A stretch of DNA of 63,681 nucleotides, counting the filler, from Sphingomonadaceae bacterium (GTDB lineage: Bacteria > Chloroflexota > UBA6077): NCBI GenBank assembly GCA_050261575.1. It is 3 parts of 3 records of this genome, joined end to end, with 100 filler letters (N's around TTAATTAATTAA, not from the genome) between each part and the next. Parts side by side here need not be neighbours in the genome. Positions count along the whole stretch, not along the records: positions 1 to 27,825 come from JBLNDL010000071.1; 2 more parts are not named here. The stretch is one strand, 5' to 3'. The notes below the pieces were generated by a model. That model was not told the origin of the DNA. It searched no databases and saw nothing but the letters and a program-made list of their open reading frames with translations. Below are positions 1 to 63,681 of the stretch, one piece after another. Every line of letters starts with the position of its first letter. The first letter of the stretch is position 1. The translations under genes were made by a program, and so were the position numbers.

Positions 1-129
1 GGGGGGGGCCCGGGGGGGTGCCCTGGGGGCGGGCCCCCGGGGGCGTTTCCTCGGGCCCGGGGGGCCCGGGGGGCGCGAGCCCGAACCCCGTTTCGCACGA
101 CCCGCGCTCCCCTGTCCTGGGCGGCACGT

Positions 130-699
130 CTATCTCCTCTCCTGCGCCGCGGAACCGGACCGCTCGAAAGGCAGAACCACGAACTCACAGCGTTCGTCTC
201 CACGGAACTGGCAGGCCACCTCCTCGCACACCACCTCCCTGTCCAGCAGCTTGGACAGGAATCCGGCAAACATGCCCCGGCTGTAGTGGTCCACGCAGCG
301 GGGCGTCCGGTAGACCCCGGATCGTATGGCCACGGCGGTTTCGAAGAGGTTAGTGCCGGTCAAGCGAGCCTCGGGCTCGCGCAGGTCGAAGTGTACGACT
401 TCGAGGTCACCGTATCCCATCAGCTTGTAGTTATCCACCAACTGGCGAAAGGCCCTCTCGGGGCCGGCGACGCCGACAGGATAGGCGGCCATCAACTGCT
501 CGCCCACCCGAAAACCCATGTCGTAGAAGGCGTATCTGATCACATGGGGGGCGTGCTCGTGGAGCACCCGCATGAGGAAAACGTAGGCTGCCTCGGTCAT
601 CGCCACCGAGCGAACCGACTCCACAGTGAGCGTCCCCTCGAGACTGCGGATGGACTCCTCGCTTCGCTCTGTCGGCTGCTGCATGCTCTCTTCCGACAT
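130..699 (-). CDS. V4R (4-vinyl reductase-like) small-ligand-binding domain protein
   Basis: G-x-G/GDLEVVHFD core and C-terminal C...EVACQFRGDERCEF Zn-site motif typical of V4R domains. ATG at 699 follows a GAGGTG RBS (ORF track starts at GTG 705). Confidence 0.85.
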   Translation of the reverse strand: MSEESMQQPTERSEESIRSLEGTLTVESVRSVAMTEAAYVFLMRVLHEHAPHVIRYAFYDMGFRVGEQLMAAYPVGVAGPERAFRQLVDNYKLMGYGDLEVVHFDLREPEARLTGTNLFETAVAIRSGVYRTPRCVDHYSRGMFAGFLSKLLDREVVCEEVACQFRGDERCEFVVLPFERSGSAAQERR

Positions 700-712
700 G
701 GTCACCTCGCCG

Positions 713-1489
713 CTATCGTTGTGGCTGCACGATGATGCCGGTCCGAGCGTCGATGCTGAACTGGTGCATCACGCTGGTGAATTGCCCGCTCTTCAGCTTG
801 CCCAACTGCAGGTAGCGCTGGAGTGCACCGTTGACCGAGACGTACTGCATCTTCAGGATCATCGGGTAGGCATGAGAGAGACCGTAGAACGCCCTCTCCT
901 CCATGACGCCGCCCACGTAGACGTCCAGGGTCAAGGCACGCCTCGCCCGCAGGTAGCGTAGACGGTGCCCGGAGAACTCCAGGATCTCCGCGGTGGATGC
1001 AGTGGAGAAGATGGTGGATATGGAGTCCACCACCAACCTCACAGGAGCATCCCCCAAGCCGTCCAGCACTCGCTTCTGGTACAGAAAGAACTCGTCGAAG
1101 CTGCCTGGGTCGGGGATGAAGTGGCGCTCGGTGGAGCGCTCCCGGCTATAGGCGTCGATGAAGATCAGGTCCCCTCTGCGCTCGTGTGCTATGGTCCCCA
1201 GCCGCAGGGCGACCATGCTATCCCGCATGACCGAGGGTGGCTCGTCACAGGCCACGTAGACGCACTTGTCGCCGACCAGCAGCCCCTCGTGCAGGTACTG
1301 GGCTGCCAGCACGCTCTTACCTATCCCCGTGTCCCCCTGCACCATGATCTGGGTGTCGTAGCTGATGCCGGCCGGGATCAGGTCGTCCATCCCCTCGACA
1401 CCGAAGAAACCCCGTCGCTCCCCCCCTTGTGGGCCACCGGCCCTTGGCTCAGAATGCTCACGGCTGACGGAGGACGGCTGCCCGCTCAC
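713..1489 (-). CDS. Single-domain KaiC/RAD55-family ATPase
   Basis: Walker A GDTGIGKS, YVACDEP, Walker B LVVDS, C-terminal RYLQLGKLKSG...FSI. Overlaps the upstream gene by 4 nt. Confidence 0.85.
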   Translation of the reverse strand: MSGQPSSVSREHSEPRAGGPQGGERRGFFGVEGMDDLIPAGISYDTQIMVQGDTGIGKSVLAAQYLHEGLLVGDKCVYVACDEPPSVMRDSMVALRLGTIAHERRGDLIFIDAYSRERSTERHFIPDPGSFDEFFLYQKRVLDGLGDAPVRLVVDSISTIFSTASTAEILEFSGHRLRYLRARRALTLDVYVGGVMEERAFYGLSHAYPMILKMQYVSVNGALQRYLQLGKLKSGQFTSVMHQFSIDARTGIIVQPQR

Positions 1490-2910
1490 GCCTCCACCTC
1501 CTCGGCCCTCGGGATGAGCTGGATGCCCCGAGATGTGATCTTCATCAGATGGTTGCCACTGGAGTGGTTCACCCCCCGCAACTTGTACACCTCCAGATAT
1601 CGCTGTCGCCCCTTCTTCTCCCGCACCATCTTCAGCACCATGACGCCATCGATGATCGATTCCTCCACACCGAAGCGGCTGATCTGCTCGGAACCCACCG
1701 GAGGATCGGTGGTGATCAGGGCAGTGACGCCGTTGGCCTTGAACATGGAGGACATCTGGTAGACGAAGCGGCGGACCTCGTCCGGGTCACCGATCCGCTG
1801 GGCCAGCACGGTAAGGGAGTCGACCGCGACCCTCTGAGCCCCGAACTGCCGCACCACGTCGTCCATGCGGACCAACTCCTCGTTCGGGTTGACCTCCGGC
1901 AGTGGGGTGTAGTTGATCTGGATCATGCCGCGTGCTCGCTGCTCATGCAGATCCCAGCCGAATCCGGACGCGTTCGTCTCGATCTGGGCAGGGGTCTCCT
2001 CGTAAGTGAAGTAGACGCCCTTCTCGCCATACTCCGCCGCCCCCATGTAGAGGTACTGCATGGAGAGCGTGGTCTTGCCCGTACCCGCCTCTCCAGCGAG
2101 CAGCATGGGGCTGCCCTTCGGAATGCCTCCCCGCAGTATGGTGTCCAGCTCGTCGATGCCGGTCTTCGCCATCTCCAGTCGGCTGTAGGTGAGGTCCGGT
2201 GGGGCCACGAACTGAGCGGCGAACAGGTTGATGCCGTTCTCGCGGATATCGAAGTTGTAGGCCCCGGTCTGGTGGTCGACGCCGCGCATCTTGATCACCC
2301 GCAGGTACCGCTCCTGCTCATCGTGGCGCGTTTCGGTGTAGAGCCAGATGATCCCGTCGGCCACGGCGAACTCTGGCATGCGGGCGACGTCCTCTCGGGA
2401 GTACTCCCCCACCAGCAGCGTGGTGGTCTGCATTGCCGAGAGCTCGATCGCCAAGTCGTAGATGAAGATACGCATCTCGGCGGGGTCCGAAGAAAGGTCG
2501 TGAACAGCTTTGAACGAATCGATGACGACCAGGTAGGGCTGATGGACCCGCAGCAGCTCGGCGATGGCGTCGGCGGCCTTCCCGAGCCCCTGTTGCCGCA
2601 TCACCTGGCCGATGTCCATGTAGGTGACCGACTCGCCGAACTTGCTGGCGTCGAAGAAGTCGAACATGGACTGGTAGCGGGCCACCTTGATGGGCGGCTC
2701 CGAGAGAGTGGTGAGGTAGGCCCCCTTGTGCTCGGCGCTGGCGTTGGCAAAGAGGATCTGCTGGGAGAGAATGGTCTTGCCGGCACCGGGCTCGCCCGCG
2801 ATGATGATCATCGAGTATGCGGGTATGCCTCCCCCCAGGATGCCGTCCAGCGCCGGGATCCCGGTGGAGAAGGTGCTGGCCGAACCTCGCGCGGATCCCA
2901 CGCTGCTCAT
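1486..2910 (-). CDS. Double-domain KaiC-like ATPase
   Basis: Two RecA-like domains: STGIPALD..GGGIP/GEPGAGKT/VVIDS/KMRG and TGIDELD..RGGIP/GEAGTGKT/FTYEE/VAVDS/KLRG. Confidence 0.93.
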   Translation of the reverse strand: MSSVGSARGSASTFSTGIPALDGILGGGIPAYSMIIIAGEPGAGKTILSQQILFANASAEHKGAYLTTLSEPPIKVARYQSMFDFFDASKFGESVTYMDIGQVMRQQGLGKAADAIAELLRVHQPYLVVIDSFKAVHDLSSDPAEMRIFIYDLAIELSAMQTTTLLVGEYSREDVARMPEFAVADGIIWLYTETRHDEQERYLRVIKMRGVDHQTGAYNFDIRENGINLFAAQFVAPPDLTYSRLEMAKTGIDELDTILRGGIPKGSPMLLAGEAGTGKTTLSMQYLYMGAAEYGEKGVYFTYEETPAQIETNASGFGWDLHEQRARGMIQINYTPLPEVNPNEELVRMDDVVRQFGAQRVAVDSLTVLAQRIGDPDEVRRFVYQMSSMFKANGVTALITTDPPVGSEQISRFGVEESIIDGVMVLKMVREKKGRQRYLEVYKLRGVNHSSGNHLMKITSRGIQLIPRAEEVEA

Positions 2911-3242
2911 TGAGTCTTTCCTTTCTTGGCCAACTCCTCGGCCTCGTGGAAAAGCTTTCCCGCGATGAGCCGGCCGATCAGGCCGGAGAGGGCGTCGAAG
3001 AACTCGTCCAGTAGCGCCTCGAGGCTGGCAGTCAGTTCCGGCTCGCTCACCGCTCCAACGTGCCGCTTCGCGTCAGACCAATCCAGCCCCTCCTCGCGCA
3101 CAGTCAGGTATCCAACGAATGGGTGGCCTCGAGCCTGGCGAACGATGACGTTCTTGGCGATGGCGTTGATGGTGCGGAGACCGAAGGTGGGCGAGAGCCG
3201 CTGCCAGACGATCCTCGTCACTCTTTCGTAGATGCTCAGCAT
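2907..3242 (-). CDS. Small helical KaiC-associated protein (paralog of 5129-5551)
   Basis: 111 aa from ATG 3242, 4-nt overlap with the next kaiC-like gene. Ungapped similarity to the 5129-5551 product. Confidence 0.75.
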   Translation of the reverse strand: MLSIYERVTRIVWQRLSPTFGLRTINAIAKNVIVRQARGHPFVGYLTVREEGLDWSDAKRHVGAVSEPELTASLEALLDEFFDALSGLIGRLIAGKLFHEAEELAKKGKTQ

Positions 3243-3380
3243 CTCGATCCGCCTGTCCGTCAAAGGTCCATCCTCCGCTCGGCAACTCCGTCTGTCCGTG
3301 CGGGCTCCTCCCCGGCACCCCATGGGCCGCGATCGAGCGCCTTGGACGCGACCCCGCACCACCATCACGCAGGCCCACCG

Positions 3381-5099
3381 TTACCTCTTCGGCCGTTTCG
3401 GCACGGCGCCGGGCGCGATGAGGGTAACCCGGTAGACCGTCCTTCCTCCCTTCGCTGTCCGCAACACGTAGCCCGTGTCCACCAGCTTGTCCAGCATCCC
3501 CTGCACCTCGCCGGGCTTCAACCCCATGCTCTCCGCCAACTGTTGGACATCGCTGTTGGGCAGCGCCAGCAGCACGTGCATCAGGGCCTCCTCCTGATCG
3601 GATAAGCCGGTGGTGAATGGCTGCAGGCCCATCACCGTCCGCAGGGTGGGAATGCCCGATAGAATGCCCGAGTACTCGGTGAACGCCTTCTCCACTTGCA
3701 CACCCTTATCCGTGATCTGGTACTGCCGCAGCTCCTTGTCGTGGTCGGAGGTGCGCATCTTCACCACCATCAGCGCCTTGCGCAGTTGCGACTCGATCTC
3801 GGCGTAGCGGAGCAGGATCACGTTGTCCGCCAGGAAGGCGATCCTCTGGGGAGAGATCTGCACGCTCCCCGTCAGGTCAGGAACCTCGGTAGTGAGAAGG
3901 GTGGTGACTTCCTGGCTGGAGAGAGCCGTGAGCAGCCGGTAAAGAGCCTCGCGGAAGTCCTCCTGGTCGGCTGGAGAGATCGACATCTCGAAGCCGGAGA
4001 CGGAGTTGATCACCACCCGAGTGGCTCGTAGCTTCGCCGCCCAACGGTTCACCTCATACAGCACCTCGTCCACCGAGAGATCCGTCGGCCGTAGGTAGAT
4101 CACCTTCAAGAGCCCCTTCTCCTCCAGGGCACCCAGGTTCCAGCCGAAGCCCGCGGCCTTCCGCTCGTGCTCTCGGGGGTCCTCTTCGAAGGTGACCATC
4201 ACCGCCGCTTGCCCGATGCGGGCCCCCTCAACGATGAAGTGGAGCGAAAGCAGGGTCTTGCCGGTGCCGGAACTGCCGGCGATCAGGCAGGTTTGGCCGG
4301 TTGGGATCCCCCCGCGCATCATCTCGTCCAGACCGGGGACGCCGAAGCTGGCGCGCCCCGTTGGAAGCTCCGTGCCCCCTCTCGGCGGAACGGCCACCGC
4401 CCGTGGGAAGAGGAGCAGCCCATCTTCGGTGATTCGGAAGGTGTGGCACCCTGGCATCGCAGCCTGGCCCCGCAACTTGACCACCTGGAGCTTGCGCACC
4501 ATCGAGTTCTGGCGAACCTGTTGGTCCAACCAGATGATCCCATCGGCCATGGAGAACTCGGCGCCGGCAATTGCCTCCCGGTGTGAGTACTCCCCCAGCA
4601 GCAGGGAGGTGATTTCCCAGGCTGCCAGGTGCACACCCAACTCGTGAATGAAGGCCCTGATGCTGTAGTCTCCATCGGGGCACGCAGAGTCCTCCAGGGA
4701 CTTGAAGCTGTCGATCACCAGGAAGGACGGCACCACCCTGTCCACTCGCTCTCGTATCACCTCCAGCGTGCGCTTCAGCCCCTCATCCCGGACAACCCCC
4801 GCCAAGTCGAAGAAGAATATCGATGAGTTCAACTTGTCGGGGTCAAAGAAAGTGAACTGCTGCTGGTAACGCACCAACTTCAGCAGGGGCTCACCCAGCG
4901 TGGCGATGTAGATCCCCTTCTGGTCAGGGGTGGCGTTGTGGAAGAGGAACTGCTGAGCCAGGCTGGTCTTGCCAGAACCCGGCGGCCCGGCAACAACGTT
5001 GATGGAGTAGGCTGGGAGCCCCCCTCCCAACACCACATCCAGATTGGGGACCCCAGTTGGGACCTGGCGGATCTGAACCTTGTCTGTGCGCCGTGCCAT
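3381..5099 (-). CDS. Double-domain KaiC-like ATPase with C-terminal TrmB-like winged HTH
   Basis: GPPGSGKT and GSSGTGKT Walker A motifs, VTFEE, KLRG/KMRT. C-terminus GLSDQEEALMHVLL...VQQLAESMGLKPGEVQGMLDKLVDTGYV..RTVYRV is a wHTH. Confidence 0.92.
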   Translation of the reverse strand: MARRTDKVQIRQVPTGVPNLDVVLGGGLPAYSINVVAGPPGSGKTSLAQQFLFHNATPDQKGIYIATLGEPLLKLVRYQQQFTFFDPDKLNSSIFFFDLAGVVRDEGLKRTLEVIRERVDRVVPSFLVIDSFKSLEDSACPDGDYSIRAFIHELGVHLAAWEITSLLLGEYSHREAIAGAEFSMADGIIWLDQQVRQNSMVRKLQVVKLRGQAAMPGCHTFRITEDGLLLFPRAVAVPPRGGTELPTGRASFGVPGLDEMMRGGIPTGQTCLIAGSSGTGKTLLSLHFIVEGARIGQAAVMVTFEEDPREHERKAAGFGWNLGALEEKGLLKVIYLRPTDLSVDEVLYEVNRWAAKLRATRVVINSVSGFEMSISPADQEDFREALYRLLTALSSQEVTTLLTTEVPDLTGSVQISPQRIAFLADNVILLRYAEIESQLRKALMVVKMRTSDHDKELRQYQITDKGVQVEKAFTEYSGILSGIPTLRTVMGLQPFTTGLSDQEEALMHVLLALPNSDVQQLAESMGLKPGEVQGMLDKLVDTGYVLRTAKGGRTVYRVTLIAPGAVPKRPKR

Positions 5100-5128
5100 C
5101 GTACCTCCCAGCCGGGCGGGTCGCTCCT

Positions 5129-5551
5129 CTACCCCGATCCTCTTTCGCCTTCAGGGGGGCGCAACTCCTCCAGAAGGGGCCTCGCGATTACCTCCCCCGT
5201 CAGCTCGGCAAGCGTGCGAAAGGTGGTGAAGAACAGCTCCTGGAGAGCCTTGCACAGGTCACGTAGGTCTTCGTTGGAGACTTCCCCACTCACTCTCGAC
5301 AGGTCGGGTCCATCGTCACCGACGCCCACCAGTGCCGCCTCAGGATACCGGCGGGAGGCGACATTGACGGCGTATTGCAGGATAGCCTTCGCCCCACCGG
5401 AACCGAGCACAGCCTCCATGCGAATCCAGGTAACACGCAGCGCGTATCGGTAGGCTTCCATCGCCTCTCGGCTGCCGCACTGTTCCGGCGTGAGACCCAG
5501 CGCAACGATTATGGTCTGCCTGAGAGTCTCGGGATCCTGAGATGATGCCAC
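5129..5551 (-). CDS. Small helical KaiC-associated protein (paralog of 2907-3242)
   Basis: GTG at 5551 preceded by GGAGAGGCGGAG. First gene of the operon; similar to the 2907-3242 product. Confidence 0.72.
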   Translation of the reverse strand: MASSQDPETLRQTIIVALGLTPEQCGSREAMEAYRYALRVTWIRMEAVLGSGGAKAILQYAVNVASRRYPEAALVGVGDDGPDLSRVSGEVSNEDLRDLCKALQELFFTTFRTLAELTGEVIARPLLEELRPPEGERGSG

Positions 5552-5696
5552 CCTCCGCCTCTCCCACCACGGTCCTGCCGGCTGCGCAAGATGCATTCCG
5601 TTTGGGTTTGGCGCCGCCTCTCCTCAGTCTCTCTCCCACCTGCCCCAACCGTGCTATCCTACGCGAGACGCCTTCTTTAGAAGAGAGGAATCTCGA

Positions 5697-7133
5697 TTGC
5701 CTGCGGAGCAGTATGGAATCCCGTACGGTTGTGGCATCCCCAGGCTGGTGATCGGCGGCACCAGCAGCGGGGTGGGCAAGACCACCCTATCCGCCGGACT
5801 GATGGCAGCACTCCGCAGCCGGGGCCTGAGGGTGCAGCCCTTCAAAGTGGGTCCCGACTACATAGATCCCAGCTACCACCAGGCAGCCGCGGGGGCTCCC
5901 TCTAGGAATCTGGACAGTTGGATGGTGCCCGAGGGGGCACTGATGGAGCTGTTCCCCCGGGCCTGCGAGGGGGCCGACGTAGCGGTGGTCGAAGGGGTGA
6001 TGGGGGTCTTCGACGGCTTCGGCGGGCGAGACGACGCAGGAAGCACGGCGGAGATCGCCAAGTTGCTGAACGCCCCCGTGCTGCTGACGATGAACGTGGG
6101 GAAGATGGCTCGCAGCGCCGGGGCGATGGCATTGGGCTACGCCCGATTCGATCCAGCGCTACGAGTGGCGGGATTCCTGCTTAACGGCGTAGCCAGTGAG
6201 GGCCACTACCAGATGGCTCGCGAGGCCATCGAGGGCTGCGGCGCGGGCCCCGTCCTCGGCTACCTGCCCCGAGTCCCCGACCTGCAGCTCCCCGAGCGGC
6301 ACCTTGGGCTAGTCCCAACCGCCGAGCGGTCCCTTCCCGAGGGGTTCCTGGAGAGGCTGGTGGGACTGATCGAGACCCACGTGGACGTTGAGAGGGTGCT
6401 GGAAATCGCCCGATCGGCGGCAAGCGCCCAGCGCCCAGAAGCCGGAACCCAGGCCCCGGCGCCCGGAACGCTGTTCCCGCGCGAGCCAGTGCCGCCCAAG
6501 GCCACCATCGCACTGGCCGCGGACGAAGCCTTCAACTTCTACTACCAGGACAACCTGGACCTGCTGCGGGCCCACGGGGCCAGGCTGCTGCCCTTCAGCC
6601 CCCTCCGGGATCAGGCCATCCCCCCGGAGGCAGACGCCCTCTACCTGGGGGGCGGATTTCCAGAGATGCACGCGGGGCGGCTATCGGCCGGCCGGCCGAT
6701 GCTGGAGTCGATCCGGCGGGCGGCGCAGGCTGGGATGCCCATCTACGCCGAGTGCGGTGGGCTCATGTACCTGACCCAGGGGATCGTGGACGCCGATGGA
6801 GGCCGCCACCCCATGGTGGGGTTGCTTCCGGGCTGGTGCACCATGGAGGGCAGCCGTCTGCAAATGGGATACGTCGAGGTCGCCTCGCTCCGCCCAACAC
6901 CGCTGGGCCCCGCGGGAACGCGAGCCCGGGGCCACGAGTTCCACTGGTCCAGATGGGAAGGGATGGAGCCCTCTCTCGGTGCCTACCGCATCCTCAACCA
7001 GGGTGATCGCAGTGAAGGTTACGCGCAGGGCAACCTGCTGGCGACCTTCGTCCACCTGCACTTCGGGGCCAACCCCGGCCTCGCCCCCGCCTTCGTCGAG
7101 AGCGCCCTCACCTTCCGCCGCCTGCGCCGGTAG
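5697..7133 (+). CDS. cobB: Cobyrinate a,c-diamide synthase (CobB/CbiA)
   Basis: SGVGKTT, FKVGPDYIDP, VEGVMG, ERHLGL, GGGFPE, YAECGG, GHEFH. Exact start uncertain. Confidence 0.95.
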   Translation: MPAEQYGIPYGCGIPRLVIGGTSSGVGKTTLSAGLMAALRSRGLRVQPFKVGPDYIDPSYHQAAAGAPSRNLDSWMVPEGALMELFPRACEGADVAVVEGVMGVFDGFGGRDDAGSTAEIAKLLNAPVLLTMNVGKMARSAGAMALGYARFDPALRVAGFLLNGVASEGHYQMAREAIEGCGAGPVLGYLPRVPDLQLPERHLGLVPTAERSLPEGFLERLVGLIETHVDVERVLEIARSAASAQRPEAGTQAPAPGTLFPREPVPPKATIALAADEAFNFYYQDNLDLLRAHGARLLPFSPLRDQAIPPEADALYLGGGFPEMHAGRLSAGRPMLESIRRAAQAGMPIYAECGGLMYLTQGIVDADGGRHPMVGLLPGWCTMEGSRLQMGYVEVASLRPTPLGPAGTRARGHEFHWSRWEGMEPSLGAYRILNQGDRSEGYAQGNLLATFVHLHFGANPGLAPAFVESALTFRRLRR

Positions 7134-7148
7134 CGACCTGCCGCGGTT

Positions 7149-7433
7149 CTACCTTGCCCTCACCCCCAGGACGAAGAGGGCCACCGGCGGCAGAGCCAGG
7201 GCGAAGCGCAGGGGAAAGGCTGCTTGGGACGGATGGAACCCCAGAGAGGGCACGGCGACGAGCAGTTGAAAGCCCGTCAGGTAGACGCCGAGCAGCAGGT
7301 AGTAGAGGTCCTGTCGCCGCCGCCTGCGGGCGAGAGCCCAGCCGCAGTAGACGACGATGGCTATCGAGAGAAGGAGGAACAAGGCGTTCCAGAAGGGAAG
7401 CCGGGAGAATGCCTCCAGGGCCGGTGGGAGCAT
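7149..7433 (-). CDS. Small membrane protein (about 3 TM)
   Basis: 94 aa hydrophobic ORF from ATG 7433 with GAGG RBS. It is the C-terminal part of ORF 7149..7958. Confidence 0.55.
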   Translation of the reverse strand: MLPPALEAFSRLPFWNALFLLLSIAIVVYCGWALARRRRRQDLYYLLLGVYLTGFQLLVAVPSLGFHPSQAAFPLRFALALPPVALFVLGVRAR

Positions 7434-7731
7434 GTCAGACCTCGCCGAGTGTTTGGTTCTCACCCGTGCCGGCAGCGCGGGTGTAGTCTCACCCCAATTA
7501 TAAGCTAGCGATTGACTCCGGCGACCACGATATGGAGAATGGAAGAGCATTACTGTTCCTCCATTGCCGACGGCGTCAGGGGGGAATGCTCCAGCATCCA
7601 CCACCGCGGGGTGCCCAGCCTGCGAAGTTGGAGACTCCTCAACGACGACGGTACGGCGAACCCAACCCAACCGGCTCGAGACCCAGGCAGACCTCACACT
7701 ACCACTGCGCCTACGAAGGAGAAGAGGGGGT

Positions 7732-8823
7732 ATGAAACGACACTTCGCCTCACTGGCGGCCGTGATCGCGCTGGCAACCCTCGTGCTCGGCGGGTGTGCG
7801 CCGCAGGCAGCACAGCCCGCGCCCACCCAGGCGCCGGCCAAGGCCGCCGAGCCGACTAAGGCCCCGGCGGCAGCCGCAACCGCCGAACCCACCAAGGCAC
7901 CCGCTCCGGCGAAGAAGGTGGACTTCCCGGAGAAGGGGAAGTCGATCTCCCTAATCATCGGCTATCCGGCCGGCGGCGGCGCCGACATCGCGGCCAGGGT
8001 CCTCCAGCCGATCCTCGAGAAGGAGTTGGGGGTTCCCGTCCAGGTGGTCAACCGGGCCGGCGCGGGCTCGCAGGTGGCAATCGCCTCAGTGGCCACGGCC
8101 AAGCCCGACGGCTACACAATAGGGTACGCCAACTGGCCGACGATGATCACCATCTACCTGGATCCCGAGCGTAAGGCCACCTTCGGCCGAAAGGACCTGC
8201 AGCCCCTGGCGCTCCACGTCTCCGACCCGATGGCCATAGCCGTCAAGGCCGACTCGCCCATCAAGGGGATCAAGGATCTGCTGGACGAGGCCAAGGCGAA
8301 GCCCGGCGCCATCAAGGTGGGCACCAGCGGCATCCTCAGCCACGAGGACCTCTCCTTCCGGCAGATGGAGAAGGAGACCGGGGCCAAGCTCAACATCATC
8401 GCCTTCGACGGCGCCGCACCCGCGGTGACCGCCCTGCTGGGGAACCACATCGACGCGGTGGGCCTCGGCTTCAGCTCCATGCTCTCCTCGGCGAAGGGTG
8501 GCCAGACCCGCATCATAGCGACCCTGGGCGCGGGTGGAGACCAGTTCCTGCCCGGCACGAAGAGCATGGAGGACCAGGGCTACAAGGGGTACTTCTCGCT
8601 GGGCCGGGGCTGGTTCCTGCCTGCCGGGACCCCCAAGGAGATAATCGACGTTCTGGACTCCGCATTCAAGAAGTCGATGGAGAGCGAGGAGCACAAGAAG
8701 AAGATCCTGGAAGTGGGACAGGTTACCACCTACAAGGGCCCCGAGGAGTTCGGGAAGTGGTGGGATTCCATGGAGGCTACGGTGAAGCCTCTGATGGAAC
8801 TGGCGAAGCAGCAACAGAAATAG
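7732..8823 (+). CDS. Bug/TctC tripartite tricarboxylate transporter solute-binding lipoprotein
   Basis: Lipobox LGGC, Ala/Pro linker, FP.K.I.LII.YPAGGGAD..AR, V.VVNRAGAG, KPDGYT, ALLGNHID. Confidence 0.92.
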   Translation: MKRHFASLAAVIALATLVLGGCAPQAAQPAPTQAPAKAAEPTKAPAAAATAEPTKAPAPAKKVDFPEKGKSISLIIGYPAGGGADIAARVLQPILEKELGVPVQVVNRAGAGSQVAIASVATAKPDGYTIGYANWPTMITIYLDPERKATFGRKDLQPLALHVSDPMAIAVKADSPIKGIKDLLDEAKAKPGAIKVGTSGILSHEDLSFRQMEKETGAKLNIIAFDGAAPAVTALLGNHIDAVGLGFSSMLSSAKGGQTRIIATLGAGGDQFLPGTKSMEDQGYKGYFSLGRGWFLPAGTPKEIIDVLDSAFKKSMESEEHKKKILEVGQVTTYKGPEEFGKWWDSMEATVKPLMELAKQQQK

Positions 8824-8834
8824 CAGGAGAATCC

Positions 8835-8864
8835 GTGGGGGGCGGGTCTGGGCACCGCCCCCAC
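8835..8864. terminator. Hairpin between convergent genes (bidirectional terminator or REP-like)
   Basis: GGGGGCGG...CCGCCCCC stem within GTGGGG...CCCCAC ends. Confidence 0.55.
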
Positions 8865-8870
8865 AGCACC

Positions 8871-9809
8871 CTACCCTATCTTCTCCTGGGCTATGGGTGC
8901 CGGCTTCAGCTCCGTCCGCTTGCCGGCCTTGACCATGCAGCTATCCAGCTTATGGGGCACTACCTCCTGGACCCGCTTCGCCACGGCGATGAGGGCATCC
9001 AGGTCTATCCCCGTTTCGATCCCCATCTCGGTGAGCATGTTCACGAGGTCCTCAGTGGCCACGTTTCCCGTCGCCCCCGGGGCATAGGGGCAGCCGCCCA
9101 AGCCCCCGACAGACCCATCGAACCGGGTCACGCCGGCCTGCATGGCCGCCACCACGTTGGCAAGAGCCATATCCCGCGTGTTGTGCAGGTGCAGGGTGAA
9201 GGTCACGTCCGGGAACCGATCCAGCAGGTAGGCGCAGGTGTCGTAGGTCTGGCGGGGATTGGCGACACCGATGGTGTCTCCCAGGCTCATCCGGACGATT
9301 CCCATCTCCCGATAGCGGGTCATGATCCGCTCCAGCCGCGCGATCGGAACATCCCCCTCGAAGGGACAGCCGAAGACGCAGGCCATCCCTGCTTCCACCT
9401 CGATCCCCGCATCCAGGGCCACGGGGACCATTTGCTCGAACTCGCGGAACGAATCGTCGATGGATCGATTGGCATTCGAGCGGTTGTGGGACTCAGTGAC
9501 GGACATCATCAGGTGCAGCCCGTCGGGCCGCAGGGCGATGGCTCGCTGGAGACCCTTCATGTTGGGAACCAGCACCTGGTACTTGACCCCCGGCACCCGC
9601 TCGATCTTCGACATCACCGCCTCGGCATCTGCCAACTGGGGCACGGCCCTGGGATGGACGAAGGAGGTCGCCTGGATCTCCGGGATGCCGGTCCGTGAGA
9701 GGGCGTTCACGATCTCGATCTTGGTCTCGGTGGGGATCCAATCGTGCTCGGCCTGGAAGCCGTCACGCGGCCCCACCTCCATAATGTGGACCCGCTTGGG
9801 TAGCTGCAT
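8871..9809 (-). CDS. Hydroxymethylglutaryl-CoA lyase family protein
   Basis: EVGPRDGFQ, LHLHNT, GLGGCPYAPGATGNVATED. ATG 9809 with GGAGGAG RBS. Confidence 0.92.
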   Translation of the reverse strand: MQLPKRVHIMEVGPRDGFQAEHDWIPTETKIEIVNALSRTGIPEIQATSFVHPRAVPQLADAEAVMSKIERVPGVKYQVLVPNMKGLQRAIALRPDGLHLMMSVTESHNRSNANRSIDDSFREFEQMVPVALDAGIEVEAGMACVFGCPFEGDVPIARLERIMTRYREMGIVRMSLGDTIGVANPRQTYDTCAYLLDRFPDVTFTLHLHNTRDMALANVVAAMQAGVTRFDGSVGGLGGCPYAPGATGNVATEDLVNMLTEMGIETGIDLDALIAVAKRVQEVVPHKLDSCMVKAGKRTELKPAPIAQEKIG

Positions 9810-9826
9810 AGCTCGCTCCTCCCATA

Positions 9827-9856
9827 AGTCCTGGGTGCTGAGTGCCGAGTACTGAG
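9827..9856. repeat. Heptamer tandem repeat (AGTCCTG/GGTGCTG/AGTGCCG/AGTACTG)
   Basis: Four degenerate 7-bp units. Related units at 22636-22656 and 23749-23769. Confidence 0.6.
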
Positions 9857-9886
9857 CCCTCAGCCCTTGCCTCTCCGCGTCCCTGG

Positions 9887-9953
9887 GCAGGTTTCTCCAG
9901 TTCACGTCGACTTTCTCTACCGGGAGACGTGCACTCTATCTGGAGATACCTGC
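9887..9953. mobile_element. MITE-like 67-bp palindromic repeat, copy 1
   Basis: GCAGGTTTCTCCAG...CTGGAGATACCTGC terminal inverted repeats. Abuts the TAG stop of the CoA-transferase gene (9954-9956). Confidence 0.75.
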
Positions 9954-11186
9954 CTAGATCACTCCGTCTGCCTGGAGAGCCTCCACCTCCTCGGTGCTGA
10001 GGCCCAACTCGTCCTGGTAGATCTCCCAATTGTGTGAGCCTATGGCCACAGGCCCGGGGAAGCGGACCGCCCCCGGGGTCGCCGAGAACTTCGGGACGAT
10101 CCCCGGCATCGTCACCTTCCCCAGCACCGGATGGTCTATCCGGATCAGATCCTCCCGCTCCCAGTAGTGGGGGTCCTCGAAGATATCGGCCATGCTCGGG
10201 ATCGGGCTCACGGGCACCCCGTTCTCGTCCAGCAGCCTGGTGACCTCGTCGAAACGCTGCCGCGAAAACCACTCCTGGACCAGGGCCAGGATCTCCTCCC
10301 TGTGCTCCACCCGATGGGGGTTGGTGTCGAAGCGGGGATCGCTCAGGAGGTCCGGCCTGCCCATCACCTCTGCCAGACGGGCAAACGTGCGATCGGTGCT
10401 GGTGACCAGAATCACCCACTTGCCATCCTGGCACTGGAAGGCGCCGGCCGGAGCCGACTCCTGGAGGGCGTGTCCCGCCCTCTCCCTGGCCTTGCCGGTG
10501 AGGTCGTACTGGGAGATGGCCGTCTCGAGCAGCCGGAAGACGGACTCGTACAGGGCGATGTCCACCTGCTGCCCCTTCGCTCCCTCGCGGACCTTCAGGT
10601 GATACAGGGCCATGGCGGCGGCCATGGCGCCGAATAAGCCGGTCACGTAGTCCGCCAGCGGGAAAGGCGGGCTGACAGGGGGCCTATCGGGGTAGCCCTG
10701 CATGTAGGTGAGGCCGCCGAAGGCGGTGGCAGGCGTGCCGAACCCGGCCTTTCGGGAGTAAGGGCCCGTCTGCCCGTATCCCGAGATGCGGATCATGATG
10801 ATCCTGGGGTTGACCTGCTTGAGCACGTCGTAGCCCAGCCCCCAGCCCTCCAGGGTGCCGGGCCGGAAGTTCTCTATCACGAGGTCCGCCCCGGCGACCA
10901 GCCTCTTCAGCAGCTCTTTGCCCTTCTCCTTGCGGATATCCAGGCTGATGCAGCGCTTGTTTCGGCTGAGGATGGTCCACGGACCGGGCACCCCCTTCAC
11001 CACGGGGGCCATCCCTCTGACTCCGTCGCCGACGCGAGGAAGCTCGATCTTGATCACGTCGGCCCCGAAATCGGCCAGAAGGCTGGCGGCAAATGGGGCC
11101 GCGAACACGGTTCCCAGGTCGATGACGCGCACCCCAACCAGCGGGCCCTGCGGCGCAAGACCACTCCTCGGTTCCGCCTCCGACAT
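9954..11186 (-). CDS. Family III CoA-transferase (CaiB/BaiF)
   Basis: GPL.GVRVIDL, LADFGADVIKIE, RNKR.I.LD, IENFRPG, ISGYGQTGP. ATG 11186 with GAGGAGGAG RBS. Confidence 0.93.
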   Translation of the reverse strand: MSEAEPRSGLAPQGPLVGVRVIDLGTVFAAPFAASLLADFGADVIKIELPRVGDGVRGMAPVVKGVPGPWTILSRNKRCISLDIRKEKGKELLKRLVAGADLVIENFRPGTLEGWGLGYDVLKQVNPRIIMIRISGYGQTGPYSRKAGFGTPATAFGGLTYMQGYPDRPPVSPPFPLADYVTGLFGAMAAAMALYHLKVREGAKGQQVDIALYESVFRLLETAISQYDLTGKARERAGHALQESAPAGAFQCQDGKWVILVTSTDRTFARLAEVMGRPDLLSDPRFDTNPHRVEHREEILALVQEWFSRQRFDEVTRLLDENGVPVSPIPSMADIFEDPHYWEREDLIRIDHPVLGKVTMPGIVPKFSATPGAVRFPGPVAIGSHNWEIYQDELGLSTEEVEALQADGVI

Positions 11187-11204
11187 AGTCGACTCCTCCT
11201 CGAA

Positions 11205-11271
11205 GCAGGTAAATCGAGATCGAGTACACGTCTCCCGCAAGAGAAAGTCGACGTGAACTAGAGATACCAGC
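11205..11271. mobile_element. MITE-like 67-bp repeat, copy 2 (inverted relative to copy 1)
   Basis: GCAGGTAAATCGAG...CACGTCTCCCG..AGAGAAAGTCGACGTGAACTAGAGATACCAGC. Abuts the TGA stop of the FAH gene (11272-11274). Confidence 0.75.
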
Positions 11272-12225
11272 TCAGTAACCCACCACCGGATTCTCCAGCA
11301 CGCCGATCCCCTGGATCTCGACCATCACGTGGTCGCCATCCTTGAGGTAGACCGGTGGCTTTCTGCTCATTCCCACCCCAGCGGGCGTCCCCGTCGCGAT
11401 CACGTCGCCGGGCTCGAGGGTGATGGCCTGGGAGAGGAAGGAGATCAACCGAGGTATGTTGAACACCAGGTTGCTGGTGTTGGAGTCCTGCATGGTCTCA
11501 CCGTTCAGCCGCAGGGAGATGGCGAGGTTGTGCGGATCGGCCACCTCGTCCCTCGTGACCAGCGCGGGGCCCATGGGAGCGAAGGTGTCGAAGGACTTGC
11601 CCCTGACCCACTGGCCATCCCCGAGCTGAACGTCCCTGGCACTCACGTCGTTCATCACGGTGTAGCCCGCCACGTACTCCATGGCGTCCTCCTCGGAAAC
11701 CCCCTTGGCCTCCTTCCCGATCACCACCGCCAACTCCGCCTCGTAGTCCACCTGGTCGCTGATCTCGGGCAGAACGATGGGAGCACCCGGAGCGACGACA
11801 CAGCTCGGGAATTTGGAGAAGAGGACGGGCCGCTCGGGGAGAGCCATATCGACCTCCGCGGCGTGGTCCCGGTAGTTCAGCCCTATGCACAACAGCTTGC
11901 CTGGCCGAGGCACCGGCGCCAGCAGCGCAACCTCCTTCACCGGACTCAGCAGCCTCTCCCCTCGTATCCCCACGGGAAAGTAGCCCATGGAGAACTGGGT
12001 CTCTACGTGCTGAATTGCCCGCTGGGCAGCTACAGTAGCCCGTTCGCCCGCAGCCAGAAAGCGCAGCATGTCGCTGGGTAGTTGCGCTTCAGCGAGGGCA
12101 AACGGCAAGGGTATCCCCTGGGAGTGGAGATACGCCGCATACGCTCTGGTCAGGTGAACCACCTGATCTCCGATCGAAGCCCCCACCGCATCCGCGCCAT
12201 CGTGCCGAAAGCTGACCAATCTCAT
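11272..12225 (-). CDS. Fumarylacetoacetate hydrolase family protein
   Basis: CIGLNYRDH, DYEAEL, NDVSARD, GKSFDTF, PGDVIATGTP.GVG. Confidence 0.93.
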   Translation of the reverse strand: MRLVSFRHDGADAVGASIGDQVVHLTRAYAAYLHSQGIPLPFALAEAQLPSDMLRFLAAGERATVAAQRAIQHVETQFSMGYFPVGIRGERLLSPVKEVALLAPVPRPGKLLCIGLNYRDHAAEVDMALPERPVLFSKFPSCVVAPGAPIVLPEISDQVDYEAELAVVIGKEAKGVSEEDAMEYVAGYTVMNDVSARDVQLGDGQWVRGKSFDTFAPMGPALVTRDEVADPHNLAISLRLNGETMQDSNTSNLVFNIPRLISFLSQAITLEPGDVIATGTPAGVGMSRKPPVYLKDGDHVMVEIQGIGVLENPVVGY

Positions 12226-12374
12226 GGGACTGCACCCGCCTCCTTGCTTGCCCAGCTAAGGGTGTGTATGTATCGCCACCGGAATCCAACGTGAAGTTGG
12301 GTAGGGGCTATGGTAGCGCCTGGTGCGGCGAGTGTCGAGGGCTTGGGGCCCTAACGCCCTGGAGCTTCAACCAC

Positions 12375-12404
12375 TTGACAGCCGCGCGGTCGGGCTGGTA
12401 TCGT
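12375..12404 (+). promoter_or_regulatory. Sigma70-type promoter for the LysM-3D gene
   Basis: TTGACA-18 nt-TATCGT with extended TG. Confidence 0.55.
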
Positions 12405-12664
12405 TCGAACCCTCTAGACGCACTTTCCTGGGAGGTCCGCCTACTGTCCACTGGAACCCGTAGTTGAGCGCTCCGCCAGCCGCCCTTGCGTGAACCGAGG
12501 CTGCTCCGGAGGCGCACCACACGAACAGACAGGAGACAGAGACGATTATTACTACAAGACAACTGTCAGACAACCGGATCGCCGACCGTCCGGCACGGCT
12601 CCCCTCACAAGCAGGTCGGTTCATCGAATGCCCTCTCGCTCGGCTTTGGCTGCGACTAGCGGCT

Positions 12665-13633
12665 GTGATGTGCGCCCTGGCTGCAGCAAGCCTGCTGACC
12701 GCGGCGGTACCCGCCGCAGCCCTGGAACTCTCATCAGACTCCGAACCGCCCGCTGGCCCTTCCACTATCCTTTCCTACACAGTGGAGCCGGGTGACACCC
12801 TCTTCGGACTGGCTCAGCGGTTCCGGATCTCCCCCGACACAATTCGATGGGCGAATGGAATGGGCGAAGGCGACCTTCTCAGGATCGGACAGAAGCTCAC
12901 GATTCTGCCCGTGTCAGGCGTCCTCCACAGGCTCAAGGCAGGCGAATCGGTGCACAGCATCGCCGCGGACTACGGCGCGGACCCTGCCAGGATCGTGGAG
13001 ATCAACCAGATATCCGACCCGGCCCTTGTGCGGGTGGGAGACCTCCTGATAGTGCCCGACGCGGTGGTGCAGTCGCCTCCCGCGGGGGCAGCGCCGAGCG
13101 GCGCCGAGGCTGCCGTGGAGTACGTCGTGCAGCCGGGAGACACCCTCTCCTCCATCGCCACCACCTTCGGGGTGCGGATCTCGGCCATTCGGAGCGCCAA
13201 CGGTCTGGAGGACAGCGACCTGCTGAGGATCGGGCAAGTGCTTTCGATCCCTGGAGGCAGCCCGCCGCAGGAGGCTGCCCCCGCCGCGCAGCCCGAGCCG
13301 AGCGCAGAGCCGCAGCAGCCCTCCAGAGAGGAGCGCGAGGCGAGCAGCCGAGGGGACAAGGGAGAGGGCAACAGCTTCATCGCAACGGTGACCGCCTACA
13401 CCATCCATGGAAGAACGGCCACGGGCACCAGCACCCGGTGGGGCGTGGTGGCCGTCGATCCTCGGGTCGTGCCCCTGGGATCGAAGCTCCGGATAGACGG
13501 CTTCGAGGAGACCTTCGTCGCCGAGGATACGGGAGGCGGCATCCGGGGCAACTGGATCGACATCTGGTTCCCGAACGTCGGCGAAGCTTTGCGCTTCGGC
13601 TTCCAGTCACGGCGGGTCACCATCGTGGAGTAG
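12665..13633 (+). CDS. LysM x3 plus 3D-domain cell-wall protein (lytic transglycosylase-like); true start probably upstream
   Basis: Three LysM repeats (YTVEPGDTL, HRLKAGESV, YVVQPGDTL) and a 3D domain (VAVDPRVVPLG, AEDTGG, WIDIW). Confidence 0.9.
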   Translation: MMCALAAASLLTAAVPAAALELSSDSEPPAGPSTILSYTVEPGDTLFGLAQRFRISPDTIRWANGMGEGDLLRIGQKLTILPVSGVLHRLKAGESVHSIAADYGADPARIVEINQISDPALVRVGDLLIVPDAVVQSPPAGAAPSGAEAAVEYVVQPGDTLSSIATTFGVRISAIRSANGLEDSDLLRIGQVLSIPGGSPPQEAAPAAQPEPSAEPQQPSREEREASSRGDKGEGNSFIATVTAYTIHGRTATGTSTRWGVVAVDPRVVPLGSKLRIDGFEETFVAEDTGGGIRGNWIDIWFPNVGEALRFGFQSRRVTIVE

Positions 13634-13660
13634 TCGGGCGAGAGCTCATCGTGGCATCGT

Positions 13661-13700
13661 GGGGGCGAAGCACCGGATCGCGGTTGGGTGCTTCGCCCCC
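13661..13700. terminator. 14-bp perfect stem hairpin downstream of the LysM gene (REP-like)
   Basis: GGGGGCGAAGCACC...GGTGCTTCGCCCCC. Confidence 0.6.
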
Positions 13701-13778
13701 CGTCGCGTGACGGAGTGCCTACACCGTCCGAGCAGCACGACGGTCGCGTGCGGAGGCGCGATGCGAGGGAGATAGTCG

Positions 13779-14156
13779 GTGGGCACAAACGGTTACGGGG
13801 AACCCTACTCCAGCGAATCCAGGTTGATCGCCGCCCTCTGCTACGTGTTCATCCTCATCGTGCCCGCGCTCGTGCTGGCGAGCGATCTGCGCGGGCAGCG
13901 CTTCCTCCGATACCACGCCTACCAGGGGCTGGGAACGGGCCTCGTGCTGCTGGTCCTCTACTTTCTGCTGCTACCCGTGGCTACCTGGATCCTGCTGCAC
14001 GTGCCGTGCGTCGGGTGGTCCTTCGCCTGCCTGGCGCCATTCATCTACCTGGCGGGGCTGGGGCTTCAGATGTACTGGGCCTACCTGGCCTACCAGGGCC
14101 ACATCTTCTCCATCCCCATCCTGGGCAACCTGGCGACCTCGCATCTCGGGGACTGA
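13779..14156 (+). CDS. DUF4870/Tic20-like small membrane protein
   Basis: AALCY, FLRYHAYQ, AYQG..F.IPILG pattern; hydrophobic. Confidence 0.75.
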   Translation: MGTNGYGEPYSSESRLIAALCYVFILIVPALVLASDLRGQRFLRYHAYQGLGTGLVLLVLYFLLLPVATWILLHVPCVGWSFACLAPFIYLAGLGLQMYWAYLAYQGHIFSIPILGNLATSHLGD

Positions 14157-14222
14157 GCAGGTATCCCTGGATAGAGTACCCGTTTCCCGACGGGAAGGTA
14201 GACAACAATCAAGGATACCTGC
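14157..14222. mobile_element. MITE-like repeat, copy 3
   Basis: GCAGGTATCCCTGG...TCAAGGATACCTGC, starting immediately after the TGA stop at 14156. Confidence 0.7.
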
Positions 14223-14229
14223 TTAACGC

Positions 14230-14259
14230 TCGACGCCCGGGGCATTGACTGCTTATAAT
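14230..14259 (+). promoter_or_regulatory. Sigma70-type promoter for hom-thrC
   Basis: TCGACG-18 nt-TATAAT. Confidence 0.5.
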
Positions 14260-14289
14260 GCCCAGGATTCACCTTCCAGGAGAGACCCC

Positions 14290-15576
14290 ATGAAGCAGGA
14301 TGTGAACGTAGGTCTCCTCGGCCTCGGCGTGGTGGGCTCCGCTGTCGCGCGGGCCCTCTTAGATAAATCGGACATGATCTCGACCCGAGTCGGCTGTCCC
14401 GTGCGGTTGAGGCGGGCGCTGGTCCGCCAGGAGGGCAAGGAGCGGCCGATCCCCTCCGAGCTGGTCACGCTCGACCCATCGGCAGTGCTGGACGACCCGG
14501 AGATCGACATCGTCGTCGAGCTGATGGGCGGTGAGAACCCCGCCCACGACTACCTACTACGCGCCCTCAGGCAGAGGAAGCAGGTGGTCACCGCCAACAA
14601 GGAAGTGATGGCCAAGCACGGACCGGAGATCATGAGCGCCGCGGCCGAGGCCGGCAGCGACGTCGCCTTCGAGGCCAGCGTCGGCGGGGGCATCCCCGTG
14701 GTGGGCCCCTTCCGCCTCAACCTGCTCGCCAACAACCTCCAGCAGATCACGGCCATCATCAACGGGACCACCAACTACATCCTCTCCCGCATGGACCGCG
14801 AGGGCATCGACTTCCAGGTGGCACTGACGGAGGCACAGAAGCTGGGCTACGCCGAGCCCGACCCACGGAACGACGTGGAGGGGATCGACGCTGCCTACAA
14901 GCTGGCCATCCTGGCCACCCTCGGCTTCCACGCCCGGGTGCGTCCGGAGGACGTCTTCACCGAGGGGATCACCAGGCTCACCGCAAGAGACTTCCGCTAC
15001 GCCAGGGAGCTGGGCTACACCATCAAGCTGCTCGCCATAGCCAAGCAGGTCGACGGGCAGATCGAAGCCAGGGTCCACCCCACCTTCGTGCCCCTGGGCT
15101 TCACCCTGGCTAGCGTCGATGGGGTGTTTAACGCCGTCCACGTGGTGGGCGACCTGGTGGGTCCGGTGATGTTCTACGGCAGGGGGGCGGGACCAGGCCC
15201 CACCTCCAGCGCCGTCGTCGCCGACGTGATCGACCTGGCCCAGCGGCTCCGCACCGGCATGGTGATGCGGCCGGTGGCCCCCCTGGACCCGAGAAAGCAG
15301 GTGAAGCCGGTGGACGCCACCGAGAGCAGGTACTACCTGCGGCTCCAGGTGACCAACCGGCCGGGCGTCTTCGCCCAGATCGCCCGGGTGATGGGCGAAG
15401 CCGAGATCAGCCTCGCCTCGGTGATCCAGAAGGAGGAGGGTGACACCGGAAAGCAGGCCGAGGTGGTTCTCACCACCTACCGGGCCCGGGAGGCGGCCAT
15501 GCGACGGGCCGTCCAGGCGCTGGCCGACCTGGCGGTCGTCCACGAGGTATCGAGCGTCGTCCGGATTGAGGACTGA
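14290..15576 (+). CDS. hom: Homoserine dehydrogenase with C-terminal ACT domain
   Basis: GLGVVG, VVTANK, FEASVGGGIP, NGTTNYIL, GYAEPDP..DVEG.DAA.K, ACT domain. Confidence 0.96.
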   Translation: MKQDVNVGLLGLGVVGSAVARALLDKSDMISTRVGCPVRLRRALVRQEGKERPIPSELVTLDPSAVLDDPEIDIVVELMGGENPAHDYLLRALRQRKQVVTANKEVMAKHGPEIMSAAAEAGSDVAFEASVGGGIPVVGPFRLNLLANNLQQITAIINGTTNYILSRMDREGIDFQVALTEAQKLGYAEPDPRNDVEGIDAAYKLAILATLGFHARVRPEDVFTEGITRLTARDFRYARELGYTIKLLAIAKQVDGQIEARVHPTFVPLGFTLASVDGVFNAVHVVGDLVGPVMFYGRGAGPGPTSSAVVADVIDLAQRLRTGMVMRPVAPLDPRKQVKPVDATESRYYLRLQVTNRPGVFAQIARVMGEAEISLASVIQKEEGDTGKQAEVVLTTYRAREAAMRRAVQALADLAVVHEVSSVVRIED

Positions 15577-15641
15577 GCAGGTTCCTTAAACGCGGTCCAC
15601 GTCTTACGCCAGACAGGTTCACGTGAACTAGAGATACCTGC
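15577..15641. mobile_element. MITE-like repeat, copy 4
   Basis: GCAGGTTCC...ACGTGAACTAGAGATACCTGC, starting immediately after the hom TGA stop at 15576. Confidence 0.72.
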
Positions 15642-15741
15642 TTAGTCAATGTCGACTTAGGGCGAGCACAGCCTAGCGTGCCGGCTCGTGTCACGTGTGC
15701 CCTACACAGCAAGACCGTCGAACTCACCAGGAGTTGTTGCC

Positions 15742-16827
15742 ATGGACACCAAGCGACTCACATCGGCCCCGCCCCACATCGGCGTGCTGTTCCGCTACGG
15801 GGAGCTTCTGCCCGTCACCGAGCAGACCCCCCTACTGACCCTGGGTGAGGGCGACACCCCCCTGGTCCGATCCCCCAAGCTGGAGGATCTGCTGGGCTGC
15901 AAGGAGCTCTACCTGAAGCTGGAGGGGTGCAACCCCACGGGCTCCTTCAAGGATCGTGGGATGGTGGTCGCCATAGCCAAGGCGATGGAGGCCGGAAGCA
16001 GGGCGGTGATCTGCGCCTCCACCGGGAACACGTCGGCTTCCGCGGCCGCCTACGCCGCCAGGGCAGGGCTGGAGGCCATCGTCTTGGTGCCGGACGGGTA
16101 CGTGGCGCTGGGCAAGCTCTCCCAGGCGATCGTCTATGGGGCCAGGGTGGTGATGGTGGATGGCAACTTCGACGACGCCCTCCGGCTGGTCCGCGAGCTG
16201 TCGGAACACCACCCCGTTACCCTGGTGAACTCGGTCAACCCCTACCGGCTCCAGGGGCAGAAGACCGCAGCCTTCGAGGTGTGCGACTCCCTGGGCGATG
16301 CCCCCGACATCCTGGCGCTGCCCGTGGGCAACGCCGGCAACATCAGCGCCTACTGGATGGGGTTCAAGGAGTACCACCAGAGGGGCAAGAGCAGCAAGCT
16401 GCCAAAGATGGTGGGCTTCGAGGCGGAGGGGGCGGCGCCCATCGTGCGTGGCGAGGTGGTGGCCAAGCCCGAGACCATCGCCACCGCCATCCGGATCGGC
16501 AACCCCGCCAGTTGGAAGCTGGCCGAGGCGGCCAGAGACGAGTCGGGTGGGCTGATCGATTGCGTATCGGACCAGGAGATCCTGGATGCCTACCGGTTGC
16601 TGAGCGGCAAGGAGGGCATCTTCGTGGAGCCCGCCTCCGCCGCCTCCGTGGCAGGGCTGCGCAAGATGGTCTCCGAGGGCAGACTGGACCTGCGGGACGC
16701 CAGGGTGGTGTGCGTCCTCACCGGCAACGGTCTGAAGGACCCAGACACGGCCGTGAAGCAGGCGGCCGACGTGCTCCGCGTCCCACCCACCGTCGAGGGG
16801 GTGGAGGAGGCGTTGGGCTGGAACTGA
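15742..16827 (+). CDS. thrC: Threonine synthase
   Basis: [56 protein letters not shown]. Confidence 0.96.
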
Positions 16828-16835
16828 GGACGGAT

Positions 16836-17822
16836 CTAGGCCCAGTCCGACCTCACCCTGGCCCGTCCGCGGAGGTACTTCTCCGCTGCCATCGCCGCGA
16901 TGGCCCCGTCGGCGGCCGCGACGACCGCCTGCTGGATGTAGGAGCACACCACGTCGCCCGCGGCGTACACCCCCGGGATGTTGGTGGCCCGCTCCCGGTC
17001 CACCCTGATGCACTGCTGCTCCGTGACCTCCACCGCCCCCTCCAGGAAGTCGGTGATGGGCAGGTTGCCGGGCAGGTAGATGAACACCCCGTCCACGGCC
17101 AGCCTCTCGTCCCCGTGTGGCCCGGAGAGTTTGATGGCCGTCACTCTGTCGCTCCCAATCACCTCCCTGAGCCCCTGGTTCCGGCGGAGCTCCACCTTGG
17201 GGTCGGCCTCCAGCTCCGCCAGCAGCCCTCGATCGGCATGGAACCTCTCGCCCGGCGCCACCAGGTAGACCTTCCGCGCGAAGCGGGCCACCAGGCGCGA
17301 CTCCTCCACCGCCTCTCGGCTGGACCCCACGACGGCCACCACCCCATCACGGAAGAAGGCAGCATCACAGGTGGCGCAGTAGCTAACCCCCCTCCCGAGG
17401 AACTCCTCCTCGCCAGAGATCTTGCCCTTCCGCCCCATCTTGCCCGTGGCGATGATGACGACCCTTGCCTTGAAGGGGCCGATCGAGGTCTGGACTTCCT
17501 TGGGATCGGCGGCAAGACTGACGGAGAGCACCTGGGCGGTGATGAACTCGGCGCCGAAGCTCGCCGCCTGGTCCCTCATGGTCTGCAGCAGCTCCGCGCC
17601 GGTCACTACCTTGGGCACGCCGGGGTAGTTGGCGATCTTCGAGGTGATCGCCAGCGCCCCGGCGGCCATGGACTTGTCCAGAACCACTGTTTTCAGGTCG
17701 GCTCGGGCGGCATAGAGCGCGGCTGTGGCCCCCGCCGGCCCCCCACCGATGATCAGGACATCGTAGACCTGCTCCTTGGGCCCAGCTTCGAGCCCGGCCT
17801 TCAACGACGAAAGATCGAACAA
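16836..17822 (-). CDS. Thioredoxin reductase-family flavoprotein, probably the NADPH-independent DTR/FFTR type
   Basis: GGGPAG FAD motif, GVSYCATCD, YAAGD. NADPH motifs altered (GSSREA; LVAPG in place of HRR); C-terminal tail ends in DWA. Confidence 0.85.
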   Translation of the reverse strand: MFDLSSLKAGLEAGPKEQVYDVLIIGGGPAGATAALYAARADLKTVVLDKSMAAGALAITSKIANYPGVPKVVTGAELLQTMRDQAASFGAEFITAQVLSVSLAADPKEVQTSIGPFKARVVIIATGKMGRKGKISGEEEFLGRGVSYCATCDAAFFRDGVVAVVGSSREAVEESRLVARFARKVYLVAPGERFHADRGLLAELEADPKVELRRNQGLREVIGSDRVTAIKLSGPHGDERLAVDGVFIYLPGNLPITDFLEGAVEVTEQQCIRVDRERATNIPGVYAAGDVVCSYIQQAVVAAADGAIAAMAAEKYLRGRARVRSDWA

Positions 17823-17853
17823 CCCACCACACCTCCCTCGGTTCTGCTGGGGA

Positions 17854-18249
17854 TCAACCCAGCTTCTTGATGGCTCGCTCCAGCTTGGGCCGTACCTCGG
17901 TTGCCACCGACTCCAGGGCCTCGTTCCGGATCCCGCTGAGCATCGACACGGGATCGATGGCGGACACCACCGTCGCGTCGCCGTCCCGGAACACCACGAC
18001 GTTGCAGGGGAGCAACAGCCCCACGAACGGGTCGGCCGAGAGGGCTCGGTGGGCCAGCGGGGGATTGCACGCCCCCAGGATGACGTAGCTGTCTGTATCG
18101 ATGCCCAGCTTCTCCTTCAGCGTCTGCTTCACGTCGATCTCGGTGAGGACGCCAAAACCCTCCTCCTTGAGCGCCGCTTTCGCCCTCTCCACTGCCTCTG
18201 AATATGGAATGCCCAGCCTGACGGTGATGCCGTAATCGGCAAGCCTCAT
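17854..18249 (-). CDS. DUF302 domain protein
   Basis: GFGVLTEIDV..TLKEKL, YVILGACNP..A..AL, GLLLPCNVVV. Confidence 0.9.
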   Translation of the reverse strand: MRLADYGITVRLGIPYSEAVERAKAALKEEGFGVLTEIDVKQTLKEKLGIDTDSYVILGACNPPLAHRALSADPFVGLLLPCNVVVFRDGDATVVSAIDPVSMLSGIRNEALESVATEVRPKLERAIKKLG

Positions 18250-18374
18250 TAGTCTTCCTCCCTCGCTGCTTTGGCCCTTCGTCCCCACACTGCTGCAGGA
18301 CCAGTGCCAGCCAAGCTGTAGATACCGGCGGCCGGGGTGGATAGCCCCGCGCCGGTGCCCTCGGACCCCTCGGT

Positions 18375-18419
18375 ATACCCCTATGGGGTATTATACGCGC
18401 GCCGGCGCGGGGCTGTCAC
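18375..18419 (-). promoter_or_regulatory. CsoR/RicR/CstR-type operator overlapping the -10 of the DUF302-TrxR promoter
   Basis: Palindrome ATACCCCTATGGGGTAT (18375-18391). Minus-strand GTGACA-18 nt-TATAAT. Confidence 0.75.
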
Positions 18420-18422
18420 CCT

Positions 18423-18452
18423 TTGCGCGGATGCGACCTCTTTCGCTATGAT
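18423..18452 (+). promoter_or_regulatory. Sigma70-type promoter for hisI-hisG
   Basis: TTGCGC-18 nt-TATGAT. Confidence 0.45.
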
Positions 18453-18517
18453 AAGCATTACGTTCAGTAGCCGGCTCCAAACACCCTGTGGATACCGGCG
18501 AGCACTAGGAGGTCTAG

Positions 18518-18943
18518 GTGAGCGAAGAGGTCAAGCAGCCGGGAATGGCGTCCGCGGGGAGGACGATCCCACAGCACGACCACGAGGTGACGCAGCCCCA
18601 CTACCACGTCGGCGCCGAAGGGGCGCGGCTCGATTTCCACAAGCTGGGGGGACTGGTCCCCGCCATCGTGCAGGACCATCGCACCAGAGAGGTGCTGATG
18701 GTCGGCTTCATGAACCCCGAAGCGTGGGAGAAGACGCTCCGCACCCGCATGGTCACCTTCTGGAGCCGCACCCGGCAGACCCTCTGGACAAAAGGGGAGA
18801 CCTCGGGCAACTTCCTCCGCGTGGAGCGCGTCTGGATAGACTGTGACAAAGACACCGTGCTGGTGGAGGCGGAGCCGAACGGCCCCACCTGCCACACGGG
18901 GGCCAGAAGCTGCTTCTTCGAGGAGGTTATCGTCGATGCTTAA
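18518..18943 (+). CDS. hisI: Phosphoribosyl-AMP cyclohydrolase
   Basis: GLVPAIVQD, FWSR.RQ.LW.KGETSGN, DCD.D, CHTG..SCF. Confidence 0.95.
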   Translation: MSEEVKQPGMASAGRTIPQHDHEVTQPHYHVGAEGARLDFHKLGGLVPAIVQDHRTREVLMVGFMNPEAWEKTLRTRMVTFWSRTRQTLWTKGETSGNFLRVERVWIDCDKDTVLVEAEPNGPTCHTGARSCFFEEVIVDA

Positions 18944-19814
18944 CCTGGTCTTGCCAAAGGGAAGTCTGGAGGATCAGACCCTCAAGCTGTTCGAGCAGGC
19001 CGACCTGCCTGTCAGGAGGAGCAGCGACCGCGAATACAACGTCACCATCGCGGACCCACGCATCGGCCGGGTGAAGGTTCTCCGGCCTCAGGAGATCGGC
19101 GGATACGTCCAGAAGGGCTACTTCGACCTGGGGATCACCGGCCTCGACTGGATCGTAGAAACGGGGGCCGACGTCGTCCGGCTGATGGACATGGCCTACA
19201 ACAAGCGGGGGGTCGGCGCCCCGGTGAAGATCGTCCTGGCCGTCTCCCGCGATAGCGGCATCAATCGACCGGAGCAGATGCCCGCGGGCAGCCGCATCTC
19301 CACCGAGTACCCCAACATCACCCGACGCTACTTCGAAGGGCTCGGAATCCCGGTGGATATCCACCTCTCCTATGGGGCGACCGAGGCCAAGGTACCGGAG
19401 ATCGCCGACGCGGTGGTGGAGGTCACCGAGACCGGCTCCACCCTGCGGAAGAACGGGATGCAGATCATCGCCGTCCTCCTGGAATCGTCCACCCAGTTGA
19501 TCGCCAACCGCCAAGCATACGAGGATCCGGCCAGGCGGCACGAGATCGATGAGATCCAGACGCTGCTGACCGGCGTGCTCACCGCTCGAGGCAAGGTGCT
19601 CATCAAGCTCAACGTCCACGAGGAGAACCTCCAGGCCGTGGTCGACGTGCTGCCGGGGATGAAGGCGCCCACCGTCTCTCGGCTCTACGGCACCGGCTAC
19701 TATGCGGTCGAGGCCGTTGCAGTGAAGTCCGAGGTGAACCTCCTGATCCCCCGACTGAAGGCAGCCGGCGCCGAGGACATCCTGGAGCTCCCCATCTCCA
19801 AGATCGTGCTTTAG
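18936..19814 (+). CDS. hisG: ATP phosphoribosyltransferase (long form)
   Basis: LPKGSL, DLGITG.D, TEYPN, GATE, ETGSTL..NG, C-terminal regulatory domain. Confidence 0.95.
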   Translation: MLNLVLPKGSLEDQTLKLFEQADLPVRRSSDREYNVTIADPRIGRVKVLRPQEIGGYVQKGYFDLGITGLDWIVETGADVVRLMDMAYNKRGVGAPVKIVLAVSRDSGINRPEQMPAGSRISTEYPNITRRYFEGLGIPVDIHLSYGATEAKVPEIADAVVEVTETGSTLRKNGMQIIAVLLESSTQLIANRQAYEDPARRHEIDEIQTLLTGVLTARGKVLIKLNVHEENLQAVVDVLPGMKAPTVSRLYGTGYYAVEAVAVKSEVNLLIPRLKAAGAEDILELPISKIVL

Positions 19815-19830
19815 CCTCCGGCAAACGGGC

Positions 19831-19859
19831 AGGGGGAGGGGGCGCCACTCCCTCCCCCT
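19831..19859 (+). terminator. Intrinsic terminator-like hairpin after hisG
   Basis: AGGGGGAGGG...CCCTCCCCCT followed by TT. Confidence 0.5.
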
Positions 19860-20063
19860 TCGATTCCGCCTGCAGCTTGTGGGGGCGCACCTGTGTGTGC
19901 GCCCTCGTCCTCCCCACGGCTGGCCGCTCCCTCAGCACAAGGGCGGACGCCAGGGCCTCAACTTGAAGAAAGGCATGGTTGTTGCAGTTGCGGCGGCGAA
20001 ACGCACCGTCCAGCTTGCCCATCCATCGCCACGACCGATCTGGCGTTCGCAGAGGTTGACGTC

Positions 20064-22139
20064 ATGCGCTGGCACCCGCACGATCCGCGCGTCAGGCTCC
20101 TGCTGACGAGCTTCGCCATCCTCTACTTCGAGCTCATCTGCATCCGGTGGACTCCCTCCTACATTCGAGCACTCATCTTCTTTCCCAACTTCATCTTGAT
20201 CGCCTCCTTCCTGGGCATCGGATTGGGCGTTCTGATGGCGAGGCGACAGCGCTCGCTGCTCCCCTACTTCCCCGCGATGCTCGCCCTGTTCGTCCTGGCC
20301 GTCGGGCTCCTTCAGTTCGACCTGACCATCGAATCGCCCGAGAGCCTCTTCTTCGGGAGCGTGGCCGGGGGTCGCAAGGAGAACGACACTTACCTCCTGG
20401 TGCCGCTCTTCTTCCTGTTCATCGTGGGACTCTCAGCCCCGCTGGCCCAGGAACTCGGGCGACTGTTCCGGCAGCTTCCACCGCTGCGCGCCTACTTCTT
20501 CGACATAACCGGAAGCCTGCTCGGCACCGCCGCCTTCGCGGCGAACAGTCTCCTCAGTGCCACGCCACCGGTCTGGTTCGCCGTCCTGGTGGTCGTGCTC
20601 CTGTTGCTGAGGCCCTGGCCGCGATGGGGACCCCGGCGGCGCCCCGCCATGGCCGTCAATTCTCTCCTGCTGGCCACCACCCTGCTCGCCGTCGCCTGGC
20701 TGGCCCGGGGGGCTTACTGGTCGCCTTACTATCGGATCGTCGTCGACCAGACGCACGACGGACAATGGCAGATCAACGTCAACAACGTGGCCATGCAGTG
20801 GGTCGACGACGTTGACCGGCGCGAGCCGTTCTACCACGTCCCCTACTGGCTCGCGGGCGACGGCAGCTTCCGCCACGCGCTCGTCATCGGCGCCGGCACC
20901 GGCACCGACACGGCGGCGGCGCTGCGCCACGGCGTCGACCGGGTCGACGCCGTCGAGATCGACCCTCTCCTGCTGCAGTTGGGCTCAGCGCTCCATCCCA
21001 ACCGGCCCTACGAGGACCCCCGCGTCCGCCTGCACGTCGACGACGCACGGTCCTTCCTGCGCAACACGACCGCCCGATACGATCTGATCGTCTTCGGGCT
21101 GCCGGACTCCCTGACGCTGACGAGCGGCTTCGCCAATCTTCGGCTGGAGAGCTTCCTCTTCACGCTCGAGTCCTTCGCCAGCGCGCGCTCACGCCTGAGC
21201 GACGACGGCCTGCTCGTCCTCTACAACTACTACCGAGAGGACTGGCTGGTCGACAAGCTGGCTGGAATGCTGAGGAGCACGTTCGGCACGCCGCCGCTCG
21301 TCATCACCTACGGCGGCTCGGGGCGGGCGGCGGTGCTCGCCGCCGGGCCACTGCTCGACCGAATCGACATCACCGCTCGCCTGCCCCAACTGCTCAGCCT
21401 CAGCCACTCCCAGCTCCAGGCAGCGGACGTCGGCCGGCAGCCCCGGACGGCACCGCCGCCAGCCGCCGACGACTGGCCGTTCCTGTACATCCCAGATCGG
21501 CCGCTGCCGACCGTCTACGTCGTCTCGCTCCTCCTGGTCGGCATCCTCGCGGTCGGGCTGACGCGGGCCGCCGCGCCCCCCGGCACCCTGGGCCGCTTCC
21601 AGCCACACTTCTTCTTCATGGGCGCTGCCTTCCTGCTGCTGGAGACCAAGAGCGTCGTCAGCTTCAGCCTGCTCTTCGGCTCGACGTGGTTCGTCAACTC
21701 CCTCGTCTTCTTCGCCATCCTCTCGATGGTCTTGCTGGCGGTCGTGATCAACCAGAAGGTGCAGATCGGCAGTGTGACCCCGCTCTTCGTCGCCCTCTTC
21801 GCCGCGCTTGCGGCGGCCTATCTGCTTCCACCGGAAAGCCTGCTGATCCGGAACGCGCCGCTCCGCTACGCCGTTGCCAGTCTGCTCGTCTTCTCGCCGA
21901 TCTTTCTGGCCAACCTGATCTTCAGTCGACTGTTCAAGGAGTCGGTCGATCCCGACGTCGGCTTCGCATCGAACCTGCTCGGCTCCGTACTCGGCGGCCT
22001 GCTGGAGTACCTCTCGCTGTCGTTCGGCTACCAGTCCCTCATCCTGGCCGTCGCCGCCCTCTACGCGCTGGCCTTCGCTTCTGGCAGCCTTCGCCGAGCC
22101 AGGCAGCCCGCGGTCGCCGGTTCCACTGAAGCCGGCTGA
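20064..22139 (+). CDS. Polytopic membrane protein with central spermidine-synthase-like SAM-binding domain
   Basis: N- and C-terminal TM bundles; WSPYYRI, LVIGAGTGTD, AVEIDP, DDARSFL, DDWPFLY, SNLLG..LGG..EY. Confidence 0.82.
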   Translation: MRWHPHDPRVRLLLTSFAILYFELICIRWTPSYIRALIFFPNFILIASFLGIGLGVLMARRQRSLLPYFPAMLALFVLAVGLLQFDLTIESPESLFFGSVAGGRKENDTYLLVPLFFLFIVGLSAPLAQELGRLFRQLPPLRAYFFDITGSLLGTAAFAANSLLSATPPVWFAVLVVVLLLLRPWPRWGPRRRPAMAVNSLLLATTLLAVAWLARGAYWSPYYRIVVDQTHDGQWQINVNNVAMQWVDDVDRREPFYHVPYWLAGDGSFRHALVIGAGTGTDTAAALRHGVDRVDAVEIDPLLLQLGSALHPNRPYEDPRVRLHVDDARSFLRNTTARYDLIVFGLPDSLTLTSGFANLRLESFLFTLESFASARSRLSDDGLLVLYNYYREDWLVDKLAGMLRSTFGTPPLVITYGGSGRAAVLAAGPLLDRIDITARLPQLLSLSHSQLQAADVGRQPRTAPPPAADDWPFLYIPDRPLPTVYVVSLLLVGILAVGLTRAAAPPGTLGRFQPHFFFMGAAFLLLETKSVVSFSLLFGSTWFVNSLVFFAILSMVLLAVVINQKVQIGSVTPLFVALFAALAAAYLLPPESLLIRNAPLRYAVASLLVFSPIFLANLIFSRLFKESVDPDVGFASNLLGSVLGGLLEYLSLSFGYQSLILAVAALYALAFASGSLRRARQPAVAGSTEAG

Positions 22140-22214
22140 GAGGTGTGAGCCGAGCGCCGGGTGAAAGAGGATGAGATGCGTCGAGGTCTTCGCCCCTGGG
22201 TTGTGCTAAACTAA

Positions 22215-22280
22215 GCAGGTGTCTCTAGACGGAGCGTGCATCTCCCGCCAGGGAAGCCGGCACGATCTGGAGGTATCTGC
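22215..22280. mobile_element. MITE-like repeat, copy 5 (in the infA leader)
   Basis: TAA-GCAGGTGTCTCTAG...CTGGAGGTATCTGC, directly downstream of a TG-n-TAAACT -10-like box. Confidence 0.68.
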
Positions 22281-22349
22281 CCAGCCACAGGTAGCGGCCT
22301 TGGCAGGAGACCGCGGGCAAGACCCCGCGTCCGATCAGAAAGGAGAGCT

Positions 22350-22571
22350 ATGCCGAAGGATCAAGCGATAGAGGTCGAGGGAGTCGTGGTGGAGGCGCTT
22401 CCCAACGCGACCTTCCGGGTCCAGATGGAGGGCGGGCACGAGGTGCTGGCGCACGCGTCCGGCAAGATGCGCAAGTTCTTCATCCGCATCCTTCCCGGCG
22501 ATCGAGTCAAGGTGGAGCTATCCCCCTACGACCTCACGCGCGGGCGCATCGTCTACCGCTACACCAAGTGA
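22350..22571 (+). CDS. infA: Translation initiation factor IF-1
   Basis: [22 protein letters not shown]...[38 protein letters not shown]. Confidence 0.97.
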
Positions 22572-22638
22572 GACGCGAAGGCTCCAGCCGAGGTCCTGCG
22601 TCCTGAGGGCTGCGTGGTATTGCGCTCAGCGGTGGGAC

Positions 22639-23706
22639 TCAGGACTCAGCGCTCTGCACCGCTCGATGGTGCAGCCGTTGGCGCTCCCACTCGGCGAAGC
22701 TCTCCGGCGGGCGTATCGCCTCCCAGTCCGGCCTCCTCACGAGGGCGGCCGCGCCGGACGGGCAGCCGGAGACACAAAGGCCGCAGCCGATACACCCCTC
22801 CGCGGCCACCGTCGCCACGCCATCCACCTCGGCGACCGCCTTGACCTGGCACCGTCGCAGGCAGACCCCACACCCCGTGCAGCGCTCGGGGTCGATCACC
22901 GCCAGGTAGGTGGCCTTGGCCACGGAGTGCTCGATCCCGCGCTCGGTGACCCCGCGGAGAATGCCACAGCAGCAGCCACAGCAGTTGCACACGTAGTAGA
23001 CGTCTCGAACCACGTTGCTGACGGTGTGCACCAGCCCCAGCCTCTCGCACTCGTCCAGCAGCGCCAGTGCCTCGGCCTTGGAGATGTCCTTGGGTCCGGG
23101 GGGCCTGCCGGCGCCGCCAAAGGTCAGGCAGTTGTGGGTGGGGAAGTCACACTTCCTGCCCAGGTGGTCCTGCTGCACCCGGCAGATGCACTGCCGCACC
23201 GAGAAGCTGCGCGCCTGATCCAGGATCCTCACCACGTCCTCGTAGGGCAAGACCCACTCGGCAGGCACGGCCCGACGGGCCGGGAGCACTCGATGGAGGG
23301 CGGGCTCGGGGCGCATGATCCCTTCGGCCCCCCCCTCCGCCATGTACTCCTCCACCAGGTGGGCAAACTCGTGGTCCATCAGCTCCAGCGACGCCTCGTA
23401 CATCCCCACGACGAAGGGGGCCAGGCGGAACCGCCACGAGCGCGCCTGGCGATCCAGATCCAGCCACACCATCCCCCGTTTCACCAGGGCTTTCAGTCGG
23501 GCAGCGACCTCATCGGGGGGGAGACCGGCTCGTGCGGCGATGGCGGAGGGCAACTCCATCCGGCCCGTCAGGTGGGAGACGAGCAACGCCTCCTCCGGCG
23601 AGAAGATCCTCTGGAGGATGCGAAGCTCCTTGCCCCCAGGGGTACGGGGGAAGCCGTTGGGCAGGGCGTCCAGAGCCGCGGCCAGCCGGATGTAGCAGTC
23701 GTCCAT
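22639..23706 (-). CDS. 4Fe-4S binding protein with N-terminal wHTH-like region
   Basis: CICR, CNCCGCCC and two CxxCxxCxxxC ferredoxin motifs. Confidence 0.88.
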   Translation of the reverse strand: MDDCYIRLAAALDALPNGFPRTPGGKELRILQRIFSPEEALLVSHLTGRMELPSAIAARAGLPPDEVAARLKALVKRGMVWLDLDRQARSWRFRLAPFVVGMYEASLELMDHEFAHLVEEYMAEGGAEGIMRPEPALHRVLPARRAVPAEWVLPYEDVVRILDQARSFSVRQCICRVQQDHLGRKCDFPTHNCLTFGGAGRPPGPKDISKAEALALLDECERLGLVHTVSNVVRDVYYVCNCCGCCCGILRGVTERGIEHSVAKATYLAVIDPERCTGCGVCLRRCQVKAVAEVDGVATVAAEGCIGCGLCVSGCPSGAAALVRRPDWEAIRPPESFAEWERQRLHHRAVQSAES

Positions 23707-23775
23707 CTCCGATCCCTTTCCGAGCCCTAGGTCCTGGGAGGGTCATACCTCAGCACTCAGTCCTCGGGCCTGCTG

Positions 23776-24129
23776 CTAAACGTAGATCGCTCTGTCCGCC
23801 TTCATCAGAGTGTCCACGATCTCCTGCATGTTGCTGACCCGCCCGACGGCCAGCCGATCCGACAGCCGAAAGTGGTTGACGCAGGTCCCGCAGAGGACGA
23901 TCTCCGCCCCCTTCTCCGCCAGCGCCTCGAGCATCGGCACCGCCGTGGAGCCCCGCTCGACCAGCTTCACCCCCGCGTTGTAGCACAGCACCGCCCCGGG
24001 CACCTCGTCCCTGAAGGCCAGGGTGCGCAGGAAGCTCACCATCAGATTCGATCCGAGGTCGTCGTCTCCCCGGCCGAGGGTGGCCGAATCCAGCACCAGG
24101 ACGGTTCGACTCTCACTTCGTACTTGCAT
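23776..24129 (-). CDS. DsrE-fold YedF-like sulfurtransferase protein
   Basis: LG.GDD.LG..LM.SFL, YN.GVKL, CGTC.NHF, G.VSNM.EIV. Confidence 0.85.
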   Translation of the reverse strand: MQVRSESRTVLVLDSATLGRGDDDLGSNLMVSFLRTLAFRDEVPGAVLCYNAGVKLVERGSTAVPMLEALAEKGAEIVLCGTCVNHFRLSDRLAVGRVSNMQEIVDTLMKADRAIYV

Positions 24130-24232
24130 CGCACTCTCCTCTGGCTTTTCTGGAAGGCGAGGGGCGGTTGCACGCCGGCGGGCAGGTGCGCACAAGCCTC
24201 ACCGAGCGTGTCGCATGCCCGTGCGCACGGCA

Positions 24233-25006
24233 TCAGGCTGCCGACTGCGGGGCGCCCAACGCCGCCGAGATCCTCTCCGCGGCAGCCCTGACCAGAGTGG
24301 CATACTCCTCTTTTCGCTCCTGGGCGTACCTGCTGGAGGGCAGGCTCACGGCGACGGAGGCAATCACCGCCCCCGTGTAGTCCAGTATCGGGGCGGCGAA
24401 GCTGACGCTACCGGAGATCCTCTCGCCGCAAGACATGGCGAAGCCCTGGGCGCGAATCTCCCTCAGGCTCGCCCGGAGGTCCATCGGCTCGGTGACAGTT
24501 CTGTCGGTATACCGCACCAGCTCGACCGTGGAGATGTAGCGCTCGATTTCATCATCCGACAGGTAGGCGAGGATCACCTTCCCGGGAGCAGCACAGTGGA
24601 GGGGACCGGAGCGGCCCAATTGGACGGTCCTCCTGATCTCGTGGAGGCTTTCCACCTGCTGGGCATAGACATACTCGAAGCCGCTTCGAACGCAGAGGAG
24701 CACAGTCTCGCCGGTCTGATCCCGCAGCCACCTCATGTGTGGGAACGCCTCGGCGGAGAGGCTGACGTTCTCGGCGCGCACCCGCGCGAGTTCGAGCAGC
24801 TTGGGGCCGATGAGGTACTTGCGGGTGACGGGATTAGAGCGAACGAATCCTCTGGACTCGAGGGTCAGGAGGATTCGGCACACGGTAGCCTTGTCCAACT
24901 CGAGCATTCTGCTGATCTCCAGAACACCCAACTCTGGGCGCTCCACAGAGAAGCAGGAGAGTATGTCGGCAACGCGGTCCACGACGCGGATTCTGGTAGA
25001 CGGCAA
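24233..25006 (-). CDS. IclR-family transcriptional regulator
   Basis: VDR..DIL..F, HTH with L.KAT..RIL.TL...GF, GET, PLHC.A.GK, G....AAPI. TTG start at 25006 after GGGAGG. Confidence 0.92.
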   Translation of the reverse strand: MPSTRIRVVDRVADILSCFSVERPELGVLEISRMLELDKATVCRILLTLESRGFVRSNPVTRKYLIGPKLLELARVRAENVSLSAEAFPHMRWLRDQTGETVLLCVRSGFEYVYAQQVESLHEIRRTVQLGRSGPLHCAAPGKVILAYLSDDEIERYISTVELVRYTDRTVTEPMDLRASLREIRAQGFAMSCGERISGSVSFAAPILDYTGAVIASVAVSLPSSRYAQERKEEYATLVRAAAERISAALGAPQSAA

Positions 25007-25042
25007 GTTGGCCTCCCAGCGCTGAAAGGATATGCACGACTG

Positions 25043-25196
25043 TTCCATGTCATGCAATGTCGTTGCACCCATGCTACACGGCGCGTACCATCCGTGTCAA
25101 ATCCTCCGGCAACGGACAGACCCGCACAGTTCGACTATTGACAAGAAGAAGGTAGCCTGCTACAGTGATTATGCAATCTTGTTGCATCATATGCAA
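25043..25196. promoter_or_regulatory. Back-to-back promoters with IclR-type palindromic operators
   Basis: Plus strand TTGACA(25138)-17 nt-TACAGT; minus strand TTGACA(25100)-18 nt-TAGCAT. Palindromes TTGCAT-cat-ATGCAA (25182-25196) and TTCCAT-gtc-ATGCAA (25043-25057). Confidence 0.7.
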
Positions 25197-25578
25197 TAGT
25201 ATCGCGGCCTGGAGTCGCCCGCTTCCGCGGCGGCGAGGGTTGCCGCACGAACGCTGCTCCGCCGTTTCCTCGGCTGATGGCTGGCCGGTTCACGCTCCGG
25301 AAAGCGAGAGAGAGCTTGAGGGAACCGTTCGATCGTCTCGGCGCGCCAGATCTGGCGTCTCCCATTGCCGGACCAGCATCTCGTTCCCCACCTCGGGCAC
25401 GGGCAGACGTCTCATCGCGTGAGACTTGAAGCCTGAACCCAGCGCGACCAGGGGCTTGGCGCGTGATGCCAGTGCCCACAGGCGCACCACCATCTCAACG
25501 GACATACGCCCAGGAGACTTCCTGACGCTCGAGCTGGAGAGACATCACCATCCTAGAAGAGTAAAGCGGAGGATACAG

Positions 25579-26670
25579 ATGATGCAACGGCTTGTGGTCC
25601 TTTGGTTTGCCCTGACCGTCGCTGTCGCTCTGGCCGTCGCTGGATGCAGCCAGGCTTCCCCCGCCCCGGCACCGACAAAGTCCGCCCCTGCCGCCGAGGC
25701 CACCAAGGCACCGGCGAGCCAACCCGCCGCCGCTCCTACCGCAGCCCCCGCCCCTGCCACGAAGGTGGCCTACCCGGAGAAGGGCAAAGCGATCACCATC
25801 ATCGTGCCCTGGGCAGCGGGTAGCCCGAACGATCTCTGGGCACGCCTCCTCGGCAGCTTCATGGAGAAGGAGCTTGGGACCCCCGTCCAGGTGGTTCCCA
25901 AGCCGGGTGCCTCTTCTCAGGTGGGAATGACCGAACTGGCGCAGGCGAAGCCCGACGGATACACCCTGGGGGTGAACTCGCTGCAGACCACCATCGCCAC
26001 CTACCTCGACCCCGAGCGGAAGGCCGTGTTCGGCCGCAAAGACCTCGCCCCCATCGCCGTGGGGCTGTACGAGCCCTTCGGGCTCGTCGTCAAGGGCGAC
26101 AGCCCCTACAAGACCACCAAGGAGTTGGTCGAGGCGGCGAAAGCAAACCCCGAGAAGATCAAGGTGGGGGACAACGGCCTGATGTCTCCTGCCCAGATGG
26201 GAGTGCTGCTGCTGGAGAAGGCTGCCGGCGTGAAGTTCGCAGCGGTGCACTTCACGGGCAGCTCCGAGAGCGTGGCTGCCCTGCTCGGCGGGCACGTGGA
26301 CGTGTCCTCCATCATCGCCACCGGGTTCCAGGGGCAACTCGCCAGCGGCACGATCAGGGGGCTCGGAGTGTTCGACAAGGAGGAGAGCAAGTCCTTCCCC
26401 GGCGTCAAGACCATCCCATCGCAGGGCTGGGACGCCGTCATGGTCCGAACCCTGGGTCTCGACGCCCCGGGCAAGACCCCGCCCGAGATCGTGAGCCTGC
26501 TGAACGACACGGTGGGAAAGATCTCCAAGAATCCCGAGTACCTGAAGAAGGCCGAGGAAGCGGGCATGATCGTGAAGTACATGCCCACCTCACAGTACGT
26601 CGCCCATTGGGACGAGGTTGAAGCGCAGATAAAGACCGTGATCGATATGATCAAGGCCGGCAACAAGTAG
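25579..26670 (+). CDS. Bug/TctC solute-binding lipoprotein (paralog of 7732-8823)
   Basis: Lipobox VAGC, Ala/Pro linker, YPEKGK.ITIIVPW.AG..D..AR, KPDGYT, ALLGGHVD. Confidence 0.92.
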   Translation: MMQRLVVLWFALTVAVALAVAGCSQASPAPAPTKSAPAAEATKAPASQPAAAPTAAPAPATKVAYPEKGKAITIIVPWAAGSPNDLWARLLGSFMEKELGTPVQVVPKPGASSQVGMTELAQAKPDGYTLGVNSLQTTIATYLDPERKAVFGRKDLAPIAVGLYEPFGLVVKGDSPYKTTKELVEAAKANPEKIKVGDNGLMSPAQMGVLLLEKAAGVKFAAVHFTGSSESVAALLGGHVDVSSIIATGFQGQLASGTIRGLGVFDKEESKSFPGVKTIPSQGWDAVMVRTLGLDAPGKTPPEIVSLLNDTVGKISKNPEYLKKAEEAGMIVKYMPTSQYVAHWDEVEAQIKTVIDMIKAGNK

Positions 26671-26742
26671 CCGATCCGGTCCTGCCCGCGCGGCTCTCGT
26701 CTCAGGCCGCCCAATCACAGATTCCACATCCTGGAGTAACAG

Positions 26743-27699
26743 ATGAGCACCGACCGCGACTTCGAGATCCTAAAGGAGCTGTGTGAGAAGCACCGGAACT
26801 GGGGAAAGTGGGGGCCCGACGACCAGGCCGGCACCCTCAACTACATCACCCCTGAGAAGATCGTCCAGGCGGCCAGACTCGTCAGAAAGGGTCGGGTCTT
26901 CTCCCTGGCGATCCCCTTCGACGGCAACGGCCCCCAGACCGGAGGCCTCCGCAGGTTCAATCCCATGGCTTTCATGATGCGGGACGGCCGCGACACCATG
27001 TCTGGCACCGTGGCCGGAGCCCCTCAGTACTACGGCGGCGCGGACGACATGTTCATGATGCCGACGCACGGGTCCACCCACTGGGACGCGCTCGCCCACG
27101 TCTTCTGGGATGGCAAGATGTGGAACGGCTACGAGGCCAGCCTGGTCTCCAGCTTCGGGGCCCAGAAGAACGGCATCGAGAACTACAAGGACAAGATCGT
27201 GACTAGGGGCGTCCTGCTCGACATCGCGCGGGTCAAGGGCGTGGACTGGCTCGAGGCTGGCTACGCCATAACCGCCGACGACCTGGACCGTGCAGCCGCG
27301 GCCCACAAGATCGCGATCGGGCGTGGGGACATCGTGATCCTCCGAACGGGGCAGATGGCCGAGTGTCGGGCGAAGGGATCCTGGGGAAGCTATGCCGGAG
27401 GAGACGCACCCGGGGTGTCGCTCTGGACGGTGGACTGGATCCAGAGGCACGAGATCGCCGGCATCGCCTCCGACACCTGGGGGGTTGAGGTCCGGCCGAA
27501 CGAGATCAAGTGGGTGAACCAACCCTGGCACAAGGTGGTCATCCCCAACATTGGGCTGCTGATGGGCGAGATCTTCGACGTGGAAGCCCTTGCCGCCGAC
27601 TGCTCGGAGGACGGGGTGTACGAGTTCCTCCTGGTAGCGCCCGTGCTGCCCCTCACTGGCTGCGTCGGGTCTCCTGTCAACCCCATCGCCATCAAGTAA
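26743..27699 (+). CDS. Cyclase-family metal-dependent hydrolase (kynurenine formamidase-like)
   Basis: NWGKWGPDDQ.GTLN, THGSTHWDALAH, RGVLLD, GDIV..RTG, GSPVNP.AI. Confidence 0.9.
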   Translation: MSTDRDFEILKELCEKHRNWGKWGPDDQAGTLNYITPEKIVQAARLVRKGRVFSLAIPFDGNGPQTGGLRRFNPMAFMMRDGRDTMSGTVAGAPQYYGGADDMFMMPTHGSTHWDALAHVFWDGKMWNGYEASLVSSFGAQKNGIENYKDKIVTRGVLLDIARVKGVDWLEAGYAITADDLDRAAAAHKIAIGRGDIVILRTGQMAECRAKGSWGSYAGGDAPGVSLWTVDWIQRHEIAGIASDTWGVEVRPNEIKWVNQPWHKVVIPNIGLLMGEIFDVEALAADCSEDGVYEFLLVAPVLPLTGCVGSPVNPIAIK

Positions 27700-27825
27700 C
27701 GTCTCAGCCCGGGATGCTCGACGTGGAGATGGGCATCCCGGGCGGGGGGGGGGGGGGGGGGGGGGCGCCCCCCCCCCCCCCCCCCCCCCCCCCACCCGCA
27801 GGTTGGGTTGGTTTTGCGATGAGGA

Positions 27826-27925
27826 NNNNNNNNNNNNNNNNNNNNNNNNNNNNNNNNNNNNNNNNNNNNTTAATTAATTAANNNNNNNNNNNNNNNNNNN
27901 NNNNNNNNNNNNNNNNNNNNNNNNN
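27826..27925. other. Artificial contig-joining spacer
   Basis: 100 nt of N flanking TTAATTAATTAA (stops in all frames). Confidence 0.97.
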
Positions 27926-28000
27926 CAACAATAATCCCCTTCCCCACCGTTAGGGAAAGAGGAGAGGAGAAGTGCGGCTATCCGAAGCCTGCGCGAGGTA

Positions 28001-28387
28001 CTACGTCCGGCGACCCTCCCGCAGCAGGTGGCCCAGGATCAGCAGCCGGGAACTCCGGTTGGCATACAGGAAGCTGAACTTGTTGATCAGATCGGCCACT
28101 CGCGGATCGGAGGAGAGCCTGTACGTCGGCACCCCATCCCCCTCGCCCCCACACAGCTCCACCACACCGCTATCCAGCAGATACGTCAGCTCCTCGGATA
28201 CCCTGTCCTCGGGCCATCCCAGCTCCCGAGCGATCTCCGCGGCCGACTGCTCCGCCTCCGGTGTCCGACGCAGAAACACCACCATCTCCAACCGAATGAA
28301 GCTGTTCACCACGACGGTGAAGAACTGGTGCAACTGCGGATCGACCGCGTCTATTGCAGCGCGCAACTCCTCGCCGAAGTTGATCAC
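28001..28387 (-). CDS. Small winged-helix protein
   Basis: NSF.RLE...FL....SA.EIA.ELG...V..EL..L...GVV...Y pattern. GTG 28387 with GGAGAGG RBS. Confidence 0.7.
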   Translation of the reverse strand: MINFGEELRAAIDAVDPQLHQFFTVVVNSFIRLEMVVFLRRTPEAEQSAAEIARELGWPEDRVSEELTYLLDSGVVELCGGEGDGVPTYRLSSDPRVADLINKFSFLYANRSSRLLILGHLLREGRRT

Positions 28388-28711
28388 CGAGTCTGTCCTC
28401 TCCAGAGCGGCCACGACTCTTCTAACTCGGCTGGCCTGGAGATACGCCGGCCGCCAGAGGAGCCCCAGCCCTACGGTCGCCGGCTCCATACTTGTCACGT
28501 TATGCCGGCGATATGCTGTGATTGCTTGGCGTTTGGCATTCTATCATAGGGTTGCGCCTCTATCAATTGCTCAACCGCCGTCACCCGCCCGTTGGCCACC
28601 GACCCCCGCGTCCATTAGAATGTAGGCGGCACCCGCGGCCGGCCCCGAAGTTGCAGGGGCCGCGGACGGATTGGAGATCGCCGCGAAACCCGAGCAACGG
28701 GAGACCAAGCC

Positions 28712-29824
28712 TTGAACGAAGCACGCTCCGCCTCCGATCTTCCCGAGCGCTCCATCGTCCGCCTACCCGAGCTGGTGCAGGCGCTGCCCGAGGATGCCCG
28801 CCAACTGTTTCACCGCCTGTTCCAGGTCAGCCGCTCCACCGGCCGGTTGATCCCGCCCGAGTCGATGCTCCAGTGGATACGTCGCTACTTCGGCTCCGTC
28901 GACGCGGTGGAGAGCCAGACCGTCGTCAAGATCACCAACCAGGTCACCCTGGAGTCGGCCCTCTTCAACCAACTCCGAGCCGCCCGCCCCATGGAGGCCA
29001 GAGCCTCTGGCGACCTGCTTCAGACGATCGAGGAGAGCGTCGGTGACCCCTTCTGTCGGCCGGAGGAGAGCACCCCCGCCGACGTCTTCGGCCGCATTCG
29101 GGGCCGCCACTCCATCACCGCCAGCAACGTCGCCAAGTACGACGCGTTCCACGGCCTGGTGATCTTCGACCACCACAACCCCCTGGAGATCTCCGAGGAC
29201 GGCGTGCGGGACTACCTGGAGGTCGGCCGCCGTTGGGCAGAGCAGGCTCTCCAGACGGACCCCGAGGCGAAGTACTTCTTCTTCATGTGGAACGCCCTCT
29301 GGAAGAGTGGGGCCTCCATCGTCCACGGCCACGCACAGGTTGCCTGCACCCACGACATGCACTACGCTCGGGTCGAGGCGCTGCGCCGCGCCACGCTGGG
29401 CTACCGTGAGGAGACGGGGCAGGACTACTTCGCGAGCCTCGCCCAGGTCCACCGTTCCCTGGGGCTGGCGTTGGAGCACGAGGGAGCCACGGTGATGGCT
29501 CACCTCACCCCCACCAAGGAGAAGGAGGTGCTCATCATCACATCCGGGCTGGGCGGCCCGCTCCCTGGCGCCCTCTACCGGGTGCTCGACTGCTTCATCG
29601 GCCTTCTCGGGGTCAGCAGCTTCAACCTGGCCATCTACATGCCCCCCCTTGCGGCGACGCCCGAGGACTGGTCCGGCTTCCCCCATCTCACCCGCATAGT
29701 GGATCGGGGCGACCCCATGAGCCGCACCAACGACGTGGGCGCCATGGAGCTGTACGCCAGCCCGGTCATCTCGAGCGATCCCTTCCGGGTCGCCGAGGCC
29801 CTCCGGGAACGGTTCGACAGGTAG
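28712..29824 (+). CDS. GalT/HIT-superfamily nucleotidyltransferase-like protein
   Basis: SGASIVHGHAQ (HxHxQ), DPFC, ASNVAKYD, SFNL. Confidence 0.75.
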   Translation: MNEARSASDLPERSIVRLPELVQALPEDARQLFHRLFQVSRSTGRLIPPESMLQWIRRYFGSVDAVESQTVVKITNQVTLESALFNQLRAARPMEARASGDLLQTIEESVGDPFCRPEESTPADVFGRIRGRHSITASNVAKYDAFHGLVIFDHHNPLEISEDGVRDYLEVGRRWAEQALQTDPEAKYFFFMWNALWKSGASIVHGHAQVACTHDMHYARVEALRRATLGYREETGQDYFASLAQVHRSLGLALEHEGATVMAHLTPTKEKEVLIITSGLGGPLPGALYRVLDCFIGLLGVSSFNLAIYMPPLAATPEDWSGFPHLTRIVDRGDPMSRTNDVGAMELYASPVISSDPFRVAEALRERFDR

Positions 29825-29882
29825 GGTCCTCCGGCCGAGCCCGCGAGGCTGCGCTCGCTCGCCTCGCGGGCTCGGCCCCTAC
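29821..29882. repeat. GTAG-type REP-like hairpin
   Basis: GTAGGG...CCCTAC ends with a 17-bp perfect internal stem GGCCGAGCCCGCGAGGC/GCCTCGCGGGCTCGGCC. Confidence 0.65.
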
Positions 29883-30039
29883 CGATGGGTCGGCGATGCC
29901 GATGTGCATCGTGCATCTTTCGGGTACACGTACCTCGTGGGGCGGGGTGGCGGCTCGCGGCGTGGTACGCGCAGGCCAAAGCCCGCGGCCGCAGACGCAG
30001 GGTACGGCCGCCGCGTCGCCCCGGCCCCGCGTCCCCCGG

Positions 30040-31287
30040 TCACGCGGCCGCCGACAACGCCGGTGCCTCCGCCTTCGGCTCCCCCACCCCCTCACACCAT
30101 CGGCTCGCCACCCGACCCAGCCGCCGGACCCCCTCCTCGATCTGGGCCGGCGCCGCGCACGAGAAGTTCAGCCTCAGGCTACTGGTGGGCCGACCGTGGG
30201 GATCGAAGGCAAACCCCGGCACGTAGGCCACCTTCTCCCTCACCGCCTCCGCCAGCATCGTCCCCGTGTCCACCCCATCGGGCAGATTAACCCAAAGGAA
30301 GAGCCCCCCCTGCGGGCGCGACCATCCGGAGCCCGGCGGCAGTTCCCTCGCCAGAGCCCGCAGCATCGCGTCCCGACGGCGGCGATACACCTGCCTCACC
30401 CTGCTCACGTGCCGATCCAGTAGGTCCATCCGGCACACCTCGTGGGTCGCCCGCTGGACCAGGTAGCTGGTGTGAAGATCCGCCGCCTGCTTCCCCCTCA
30501 CCAACTGTCCGATCACATCTCGCGACGCCGCCACCCACCCCAACCGCAGCCCAGGCACCAGGATCTTGGAGAATGTGCCCAGGTAGATCACGTGACCCTC
30601 ACGATCCATCGACTTCAAGGATGGCAGGCGCTTCCCCTCGTAGCGCAACTCACCGTACGGATCGTCCTCCACTATCGGGATTCCGTATCGGTATGAGATC
30701 TCCAGCAGCCGCTGCCGGCGGGGCAGGCTGAGGGTGACACCGGCCGGGTTGTGGAAGGTGGGCAGGACGTAGATCAGCTTCGGCTGCACCTTCCCCTCAG
30801 CCAGCAACTCCCCCAGCAGATCCACCTGCATCCCCTCCTCATCCGTGGGGATCGCGAGAAGACGGGCCTGGAAGCCGAGGAAGGCCTCCAGCCCTCCCAC
30901 GTAGGACGGCCTCTCTACCACCACAGTGGAGCCGGGGTCCACGAAGAGCCGCGCCAGCAGGTCCAGCCCCTGCTGCGATCCGTTGGTGATGAGCAGCTCC
31001 TCGGGACCGACCCCGATCCCGAGACCGCCCATCCGCTCGGCCAGGAACGCCCGCAACGGAAGGTAGCCCTCCACCGGCCCGTACTGGAGCGCCGTCCTGG
31101 CCTCGGAAGCCAGCACCGAGGCGAAAGCCTCCTGGAATGCCTCCACGGGAAAGAGTTCCGCGGCAGGGTAGCCACCCGCCAGAGAGATCAGATCGGGCAT
31201 TGCGCCGAAGCTCAGCAGGTCCCGGAGCGGCGAGGCTCGGGGAACCCTGAAGCGCTCGGCGTACAGTCCTTGCCAGTCAAGAGCCAT
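30040..31287 (-). CDS. Class I/II PLP aminotransferase (LysN/MocR-like, no HTH)
   Basis: ISLAGGYP, LQYG, GSQQ.LDL, HNP.G, EDDPY, GTFSK...PGLRLGW. Confidence 0.92.
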   Translation of the reverse strand: MALDWQGLYAERFRVPRASPLRDLLSFGAMPDLISLAGGYPAAELFPVEAFQEAFASVLASEARTALQYGPVEGYLPLRAFLAERMGGLGIGVGPEELLITNGSQQGLDLLARLFVDPGSTVVVERPSYVGGLEAFLGFQARLLAIPTDEEGMQVDLLGELLAEGKVQPKLIYVLPTFHNPAGVTLSLPRRQRLLEISYRYGIPIVEDDPYGELRYEGKRLPSLKSMDREGHVIYLGTFSKILVPGLRLGWVAASRDVIGQLVRGKQAADLHTSYLVQRATHEVCRMDLLDRHVSRVRQVYRRRRDAMLRALARELPPGSGWSRPQGGLFLWVNLPDGVDTGTMLAEAVREKVAYVPGFAFDPHGRPTSSLRLNFSCAAPAQIEEGVRRLGRVASRWCEGVGEPKAEAPALSAAA

Positions 31288-31454
31288 GTCAGTTCCTCAC
31301 CATCTCAGGTGATAAGTTACCTGCAGCCCCGGCCTGCCGACCGCGCGTACCCCGAAGGGTGCGGCCACTTCGGCCGATCCGCGATGGCTGCAAATGCAAG
31401 AAGCCGGAAGGGCTCGCCACCCTTCCGGCTTCCTCGAGAGCAGACTCCGGCAGA

Positions 31455-33974
<2,520 letters not shown>

Positions 33975-34220
33975 CAGTACCGGTACCTCTTCCCGGCCCA
34001 GGCATCCGGCCCGGGCTTGGAGGGTCTCCCTAGAAGCAATAGAAAGCCTCCCGCGGGAGACTGCATACCCTAATTCTACCCCACGCGGCCCGATTCCGAA
34101 ACAGCAGCCGACCCCTGCTCCGGGCATCGCGCCGCTTGATCACTTCGACATCGACTACTACTGCATGGAAAGCAAGCTCAGTCGCAGAGATCGCCAATCC
34201 ACAGGGCGCAACGGCCGCCA

Positions 34221-34468
34221 CCCACAGATCGACGCAGATTGACACAGATGAACAGTCTGAGGAGAAGAGGCAAAGGGATCGACGTAGCTACGCTGTTCTC
34301 GGCGCAGCCATAGAGGTGCATCGCCAACTGGGGAACGGCTTCCTCGAGGCGGTGCACCAGGAAGCCCTGGTAGTGGGGTTGGCCCGGTGCGGCATACCCA
34401 CGCTACGAGAAGTTACGAACCCGGTGTACTACTTAGTACACACACCCGTATGCGGCAATCTGCGTCAT
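34221..34468 (+). pseudogene. Truncated GxxExxY protein remnant flanked by CACAGAT/ATCTGCG decamer repeats
   Basis: YAVLGAAIEVHRQLGNGFLEAVHQEAL...REV..PVYY then loss of similarity; no in-frame ATG; nuclease core absent. Confidence 0.75.
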
Positions 34469-34493
34469 CCATGGATCGGCTCGACGTCCGCTG

Positions 34494-35441
34494 TCAGAAC
34501 GTCTCGTAGATGCTCCCAACGGAGGTGCCGGTGTGGATCCGGCGGATCGCCTCCCCCAGCAGCGGCGCCACCGAAAGCTGCGTGATCTTCGGGATCCGCT
34601 TCTGCGGGTCCAGCCGGATGGTGTCGGTGAGCACCATCTCCTTCAGGGCGCTGCGCTCGATCCGCTCCACCGCGGGGCCAGACAGCACCGCGTGCACCGC
34701 CGTGGCATAGATCTCCTCCACCCCTGCGGCCTGCAGCGCCTCCACCGCGCCCATCATCGAGCTGGCGCGGTCAACCTCGTCGTCCACTATCAGCGCCGTG
34801 CGACCGCGCACCTCGCCGATCACGTTGTGGGACTCGACCACGCCGGCGTTCCCAACTCGCCGCTTCTCGATGATCGCCAGCGGCGCGTCCATAGCCTCCG
34901 CGAAGTTCCGGGCCTTCTTGGCGAAGCCGATGTCGCAGGAAACCACCACCAGGTTCCTCAGCCTGCGATGCTGAAAGTGCCGGCGCAAGATGTGGGCGGC
35001 CGTCAGCTCGTCCACCGGAATGCTGAAGAAGCCCTGCACCTGCCCCGCGTGAAGATCCATGGTCAGCACACGGTTGGCGCCGGCCACGGTGATCATGTCG
35101 GCCAGCAGCCTCGCAGTGATGGGCACCCTCGGCTGGTCCTTCTTGTCGGTACGGGCGTAGGCGAAATAGGGGATGACTGCGGTGATCCGCCCGGCGGATG
35201 CCCTCTTCAGGGCATCCAGCATGATCAGCAGCTCCATGACACTTCTGCTCACCGGCGAGCAGAAGGGCTGGATCACGAAGACGTCGTGCTCGCGAACGAC
35301 CTGATTGATCTTGACGAAGATGTTCTCGTTGCTGAATTCGAAGACGTCGGCTTTGCCCAGGGGCAGCTCCAGAAACCTGCAGACCGCTTCCGCGAGTGCC
35401 GGATGGGCATTTCCGGTGAATATGCTGAGGTCGCGATACAA
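34494..35441 (-). CDS. prs: Ribose-phosphate pyrophosphokinase
   Basis: F.N.N..V, RASA.RITAVIPYF.YAR.DKK, DLHA.Q.QGFF, IEKRR. TTG start at 35441 likely. Confidence 0.93.
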   Translation of the reverse strand: MYRDLSIFTGNAHPALAEAVCRFLELPLGKADVFEFSNENIFVKINQVVREHDVFVIQPFCSPVSRSVMELLIMLDALKRASAGRITAVIPYFAYARTDKKDQPRVPITARLLADMITVAGANRVLTMDLHAGQVQGFFSIPVDELTAAHILRRHFQHRRLRNLVVVSCDIGFAKKARNFAEAMDAPLAIIEKRRVGNAGVVESHNVIGEVRGRTALIVDDEVDRASSMMGAVEALQAAGVEEIYATAVHAVLSGPAVERIERSALKEMVLTDTIRLDPQKRIPKITQLSVAPLLGEAIRRIHTGTSVGSIYETF

Positions 35442-35586
35442 CCTACGTCCCCCCCAGTTCACAGGGCTCACGCTATGGAGTCAGTGCAGCCACAGGTGGA
35501 AAAGAAGAAGTGCTGAAACGCATGGGGCCAACTCAGGAATAGTACCACATCCTCCGCCCAGCCGCCAAACTGGATGCCGCCACCCA

Positions 35587-36621
35587 CTACAGCCGGTGCA
35601 GCGCCCGAACCGCGGCCACGACCGGCTCAACCGCCTCCCTTCCCAGGGGCGACGGCGGGGGACCGTGGGGATCCTCCACCTCCCCCGGTGCGCCGCAGAG
35701 CACCCTCACGGTCGCCTCCACGGCGCAGCCCAGCGCCGCGAGGTCGTAGCCACCCTCCAGGGTGTACACCACCCTGCCCCCGCACAGCTCGCCCCCCAAG
35801 TCCTGAAGCTGCTCGGCCATCCGCCGGAACCCCGGCACGGTGACTCGCATCGCAGCCAAGGGGTCCCGCCAGTGGGGATCGTAGCCAGCCGAAACCAGCA
35901 GCAGGTCGGGGCGGTAGCGGCGGAGCAAGGGCGCGAGCACCGACTCCTGGACGTAGAGGTACGCATCGTCCCCAGCGCCGGGGGAGATGGGAACGTTGGC
36001 CGTGTAACCCTTGCCCGGGCCGCGCCCTATCTCCGTGTACCGGCCGGTGCCGGGAAAGAGGGGCATCTGGTGAATGGAGAAGTAGAGGACCGAGGGGTCG
36101 TCGTAGAAGATGTCCTGGGTGCCGTTTCCGTGGTGGACGTCGAAATCCACGATGGCGATGCGTTCGGCCAGCTTCCGGTCCAGGAGGTGCCGCACGGCGA
36201 TCGCCGCGTTGTTGAAGAGGCAGAAGCCCATCCCGCGGTCGCGGGTTGCGTGGTGGCCCGGGGGGCGCACGGCTGCGAACGCGTTGTCCAGCCTCCCCGT
36301 GGCGACGGCCACCGCCGCCTCCACCGTGCCCCCGACGGCATGGAGCGCGGCATCGACGGAGCCGGGCGAGACCGCCGTGTCCGGATCCAGCCATCCACCC
36401 CCGCCCTCCGCCTCCCGCAACACCTGTCTCACCAGGTCGGGCGAGTGGACCCGCTCCACCAGGTCCAGGCTGGCGGCTGGGGCCTCCAGGTAGGAGAGAT
36501 GCGGCAGGTAGCTGAGGGAGCGGAGCCGGTCCATGATGGCCTCCAGCCGCCGCGCCGATTCGGGGTGGTCGCCGGTGTCGTGTCGCAGGCACGCGTCGCT
36601 GTAGAAGAGGCCGGTGCTCAC
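35587..36621 (-). CDS. Histone deacetylase-family Zn-dependent amidohydrolase
   Basis: HPE..RL, RPPGHHA, GFCLFNN, DFDVHHGNGTQ, SAGYD, LEGGY. Confidence 0.95.
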   Translation of the reverse strand: MSTGLFYSDACLRHDTGDHPESARRLEAIMDRLRSLSYLPHLSYLEAPAASLDLVERVHSPDLVRQVLREAEGGGGWLDPDTAVSPGSVDAALHAVGGTVEAAVAVATGRLDNAFAAVRPPGHHATRDRGMGFCLFNNAAIAVRHLLDRKLAERIAIVDFDVHHGNGTQDIFYDDPSVLYFSIHQMPLFPGTGRYTEIGRGPGKGYTANVPISPGAGDDAYLYVQESVLAPLLRRYRPDLLLVSAGYDPHWRDPLAAMRVTVPGFRRMAEQLQDLGGELCGGRVVYTLEGGYDLAALGCAVEATVRVLCGAPGEVEDPHGPPPSPLGREAVEPVVAAVRALHRL

Positions 36622-36833
36622 GGCAACCTCCAAATGGCGAAGGGCCCCGCTTTCACGGGGCCCCATTGCCGCCACCCTTACGATGATCCTGCCGGTACTC
36701 CAGCAATCCGGCTCTGATAACGCGGAGCGGCCGCAGTTGCGCGCTCGCCCGCGCTATGGCTGCGGCCCGTCCCGGCGGGAGGAACGGCGCCATCGACGGT
36801 CGGGGTTGGGACAACCCCGACTCTTCGGAACAG

Positions 36834-38699
36834 TCAGTTCGCCGCCTCGGCCGCCAGCTCCGGCGCGCCCTCCCGGCCGTCCTGCGATTCCCGCAGCAGC
36901 GCCTCGAACCGCTCGGCCTCGATCGTCTCCTCGCGCACGAGCGCCAGCGCCACGGCGTCCAACTGAGTTCGGTGCTCCTCCAAGATCGTCCTGGCCTTGG
37001 TGTAGGCTTTGTCGATCAGGTTGTGCACCTCCTCGTCGATGATCTCGGCGATCTTCTCGGAGTAGTTCTTCTGCTCGCCGATCTCTCGACCCAGGAAGAT
37101 GAGCTCGTCCTTGTGGCCCAGCGCCACGGGGCCCAACCTCTCGCTCATGCCGAACTCGGTCACCATCCGCCGCGCGATGCTGGTGGCCCGCTCGATGTCG
37201 TTCTCCGCGCCGGTCGTCATCTCGCCGTAGACCAACTTCTCCGCCGCGTGGCCACCCAGAGCCCAGGCCAGGGTATCCTGGAACTGGGACCGAGTCCACA
37301 GGTAGCGGTCTTCCTTCGGCAGCACGCGGGTGTATCCACCCATCGTACCCCGAGCGATGATGGAGATCTTGTGCACCGGATCGGCGTTCTCCAGGTACCT
37401 GGCTACCAGGGCGTGGCCAGCCTCGTGGTAGGCGGTGATCTCCTTCTCCTTCTCGCTGATGATCCGGCTCTTCCGCTCGGGCCCGGCGATGACCCGATCC
37501 ACTGCCTCCTCGAACTCCTGGAGTTCGATCAGCTTCTTGTTGCGCCTGGCCGCCAGGATGGCAGCCTCGTTCACGAGGTTGGCCAGGTCGGCACCGGAGA
37601 AGCCGGGGGTCTGCTTGGCCAGCACGTCCAGGCTCACCGACTTGTCCATCGGCTTGCCCTTGGTGTGCACCTCCAGGATCGCCCGCCGTCCGGAGATGTC
37701 CGGCCGGTCCAGCACCACCTGCCGGTCGAAGCGGCCCGGCCGCAGCAGCGCCGGATCGAGCACGTCCGGCCGGTTGGTGGCCGCTATCACGATCACGTTC
37801 GTGTTGGTGTCGAAGCCATCCATCTCCACCAGGATCTGGTTGAGGGTCTGCTCACGCTCGTCGTGGCTTCCACCCAGCCCCGCGCCTCGCTGCCGTCCAA
37901 CGGCGTCGATCTCGTCCACGAAGACGATGCAGGGGGCGTTCCGCTTGGCCTGGTCGAACAGGTCGCGCACTCTGGAGGCCCCGACTCCCACGAACATCTC
38001 CACGAACTCGGAGCCGCTGATGCTGAAGAAGGGCACGCCGGCCTCGCCGGCCACAGCCCTGGAAAGCAGCGTCTTGCCGGTGCCAGGGGGACCCACCAGC
38101 AGCACACCCTTCGGGATCCGGGCTCCCAGAGCGGCGAACTTCTCCGGATACTTCAGGAACTCCACCACCTCGGCGAGCTCCTGCTTGGCCTCTTCCACTC
38201 CGGCCACGTCGCTGAAGGTGATGGTGGGCTTGTTGCCGACGAACATGCGGGCCCGGCTCTTACCGAAGGAAAGAGCCTGGTTGTTGCTCCCCTGCGCCTG
38301 GCGCATCATGAAGAGCAGGATAGCCCCGAAGAAGATCAGTGGCAGGAAGTTCGCCAGCAGCCCCAGCATGTTGCCCATCTGGGGCGGATCCTTGATCTCG
38401 ATCCTCACCGACTGGAGCTGCTGCGTAGAGACCCCCCCGTCCCGCAGGATCTGGTAGACGTCGGCGGTGCGCTCCTTGCGGGATACCGCCTTGGGACGGT
38501 CGGTGAACTCCACCGTCAGCTTGTCCTCGGTGACGGTGATCTGGCGAACCTTGCCCTGCTCGACCCCCGCGACCACATCGCTTATGGCGATGGAGCCGGG
38601 CTCCCGATCCTGGGATGGAAACATGGTGACGAACAGGGCTATCACAGCCACGAGGATGATCAGATATACGAAGCTGTTACGCAACCACTTAGTATCCAC
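36834..38699 (-). CDS. ftsH: ATP-dependent zinc metalloprotease FtsH
   Basis: Two [35 protein letters not shown]. Confidence 0.98.
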
Positions 38700-38841
38700 G
38701 CAGCCCCTCCGGCCCGGTTAACAGATATACCTGGCAAAGCCTCCAGCAGAGCCGGAGTCGGTCCCGACTGTCTTCCACGACCGTGGCAGTCGTGTGAGTA
38801 GAATCCACGATTCCTCACCGATTATACCATAGCCGGAAACC

Positions 38842-39375
38842 TTAGCCCCTATCCTCCCCCAGCACACCGATGTAGGGCAGGTTTCGGTACAACTCCGCGT
38901 AGTCCAGCCCGTAGCCAACCACGAACTCGTCAGGGATCTCGAAGCCAACGTAGTCAGCTTTGATCCCTTCGGGCCTCGACTTCTCCTTCACCAGCAGCGC
39001 GCACACCTTCACGCTCGCCGGATTCCGCATCGCCAGGTTGTCCAGGATGTATCGGAGGGTGAGGCCAGTGTCGATGATGTCCTCCACCACCAGGATGTCG
39101 CGGCCGTCCACGGCCGCGTCCAGGTCCTTGAGGATCCGCACCACACCGCTGCTCTGCGTACTGGCGCCGTAGCTCGATACGGCCATGAAGTCCATCTGGA
39201 GCGGAAGATCTATGGCTCTGGCCAGGTCAACCAGGAACACCACGGCTCCCTTCAACACCCCCAGCAGCAGGAGGTTTCTCCCGGCGTACTCCTCCCTGAG
39301 CTGGCGCCCCAACTCACGCACCCGAGACTGAAGCTCTTCCTGGCTGATCAGCACCCGCGTCAGCTTGTTCCCCAT
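38842..39375 (-). CDS. hpt: Hypoxanthine phosphoribosyltransferase
   Basis: [26 protein letters not shown]. tilS-hpt-ftsH synteny. Confidence 0.97.
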
Positions 39376-39398
39376 CGAACCCCTTCCTCAGTTAAACA

Positions 39399-39498
39399 GT
39401 AGGGCGGGGCTTGTCCCCCGCCGCCGAAGGCGGGTCCTTCACCACCGCCGCCCTCGCGCACCGGCAAAACACCGGCAGGGCACAAGGCCCTGCCCTAC
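39399..39498. repeat. GTAG-type REP doublet
   Basis: GTAGGGCGGGGCTTGT...ACAAGGCCCTGCCCTAC; the end includes the tilS stop codon. Confidence 0.65.
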
Positions 39499-41030
39499 TC
39501 CTCTTCCGTCCGTCTAAAGCGCAGTCGCAGGACACGCCGCGTATCCGCGGTAACCTTGAAGCGTTCGTCTATCCGGTAGCCGACCACCCATACGATCTGG
39601 TCGGAAGCCGTCACCACCGGAATCCGGTCCCGCTCCTCCCGGGGGATCTTCTCGTCCACCATGAAGTCCTGCAGCTTCTTCGGCTGGGTCATCCCCAGAG
39701 GGACGAATCGATCGCCACGCCTCCTGCGGCGGACCCACAGCTCCGATCCGGTCGTTGCGGCGTCGAGGCAGACCTCCCAGCGGCCGCTTCTAGAGCATGA
39801 TTCGTTCCGAATCCCCTCTCCGCCCCTCTCCAGCAGCTCGGCCTCCAGCACCGCACCGGACAGTGCGACGCTGCCAGGCACCGGCAGTCGCACGGGTGCC
39901 TCCGGTGCCGCCGACTCGAGGGGCGGAGGAGCCGATGGCCCCACCAGCCAGAAGGAATTATACCCCTTCTGCAGGCAGACGCCCCGAGGCAGATCGACCC
40001 GTGCGCCGACCGCGCCCCGCCGGATCACCGCCTCAGCGGCATCCACGTGTAGCCTGGAGAACTCCTCCAGGCTGCCGGCCAGGGTCGCCATCGCCTTACG
40101 CAGCAGATGCCGGCGGAGCGCCGCATCCAGTCGGTCCCACTCCCCCAGATCGAAGACTACCCGCCCCGGCTCTACCTTCGCCAGGTCGGACCAGCACCGA
40201 TCCACCACCCCGGCCACCACCGAGTACTCGTCCGAGAGCAGGTCGGCGGCGTTGCGCAGCCTATCTCTGGCCCGGGGAACGTGCTGCTCCAGCACCGGCA
40301 GCAGCTCAGCCCGAATCCAGTTTCGCCGGTAGGCCAGGTCCAGGTTAGAGGGATCCCTCCTGAAAGCGATGCCCCTGGCTCGACAGTAGCCCTCGGTCTC
40401 CACGCGGAACAGCTCCAGGATCGGCCTCACCACCGTCGCTAGGGGTCCCTCGGGTGAGGGCAGCGGCCCCGTCTTCCACTCGCCGGGCTCCAGATCCGGA
40501 CCCAACTGCCCGGGATCCATGTCCCGTCGGGGGAGGATCCCACGCAGCCCGGCGAGGCCGGCCCCGCGCAGCAGATTCATCAGCAAGGTCTCCACCGCGT
40601 CGTCGGCGGTATGCCCCACCGACACCTGTCCGGCGCCCACCTGCCGAGCCACCGCCGCCAGAAACTGGTACCTGGCGTAGCGGGCAGCCACCTGCTTGGC
40701 CAACCGGTTCCTGGAACGGTAGGCAGGGACGTCGATGGCGCCCACCGTGACGGGCAGGCTCCACTCGCGGGAGAGGTCTCGCACGTACTCTGCCTCCGCC
40801 TCCGACTGCGCACCCCGGAACATGTGGTTCAGATGTGCCACGTGGAGGTCGATCCGCAGCTCGCCCCTCAGACGGCGCAGGACATCCAGCATGCAGAGTG
40901 AGTCCTGCCCGCCCGACACCGCCACCACCACGGTGCCGGGGAGGAACAGCTCCCTGGCAACGGCGAAGCGGAGCACCCGCGCCACCACTGCCTCGGGATC
41001 CAACTCCGTCAAGAGAAGCTTCTCAGGCAT
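39495..41030 (-). CDS. tilS: tRNA(Ile)-lysidine synthetase
   Basis: AVSGGQDS, H.NH..RG, R.ARY, GH.ADD..ET, D.SN....RN.IR, C-terminal GDR..P.G..KK domain. Confidence 0.95.
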   Translation of the reverse strand: MPEKLLLTELDPEAVVARVLRFAVARELFLPGTVVVAVSGGQDSLCMLDVLRRLRGELRIDLHVAHLNHMFRGAQSEAEAEYVRDLSREWSLPVTVGAIDVPAYRSRNRLAKQVAARYARYQFLAAVARQVGAGQVSVGHTADDAVETLLMNLLRGAGLAGLRGILPRRDMDPGQLGPDLEPGEWKTGPLPSPEGPLATVVRPILELFRVETEGYCRARGIAFRRDPSNLDLAYRRNWIRAELLPVLEQHVPRARDRLRNAADLLSDEYSVVAGVVDRCWSDLAKVEPGRVVFDLGEWDRLDAALRRHLLRKAMATLAGSLEEFSRLHVDAAEAVIRRGAVGARVDLPRGVCLQKGYNSFWLVGPSAPPPLESAAPEAPVRLPVPGSVALSGAVLEAELLERGGEGIRNESCSRSGRWEVCLDAATTGSELWVRRRRRGDRFVPLGMTQPKKLQDFMVDEKIPREERDRIPVVTASDQIVWVVGYRIDERFKVTADTRRVLRLRFRRTEEE

Positions 41031-41133
41031 TTAACAGTACTCGAGGGGGGCAGGCCTGGGTGTCCGCCCGCCTGGTCTCCCCCACACCGAGGGAGCCACA
41101 CGATCTGCCCCTTCGCAGGCCCTCTCGACATGC

Positions 41134-41556
41134 TCACTCCGGCTCCACGAAGATGGAGAGCCACCGCTGCCAGTTGGGGACGTCCTGTTTCTCGGGGACA
41201 GGCGTCGGGGAGGGCGTGGGTGTGGGCAGCAGGGAGGCAGAGCGGCCATCCTCGGGCACGATCGCGGCGACGGCCACGTCGCCGGGGCGGACCAGACCCA
41301 ACTCTTCCCGCGCGACCTTTTCGATGTACTGGTCGCTGCGGAGGTACTCCAACTCCTCGGCCAGCTGGCGGTTCTCCTTCCTGAGATCATCGATCCGCCG
41401 CTCCAGAGCCCGGGCCTCTTCCCGCATCTCGTAGCCCTGCAGTGCCTTGCCACCGATGATGGCCAGCACGAACAGAACCCCTGCCGTGATCAACAGAGGG
41501 AGAATACCGTACAGAAACGCGGAGAGACGACTTGGCCGGCTCGACACTGCATCCAC
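41134..41556 (-). CDS. Septum formation initiator (FtsB/DivIC family)
   Basis: TM, coiled coil, YIEKVAREELGLVRPGD. Confidence 0.88.
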   Translation of the reverse strand: MDAVSSRPSRLSAFLYGILPLLITAGVLFVLAIIGGKALQGYEMREEARALERRIDDLRKENRQLAEELEYLRSDQYIEKVAREELGLVRPGDVAVAAIVPEDGRSASLLPTPTPSPTPVPEKQDVPNWQRWLSIFVEPE

Positions 41557-41604
41557 CCACCCGGATGGATACTATCCGAGCCGCATCCCATAGTCAATGA
41601 CAGC

Positions 41605-42756
41605 CTACCCCGTTCTCCTGGCCCGCGCGATCCGCCTCCCCGCAGCCGGGTGGGTGTAGAACAGCAGCTCCACCCATCGGGGCGGCCACAGCTCCGCCAG
41701 GTTCTGCTTTGCCAGCCGGTACATGGCAGAGGCATACGCCTCCGGCATCCCGCTCGTCCGCACGGCGAAGCGATCGGCCAGCGCCTCCCGGTGGCGGGAG
41801 AAGGCGTTGGCAAGCGGCATCAGCGCGATGGAGGCAACCTCCCCCAGGACGATCAGCAGCGGCAGGTTTGCCGGCACCGAGATGTCCCCGATGCCCCCTG
41901 CCAGGAAGAGGGGCCTCACCGCCTCCTGGAGCAGAAAGAGGCCCACCCAGATCCCCCCGATCTCCAGCAGCAGCCCCTTCCAGATGTCGCCGTGGACGTG
42001 GTGCCCCAGCTCGTGTGCAACCACGGTCTCCACCTCGTCCCGGCTGAACTGCCGCAGCATGGTGTCCCCCAGCAGCACCTGCCGGGTGCGTCCGATCCCC
42101 GCGAGGGCGGCGTTGGCCGCCACTGTGCGGCGGCTCAGGTCGATCGCGCACACCTTCGAAACGTGCGCCCCCACACGGTCGGCAAGCCTCTCGATGCGCT
42201 CCGCCAGCTCTCGGTCCTCCAATGGAGAGCACTTGTAGAAGAGCGGAAGCAGCAGCACCGGCGCCACGAAGGTGAGCAGCAGCGCCACCAGGCTGAGGCC
42301 AGTGGCCAGCACCCACCACCAGTCGTTGGGCAGCAGGTGGATCGCCAGGTAGAAAGCCCCAAACCCGGCCACGAAGAAGAGGGTGCCGAGGAGGGTGGCC
42401 TTCGCCCAGTCCGCCAGCCAGCCCCGCAGGTCCTGGCGGGAGAGGCCGAACCGGTGCTGCAGGTGGAACCCGCCGTACCAGGAAAACGGCAGGAACAGCA
42501 GCACGACGATCGCCTGGTAGGCGAGCAAGAACGCTGGCGCAGCCAGCCAACCCGGCCCGGCCGGGGCGGGCAAAGCGTCCGCGAGGGCAGCGGACCCACC
42601 CAGGCGCCAGAAGAGGAAGGGGAACAGCAGGCAGAGGGCCGTCCTCGCCCCGTGCAGCCTCAGCCGAGCCCGAGCGAAATCCCGGGCCTTGCGCTGCCAC
42701 CCCTCATCGGATTCTAGTGACCCCTCGTGGTCCTCGTCACAGTCGATGGTTTTCAT
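41605..42756 (-). CDS. M48 (Ste24p-like) membrane metallopeptidase
   Basis: NAA..G.G.TR...L.DT, VAHELGH, SR..E..AD, THP...RI. Confidence 0.92.
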   Translation of the reverse strand: MKTIDCDEDHEGSLESDEGWQRKARDFARARLRLHGARTALCLLFPFLFWRLGGSAALADALPAPAGPGWLAAPAFLLAYQAIVVLLFLPFSWYGGFHLQHRFGLSRQDLRGWLADWAKATLLGTLFFVAGFGAFYLAIHLLPNDWWWVLATGLSLVALLLTFVAPVLLLPLFYKCSPLEDRELAERIERLADRVGAHVSKVCAIDLSRRTVAANAALAGIGRTRQVLLGDTMLRQFSRDEVETVVAHELGHHVHGDIWKGLLLEIGGIWVGLFLLQEAVRPLFLAGGIGDISVPANLPLLIVLGEVASIALMPLANAFSRHREALADRFAVRTSGMPEAYASAMYRLAKQNLAELWPPRWVELLFYTHPAAGRRIARARRTG

Positions 42757-43119
42757 CGAAACTCCAGCGGGAGGAGATGTGTCTCAACATGGTGAAGGCA
42801 GCATTTGGGCCAGGCACGGCTGGACCGGGAGGATCCCGCGCGCACGAGTTCCGGGCGGGGAGGGCTGATCTCCGCGGCCGGCTCCGGCCTGCTGGTCATC
42901 GTCGCCGGCCTGCTGCGCTGCCTGCCCTTATCGCAAGGGTCCTCCGGACCTCCCTGGAGGTGGCCGCCTGGATGGAGGCACCTATCGGGGCGGTGGCGGC
43001 CACCGCCGCCATCGCTCCGGGACTCGGCCGCCATCCGCCGCCGGCGAATCGTGTTGGAGGTTCGGCTCGAATCAGGTGGAGCACGAGTACCGCGCCCATA
43101 CTATACTGCCGGCGACGTC

Positions 43120-43145
43120 CGAACGTGCGGCACACCGCCTCGTCA
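43120..43145 (+). promoter_or_regulatory. Possible ECF-sigma promoter upstream of sppA
   Basis: CGAAC-16 nt-CGTCA. Confidence 0.35.
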
Positions 43146-43171
43146 CCCCGCCAAGAGTGGAGGGAAGTGAA

Positions 43172-44107
43172 ATGCGCACTAGAGTCATCGGCTTGCTCAT
43201 CTTTACCCTCTGTGTGCTCGGCACACTGGCCGCTGTGGCAGTCGCCGCGGGCCGAGGCTCCGGTCCCGCTGGCGCCCCCGGGCTGCCCTTGGCCGGCGCC
43301 GATGCCGTGGCCCTCATCAAGCTAGATGGCACGATCACCGACGCAACGGTCGCCCCTTACCGCAGCGGGCGCGACCGCGACAACGTGTATGCCCAACTGC
43401 AGAAGGCCGAGCACGACGACAGCATCAAGGCTGTGGTGCTGCGCATCAACAGCCCGGGCGGCAGTGCGGCCGCCTCCCAGGCGATCTACGACCAGATCCG
43501 CCGCATCCAGGCCAGGGGCAAGAAAGTGGTGGCACACCTCACTGACGTGGCCGCCTCGGGTGGCTACTACGTGGCCGCGGCCAGCGACAGGATCGTGAGC
43601 CAGCCGGCCGCCCTCACAGGCAGCATCGGGGTCATCATCACCTCGATGGATCTGCGTGGCCTGTACGAGAAGATCGGGGTCCAGGATCGAGTCATCAAGA
43701 GCGGACCCTACAAGGATATCCTAAGCCCCACCCGGGACATGACGCCAGACGAGCAGGCGATCCTGGAGAAGCTGGTGCAGGACACCCTGGACCAGTTCAT
43801 CAAGGTGGTGGCCGAGGGTCGCAACCTGGACGAGGCGGAGGTGCGACGAATCGCCGATGGGCGTGTATTCAGCGGCAAGGAGGCGCTCAACCTCCGTCTG
43901 GTGGACGAACTGGGCGACCAACATCGAGCGATCCAGTTGGCGGGCGAGCTGTCCGGCCTCGGCAAGGAGCCCCGAGTGGTGCTGTTCGAGCAGCCCCGCA
44001 GCCGCGTAGGGCTGCTCGACCTCCTGGGCAGTGCAACCTCCCAGCTCGAGCTAGATCGCCTGATCCCAGAGCCGGGCATCGGCGTACGTTACGAATGGAG
44101 GGGCTAG
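43172..44107 (+). CDS. sppA: Signal peptide peptidase SppA (S49, short form)
   Basis: LRINSPGGS, AASGGYY, TGSIGV, KSG.YKD, ADGRV.SG..A...LVD.LG. Confidence 0.93.
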   Translation: MRTRVIGLLIFTLCVLGTLAAVAVAAGRGSGPAGAPGLPLAGADAVALIKLDGTITDATVAPYRSGRDRDNVYAQLQKAEHDDSIKAVVLRINSPGGSAAASQAIYDQIRRIQARGKKVVAHLTDVAASGGYYVAAASDRIVSQPAALTGSIGVIITSMDLRGLYEKIGVQDRVIKSGPYKDILSPTRDMTPDEQAILEKLVQDTLDQFIKVVAEGRNLDEAEVRRIADGRVFSGKEALNLRLVDELGDQHRAIQLAGELSGLGKEPRVVLFEQPRSRVGLLDLLGSATSQLELDRLIPEPGIGVRYEWRG

Positions 44108-44110
44108 CAG

Positions 44111-44833
44111 ATGCAGGAAGGACCCGATCTGGAGGCGCAACGAGAGATGCAGGAATCGGTTAGCCCGGCGGAGGCGCGGACAACCCAGGAGAGGTTCCAC
44201 CCGCTGGACGCGGCCATAGGCGTCCTGATCCATCCGGTGGCGGCCATGCGGCGGATCGCCGCCGCGCGGCCCTGGGCGATCGCCCTGCTGCTGAGTATGG
44301 GCATCGCCCTGCTGCAGGCGCTGGCGGGGCTGACCTCCCCGCTGCCAGGTACCGACGCCAACCCCGAGCTTCCCCCCGGCACGGGCGACATCCCCCTGCA
44401 GGGTCTCGTGGAGGGCATCCGGTCGCCCGTGGGCATCGCTCTGCAGGTACTGGTGGCCACCCCCGTCCTGCTGCTCCTCGGCACCGGAGTCCTTTACCTG
44501 CTGGGCCGGCTGCTCGGGGGCCGGGGCCCATTCAGCGCCCTGCTCTCTACCTTGTCCTTCGCCGAGATGCCCTACGTTCTCCTGGCTCCGCTGACAGCCT
44601 GGTTGAACCTGGCCGGGAGCGTCTTCCCATTCCTAGGCGGGTTGATCGGCCTGGGCTTCAGTATCTGGACGATGGTGCTGGCGGTGATCGGCATCCGCGA
44701 AAGCCTGGCCCTCTCCACCGGGCGGGCGATGGCGACGTTGCTGATCCCGGTCCTCGCCATCTTCGTACTGGCCACCTTCCTGGCTATCCTGGTCGCGATC
44801 CTGACCGTGGGCGCCTTCTTCTCGATGCAGTAG
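44111..44833 (+). CDS. Yip1-family membrane protein (YknW-like)
   Basis: VL..P...., LLGG.G.F, W......GIR....LS.GRA; about 5 TM. Confidence 0.85.
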   Translation: MQEGPDLEAQREMQESVSPAEARTTQERFHPLDAAIGVLIHPVAAMRRIAAARPWAIALLLSMGIALLQALAGLTSPLPGTDANPELPPGTGDIPLQGLVEGIRSPVGIALQVLVATPVLLLLGTGVLYLLGRLLGGRGPFSALLSTLSFAEMPYVLLAPLTAWLNLAGSVFPFLGGLIGLGFSIWTMVLAVIGIRESLALSTGRAMATLLIPVLAIFVLATFLAILVAILTVGAFFSMQ

Positions 44834-44862
44834 GCATCCCTCAGGTTCGCACGATCCGACAG

Positions 44863-44902
44863 TTAACACTCATTTGACGGTTCTACAACGGTCCCTTAGC
44901 AT
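44863..44902 (+). promoter_or_regulatory. Promoter with 11-bp-period direct repeats (OmpR/PhoB-type box)
   Basis: TTAACA-N5-TTGACG-N5-ACAACG; TTGACG-17 nt-TAGCAT. Confidence 0.5.
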
Positions 44903-44945
44903 AGGGCTTCCATACTGATGGAGTTGGTCTGTCCCTTGTGGTAGA

Positions 44946-44971
44946 GGCAGACACCGAATTCGGTGTCTGCC
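44946..44971. repeat. 26-bp perfect palindrome in the MFP leader
   Basis: GGCAGACACCGAATTCGGTGTCTGCC. Confidence 0.8.
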
Positions 44972-45003
44972 CTCTCGATAATGGCTGGAGGAACCGCTGG
45001 ATC

Positions 45004-46896
45004 ATGAAAGTTGCCATTCCCTTCGGCAAGCCGCCCCGCATGGTCGGTCTCCACCCCAGGAAGCTGTCCCGTAGGCGACTGGCCATCCTGTCTGTGGCCG
45101 TGCTGCTCATAGCCATCGCCGCCTTTCTCGGCTACCAGCGCATGACGGCCGGGGCGGTGGCCACCCCAGCCGTGCAGACAGTGCCCGTCCGCAAGGGCTC
45201 GCTGGTCTCGACGGTGAGTTCCACCGGGAGCGTGGTGGCCACGCGACAGGCGAAGCTGGGCTTCTCGGCCAGCGGCTCGGCGAGCGGCAAGCTGATCGAG
45301 TTGAACGTCAGCTTCGGCGATGCGGTGAAGGCCGGGCAGGTGCTGGCCAAGCTGGACCCCGTGCCCTTCCAGGTGGCCGTCGACAAGGCCGAATCGGCGC
45401 TGAAGATCGCCAAGAGCGACCTGGAGGAGTTGACGAAGGGTGCGAGCCCCGACGAGATCGCGTCGGCCAAGGCTTCCTACGAGTCTGCCCAGGCCAAGTA
45501 CGACAGCGTGGTAGCGGGCGCCTCCGCCGCGGACATAGCCTCCGCCCAGGCATCCGTGGATCAGGCCAGGGCCAACCTGGAGCTGGCCCAACTGAAGCTG
45601 GAGCGGTTGGAGAAGAACACCTACACCCAGGCCGAGTGGATCGCCGCGCAGTCTGCGGTGGACACTGCCGCCTCGAACCTGAAGAAGGCCCAGGCCGACC
45701 TGGAGGAGGTGAAGAAGGGGCCCACGCAGTCGGAGATAGCCGCCCAGCAGGCAGCGGTGAACCAGGCCAAGCAGTCGCTGACCTCGGCCCAGGACAGGTA
45801 CGAGATGGCCAAGGGGGACAACCTCAAGGACTCGGGCTACTCCAGTGTGTCGGCGGCGCAGCAGGCGTACGAGAGCGCGAAGGCGAACTACGAGTCGGCG
45901 GTGCAGAAGTTGAACGACCTGCTGGCCAAGCCCCTGCCGAAAGAGGTGGACGCTGCGCAGGCTGCGGTGGATAAGGCGGAGGCGGACCTGCAGAGGGCGC
46001 AGGCGGAGCTGGAGCAGATGAAGCAGGGGCCGGATCCGATCGAGCTTGCCTCGGCCAGGAACAGCGTGGAGCAGGCCAAGGCCACGCTGGCAACCGCGGA
46101 GGCAAAGCTGCAGCAGTTGAAGGACGGGCCCACGGCGGCCGAGCTGAAGAGCGCCGAGAGCGCCCTGGCCGCCGCGAAGCTCGATCTCGCCAAGAAGACG
46201 GGACCGCCGGATACGACGACCCTGCTGAGGGCGCAGGAGGCGGTGAAGCAGGCGGAGGTGTCGTTGGAGCAGGCCAAGAACGACCTGGAGAAGGCGACCC
46301 TGGTAGCCCCCTTCGACGGCATCGTGGCGGCGGTGAGCGGCAACGTGGGCGAGATGGTCGGCTCGGCCACGGTGGTGACGTTGGTCGACCCCAACTCCGT
46401 GCGGATCGACGGCACCGTCGACGAGAGCGACGTGGCCAAGATCGTCGCCGGCCAGCCGGTATCGGTGACTTTCGACGCCCTGCCCGACCAGCAGTTGCGT
46501 GGCAAGGTGATCGCGGTGGCGCCCACCGGCACGGCGCAGCAGGGCGTGGTGAGCTACCAGGTGTCCGTCGCCATCGAGGCACTCGGCCGGACCCTGCCCG
46601 CCGGCATGAGCGCCAGCCTCACCATCGAGACGGAGCGCAAGGACGGGGTGCTGCTCGTCCCGAACCGCGCCGTCCGCACCCAGGGGCGTGTCAAGGTGGT
46701 CGACTTGATGGGCGAGGGAGGTAAGCCGGTCACCAAGACAGTCCAAACGGGGTCGTCGAACGATCAGGTGACCGAGATCGTGTCCGGCCTGAACGAGGGG
46801 GACCTGGTGATCGTACCATCGACCACCATCCGGAGCGTCAACGGCAGGGCCGCCGGACCGGGGGGCCCCGGCGGCACCATGATCATCGCCAGGTAG
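45004..46896 (+). CDS. Membrane fusion/adaptor protein (MacA/YknX-like) with greatly extended coiled coil
   Basis: TM; G.L....V..GD.VK.GQVLA.LD; L.APFDG.V; V.E.DV..I..GQ; LPAGMSA; VPNRAV; EI.SGL.EGD.V. Confidence 0.9.
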
Positions 46897-46910
46897 GGGC
46901 CTTCAGAGGC

Positions 46911-47663
46911 ATGATACAGGTAAGGCAACTGACCAAGACCTACAGGATGGGAGAGATCGAGGTACACGCGCTCAGGGGCGTGGACCTGGATATTGAGGAC
47001 GGGGAACTGGTGGCGATCATGGGCCCCTCCGGCTCCGGCAAGTCCACCCTCATGAACATACTCGGCTGCCTGGACCAGCCCACCAACGGCTCCTATCTGC
47101 TGGACGGGATCGACGTCGGCAGCCTCTCCGACGACCAGTTGGCGGAGATCCGCAACCGGAAGATAGGCTTCGTCTTTCAGAGCTTCAACCTGCTGCCGCG
47201 GAGGACCGCCATGGAGCAGGTGGAGCTTCCCCTCCTCTACTGTAAGGGAGATCACCGGCGCAAGCGCGCCGAGGAGGCCCTGGCCGCCGTCGGTCTGGCC
47301 GACCGGGCCCATCACAAGCCGACGGAGTTGAGCGGCGGGCAGCAGCAGCGCGTGGCGATAGCGAGGGCGCTGGTCACCAATCCCTCCATCATCCTGGCAG
47401 ACGAGCCCACCGGCAACCTGGACACCAAAGCCAGCCTGGAGATCATCGCCACCTTCCTGAGGCTCAACGCCGAGATGGGGATCACCGTCGTGTTCGTCAC
47501 CCACGAACCCGACATAGCGGGCTACACCCGCCGCACCATCCACATCCGCGACGGCCAGGTCAGCAGCGATGATCGGTGCGACCCGTCGGAATGGCAGAGG
47601 AGGGTGGAGAAGCTGGGTCCCCTCGCCCCCCATCCCCCGGTCGCTAGTGGAGGTGAGCGGTGA
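46911..47663 (+). CDS. ABC transporter ATP-binding protein (MacB/LolD/YknY type)
   Basis: [36 protein letters not shown]. Confidence 0.95.
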
Positions 47664-48919
47664 ACCTGGCCGAGAGTCTTCGAGTCGCCATGGGGAGCCT
47701 CGTGGCCAACAAGATGCGCTCCGCCCTCACGATGCTGGGCATCATCATCGGCGTGGGGGCGGTGATCGCGCTCATGTCCATCGGCAGGGGCGCCCAGGCC
47801 CAGGTGACGGAGCAGATCCGTGGGATGGGCACCAACCTGCTCTTCATCACCCCTGGGGCCATCCGAGAAGGTGCCGTGCGCCAGCAGGCCGGTTCCGCGC
47901 CCACCCTCACTTTCGAGGACGCCGAGGCCATGGCGGTGCCCGACGCGATCCCCGAGGTGGCTGCCGTGGCCCCCGAGTTGACCACCGGCGGCCAGGTAAT
48001 CGTCGGCAACAACAACGTCTTCTCCCGTGTCATCGGCGTCACCCCAGAGTACGAGCAAGTGCGCAACTACCGTCCGGCCAGCGGCAGCTTCATCACCAAG
48101 CAGCACGTGGAGGGCAGATCCCTGGTGGCCGTGCTTGGAAGCAACGTGGCCCAGAGCATCTTCCCAGACCAGGATCCCGTCGACCAGTGGGTGAACATCG
48201 CCTTCGGGAACCGGAGGCTCCGGCTCCGAGTGGTGGGGGTACTCGAGTCGAAGGGGGCCCAGGCCATGGGCAACCAGGACGACCTGGTCTTCGTCCCCAT
48301 CACCACCCTCCAGCAACGAGCCTTCGCCCAGCGGACGGTCCGGGGCGGCCACATGGTCTCCACCATCAACGTCCAGTTGGTGAGCGAGGACAAGGCGGTA
48401 ATGCAGTCGGCCGTCGAGAAGATCGGGGAACTGCTGCGCCAGCGGCACAAGGCCGTGGAGGACGACTTCACCATCCGGAGTCAGGAGGACATGCTGGCCA
48501 CGGCGAACCAGATCATGGGGGTAATGACCATGCTGCTCGGGTCCATCGCGGGCATCTCCCTGGTGGTGGGCGGCATCGGCATCATGAACATCATGCTGGT
48601 CTCCGTGACGGAACGGACCCGAGAGATCGGTATCCGGAAGGCCGTGGGGGCGAAGCGCCGGGACATCCTGGTGCAGTTCCTGGTGGAGTCCGTCGTGGTG
48701 AGCGTGGTAGGTGGAGCCATCGGGATCCTGCTCGGATCGGGCCTCTCAGCGCTGATCGGAAGCCTGGACTTCGGGGGCCAGAAGATGCAGACCGTGGTCT
48801 CCCTCGACGCCGTCCTGCTCGCCTTCGGGGTCTCCACCGCCATCGGCGTGTTCTTCGGGATCTACCCGGCCAGCCGGGCCGCGCGCCTCAATCCCATCGA
48901 GGCCCTGCGATACGAGTAG
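47660..48919 (+). CDS. ABC transporter permease (MacB/YknZ type)
   Basis: [58 protein letters not shown]. Confidence 0.95.
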
Positions 48920-48926
48920 AAACCAC

Positions 48927-48958
48927 GATCGTCCCGCTCGCAGGCGAGCGGGACGATC
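48927..48958. terminator. Perfect hairpin between convergent genes
   Basis: GATCGTCCCGCTCGC-AG-GCGAGCGGGACGATC. Confidence 0.65.
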
Positions 48959-49715
48959 ACACCATGCTGCCCAAGGTCTGCCAGACGACGGCTGCCCAGA
49001 AGTGCACCCCCACCGCGGCCACCAACCCCTCCTTCAGGTACTGTCCACCCGCCGCCAGCCCCAGCAACACGTTGAGGGCGGGCATCTCCACCAGAGTGAA
49101 GACGGGGATCTCGCCAACGGTGGAAGCACCGGTGAGCGCCATCATCGCCGGCAGCCCGGCGGCCGCGAAGGTGAGGGCCGCGGCCAGATTGGCGACCCCA
49201 AGGATGGCATTGCCCCCCACCCAACGCCACAGCACCAGGTCTAGGAGCATCGCCCACACGCCAAGGACCAGCATCCGGAACAGGATCTCCTCGCCGATGC
49301 TCGCCGTCGCCGCAGCGAAGAGCCAGAGTGGAAAGGGCTGTTGAGCCAGCCTCTCGCCGAGGTGGAAGAGGGCGAACGCCCCGTCCACTGCCGCAAACAC
49401 CAGCCCCACCTGCAGACCCGTCTTTAGAGGATCCCAGAACCACGCCCTCCATCCGGCCCACTTTCGGTAGATCCCCACCAGGCCCAGCTTGCCCGCGATC
49501 GAAATCCCGATCTTCCCCGCGACACCGTACACCACCAGGATCGCCACCGCGTTGGCAAGACCTAGCTGCCAGCCAGCGATCGGGATATCGGGAAGGGGAA
49601 CAACGCGAATCTCGGTCAGTTGACTGGGGGGAAACCAGAGGTAGCAGTACAGCACCAGCAGTGAGTCGATCGTTACGAGGGTCCAGAGTAGCTTCGACTG
49701 TCTTCGGACGGCCAT
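48957..49715 (-). CDS. CPBP/Abi-family intramembrane protease-like protein
   Basis: GEEILFR motif 1 and late GL.AA...H motif; multiple TM; motif-2 His missing (FAAAG). Confidence 0.72.
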   Translation of the reverse strand: MAVRRQSKLLWTLVTIDSLLVLYCYLWFPPSQLTEIRVVPLPDIPIAGWQLGLANAVAILVVYGVAGKIGISIAGKLGLVGIYRKWAGWRAWFWDPLKTGLQVGLVFAAVDGAFALFHLGERLAQQPFPLWLFAAATASIGEEILFRMLVLGVWAMLLDLVLWRWVGGNAILGVANLAAALTFAAAGLPAMMALTGASTVGEIPVFTLVEMPALNVLLGLAAGGQYLKEGLVAAVGVHFWAAVVWQTLGSMV

Positions 49716-50232
49716 TATCCTCTCATGCTCCCGAGCATCCGACGTAGTCGTGCCGTTACGGCGGTCCCGACCGATGTGGACAGTGCAAGGTACAGGCAGC
49801 AGCAAGTGAGCGGACTCGCGATGGGAAGGGCAGGATTCGACCGAACTGGAAGCGCAGCGGGGCATCCCTCAGGATGCTGCGACCTGTACTATAACTATGG
49901 AGAGCGAAATGTCAACCACTGGCGCGGCTCCTCGTGGGAGGGTCTGAGAGCGCCCAACGCGACCTGTGTGGGGGAAGACCTGGCTGCTCGGTGTGACCCC
50001 ACGGACACCTTCGATCACACTCATCCCCAAAGGGCCCGAAAGACCGGATCGACCTTTCGGCACCGCAGGTGGCACGTTCACGGATGAATGCCCTCCCGCC
50101 TGGCGGGGCAATACGACAAACTCGGTAGCAGCGATCCACCTTTCGACTGATGCCCCGCACTGGCCTCCACCGTAACCTGTCGTTCAGAACGGTAGAGCGG
50201 GAATGTAACTCGCAAAGGGAGCGTTCGGACGA

Positions 50233-50907
50233 GTGTCACATCGAAAGGAGAGACCCAGAATCAGCCGCCGCCGCTTTCTGGCCACCGCGGGCATCACCCT
50301 GGGCGCCGCCACGCTCACCTGTTCCGGTCTCGTTGCGCTCGGCGTCGGCCAGCCATCCGTCGCCTTTCCAGAATTCACCTTGGGAGGGAGCACAATGCCA
50401 GACAAGATCCTCGTTGCCTACGCCAGCCGGACCGGGGCTACGGCCGGCGTGGCCGAAGCCATCGGCAGGACACTGGCCGAAAGCGGCGCACAGGTAGACG
50501 TCCGTCTCATGAAAGAGGTGGGCGATCTCACCCCGTACCGGGCGGTCGTGGCGGGCAGCGCCGTTCGCGGGTGCAAGTGGCTGCCGGAGGCGATGCAGTT
50601 CGTGCAGACTCATCGGTCAGCACTGGCGCAGAAGCCCTTTGCCGCATTCCTGGTGTGCATAACGCTGGCTATGCGGGACAACAAGTATCGAGATGGAGTC
50701 TCGAGCTGGCTGGACCCCGTGCGCACGCTGGTGAGGCCGGTGAGCGAGGGCCTCTTCGCCGGAACGCTGGAATTGAGCAAGCTGCCGCTGATCCCCGACA
50801 GGCTGGGCATGCAAGCGGCTGTCGCCTTCGGCGTTTTCCCGCAGGGTGACCACCGGGACTGGGATGCGATCCGTGCCTGGGCGAAGGGGTTGGCGCCTCT
50901 CCTGTAG
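50233..50907 (+). CDS. Flavodoxin-domain (HemG-like) protein with N-terminal Tat signal
   Basis: SRRRFL twin-arginine motif; ILVAYASRTGAT..VAEAI, GSAV, F.G.L, GD.RDWD.I..WA. Confidence 0.85.
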   Translation: MSHRKERPRISRRRFLATAGITLGAATLTCSGLVALGVGQPSVAFPEFTLGGSTMPDKILVAYASRTGATAGVAEAIGRTLAESGAQVDVRLMKEVGDLTPYRAVVAGSAVRGCKWLPEAMQFVQTHRSALAQKPFAAFLVCITLAMRDNKYRDGVSSWLDPVRTLVRPVSEGLFAGTLELSKLPLIPDRLGMQAAVAFGVFPQGDHRDWDAIRAWAKGLAPLL

Positions 50908-51136
50908 GCTTGACGGCGAGTGCCCCAATCTCTCGGCCCGTTCGATTCAGGGTTGCATCTGCGGAGGGATTACCGCCGCCTCACGACACACTTTCACCGT
51001 GACGGTTTTCCCGAGTCTCCCGTCAATACTATGCAGGCAGCACTAGTCCGTGTCAACATCTCTAACAGGAAGAGTGTACTCTGTGCAAAGATGCCTGCTC
51101 AGTGTGCGCCGCAAGAAGCAGCTTCGAGGATCGGCT

Positions 51137-51751
51137 ATGTCGAATCGGATGCACGCCAACCCATCACGGACCGGCGAGCCCCTCGGTGGCGGAGCCGAAG
51201 AGGGGGAAGCCGAGTCGATAGCTCGGGCAAGGGCGGATCGTCGGGCCTTTGCCCCGCTCTACGCCCGCTACCTCGATCAGGTCTATCGCTACTGCTACCG
51301 CCGCCTCGGCAGCCGCGAGGCGGCGGAGGATGCCACGAGCGAGGTGTTCTACAAGGCGCTGGCCGCGCTCCACGGCTACCGCGACGGCTCGTTCGCTGGC
51401 TGGCTCATGGCGATCGCCCGTAACGTGACCACCGACGTCCTGCGCTGTCCCAGGCCGGAGGAGCCGCTGCAACCCGAATACAATCCGCCCGACGGGACGG
51501 CAACACCAGAGCAGATGACCCTGGTTGCCGAGGAGCAGCGCTCGCTGCGGAGACTGATGGCGCGATTGCCCGATGACCAGCGTACGGTCCTGGAGCTGCG
51601 GCTGGCTGGCCTCACCGGGGCGGAGATCGCCACGGCGCTCGGGCGCAGCCTGGGAGCGGTCAAGATGCTTCAGCACCGAGCAGTCGTGCAACTGCGGGAG
51701 TACCTGGCCGTCGATACGGGTACGGTGGAGGCTTGCGATGGCAGGGTCTGA
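51137..51751 (+). CDS. ECF RNA polymerase sigma factor
   Basis: AF..LY.RY...VY.Y, AED..SEVF, WL..IARN...D, LP.DQR.VL.LR, EIA..LG.S.G.VK...HRA. Confidence 0.93.
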   Translation: MSNRMHANPSRTGEPLGGGAEEGEAESIARARADRRAFAPLYARYLDQVYRYCYRRLGSREAAEDATSEVFYKALAALHGYRDGSFAGWLMAIARNVTTDVLRCPRPEEPLQPEYNPPDGTATPEQMTLVAEEQRSLRRLMARLPDDQRTVLELRLAGLTGAEIATALGRSLGAVKMLQHRAVVQLREYLAVDTGTVEACDGRV

Positions 51752-54188
51752 GTTCGAGACGATGGAGCGACTGAACGAGTACTGGGACGAGATCGTCCGC
51801 GGCACGGAAGGGGTTCCGGACCGGCTGGACGCGCCCCTTGCCGGCACTGTCCGGATGATCCACGCCCTGGACGATGCACCCGCCCCCGATCCGGCGTTCG
51901 CTCGCCGGCTCTGGCAGGAGTTGGCGGACGAGCCGGCCACGCCCGAGAGACTGCCCGGCCCCGGGGACGCTTCGGCGCACCGCAGCGATTCCGGCAAGAA
52001 GGCTCATGGGCCCCAACCCGAGAGGTCGATCACACTCTCGCGGAAACAAGACGGCAGGGCGCGGGTCTTCCTCGCCCGCCGGCCTCTCGCCGGCATCGCC
52101 GCAGCGCTGGTGATGGCGATTGCGGTGGGCGGCTACCTCGTGGCGACGCAACCGGCGCCGGTAAGCGCCGAGGAGATAGTCCGGAAGGCCCAGGAAGCGG
52201 TGCTGTCCCCCGCCGCCGCGGGCGTCAACAGCTTCGTATCGACCGAGAGGTCGGTCTCCCGCCCCGTCGACCGCATGAAGAGCTACGAGGGCTACAGCGG
52301 CAACGAGGAGATCAGGAGCGAGACGAAGCGGTGGTACGAGGCACCCAACCGCTGGAGGATCGAGGCCGGCGGCAGCGTGATCGACACGCAGGGGAATGAA
52401 CTTCCCAACCGGACCTGGCGCTGGCTCAGCGTGAGCGACGGGAGGGACGTCTGGCGCTACAACATCACGTCGAACGAGGTTACCGTGCACCAGCTCGCCC
52501 CCCCCCCTTCCGGCAAGATCGACTCCTTCGGCGCCGAGTCCACCCTCGGCCAGGGGACGATCGACCCGGGAAAGGCGCTTCAGACCTCCAATCCCAACGT
52601 CAGGCCCAAGCTGCAGGGAGAGGAGAGGGTGGCGGGCAGGGATGCCTACGTTCTCGCCTTCCCACCGGAGACCCGCTCCGCCTCGGCGCCCGAGCTGAAC
52701 GGCCCCAGAACCGTCTGGGTTGACAAGGAGACCTTCTTCGTGCTGAAGGCCGTCCAGTACAGCGGGGTCGACGGCAAGCTGCTCTCGACCACGGAGGTGA
52801 CCAGCGTCCAGTACAACCCAGCCATCGACCCTGCCCTGTTCGGCTTCACGCCCCCGGCAGGGGCGAAACTGGACGACCAGCGCCCGAAGCCCGCGCCGAC
52901 GAAGGCCCAGTTCCAGCAGCAGATGGAGGCGCTCGCCCGACAGGCAGACTTCCCCTTGTTCCTGCCGAGCCAGGTGCCAAACGGCCTCGTGCCGCGCCAG
53001 ACGCGCATGGACCCCGCCCTCGGGCTGCAACTGGAGTACACCTCGCCCTCGGAGACGGACAAGGACTCCTTCGCCACGATGAGGATCGTGGAGCAGAAGG
53101 CGACCCAGGGGCTGGTGAGCCGCTGGATCGAGGGAGCAGAGAGTGCCTCCATCGGCGACACGAAGGGGTGGCTGCGTCGCGGCTTCCGCAACGTGGACGG
53201 GACGGGGATGGACTCGTCTGCCATGCTGCTACGAGACGGCACGCTCATCTCGGTCTCCAGCTTCACCCTCTCGCCAGAGGAACTGCTGGGGGTGGCGGCC
53301 TCCCTGGTGCCGGTGCCGGGCGGCCACGCCCCGCTCCCCAACCCCACGGCACCCAGCATGGACAAGGTGCGGCAGAGGGCGAGCTTCAAGGTGTTCCTGC
53401 CTGAGTACGTCCCGGCGGGGCTCACGCCGGAGCCGCCGGTCGCTGGCAGCAATCAGGGGAGCGACAGGATCGACGCGTTGAACGTCATCTATCATAGTGC
53501 CGACGGCGCAGTGGCTCTTAGGCTGGTAGAGGGACCTCCAAGGGATCCGAGCAGCATGGCGAGGCCGATGCTGACAGCTCCAGAGGTGACGATCAAGCCG
53601 GGCGTCACCGGCCGCATGATGGACGCATCGAGCGTGCAGACGCTGCTTCTCTGGTGGGTGCAGGATGGCACCTACATCTCGTTGGAGACTCGGGTCCTCT
53701 CTCGGGAGGAGCTGCTGAAGGTGGCCGCATCCATGTCCCCGACGGCGGGGCAGGGAAGGGTGGAGCCGGTGGCCGGACGCCCCACCCCGACGCCGGTCCC
53801 TGCTCCCAGCTTCAATGTCCTGCGGCCAACCTGGCTGCCGGAGCAGATGGCCGTGCGGGAGCAGTTCGAGCCCGATCCCACGGGCAAGGGGACCCAGGTG
53901 GTGATCGGCTTCGATCCGAGACCGGAGGACCCGAAACCCCACAGCGTGCTGATGCTTACCGAGATGTCGAAGGAGGCCATGCCGAGCGGAGTTGCGCCCG
54001 ACCCCGAGGAGACACGCGAGACCATAGGCGGCCGGCAGGTGCGCGTCATCTCCCGCGGCGAGGACTGGATCACCCTGACCTGGGTACAGGGGGACGTGGC
54101 GCTGACCCTGACGAACCCCTACGACCCGCCGGGCCAGCCGCGCTACACGCCCGATCAGCTTCGCAAGATCGTCGAGTCGATCCGGTGA
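51738..54188 (+). CDS. Anti-sigma factor with TM, LolA/RseB-like domain and three DUF4367-like repeats
   Basis: Overlaps the sigma gene. TM IAAALVMAIAVGGYLV; W...P..WRIE, VSDG..W.Y, G.E.VAGR.AY, WVD.ET...LK, F.FTPP.GA; three F.v..P..vP.Gl repeats. Confidence 0.8.
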   Translation: MAGSEFETMERLNEYWDEIVRGTEGVPDRLDAPLAGTVRMIHALDDAPAPDPAFARRLWQELADEPATPERLPGPGDASAHRSDSGKKAHGPQPERSITLSRKQDGRARVFLARRPLAGIAAALVMAIAVGGYLVATQPAPVSAEEIVRKAQEAVLSPAAAGVNSFVSTERSVSRPVDRMKSYEGYSGNEEIRSETKRWYEAPNRWRIEAGGSVIDTQGNELPNRTWRWLSVSDGRDVWRYNITSNEVTVHQLAPPPSGKIDSFGAESTLGQGTIDPGKALQTSNPNVRPKLQGEERVAGRDAYVLAFPPETRSASAPELNGPRTVWVDKETFFVLKAVQYSGVDGKLLSTTEVTSVQYNPAIDPALFGFTPPAGAKLDDQRPKPAPTKAQFQQQMEALARQADFPLFLPSQVPNGLVPRQTRMDPALGLQLEYTSPSETDKDSFATMRIVEQKATQGLVSRWIEGAESASIGDTKGWLRRGFRNVDGTGMDSSAMLLRDGTLISVSSFTLSPEELLGVAASLVPVPGGHAPLPNPTAPSMDKVRQRASFKVFLPEYVPAGLTPEPPVAGSNQGSDRIDALNVIYHSADGAVALRLVEGPPRDPSSMARPMLTAPEVTIKPGVTGRMMDASSVQTLLLWWVQDGTYISLETRVLSREELLKVAASMSPTAGQGRVEPVAGRPTPTPVPAPSFNVLRPTWLPEQMAVREQFEPDPTGKGTQVVIGFDPRPEDPKPHSVLMLTEMSKEAMPSGVAPDPEETRETIGGRQVRVISRGEDWITLTWVQGDVALTLTNPYDPPGQPRYTPDQLRKIVESIR

Positions 54189-54195
54189 GGCTGGC

Positions 54196-54295
54196 NNNNN
54201 NNNNNNNNNNNNNNNNNNNNNNNNNNNNNNNNNNNNNNNTTAATTAATTAANNNNNNNNNNNNNNNNNNNNNNNNNNNNNNNNNNNNNNNNNNNN
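54196..54295. other. Artificial contig-joining spacer
   Basis: 100 nt of N flanking TTAATTAATTAA. Confidence 0.97.
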
Positions 54296-54416
54296 ACGGC
54301 CACTCCGACCCCGACGGCCACTCCGACCGAGACACCTCTGCCTGCCACGGAGACGCCGACCGCGACCCCCACCGCCACGGAGACCCCGACCGCCACACCC
54401 ACAGCCACCCAGGACA
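54296..54416 (+). repeat. 121-nt terminal direct repeat, identical to 63561-63681
   Basis: Base-for-base identity read from the sequence (ACGGCCACTCCGACC...GCCACCCAGGACA). Confidence 0.93.
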
Positions 54417-54832
54417 CCAAGGTGAACCTGGCCCTCAACAGGCCGGTCGCAGTCTCCTCCTACCTCGATTGGGCTCATGCCGGCGCAAGGGCGGTGGACG
54501 GCTCATCCGCCACCTACTGGCAGACCAAGCCCGTGACCGGCCCGGGCGGCCCCACCACCGAGTCGATCAGGGTCGACCTCGGGAGCAACAGAACGATCGG
54601 GGAGGTCGTGCTGGAGTGGGACGCCAACTACGCCACCAGCTACACGATCCAGGTATCCACCAACAACTTCGACTGGACCACCCTCTTCACCACCACCACC
54701 GGGGACGGCGGGATCGACACCATACCCTTCACGCCGACGGTAGCCCGCTGGGTGAGGATGGAATCCACCGCGTGGAGCGATAGCAGCCTCCGCAACTGGC
54801 TGCGCGAGTTCCGTGTCATGTCCGGCGGCTGA
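54296..54832 (+). CDS. 5'-truncated CDS: Pro/Thr linker plus F5/8 type C (discoidin) domain
   Basis: TATPTP repeats then NLALNRP...SS, AVDG...T.W, VDLG, L.W...YA..Y.IQVS, ARWVR. Confidence 0.85.
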   Translation, partial: TATPTPTATPTETPLPATETPTATPTATETPTATPTATQDTKVNLALNRPVAVSSYLDWAHAGARAVDGSSATYWQTKPVTGPGGPTTESIRVDLGSNRTIGEVVLEWDANYATSYTIQVSTNNFDWTTLFTTTTGDGGIDTIPFTPTVARWVRMESTAWSDSSLRNWLREFRVMSGG

Positions 54833-54886
54833 GAGCCCGCGCCAGAAGCACCTGATGTGATGAGGTAGCGGAGGGAGGCAAACACG

Positions 54887-57271
54887 ATGAAACAGAGATG
54901 GTACTGGCCCCTGGTTGGAGCCCTCATACTCGCGGTCGGCGTCGCGGTGACAATCGGCGGCTACGACGCAGGCCAGAAGGCGGCAGCCGCGCCGGACGCC
55001 TCGCAGAACTGGGCGCCCTCGGCTGCGATATCGACCGAGCCGATGGCCCCGCTGTCCGAAGCGCCCTGCACCGTCACGGGGAACACCCGCACCTGTCAGC
55101 TCTGGGCGCTCCCAGGCTCGCTCTCGGTGCTGGATGGCCTGTCGATCCCTGTGTGGGGTTTCGCCGGTAGCGCCTCCGGTCCCGCGGAGGTGCCTGGCCC
55201 GGTGATCCGGGCCACTGTGGGCGAAACGCTGGTGATCCAGCTGACCAATGGCATCCCCGGCCAGAATGTGTCGTTGGCCTTCCCCGGCCACGACATAGCA
55301 CCTGATACCGAGGGCGTCGCCCCCGGGGGAACCAAGAGCTACACTCTCACCGTCCCGAAGACGGGGACCTTCCTGTACGAGGCCGGCCACACCGCTGGAG
55401 GTGCCCGGCAAGTCGCCATGGGCTTGGCGGGCCCCTTGATCGTCGAGAGTGGGACCCCGAGCGGGAGACAGGAGAGGATTCTAGTGCTCGGCGAGGTGGA
55501 CCCCGCATTCAACGTCTCGCCGCTCACCTACTCGATGACCGCCTTTAGGCCGAAGTACTGGCTCATCAACGGCAAGGCTTGGCCCAAGACTGGACACATC
55601 GAAACCGCCGCTGGCGACACCGTGCTGGTTCGATACCTGAACGTTGGGGTCGAGCACTACTCCATCGGACTGCTCGGCATGGATCAGGAGATCGTGGCTG
55701 CCGACGGCGAAGCGCTGGCCGTTCCACAGAAGGGCGTCGTCGTGCCGATCTCGCCGGGCCAGACGGTGGAGGCGCTCGTGCGGATACCTGCATCCGCCGT
55801 GAGCGATACCCTCTATCCGTTGTACAACACCAGCCTGCACCAGCACAACAACAACCAGCGGCTGGCGGACAATCGCGCCGCTTTCGGTGGCATGCTGACC
55901 TTCCTTCGGGTTACCACCGGCGCGCAGCCGCCTGTGGACGTCGGCCCGGTCGCCAGCAACGTCACCGTCACCCCTGGCAGAACAAACGGTGCCGGCGGAG
56001 TAGTCCTGTCGGCGACCCTCACCGATGCAGACTCGACTGTGGATGCCTTCGAGTACTTCGTCGATACGCCGGGATCGGCCGGCACGGGAACCCTCGTGTC
56101 CGTGGGCTCGCCGGCGGCTTCTGTCACAGTCGACTTCGACCTCTCGGCGACCGTTCTCTCCGGTTGGTCCAGCGGAGATCACACCCTCTACCTTCGCGGC
56201 CGCGACACCTTGGGGAACTGGGGCTCATTGGGGTCGGTCGTCCTGACACTGGACAAGGCCGGCCCTGTGATCACCGGCACGAGCGTCAAGCCGGCATCGG
56301 CCAACAACAGCATGGACGTGGTGGTGTCCGCCACTGCGGACGACGGCAGCACCGGCAAAGGCAGTGTCGTGGTCGCGGAGTACCGCATCGCCAGCGGCAC
56401 CTGGCAGCCCATGGCGATCAACCCGGCCAACTCGACCGTCGCCGGTCTCTCAGCGACCATTCCCGCCGCCTCCCTTCCGACCTCGGAGGGCGCTTACACG
56501 GTGGAGGTGCGGGCGCAGGACGACCTCGGAAACTGGAGCCTTGTCAGTGGATCGGCGGAGCTGCAGCTCGACAACACCGGGCCGGTTGCCTCTGAGGTGA
56601 CACTCGATCCGTCCCAGATCGACTTCACCCAGCCTCCCACGGTCGGATCGGTCAGACTCACCGCGACGATCACCGACCAGCCTTCGGGGGGCGTCCACTC
56701 GTTGGTGGCCAACGCCGAGGCGTTCTTCGACAACGTGGGGGCCACGGGGACTGGCATTCAACTGTTCCCCTCTGATGGGCTGTTCGACGAGGCGACCGAG
56801 GATGTCTACTTCGACATCCCCTCGTCCGCGTTCGGCGTGCTCACACCTGGGACCCACCAGGTTCACGTGGTTGGAAAGGACACCGCGGGGAACGTGGGAC
56901 CCGCCGGGCTGGCGACAATCACGGTGGCGACCACACTTCCCGTCGACGAGACCGGGCCGACCGTCAGCGACCTGGTTGCCAGCCCCAACCCGACCCTGGG
57001 AGCTCGGAGCATCACTCTGACCGCCGTCGCGACCGATACGCTATCGAACGTTGCATCGGCGGTGTGGTTCCGAGGAACCGATCCGACCAAGACGACGACC
57101 TACCCGATGTCCGCGTCGGACGGCTCCTTCAGTGCCAAGACCGAGGCACTCCAGGTCACCATCGACGTCTCGCGATGGGGCTTCCAGACCCATCAACTCT
57201 CGGTTCGCGCGAGGGACGCCAATGGGAATTGGGGCCCGATTACCACGATCGAGCTAGTAGTCAACAGGTAG
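54887..57271 (+). CDS. Secreted two-cupredoxin-domain (multicopper-oxidase-like) protein with four Ig-like repeats
   Basis: Signal peptide; .WGF, VPGP.IR..VG..L.I.L.N, V.PG....Y, GTFLY, MGL.G.LIV, INGK; repeated GP......P..G.H...VR..D..GNW units. Confidence 0.8.
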   Translation: MKQRWYWPLVGALILAVGVAVTIGGYDAGQKAAAAPDASQNWAPSAAISTEPMAPLSEAPCTVTGNTRTCQLWALPGSLSVLDGLSIPVWGFAGSASGPAEVPGPVIRATVGETLVIQLTNGIPGQNVSLAFPGHDIAPDTEGVAPGGTKSYTLTVPKTGTFLYEAGHTAGGARQVAMGLAGPLIVESGTPSGRQERILVLGEVDPAFNVSPLTYSMTAFRPKYWLINGKAWPKTGHIETAAGDTVLVRYLNVGVEHYSIGLLGMDQEIVAADGEALAVPQKGVVVPISPGQTVEALVRIPASAVSDTLYPLYNTSLHQHNNNQRLADNRAAFGGMLTFLRVTTGAQPPVDVGPVASNVTVTPGRTNGAGGVVLSATLTDADSTVDAFEYFVDTPGSAGTGTLVSVGSPAASVTVDFDLSATVLSGWSSGDHTLYLRGRDTLGNWGSLGSVVLTLDKAGPVITGTSVKPASANNSMDVVVSATADDGSTGKGSVVVAEYRIASGTWQPMAINPANSTVAGLSATIPAASLPTSEGAYTVEVRAQDDLGNWSLVSGSAELQLDNTGPVASEVTLDPSQIDFTQPPTVGSVRLTATITDQPSGGVHSLVANAEAFFDNVGATGTGIQLFPSDGLFDEATEDVYFDIPSSAFGVLTPGTHQVHVVGKDTAGNVGPAGLATITVATTLPVDETGPTVSDLVASPNPTLGARSITLTAVATDTLSNVASAVWFRGTDPTKTTTYPMSASDGSFSAKTEALQVTIDVSRWGFQTHQLSVRARDANGNWGPITTIELVVNR

Positions 57272-57287
57272 TGTCCAATCGGACTCC

Positions 57288-57322
57288 GGGGAGGGGCACG
57301 GCGGGTAGTCTCGCCCCTCCCC
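57288..57322 (+). terminator. Hairpin after the MCO-like gene
   Basis: GGGGAGGGGC...GCCCCTCCCC. Confidence 0.45.
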
Positions 57323-57375
57323 ATACCATCTCCCTCTCCGGGATTCCTGCACGGGGAGGTCTCGCAGGAGGCTTA

Positions 57376-57867
57376 ATGGAACAGGTAACACCGTCTGCGG
57401 CCGGTACGCCGAGCGGGCTGGCGCACAACCTCAAGCTGCTCCTCCCGGCCGCGTTGCTTTTCGTGTGCCTGACGGGCATCCAAGTGTGGCGCTCTCAAGG
57501 CGATCCCCTTTCGAGGGTGCCGGCCGGCGGAGTGCCAGCCAGCAAAGAGATCGAGGAGCGTTACGGGGTGCAGATCACCGGGGTACACGTAGTGGCCAAC
57601 GGGGGCCTCATCGATTTCCGCTACCGGGTCGTCGACGCCGGCAAGGCCAAGGACTTCGGCCACTACACCGAGACATCCCCGCTGTTGACGGCCGAGGACA
57701 GCGGGCGCACGGTGGAAGTCACCATCATGGGCCTGCACAACCATCGCGTCGAGACTGGCCGCAGCTACTACGTGCTCTTCCGAAACACGAACAACGCGAT
57801 TCGCCCAGGCACTCCTGTCAGCGTTCAGATCGGCAACCTACGCCTGCAGAATCTGATAGCGCAATGA
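57376..57867 (+). CDS. Membrane-anchored hypothetical protein
   Basis: ATG 57376 with AGGAGG RBS; N-terminal TM; GGLIDFRYRVVD..KA, GRSYYVLF.N...I..G..V.V.IG. Confidence 0.75.
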   Translation: MEQVTPSAAGTPSGLAHNLKLLLPAALLFVCLTGIQVWRSQGDPLSRVPAGGVPASKEIEERYGVQITGVHVVANGGLIDFRYRVVDAGKAKDFGHYTETSPLLTAEDSGRTVEVTIMGLHNHRVETGRSYYVLFRNTNNAIRPGTPVSVQIGNLRLQNLIAQ

Positions 57868-57912
57868 GCAGACGGACCTCTGACGCCGCAGCAATATCAT
57901 CAGGAGGGAGAA

Positions 57913-58347
57913 GTGAGAATTGGCCCTGTGATCGTCATCGCTCTCGCCCTATCCATTGCCATCGTTCCGCAGTTCACCGACTGTCTGTCTCAGGGCAGAC
58001 AGTTGACCCTTGCGAACGGAAGCAACGTCCCAATGAAGTGTCACTGGACCGCCGTCGCCGAGCTGGGGATGTCGTTACCCCTGTTCGCGACCGGTCTGGT
58101 GCTGGCCGCGTCCCGCCGCAAGGAGGGAGCGCGCACCCTCGGCCTCGTCACGGCGGCGCTGGGTGTCGCCGTGCTACTGTTGCCCGTCACCTTGATCGGG
58201 GTGTGCAGCAACCCTGACATGATCTGCCACTCGGTCATGAGACCGTTCCTGGTCCTGGCAGGCACTCTCACACTGCTTTACGGCCTTGGGACCATGGCAG
58301 TCTCCGCGCCCTCGAAGGGTGAGGCGGAGCGAGTGGGACTGGCATGA
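57913..58347 (+). CDS. DUF4418-like Cys/His/Met-rich membrane protein
   Basis: C...PMKCHW...LIGVC....M.CH motif; about 4 TM. Confidence 0.78.
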   Translation: MRIGPVIVIALALSIAIVPQFTDCLSQGRQLTLANGSNVPMKCHWTAVAELGMSLPLFATGLVLAASRRKEGARTLGLVTAALGVAVLLLPVTLIGVCSNPDMICHSVMRPFLVLAGTLTLLYGLGTMAVSAPSKGEAERVGLA

Positions 58348-59540
58348 CGATCGCTCGGCTGTTGCGGCGCTCCATCCTGCGTAACAGGTTCCGGAGCCTG
58401 TCCGTATTCATCTGTGCCGCCTTGGTCGCCGGACTGGCCGTGGCGGCCACGGCGGTCGTTCGGGGCGCCGAGGCGGGCCTGCGAGGGAATCTGCAGCGGC
58501 TAGGAGCCGACATCCTCGTTCTCCCCTGGGGGACCATCACCGACGAGGTCGGCGGCGTCCGGCTGATGAGCGCAGCGGTCGAGCGGTGGATGCCGGAGTC
58601 CCACGTGCGGAAGATTGCCCAGGTGGAGGGGGTGGCCGAAGTATCCCCTCAACTCTACCTGGCCACGCTGAGGGGCTCGGCCTACTGCCGCCTGCCAGAG
58701 ATGTTCCTGGTGGCCTACGATCCGGCGACCGATTTCACGCTGCACCCCTGGCTGGATGAGGGGCCGCGACCCAGCCTCGCGGACGGAGAGGCAATCGCCG
58801 GAGCGCAGGTCACGCCTCCGGAGGGTAGCTCCACCCTGATCCTCTTCGGCCACCCCATCAGAGTGGTGGGGCGCATGCAACCCACTTCAACCACCATCGA
58901 CCAGAGTGTGTTCGTCAGCTTAGACACCGCCAGAAAGCTGGTCGCGAGCGCCGGGACGCAAGGAGACCGAACCCTTGCGGTCCAGCCAGGAAGCGTCTCG
59001 GCGGTGATGGTCAGGGTGGATCTCGAAAGCGACCCCCACGAGGTGGCGCTGCGCATACTGGACAGAGTGCCTGGCGCGGTTCCGCTGGAGACTCCCGACC
59101 TCTTCCAGACCGAGCGAAGGCAACAGATCGGTGTTCTGCGGACCCTGTTGGGCGTGCTTGCCGTCGTCTGGCTGCTAGCCGTGGTCTTCATGGGCCTGGT
59201 GTTCTCCCTGACCGCGCACCAGCGTCGAAGCGAGATCGGCGTGTTGCGCGCCCTGGGGTTCTCGCGTCTCTTCGCGCTCCGAATCCTTCTGCTGGAGAGC
59301 CTCGTTCTTGCCCTGGCGGGAGGTTTCGCCGGAATCGCGGTCTCCGCTGCATCACTTGCCCTCTCGGGACAAGGCATGGCGGAGTGGGCTGGGATTCCTC
59401 TCCGGGCCCCATCCCTCCTGGGGCTGCTGTCGATCTCCTTGGCAGGCCAGTTCGCGGCCCTGCTCAGCGTCGCACTGGCCGCCTTCATCCCGTCGTGGAG
59501 GCTCACCAGGCAAGAAGTCGCACTGACGATGCGCGAGTGA
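58344..59540 (+). CDS. ABC transporter permease (FtsX/MacB type)
   Basis: RLGADI.V.P, VSPQL.L, R..EIG.LRALG. Confidence 0.9.
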   Translation: MTIARLLRRSILRNRFRSLSVFICAALVAGLAVAATAVVRGAEAGLRGNLQRLGADILVLPWGTITDEVGGVRLMSAAVERWMPESHVRKIAQVEGVAEVSPQLYLATLRGSAYCRLPEMFLVAYDPATDFTLHPWLDEGPRPSLADGEAIAGAQVTPPEGSSTLILFGHPIRVVGRMQPTSTTIDQSVFVSLDTARKLVASAGTQGDRTLAVQPGSVSAVMVRVDLESDPHEVALRILDRVPGAVPLETPDLFQTERRQQIGVLRTLLGVLAVVWLLAVVFMGLVFSLTAHQRRSEIGVLRALGFSRLFALRILLLESLVLALAGGFAGIAVSAASLALSGQGMAEWAGIPLRAPSLLGLLSISLAGQFAALLSVALAAFIPSWRLTRQEVALTMRE

Positions 59541-59566
59541 GCGCCAACTACGAGCGGAGGAACGCG

Positions 59567-60760
59567 ATGAATCCACTCCTCCTTGCGTGGAGGAACGCCA
59601 ACGGAAACCCCTTTAGGAGTTGGGTGATAGCGATCTGCTCGGCCCTGATGGCAGGCTTTGCCGTCTCGGCCAGCATCGTGGTAGGCGGCGCCCAGAACAG
59701 CCTGCAGTTGGCCCTGCAACGGCTAGGCGCCGACATTATCGTGGTTCCCGAGGGAACCGAGGAGAGCATGGAGAACGCGTTCCTGATGGGCGTGCCGGCC
59801 AAAGCCTGGATGCCCAGGTCCGTGGTGGAAGGCGTCGCCACCATCCCAGAGGTCGAGGCGGTATCGCCGCAGCTCTTCCTCTCTTCCCTGCGCGGCGCCA
59901 CCTGCTGCTCCGTGCCCGAGATGTTCCTGGTGGCCTACGAGCCCGAGACGGACTTCACACTTCGCCCATGGCTCGAGGAGCACTTGGACGGAGGGCTCGG
60001 GCTGGGGGAGGCGATCGGCGGTGCGTTCGTCTACGTGCCAGCGAACCCGGGGCAGATCTACGTGTACGGCTACGGGATCGATCTGCGCGGCAATCTGGAG
60101 CAAACCGGGACCGGGATAGACCAGACCATGTTCTTCACCTTCGACACGGCGCTGGAGATCGCCCGGCAGTCTCCGTTCCTGGCAGCGGAGAGGATGGAGA
60201 TACCCCCGGACAGTGTGTCGGCCGTGATGGTGAAGCTCCGCCCAGGGGCAGACCCCAGCCGGGTTTCCTCGAGGATCCGAGCCTCGTTTCAGGGCGTTGC
60301 GCCTGTGGAGAGCACGTCCCTCTTCCGTGCACAGAGAGAGCAGTTGCCCGGGCTGCTGCGGGGCGTGGTGGTGTTGCTTGGCATCGCCTGGCTGCTGTCG
60401 GTGGCGCTGGTTGGGATGGTCTACTCCCTGGCGGTGAACGAGCGACGTCAGCAGATCGGCGTGCTGCGGGCCATTGGGTTTGGCCGCGGCTTCGTCACCC
60501 AGTCGCTGCTGGCCGAGGGGCTCATCCTGGCGTCGGCAGGCGCCGCGGGAGGGATCGCAGTCTCTGCCTACACCGTGTACCTGTTCCACGATCTGATCGT
60601 GGGCACGATGGGCATCCCGTTCCTCTTCCCGTCGACCATCGGGCTGTTCCTCCTGGCGACCGCCGCGCTGGTGCTTACCCTTGCCAGCGTTGCCCTCGGT
60701 GCGCTGGTGCCCACTCTGAAGATCGGCCGGCTGGAGCCGGCCGTAGCGATGAGGAGGTGA
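59567..60760 (+). CDS. ABC transporter permease (FtsX/MacB type), paralog with CCS motif
   Basis: RLGADIIVVP, SPQLFL..L....CCS, ERR.QIG.LRAIG. Confidence 0.9.
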   Translation: MNPLLLAWRNANGNPFRSWVIAICSALMAGFAVSASIVVGGAQNSLQLALQRLGADIIVVPEGTEESMENAFLMGVPAKAWMPRSVVEGVATIPEVEAVSPQLFLSSLRGATCCSVPEMFLVAYEPETDFTLRPWLEEHLDGGLGLGEAIGGAFVYVPANPGQIYVYGYGIDLRGNLEQTGTGIDQTMFFTFDTALEIARQSPFLAAERMEIPPDSVSAVMVKLRPGADPSRVSSRIRASFQGVAPVESTSLFRAQREQLPGLLRGVVVLLGIAWLLSVALVGMVYSLAVNERRQQIGVLRAIGFGRGFVTQSLLAEGLILASAGAAGGIAVSAYTVYLFHDLIVGTMGIPFLFPSTIGLFLLATAALVLTLASVALGALVPTLKIGRLEPAVAMRR

Positions 60761-60763
60761 GCC

Positions 60764-61489
60764 ATGGAACAGCACGACCCCATGATCTTGCTTCGCGACG
60801 TGACCAAGGTTTACCCCCTCGGAAAGGGGAAGGGCTCGATCACAGCGGTCAAGGGGCTCAACCTCGGGATCGAAAGGGGGGAGTTCGTCGTCGTTACCGG
60901 CCGCTCCGGATCGGGTAAGACGACGCTGCTGAATCTTATATCCGGCCTCGCGCGCCCGACCTCCGGAGAGGTTCGGCTGAATGGCATCGAAGTCTGGAGG
61001 CTGCCCGACGCCCGGCAATCGCTGATACGCAACCGCAACATCGGCTTCATCTTTCAGTTCCCCAGCCTCATGCCGGCACTCACCGCGCTGGAGAACGTGA
61101 TGCTGCCGGCGTTGGCCGCGCCCGTCGAAGATCGGCGCGGCGCGGAGCGCAGGGCCAGGCAACTCCTCGAGGAAGTGGGACTCGGGGACAGACTGAACGC
61201 GTTTCCTTGCCAGCTATCCGCAGGGCAGCAGCAGAGGGTAGTGGTAGCCCGGGCCTTGATCAACGAGCCGGAACTTCTGCTGGCCGACGAGCCCACCAGC
61301 AACCTGGACGAGGAGACCGAGCGCGAGATCATGGAACTGATCCGCGGGATCCATCTCCGAAGCGACATCACCGTCGTGCTCGTGACCCACAGCAGCGAAC
61401 TGGTGCGCTACGGCACCGGCCGTTTGCGAATGGCTGCGGGAGAGATCGGCACGAGCCCGGTCGCGGAAGAGAGTCTGGTTCGGATCTAG
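60764..61489 (+). CDS. ABC transporter ATP-binding protein
   Basis: GRSGSGKT, IGFIFQ, LSAGQQQR, LADEPT.NLD. Confidence 0.93.
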   Translation: MEQHDPMILLRDVTKVYPLGKGKGSITAVKGLNLGIERGEFVVVTGRSGSGKTTLLNLISGLARPTSGEVRLNGIEVWRLPDARQSLIRNRNIGFIFQFPSLMPALTALENVMLPALAAPVEDRRGAERRARQLLEEVGLGDRLNAFPCQLSAGQQQRVVVARALINEPELLLADEPTSNLDEETEREIMELIRGIHLRSDITVVLVTHSSELVRYGTGRLRMAAGEIGTSPVAEESLVRI

Positions 61490-61502
61490 GGGGAATCGGT
61501 CG

Positions 61503-63681
61503 ATGACTGCAGTCGCTGCTCGGATCCTGGTAGCACTCGTCCTGCTGATCGCCGCAACGCACACGGTGGACGCCGGCCCGACACCACCGGCCGCCGCGCA
61601 ACAACGATTCGCACCCAAGGTCTGGAGCGCCTTGCAGGGTGCTGATCCCGCCGACACGCTGTCCGTGATCGTCACCTTGAAGGACCAGGCCGACCTGCGA
61701 GGATTGGGCACGCTCCATCGGAGCGCGCGGGTACGGGGGGTGGTCGACCGTCTGCGGACGAGGGCTTCCACAGCGCAGCGACCGCTCGTCGCATCCCTCG
61801 ACCAGAAGCGGCGCGAGGGGCATTCGGTTACCGCCGTTCCGTTCTGGGTGTTCAACGGCTTCGCGCTCACCGCGAGCAAGGCCGTCATCATGGAGTTGGC
61901 GATGCGGCCGGAGGTGGCGACGATCACCGCCAACGAGACAATCCCAGCCCCTTCGGCGGTCGCCGCCGCGCCGGCCGAGCCCAACCTCACCCGAATCAAC
62001 GCCCCTGCCCTGTGGGACCTTGGATATCGGGGTCAGGGGGTGGTGGTGGCCAACCTGGACACCGGCGTGGACCTGAGTCACCCGGACCTTGCCGCCCGGT
62101 GGAGAGGGGGCACCAACAGTTGGTTCGATCCAAACGGGGAACACCCCGATGTCCCCACCGACTTGAACGGGCACGGCACCTGGACCATGGGCATCATGGT
62201 AGGCGGGGACGCGGGCGGGTCCGCGATCGGGGTGGCACCCGGGGCGACCTGGATCGCCGCCAAGATATTCAACGATGCGGGCACAGCCACCACAGCCGGG
62301 ATACACGCCGCCTTTCAGTGGCTGCTCGATCCCGACGGCGATCCGTCCACCTCAGACGCTCCCCACGTGGTGAACAACTCCTGGACCTTCGAAAGCCCCG
62401 GCTGCAACCTGGAGTTCCAGCTAGACCTCCAGGCGTTGCGGGCAGCCGGCATCCTTCCCATATTCAGCGCTGGCAACTTCGGTCCAGGGACGAACACGAG
62501 CGCCAGCCCGGCCAACAACCCCGAGGCGTTCGCCGTGGGTGCCACCGACGACTGGGACGGCATCTACTACAACAGCAGTGCCGGACCGTCTGCTTGCGGA
62601 GATGCCGACGCTCTCTTCCCAGAGCTTGTAGCGCCGGGGGTCGACGTCCTTACCACCGACCGCTTCGGCGCTTACTACTCCGGCACCGGCACGTCCCTCG
62701 CGGCCCCGCACGCGGCCGGCGCGGTGGCCCTTCTTCTATCGGCATATCCGGGCCTCAGCGTTGCCGACCAGGAGCGGGCGCTGACCGGCGCCGCCCTCGA
62801 CCTGGGGCCCACTGGGCCGGACGACACCTTCGGGCACGGGAGGCTGGACGTTCTGGCGGCATACCAGTTCCTCGAGGGCGCGGCGCATACCCCTACCGCG
62901 ACGGCGACCCCCACCACGACCGCCACACCCGAGCCGCCGACCCCCACCGCGACCGAGACCTCCACGCCCACTGCGACCCCCTCGCCCAGCCCCACACCTC
63001 GCTTCCCCGACTTCCCGGAGAACCTGCTGGCCAACCCCGGCTTCGAGGACGTCCAGGAGGGCAACCCTCTGCCCGGCTGGAGCATCACGGCCCACGCCGG
63101 GGCCGTCTCCCTGGACCCCAATGCACGTACCGGCGCCCGCTCCCTGCGCCTCTCGTCAAACTCAGGCCCCTCCTTCGCGATCTTCCAGGAGGTCCCGGCC
63201 GCCACCGAGCCGAGCTACAGCTTTCTAGGCTGGGTAAGGGTAGCCAGCGCCAGCGGCTACTTCACCTTCAGCCTGCAGCTTCAACCGATGAACGTTCACA
63301 ACGGGGTGATAAAGACCATCACCCTGGGCACGTTCTCGGCTGTGACGGAGGGGTGGCAGGAGGTGAGGGTTCCCGGGGTGGCGATGCCCGCAGGCACGGC
63401 GAAGGTGAGGCTTGTGCTGAAGCTGTTCAACCTGAAGGGGACGCTGCTGGTGGACGACCTGGTGCTGGTGCCTGGGAGCGTACCGCTCCCCACGCCGGTC
63501 GGAACGACGACTCCGACGGCGACGGCCACCGGGGAGCCGACGACGCCTACGCCGACAGACACGGCCACTCCGACCCCGACGGCCACTCCGACCGAGACAC
63601 CTCTGCCTGCCACGGAGACGCCGACCGCGACCCCCACCGCCACGGAGACCCCGACCGCCACACCCACAGCCACCCAGGACA
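61503..63681 (+). CDS. Secreted S8 subtilase with prodomain, Pro/Thr linkers and CBM4/9-like domain; runs off the window end
   Basis: Absent from the ORF track because it has no stop. ATG 61503, signal peptide, triad LDTG/HGT/GTSLAAPH, oxyanion SAGN, NLLANPGFE domain. Confidence 0.9.
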   Translation, partial: MTAVAARILVALVLLIAATHTVDAGPTPPAAAQQRFAPKVWSALQGADPADTLSVIVTLKDQADLRGLGTLHRSARVRGVVDRLRTRASTAQRPLVASLDQKRREGHSVTAVPFWVFNGFALTASKAVIMELAMRPEVATITANETIPAPSAVAAAPAEPNLTRINAPALWDLGYRGQGVVVANLDTGVDLSHPDLAARWRGGTNSWFDPNGEHPDVPTDLNGHGTWTMGIMVGGDAGGSAIGVAPGATWIAAKIFNDAGTATTAGIHAAFQWLLDPDGDPSTSDAPHVVNNSWTFESPGCNLEFQLDLQALRAAGILPIFSAGNFGPGTNTSASPANNPEAFAVGATDDWDGIYYNSSAGPSACGDADALFPELVAPGVDVLTTDRFGAYYSGTGTSLAAPHAAGAVALLLSAYPGLSVADQERALTGAALDLGPTGPDDTFGHGRLDVLAAYQFLEGAAHTPTATATPTTTATPEPPTPTATETSTPTATPSPSPTPRFPDFPENLLANPGFEDVQEGNPLPGWSITAHAGAVSLDPNARTGARSLRLSSNSGPSFAIFQEVPAATEPSYSFLGWVRVASASGYFTFSLQLQPMNVHNGVIKTITLGTFSAVTEGWQEVRVPGVAMPAGTAKVRLVLKLFNLKGTLLVDDLVLVPGSVPLPTPVGTTTPTATATGEPTTPTPTDTATPTPTATPTETPLPATETPTATPTATETPTATPTATQD

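Follow-up and report, generated by a model that had tools for sequence, protein, structure and literature searches.

A six-gene KaiC-like ATPase and V4R cassette of Chloroflexota, probably an unstudied signalling system and not a clock

The window analysed here, a stretch of 63,681 nucleotides (filler included) from the genome of a Chloroflexota soil bacterium (GenBank assembly GCA_050261575.1), carries near its start a cassette of six minus-strand open reading frames, listed below in their direction of reading and preceded by the intergenic region upstream of them.

5552..5696, no strand: intergenic region of 145 nt separating the cassette from a divergent cobB-like gene; presumed promoter region
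5129..5551, minus strand: small protein 1, 140 aa, with a GTG start after GGAGG and no Pfam match; a divergent member of an unnamed helical family
3381..5099, minus strand: two-domain KaiC-like ATPase, 572 aa, with an A-loop-like segment and a C-terminal TrmB/MarR-like wHTH
2907..3263, minus strand: small protein 2, 118 aa, with a TTG start (alternative ATG at 3242); the more conserved paralogue
1486..2910, minus strand: two-domain KaiC-like ATPase, 474 aa, without a C-terminal tail and with a CI-like GVEES loop in its C domain
713..1489, minus strand: single-domain KaiC-like ATPase, 258 aa, resembling archaeal PH0284, TIGR03881 and TIGR03877
130..705 (or 130..699), minus strand: stand-alone V4R protein (Pfam V4R), 189-191 aa

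The gene content agrees with the original prediction, Pfam KaiC domains (PF06745) being distributed 2+2+1 over three proteins, with the last gene encoding V4R; the two small proteins are indeed paralogues (26% identity over 103 aa, E 2e-7). Spacings along the cassette are 29, 117, -4, -4 and 7 nt; both of the 4-nt overlaps originally noted are correct, the stop of small protein 2 sharing 4 nt with the start of the next gene, but the 117-nt gap means that not every junction is tight as was claimed. No conserved motif was found in the intergenic region, and promoter and terminator predictions gave nothing above shuffles. Single contigs from two of four sequencing runs, both possibly representing the source DNA, cover positions 72/81-6000 without indels, while bases 1-71, a G/C low-complexity run, are supported by neither of these two contigs. 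The contig does begin only 129 nt beyond the V4R stop, as had been pointed out in suggesting that further genes may be missing; since the gene 3′ of V4R is different in each of six other complete loci, however, the cassette most likely ends at V4R.

Conservation of the gene order, the test proposed with the original prediction, was borne out in all six loci found in GTDB genomes (four Chloroflexota and two Myxococcota), one of which presents the cassette order with deletions, and a single metagenome contig carries a partial cassette with its four genes in the same order. The cassette is rare within the phylum, the stand-alone single-domain ATPase occurring in three of 401 sampled Chloroflexota genomes; the Myxococcota searches, in which 20 or 8 candidates were scored per genome, returned at least 2 of 201 and at least 2 of 301 genomes. 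The cassette is probably mobile. No relative was found among the viral contigs searched, plasmid matches to the single-domain ATPase did not exceed 37% coverage, and PADLOC returned generic P-loop matches only. Relatives of the single-domain ATPase are also seen in Bacillota and Actinomycetota. No description of the six-gene order was found in the literature searched; Makarova 2017 or its supplements, and the supplements of 10.1101/2022.01.26.477890, may already name the small family or the architecture.

A histidine kinase or receiver gene directly adjoins the cassette in all seven other loci, which are kin and not independent samples, so the cassette is not the self-contained circuit, with no kinase or regulator, that it was first taken to be. 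The flanking kinases are of varied architecture. They are not orthologous between loci, and so may only be markers of signalling-rich regions. By the Pseudomonas-type rule of a histidine kinase within two genes of kaiC, none is found upstream in the window, where the neighbour is cobB; downstream, the contig ends past V4R. The genome as a whole yields only 38 kinase and 60 receiver matches among the 3224 ORFs picked. The minimal unit of small protein and KaiC was found at 11 further loci, often with a kinase after it and once with a diguanylate cyclase in that place.

All five ATPase domains belong to the KaiC/RAD55-like superfamily, with PF06745 scores of 91-327 bits against a cut-off of 26.6 and Walker A present, while their pairwise identity is 19-42%. 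The catalytic motifs are all intact in one domain of the five, the C domain of the 474-aa protein. The first catalytic Glu is lost from the N domains of both the 572-aa and the 474-aa protein, a loss which most bacterial N domains of non-clock type share and which is thus not special to the cassette. In the C domain of the 572-aa protein the Walker B Asp is replaced by Asn, a change that cut nucleotide binding strongly in FlaH, as reported in PMC5019145. The single-domain ATPase retains Walker A and B, with the catalytic Glu replaced by Asp, a His at the T432-equivalent position and a Lys or Arg as finger residue. Archaeal HMMs (TIGR03881/TIGR03877) fit it best; on the archaeal single-domain KaiC models TIGR03877/03880/03881 it stays under all cut-offs (81 bits where 248 are required, 76 where 307 are). 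It can be aligned with PH0284, whose His loop it shares, so that it may work like PH0284. The invariant His was considered as a unique feature of the single-domain ATPase and rejected, PH0284 having the same His; in two fused single-domain forms it is shifted one position later. The 474-aa C domain may descend from CI-type domains, support being 99 in a 106-row tree but 80/67 in a 35-row subset, where the alternative was not rejected (p-AU 0.51).

The claim that the system is non-circadian stands. KaiA and KaiB gave no matches in the genome (100% complete), both controls being positive in Synechococcus, and the two-domain proteins score 194.6 and 196.3 bits on the circadian KaiC model TIGR02655 against a cut-off of 546, which clock-type Chloroflexota proteins exceed. 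The cassette proteins lack the full circadian motif set (EE, Walker B Asp and Arg finger in both domains), and in the tree their ATPase domains branch apart from clock domains. With the cyanobacterial KaiABC clock and KaiBC hourglass (TIGR02655, PRK09302) the cassette shares the RecA-fold double domain, Walker motifs, KxRG finger and A-loop-like segment; it differs in having no KaiA or KaiB, no S431-T432 pair (AF in the 572-aa protein, SF in seven of eight orthologues; ES in the 474-aa protein) and degenerate motifs in four of five sites. A KaiB-free hourglass or oscillator, in which the small paralogues would substitute for KaiA/KaiB and the rings would keep time, might draw on the A-loop-like segment, the Ser at the S431-equivalent position in those seven orthologues, the CI-like loop of the 474-aa protein and the proposal that the Pseudomonas homologues are stress timers. 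We consider it highly improbable given the missing partners and S-T pair, the Ala at the S431-equivalent position in the cassette's own genome, the low clock HMM scores and a small family which, by Pfam, is unrelated to KaiB.

The small proteins, neither of which has a Pfam match, belong to an unnamed family with no clear fold that comprises at least 480 clusters (50% identity); small protein 2 retains 48-68% identity across orthologous loci. The Atlas contains the identical 140-aa sequence of small protein 1, matches there being to unnamed clusters only, plus a weak one (TM 0.53) to PatA_N-containing proteins. Family genes precede KaiC or kinases, 18 of 19 small protein-kinase pairs coming from one family, and among seven longer matches scanned four carry a receiver and one a GGDEF domain. 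Since the family is also present in two genomes where no KaiC-like ATPase was found (G139 and G280, 94% complete), its tie to KaiC may be loose; this occurrence, together with the position before kinases and the fusion to receivers, contradicts the description of the small proteins as dedicated adaptors. As to a possible archaeal Death-domain-like or NitrOD5 type, the HMM PF11537 gave no match in six genomes nor among 134 family members, and a search of PDB sequences with the family profile returned nothing below E 0.5. Models of small protein 2 (pLDDT 92 and 97) had no Foldseek match at E≤0.001; in a fold search the best VIA Z scores were 5.8 and 6.3, with none standing out, and matches to the H-NOX N-terminal domain and TON_0450 (Z 4.8-5.7) are leads only. 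A complex prediction for the 474-aa ATPase with small protein 2 scored 0.00, which weighs neither way.

The V4R protein scores 48.8 bits against a cut-off of 31 (PF02830) and keeps conserved metal ligands, His140, Cys160, Cys165 and Cys173 being invariant in all seven orthologues; a Zn site and a ligand pocket are likely. It has the Glu-x2-Cys-x7-Cys metal motif in common with the MopR/DmpR-type V4R sensor domain, MJ1460 and MsvR, from which it differs in standing alone with no AAA+ or HTH fusion. The first Cys ligand is mostly missing, with an invariant His close by, and similarity to PDB entries is weak (E 0.08-0.4). The proposed link between V4R and the ATPases is upheld by gene order, as in all seven complete cassettes, and also in a fused form (L106), the single-domain ATPase directly precedes V4R.

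Scanned alone, the C-terminal wHTH of the 572-aa protein exceeds both the TrmB and the MarR cut-offs; it is present in all eight orthologues, with a TrmB match in nine of nine aligned C-terminal tails. These features, the basic character of the tails and the lack of a kinase among the six fixed genes would suit a self-contained one-component circuit with V4R input, mixed ATPase rings and direct DNA output through the wHTH, the kinases being incidental. Yet the recognition helix varies and is often acidic, which makes sequence-specific DNA binding doubtful, and a comparison of cassette upstream regions gave no shared motif and no palindrome above shuffles. Such a circuit is also at odds with the kinase or receiver next door in every other locus, and we hold it to be rather unlikely.

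That the gene order is kept in distant bacteria and that two-component kinases usually adjoin it indicate that this is probably an unstudied signalling cassette and not a clock. In the reading which we favour, and consider on balance probable, it combines two bacterial modules of small protein and two-domain KaiC-like ATPase with one archaeal-like pair of single KaiC and V4R; a ligand would be signalled to two-component partners and possibly also to DNA. Judging from its family, the V4R protein would bind a small ligand, or sense metal or redox state at its His/Cys site, and from their gene linkage would act on the single-domain ATPase, which in turn would shift the ring proteins to another nucleotide or phosphorylation state. 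Going by the motifs, full equipment for hydrolysis is predicted only for the C domain of the 474-aa protein, and the other four sites look slow or limited to binding. The small proteins would serve as general protein-binding couplers between the rings and two-component proteins. As in the KaiC-kinase modules of Pseudomonas, a histidine kinase or receiver, whether adjacent or far away, would carry the signal out, and the wHTH might provide a second output.

Makarova, Galperin and Koonin, cited in PMC5847659, reportedly portrayed archaeal KaiC-like ATPases in 2017 as 'signal transduction hubs' associated with V4R, HTH and small helical proteins. The cassette has all three in common with such hubs, along with a single-domain ATPase that scores best on archaeal HMMs, but differs in its bacterial host, in being combined with two-domain modules of bacterial type and with two-component genes, in falling under the archaeal HMM cut-offs and in a small family without an HMM match to NitrOD5. 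In Pseudomonas, KaiC-like proteins bind their own kinase and cross-interact, according to Terrettaz et al. (10.1101/2022.01.26.477890). The modules described there likewise place a two-domain KaiC-like ATPase, without KaiA/KaiB, beside a histidine kinase and often a receiver; they contain one KaiC gene, whereas the cassette has three different types of ATPase, one of them fused to a wHTH, besides a V4R gene and the two small proteins, and the kinase is not a fixed part of it.

How closely the three ATPases cooperate bears on two further arrangements. The units might be co-transcribed parallel modules, two of small protein and KaiC and one of KaiC and V4R, forming separate homo-hexamers which converge on a common partner without mutual contact; each unit is found alone elsewhere and the five domains are divergent from each other, but in both phyla the order is fixed and translation coupled, which makes this unlikely. 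It also fits poorly with two loci (L080 and L106) in which another KaiC domain precedes the single-domain type in a fused protein, an arrangement which suggests that the single-domain ATPase works stacked on a second ring. At the other extreme, and in our view quite improbable, the three ATPases would assemble into a single machine, stacked or mixed, in which labour is divided: the archaeal-type ring with bound V4R would be a separate third tier resting on the 474-aa protein, and the one intact ATPase ring of the latter would set the pace. Here the invariant single-domain His may take phosphate or relay it to receivers, the 572-aa pseudo-ATPase would present six wHTH domains, and the small paralogues would be opposing regulators replacing KaiA/KaiB. 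If this were true, the cassette would act as a KaiC timer gated by a ligand and connected to both DNA and two-component signalling, and the unnamed small family would be an output domain of wide occurrence.

For the function of non-clock KaiC-like ATPases there is the archaeal hub proposal and, in bacteria, the Pseudomonas case of a single KaiC with a kinase. Conserved in two phyla, the 5.4-kb cassette unites a ligand sensor with three types of ATPase whose lesions are complementary and with a possible output to DNA, and it can be expressed as a whole and dissected. It also reveals a small signalling domain family which has neither a Pfam name nor a solved structure.

The six-gene cassette lies at the beginning of the first of the three contigs in the window, all of it on one strand:

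5551–5129, minus, small protein 1
5099–3381, minus, KaiC-wHTH
3263–2907, minus, small protein 2
2910–1486, minus, second two-domain KaiC (474 aa)
1489–713, minus, single-domain KaiC
705–130, minus, V4R

Successive intergenic gaps are 29, 117, −4, −4 and 7 nt. Pfam gives five PF06745 domains and the V4R, confirming the original prediction of six co-oriented genes with five KaiC-type domains, while the same scan returned no family for small proteins 1 and 2, which are paralogous as proposed (26% identity, E 2e-7). Contigs from two of four runs, both possibly of the source DNA, cover the cassette without indels. These contigs give no support to window bases 1–71, where the contig opens with a G/C low-complexity tract; long contigs of the two runs start at 72 and 81, and the loose end of one differs, so the tract is probably an assembly artefact. 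N runs at 27826–27925 and 54196–54295 join separate contigs (C71, C72 and C79); no gene past 27825 is a neighbour of the cassette. C79 (9386 bp) has an identical 121 bases at both ends (window 54296–54416 and 63561–63681), also present at the end of contig C42; it is either circular or a contig bounded by repeats.

A GTDB scan, for which close relatives of small protein 2 served as queries, gave six loci, and at all of them the six genes stand in identical order; four are titled Chloroflexota and the other two were placed in Myxococcota. Conservation of gene order, the test set with the original prediction, was thus observed. At least one further locus, from a metagenome scan, holds the first four genes before its contig ends. 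Identity to the window proteins across loci is 45–68%, and 39% or less for small protein 1. Such cassettes are rare. Of 401 own-phylum genomes, four match the single-domain profile (three with a stand-alone gene, one with a fused form), as do at least two of 301 genomes around locus L071 (one stand-alone, one fused). This rarity, with a cassette GC of 61–63% against 65% for the genome, fits horizontal spread. In one cassette locus, L067 (9988–11213), the second KaiC is without its N domain, and its C domain is fused on where the single-domain gene ends; the two internal deletions have both junctions at repeated motifs and reflect either decay or assembly collapse. A shorter two-KaiC relative, L057 (7156–10777), has another order (KaiC, small protein, KaiC-wHTH, kinase) and no V4R.

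Motifs of the two-domain ATPases were compared with clock-type KaiC from the same phylum. The first Glu of the EE pair is missing from the N domains of both (15/15 orthologous domains), as it is from the majority of N domains in non-clock bacterial proteins; the E318-equivalent is the proposed general base. In KaiC-wHTH the C domain retains a segment that we take to be A-loop-like; the S431-equivalent is Ser in seven of eight proteins and Ala in the window, and Asn occupies Walker B in all eight. According to PMC5019145, a Walker B Asn change strongly lowered nucleotide binding in FlaH. In the 474-aa protein the C domain has EE, the Walker B Asp and KxRG in all six complete copies and carries a GVEES loop like that of clock CI. 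One tree grouped this domain with N-type domains (support 99); a smaller, careful tree did not reject the alternative placement (p-AU 0.51). On the clock HMM, whose cut-off is 546 bits, both two-domain ATPases score about 195, and the cassette ATPases fall outside clock KaiC, whose motifs are given in PMC5520375. As predicted, neither KaiA nor KaiB was found in the 100%-complete own genome. A timer running without KaiB is very improbable.

Walker A and B are intact in the single-domain ATPase, and Asp replaces the first Glu and His occupies the T432-equivalent in 66/66 sequences; the finger residue is Lys in 43 and Arg in 23. It forms a separate long branch (support 100), scores best with archaeal HMMs, below their cut-off, and shares a His loop with archaeal PH0284. 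Relatives are present also in Bacillota and Actinomycetota. In loci L080 (529–1977) and L106 (6892–9528) a domain of this type follows another KaiC domain within one fused protein, and at L106 a gene for a 379-aa V4R protein comes next. Given these fusions, the proposal that the cassette holds parallel modules without mutual interaction appears distinctly doubtful. In the V4R, His140, Cys160, Cys165 and Cys173 are kept in 7/7 proteins; its alignment with MopR is weak.

A profile search recovered 480 clusters of the small-protein family at E<=0.001, with no common Pfam family among 134 aligned members. The model, a confident one (pLDDT 97), is helical apart from a single beta-hairpin, and structure searches gave no clear match to it; the family may be akin to the Death-domain-like family of archaea, named NitrOD5 in PMC5847659. 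Members occur in 38/301 own-phylum genomes. Among 56 distinct copies, a subset of those found, whose surroundings were analysed, 27 directly precede a KaiC-like gene, 16 of them within cassettes and 11 outside, and 19 a kinase gene, 18 of these from one family; two directly follow a kinase, one is a receiver fusion and seven have none detected. Seven longer matches scanned included four receiver fusions and one GGDEF fusion, and a Caballeronia plasmid has the order small protein–KaiC–diguanylate cyclase. The conserved pair with a kinase recurs at L052, L053, L054 and 15 other loci of the f35 family (GAF-HisKA in the two scanned). In two of five genomes with such pairs no KaiC-like ATPase was found, PF06745 giving only partial, RadA/DnaB-level matches. 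The kinase pairs, the receiver and GGDEF fusions and these genomes therefore make the family a general signalling accessory, and the idea of dedicated KaiC adaptors is abandoned. The window's genome has a third, orphan copy (L083, G000:C15:55727–56125), neither of whose direct neighbours is a KaiC or kinase gene.

The original prediction also described a self-contained circuit with no kinase or response regulator. A histidine kinase or receiver gene immediately adjoins the cassette at 7/7 other loci; it may lie upstream or downstream and in either orientation, and the PAS/GAF/Cache/HAMP architectures differ. Upstream of the window's cassette lies a divergent cobB, and the contig ends before any downstream gene; the absence is therefore local. 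Because the seven loci are kin and their kinases non-orthologous, the neighbourhood shows association, not partnership. The own genome has about 38 histidine kinase and 60 receiver matches among 3224 picked ORFs. A fourth KaiC-like gene there (L084, G000:C53:24974–26967), with two domains, overlaps a stand-alone receiver gene, the KaiC-REC pair that is common in bacteria, and might be a partner of the cassette in trans. Window 5697–12225 holds the divergent cobB and then ORFs that presumably encode a TctC-type binding protein, an HMG-CoA lyase-like enzyme, a CoA transferase and a fumarylacetoacetate hydrolase family protein. As to DNA output, the wHTH matches TrmB in 9/9 tails; its recognition helix is variable and frequently acidic, and no shared operator was found upstream of cassette loci. 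With kinases or receivers at the other loci, a self-contained circuit acting by DNA binding is unlikely.

In its working the cassette may most resemble the Pseudomonas KaiC–kinase modules, for which bioRxiv 10.1101/2022.01.26.477890 describes binding of KaiC to its kinase and cross-interaction among homologues. Compared with those modules, it adds parts typical of an archaeal hub proposal. That proposal, of KaiC-like hubs, was reportedly made by Makarova in 2017. It is cited in PMC5847659. No description of the cassette's gene order was found in the literature searched; the cassette is real, conserved and uncharacterised. From its gene content, order, motifs and neighbourhood we infer the interactions and activities of a ligand-to-ATPase-to-two-component relay, a reading we favour with modest confidence. 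The V4R would sense a ligand and act on the archaeal-type, single-domain ring, which would in turn shift the two-domain rings to another nucleotide state, with the single intact site setting the pace; the small proteins would link the rings to kinases or receivers, and the wHTH may provide a second output.
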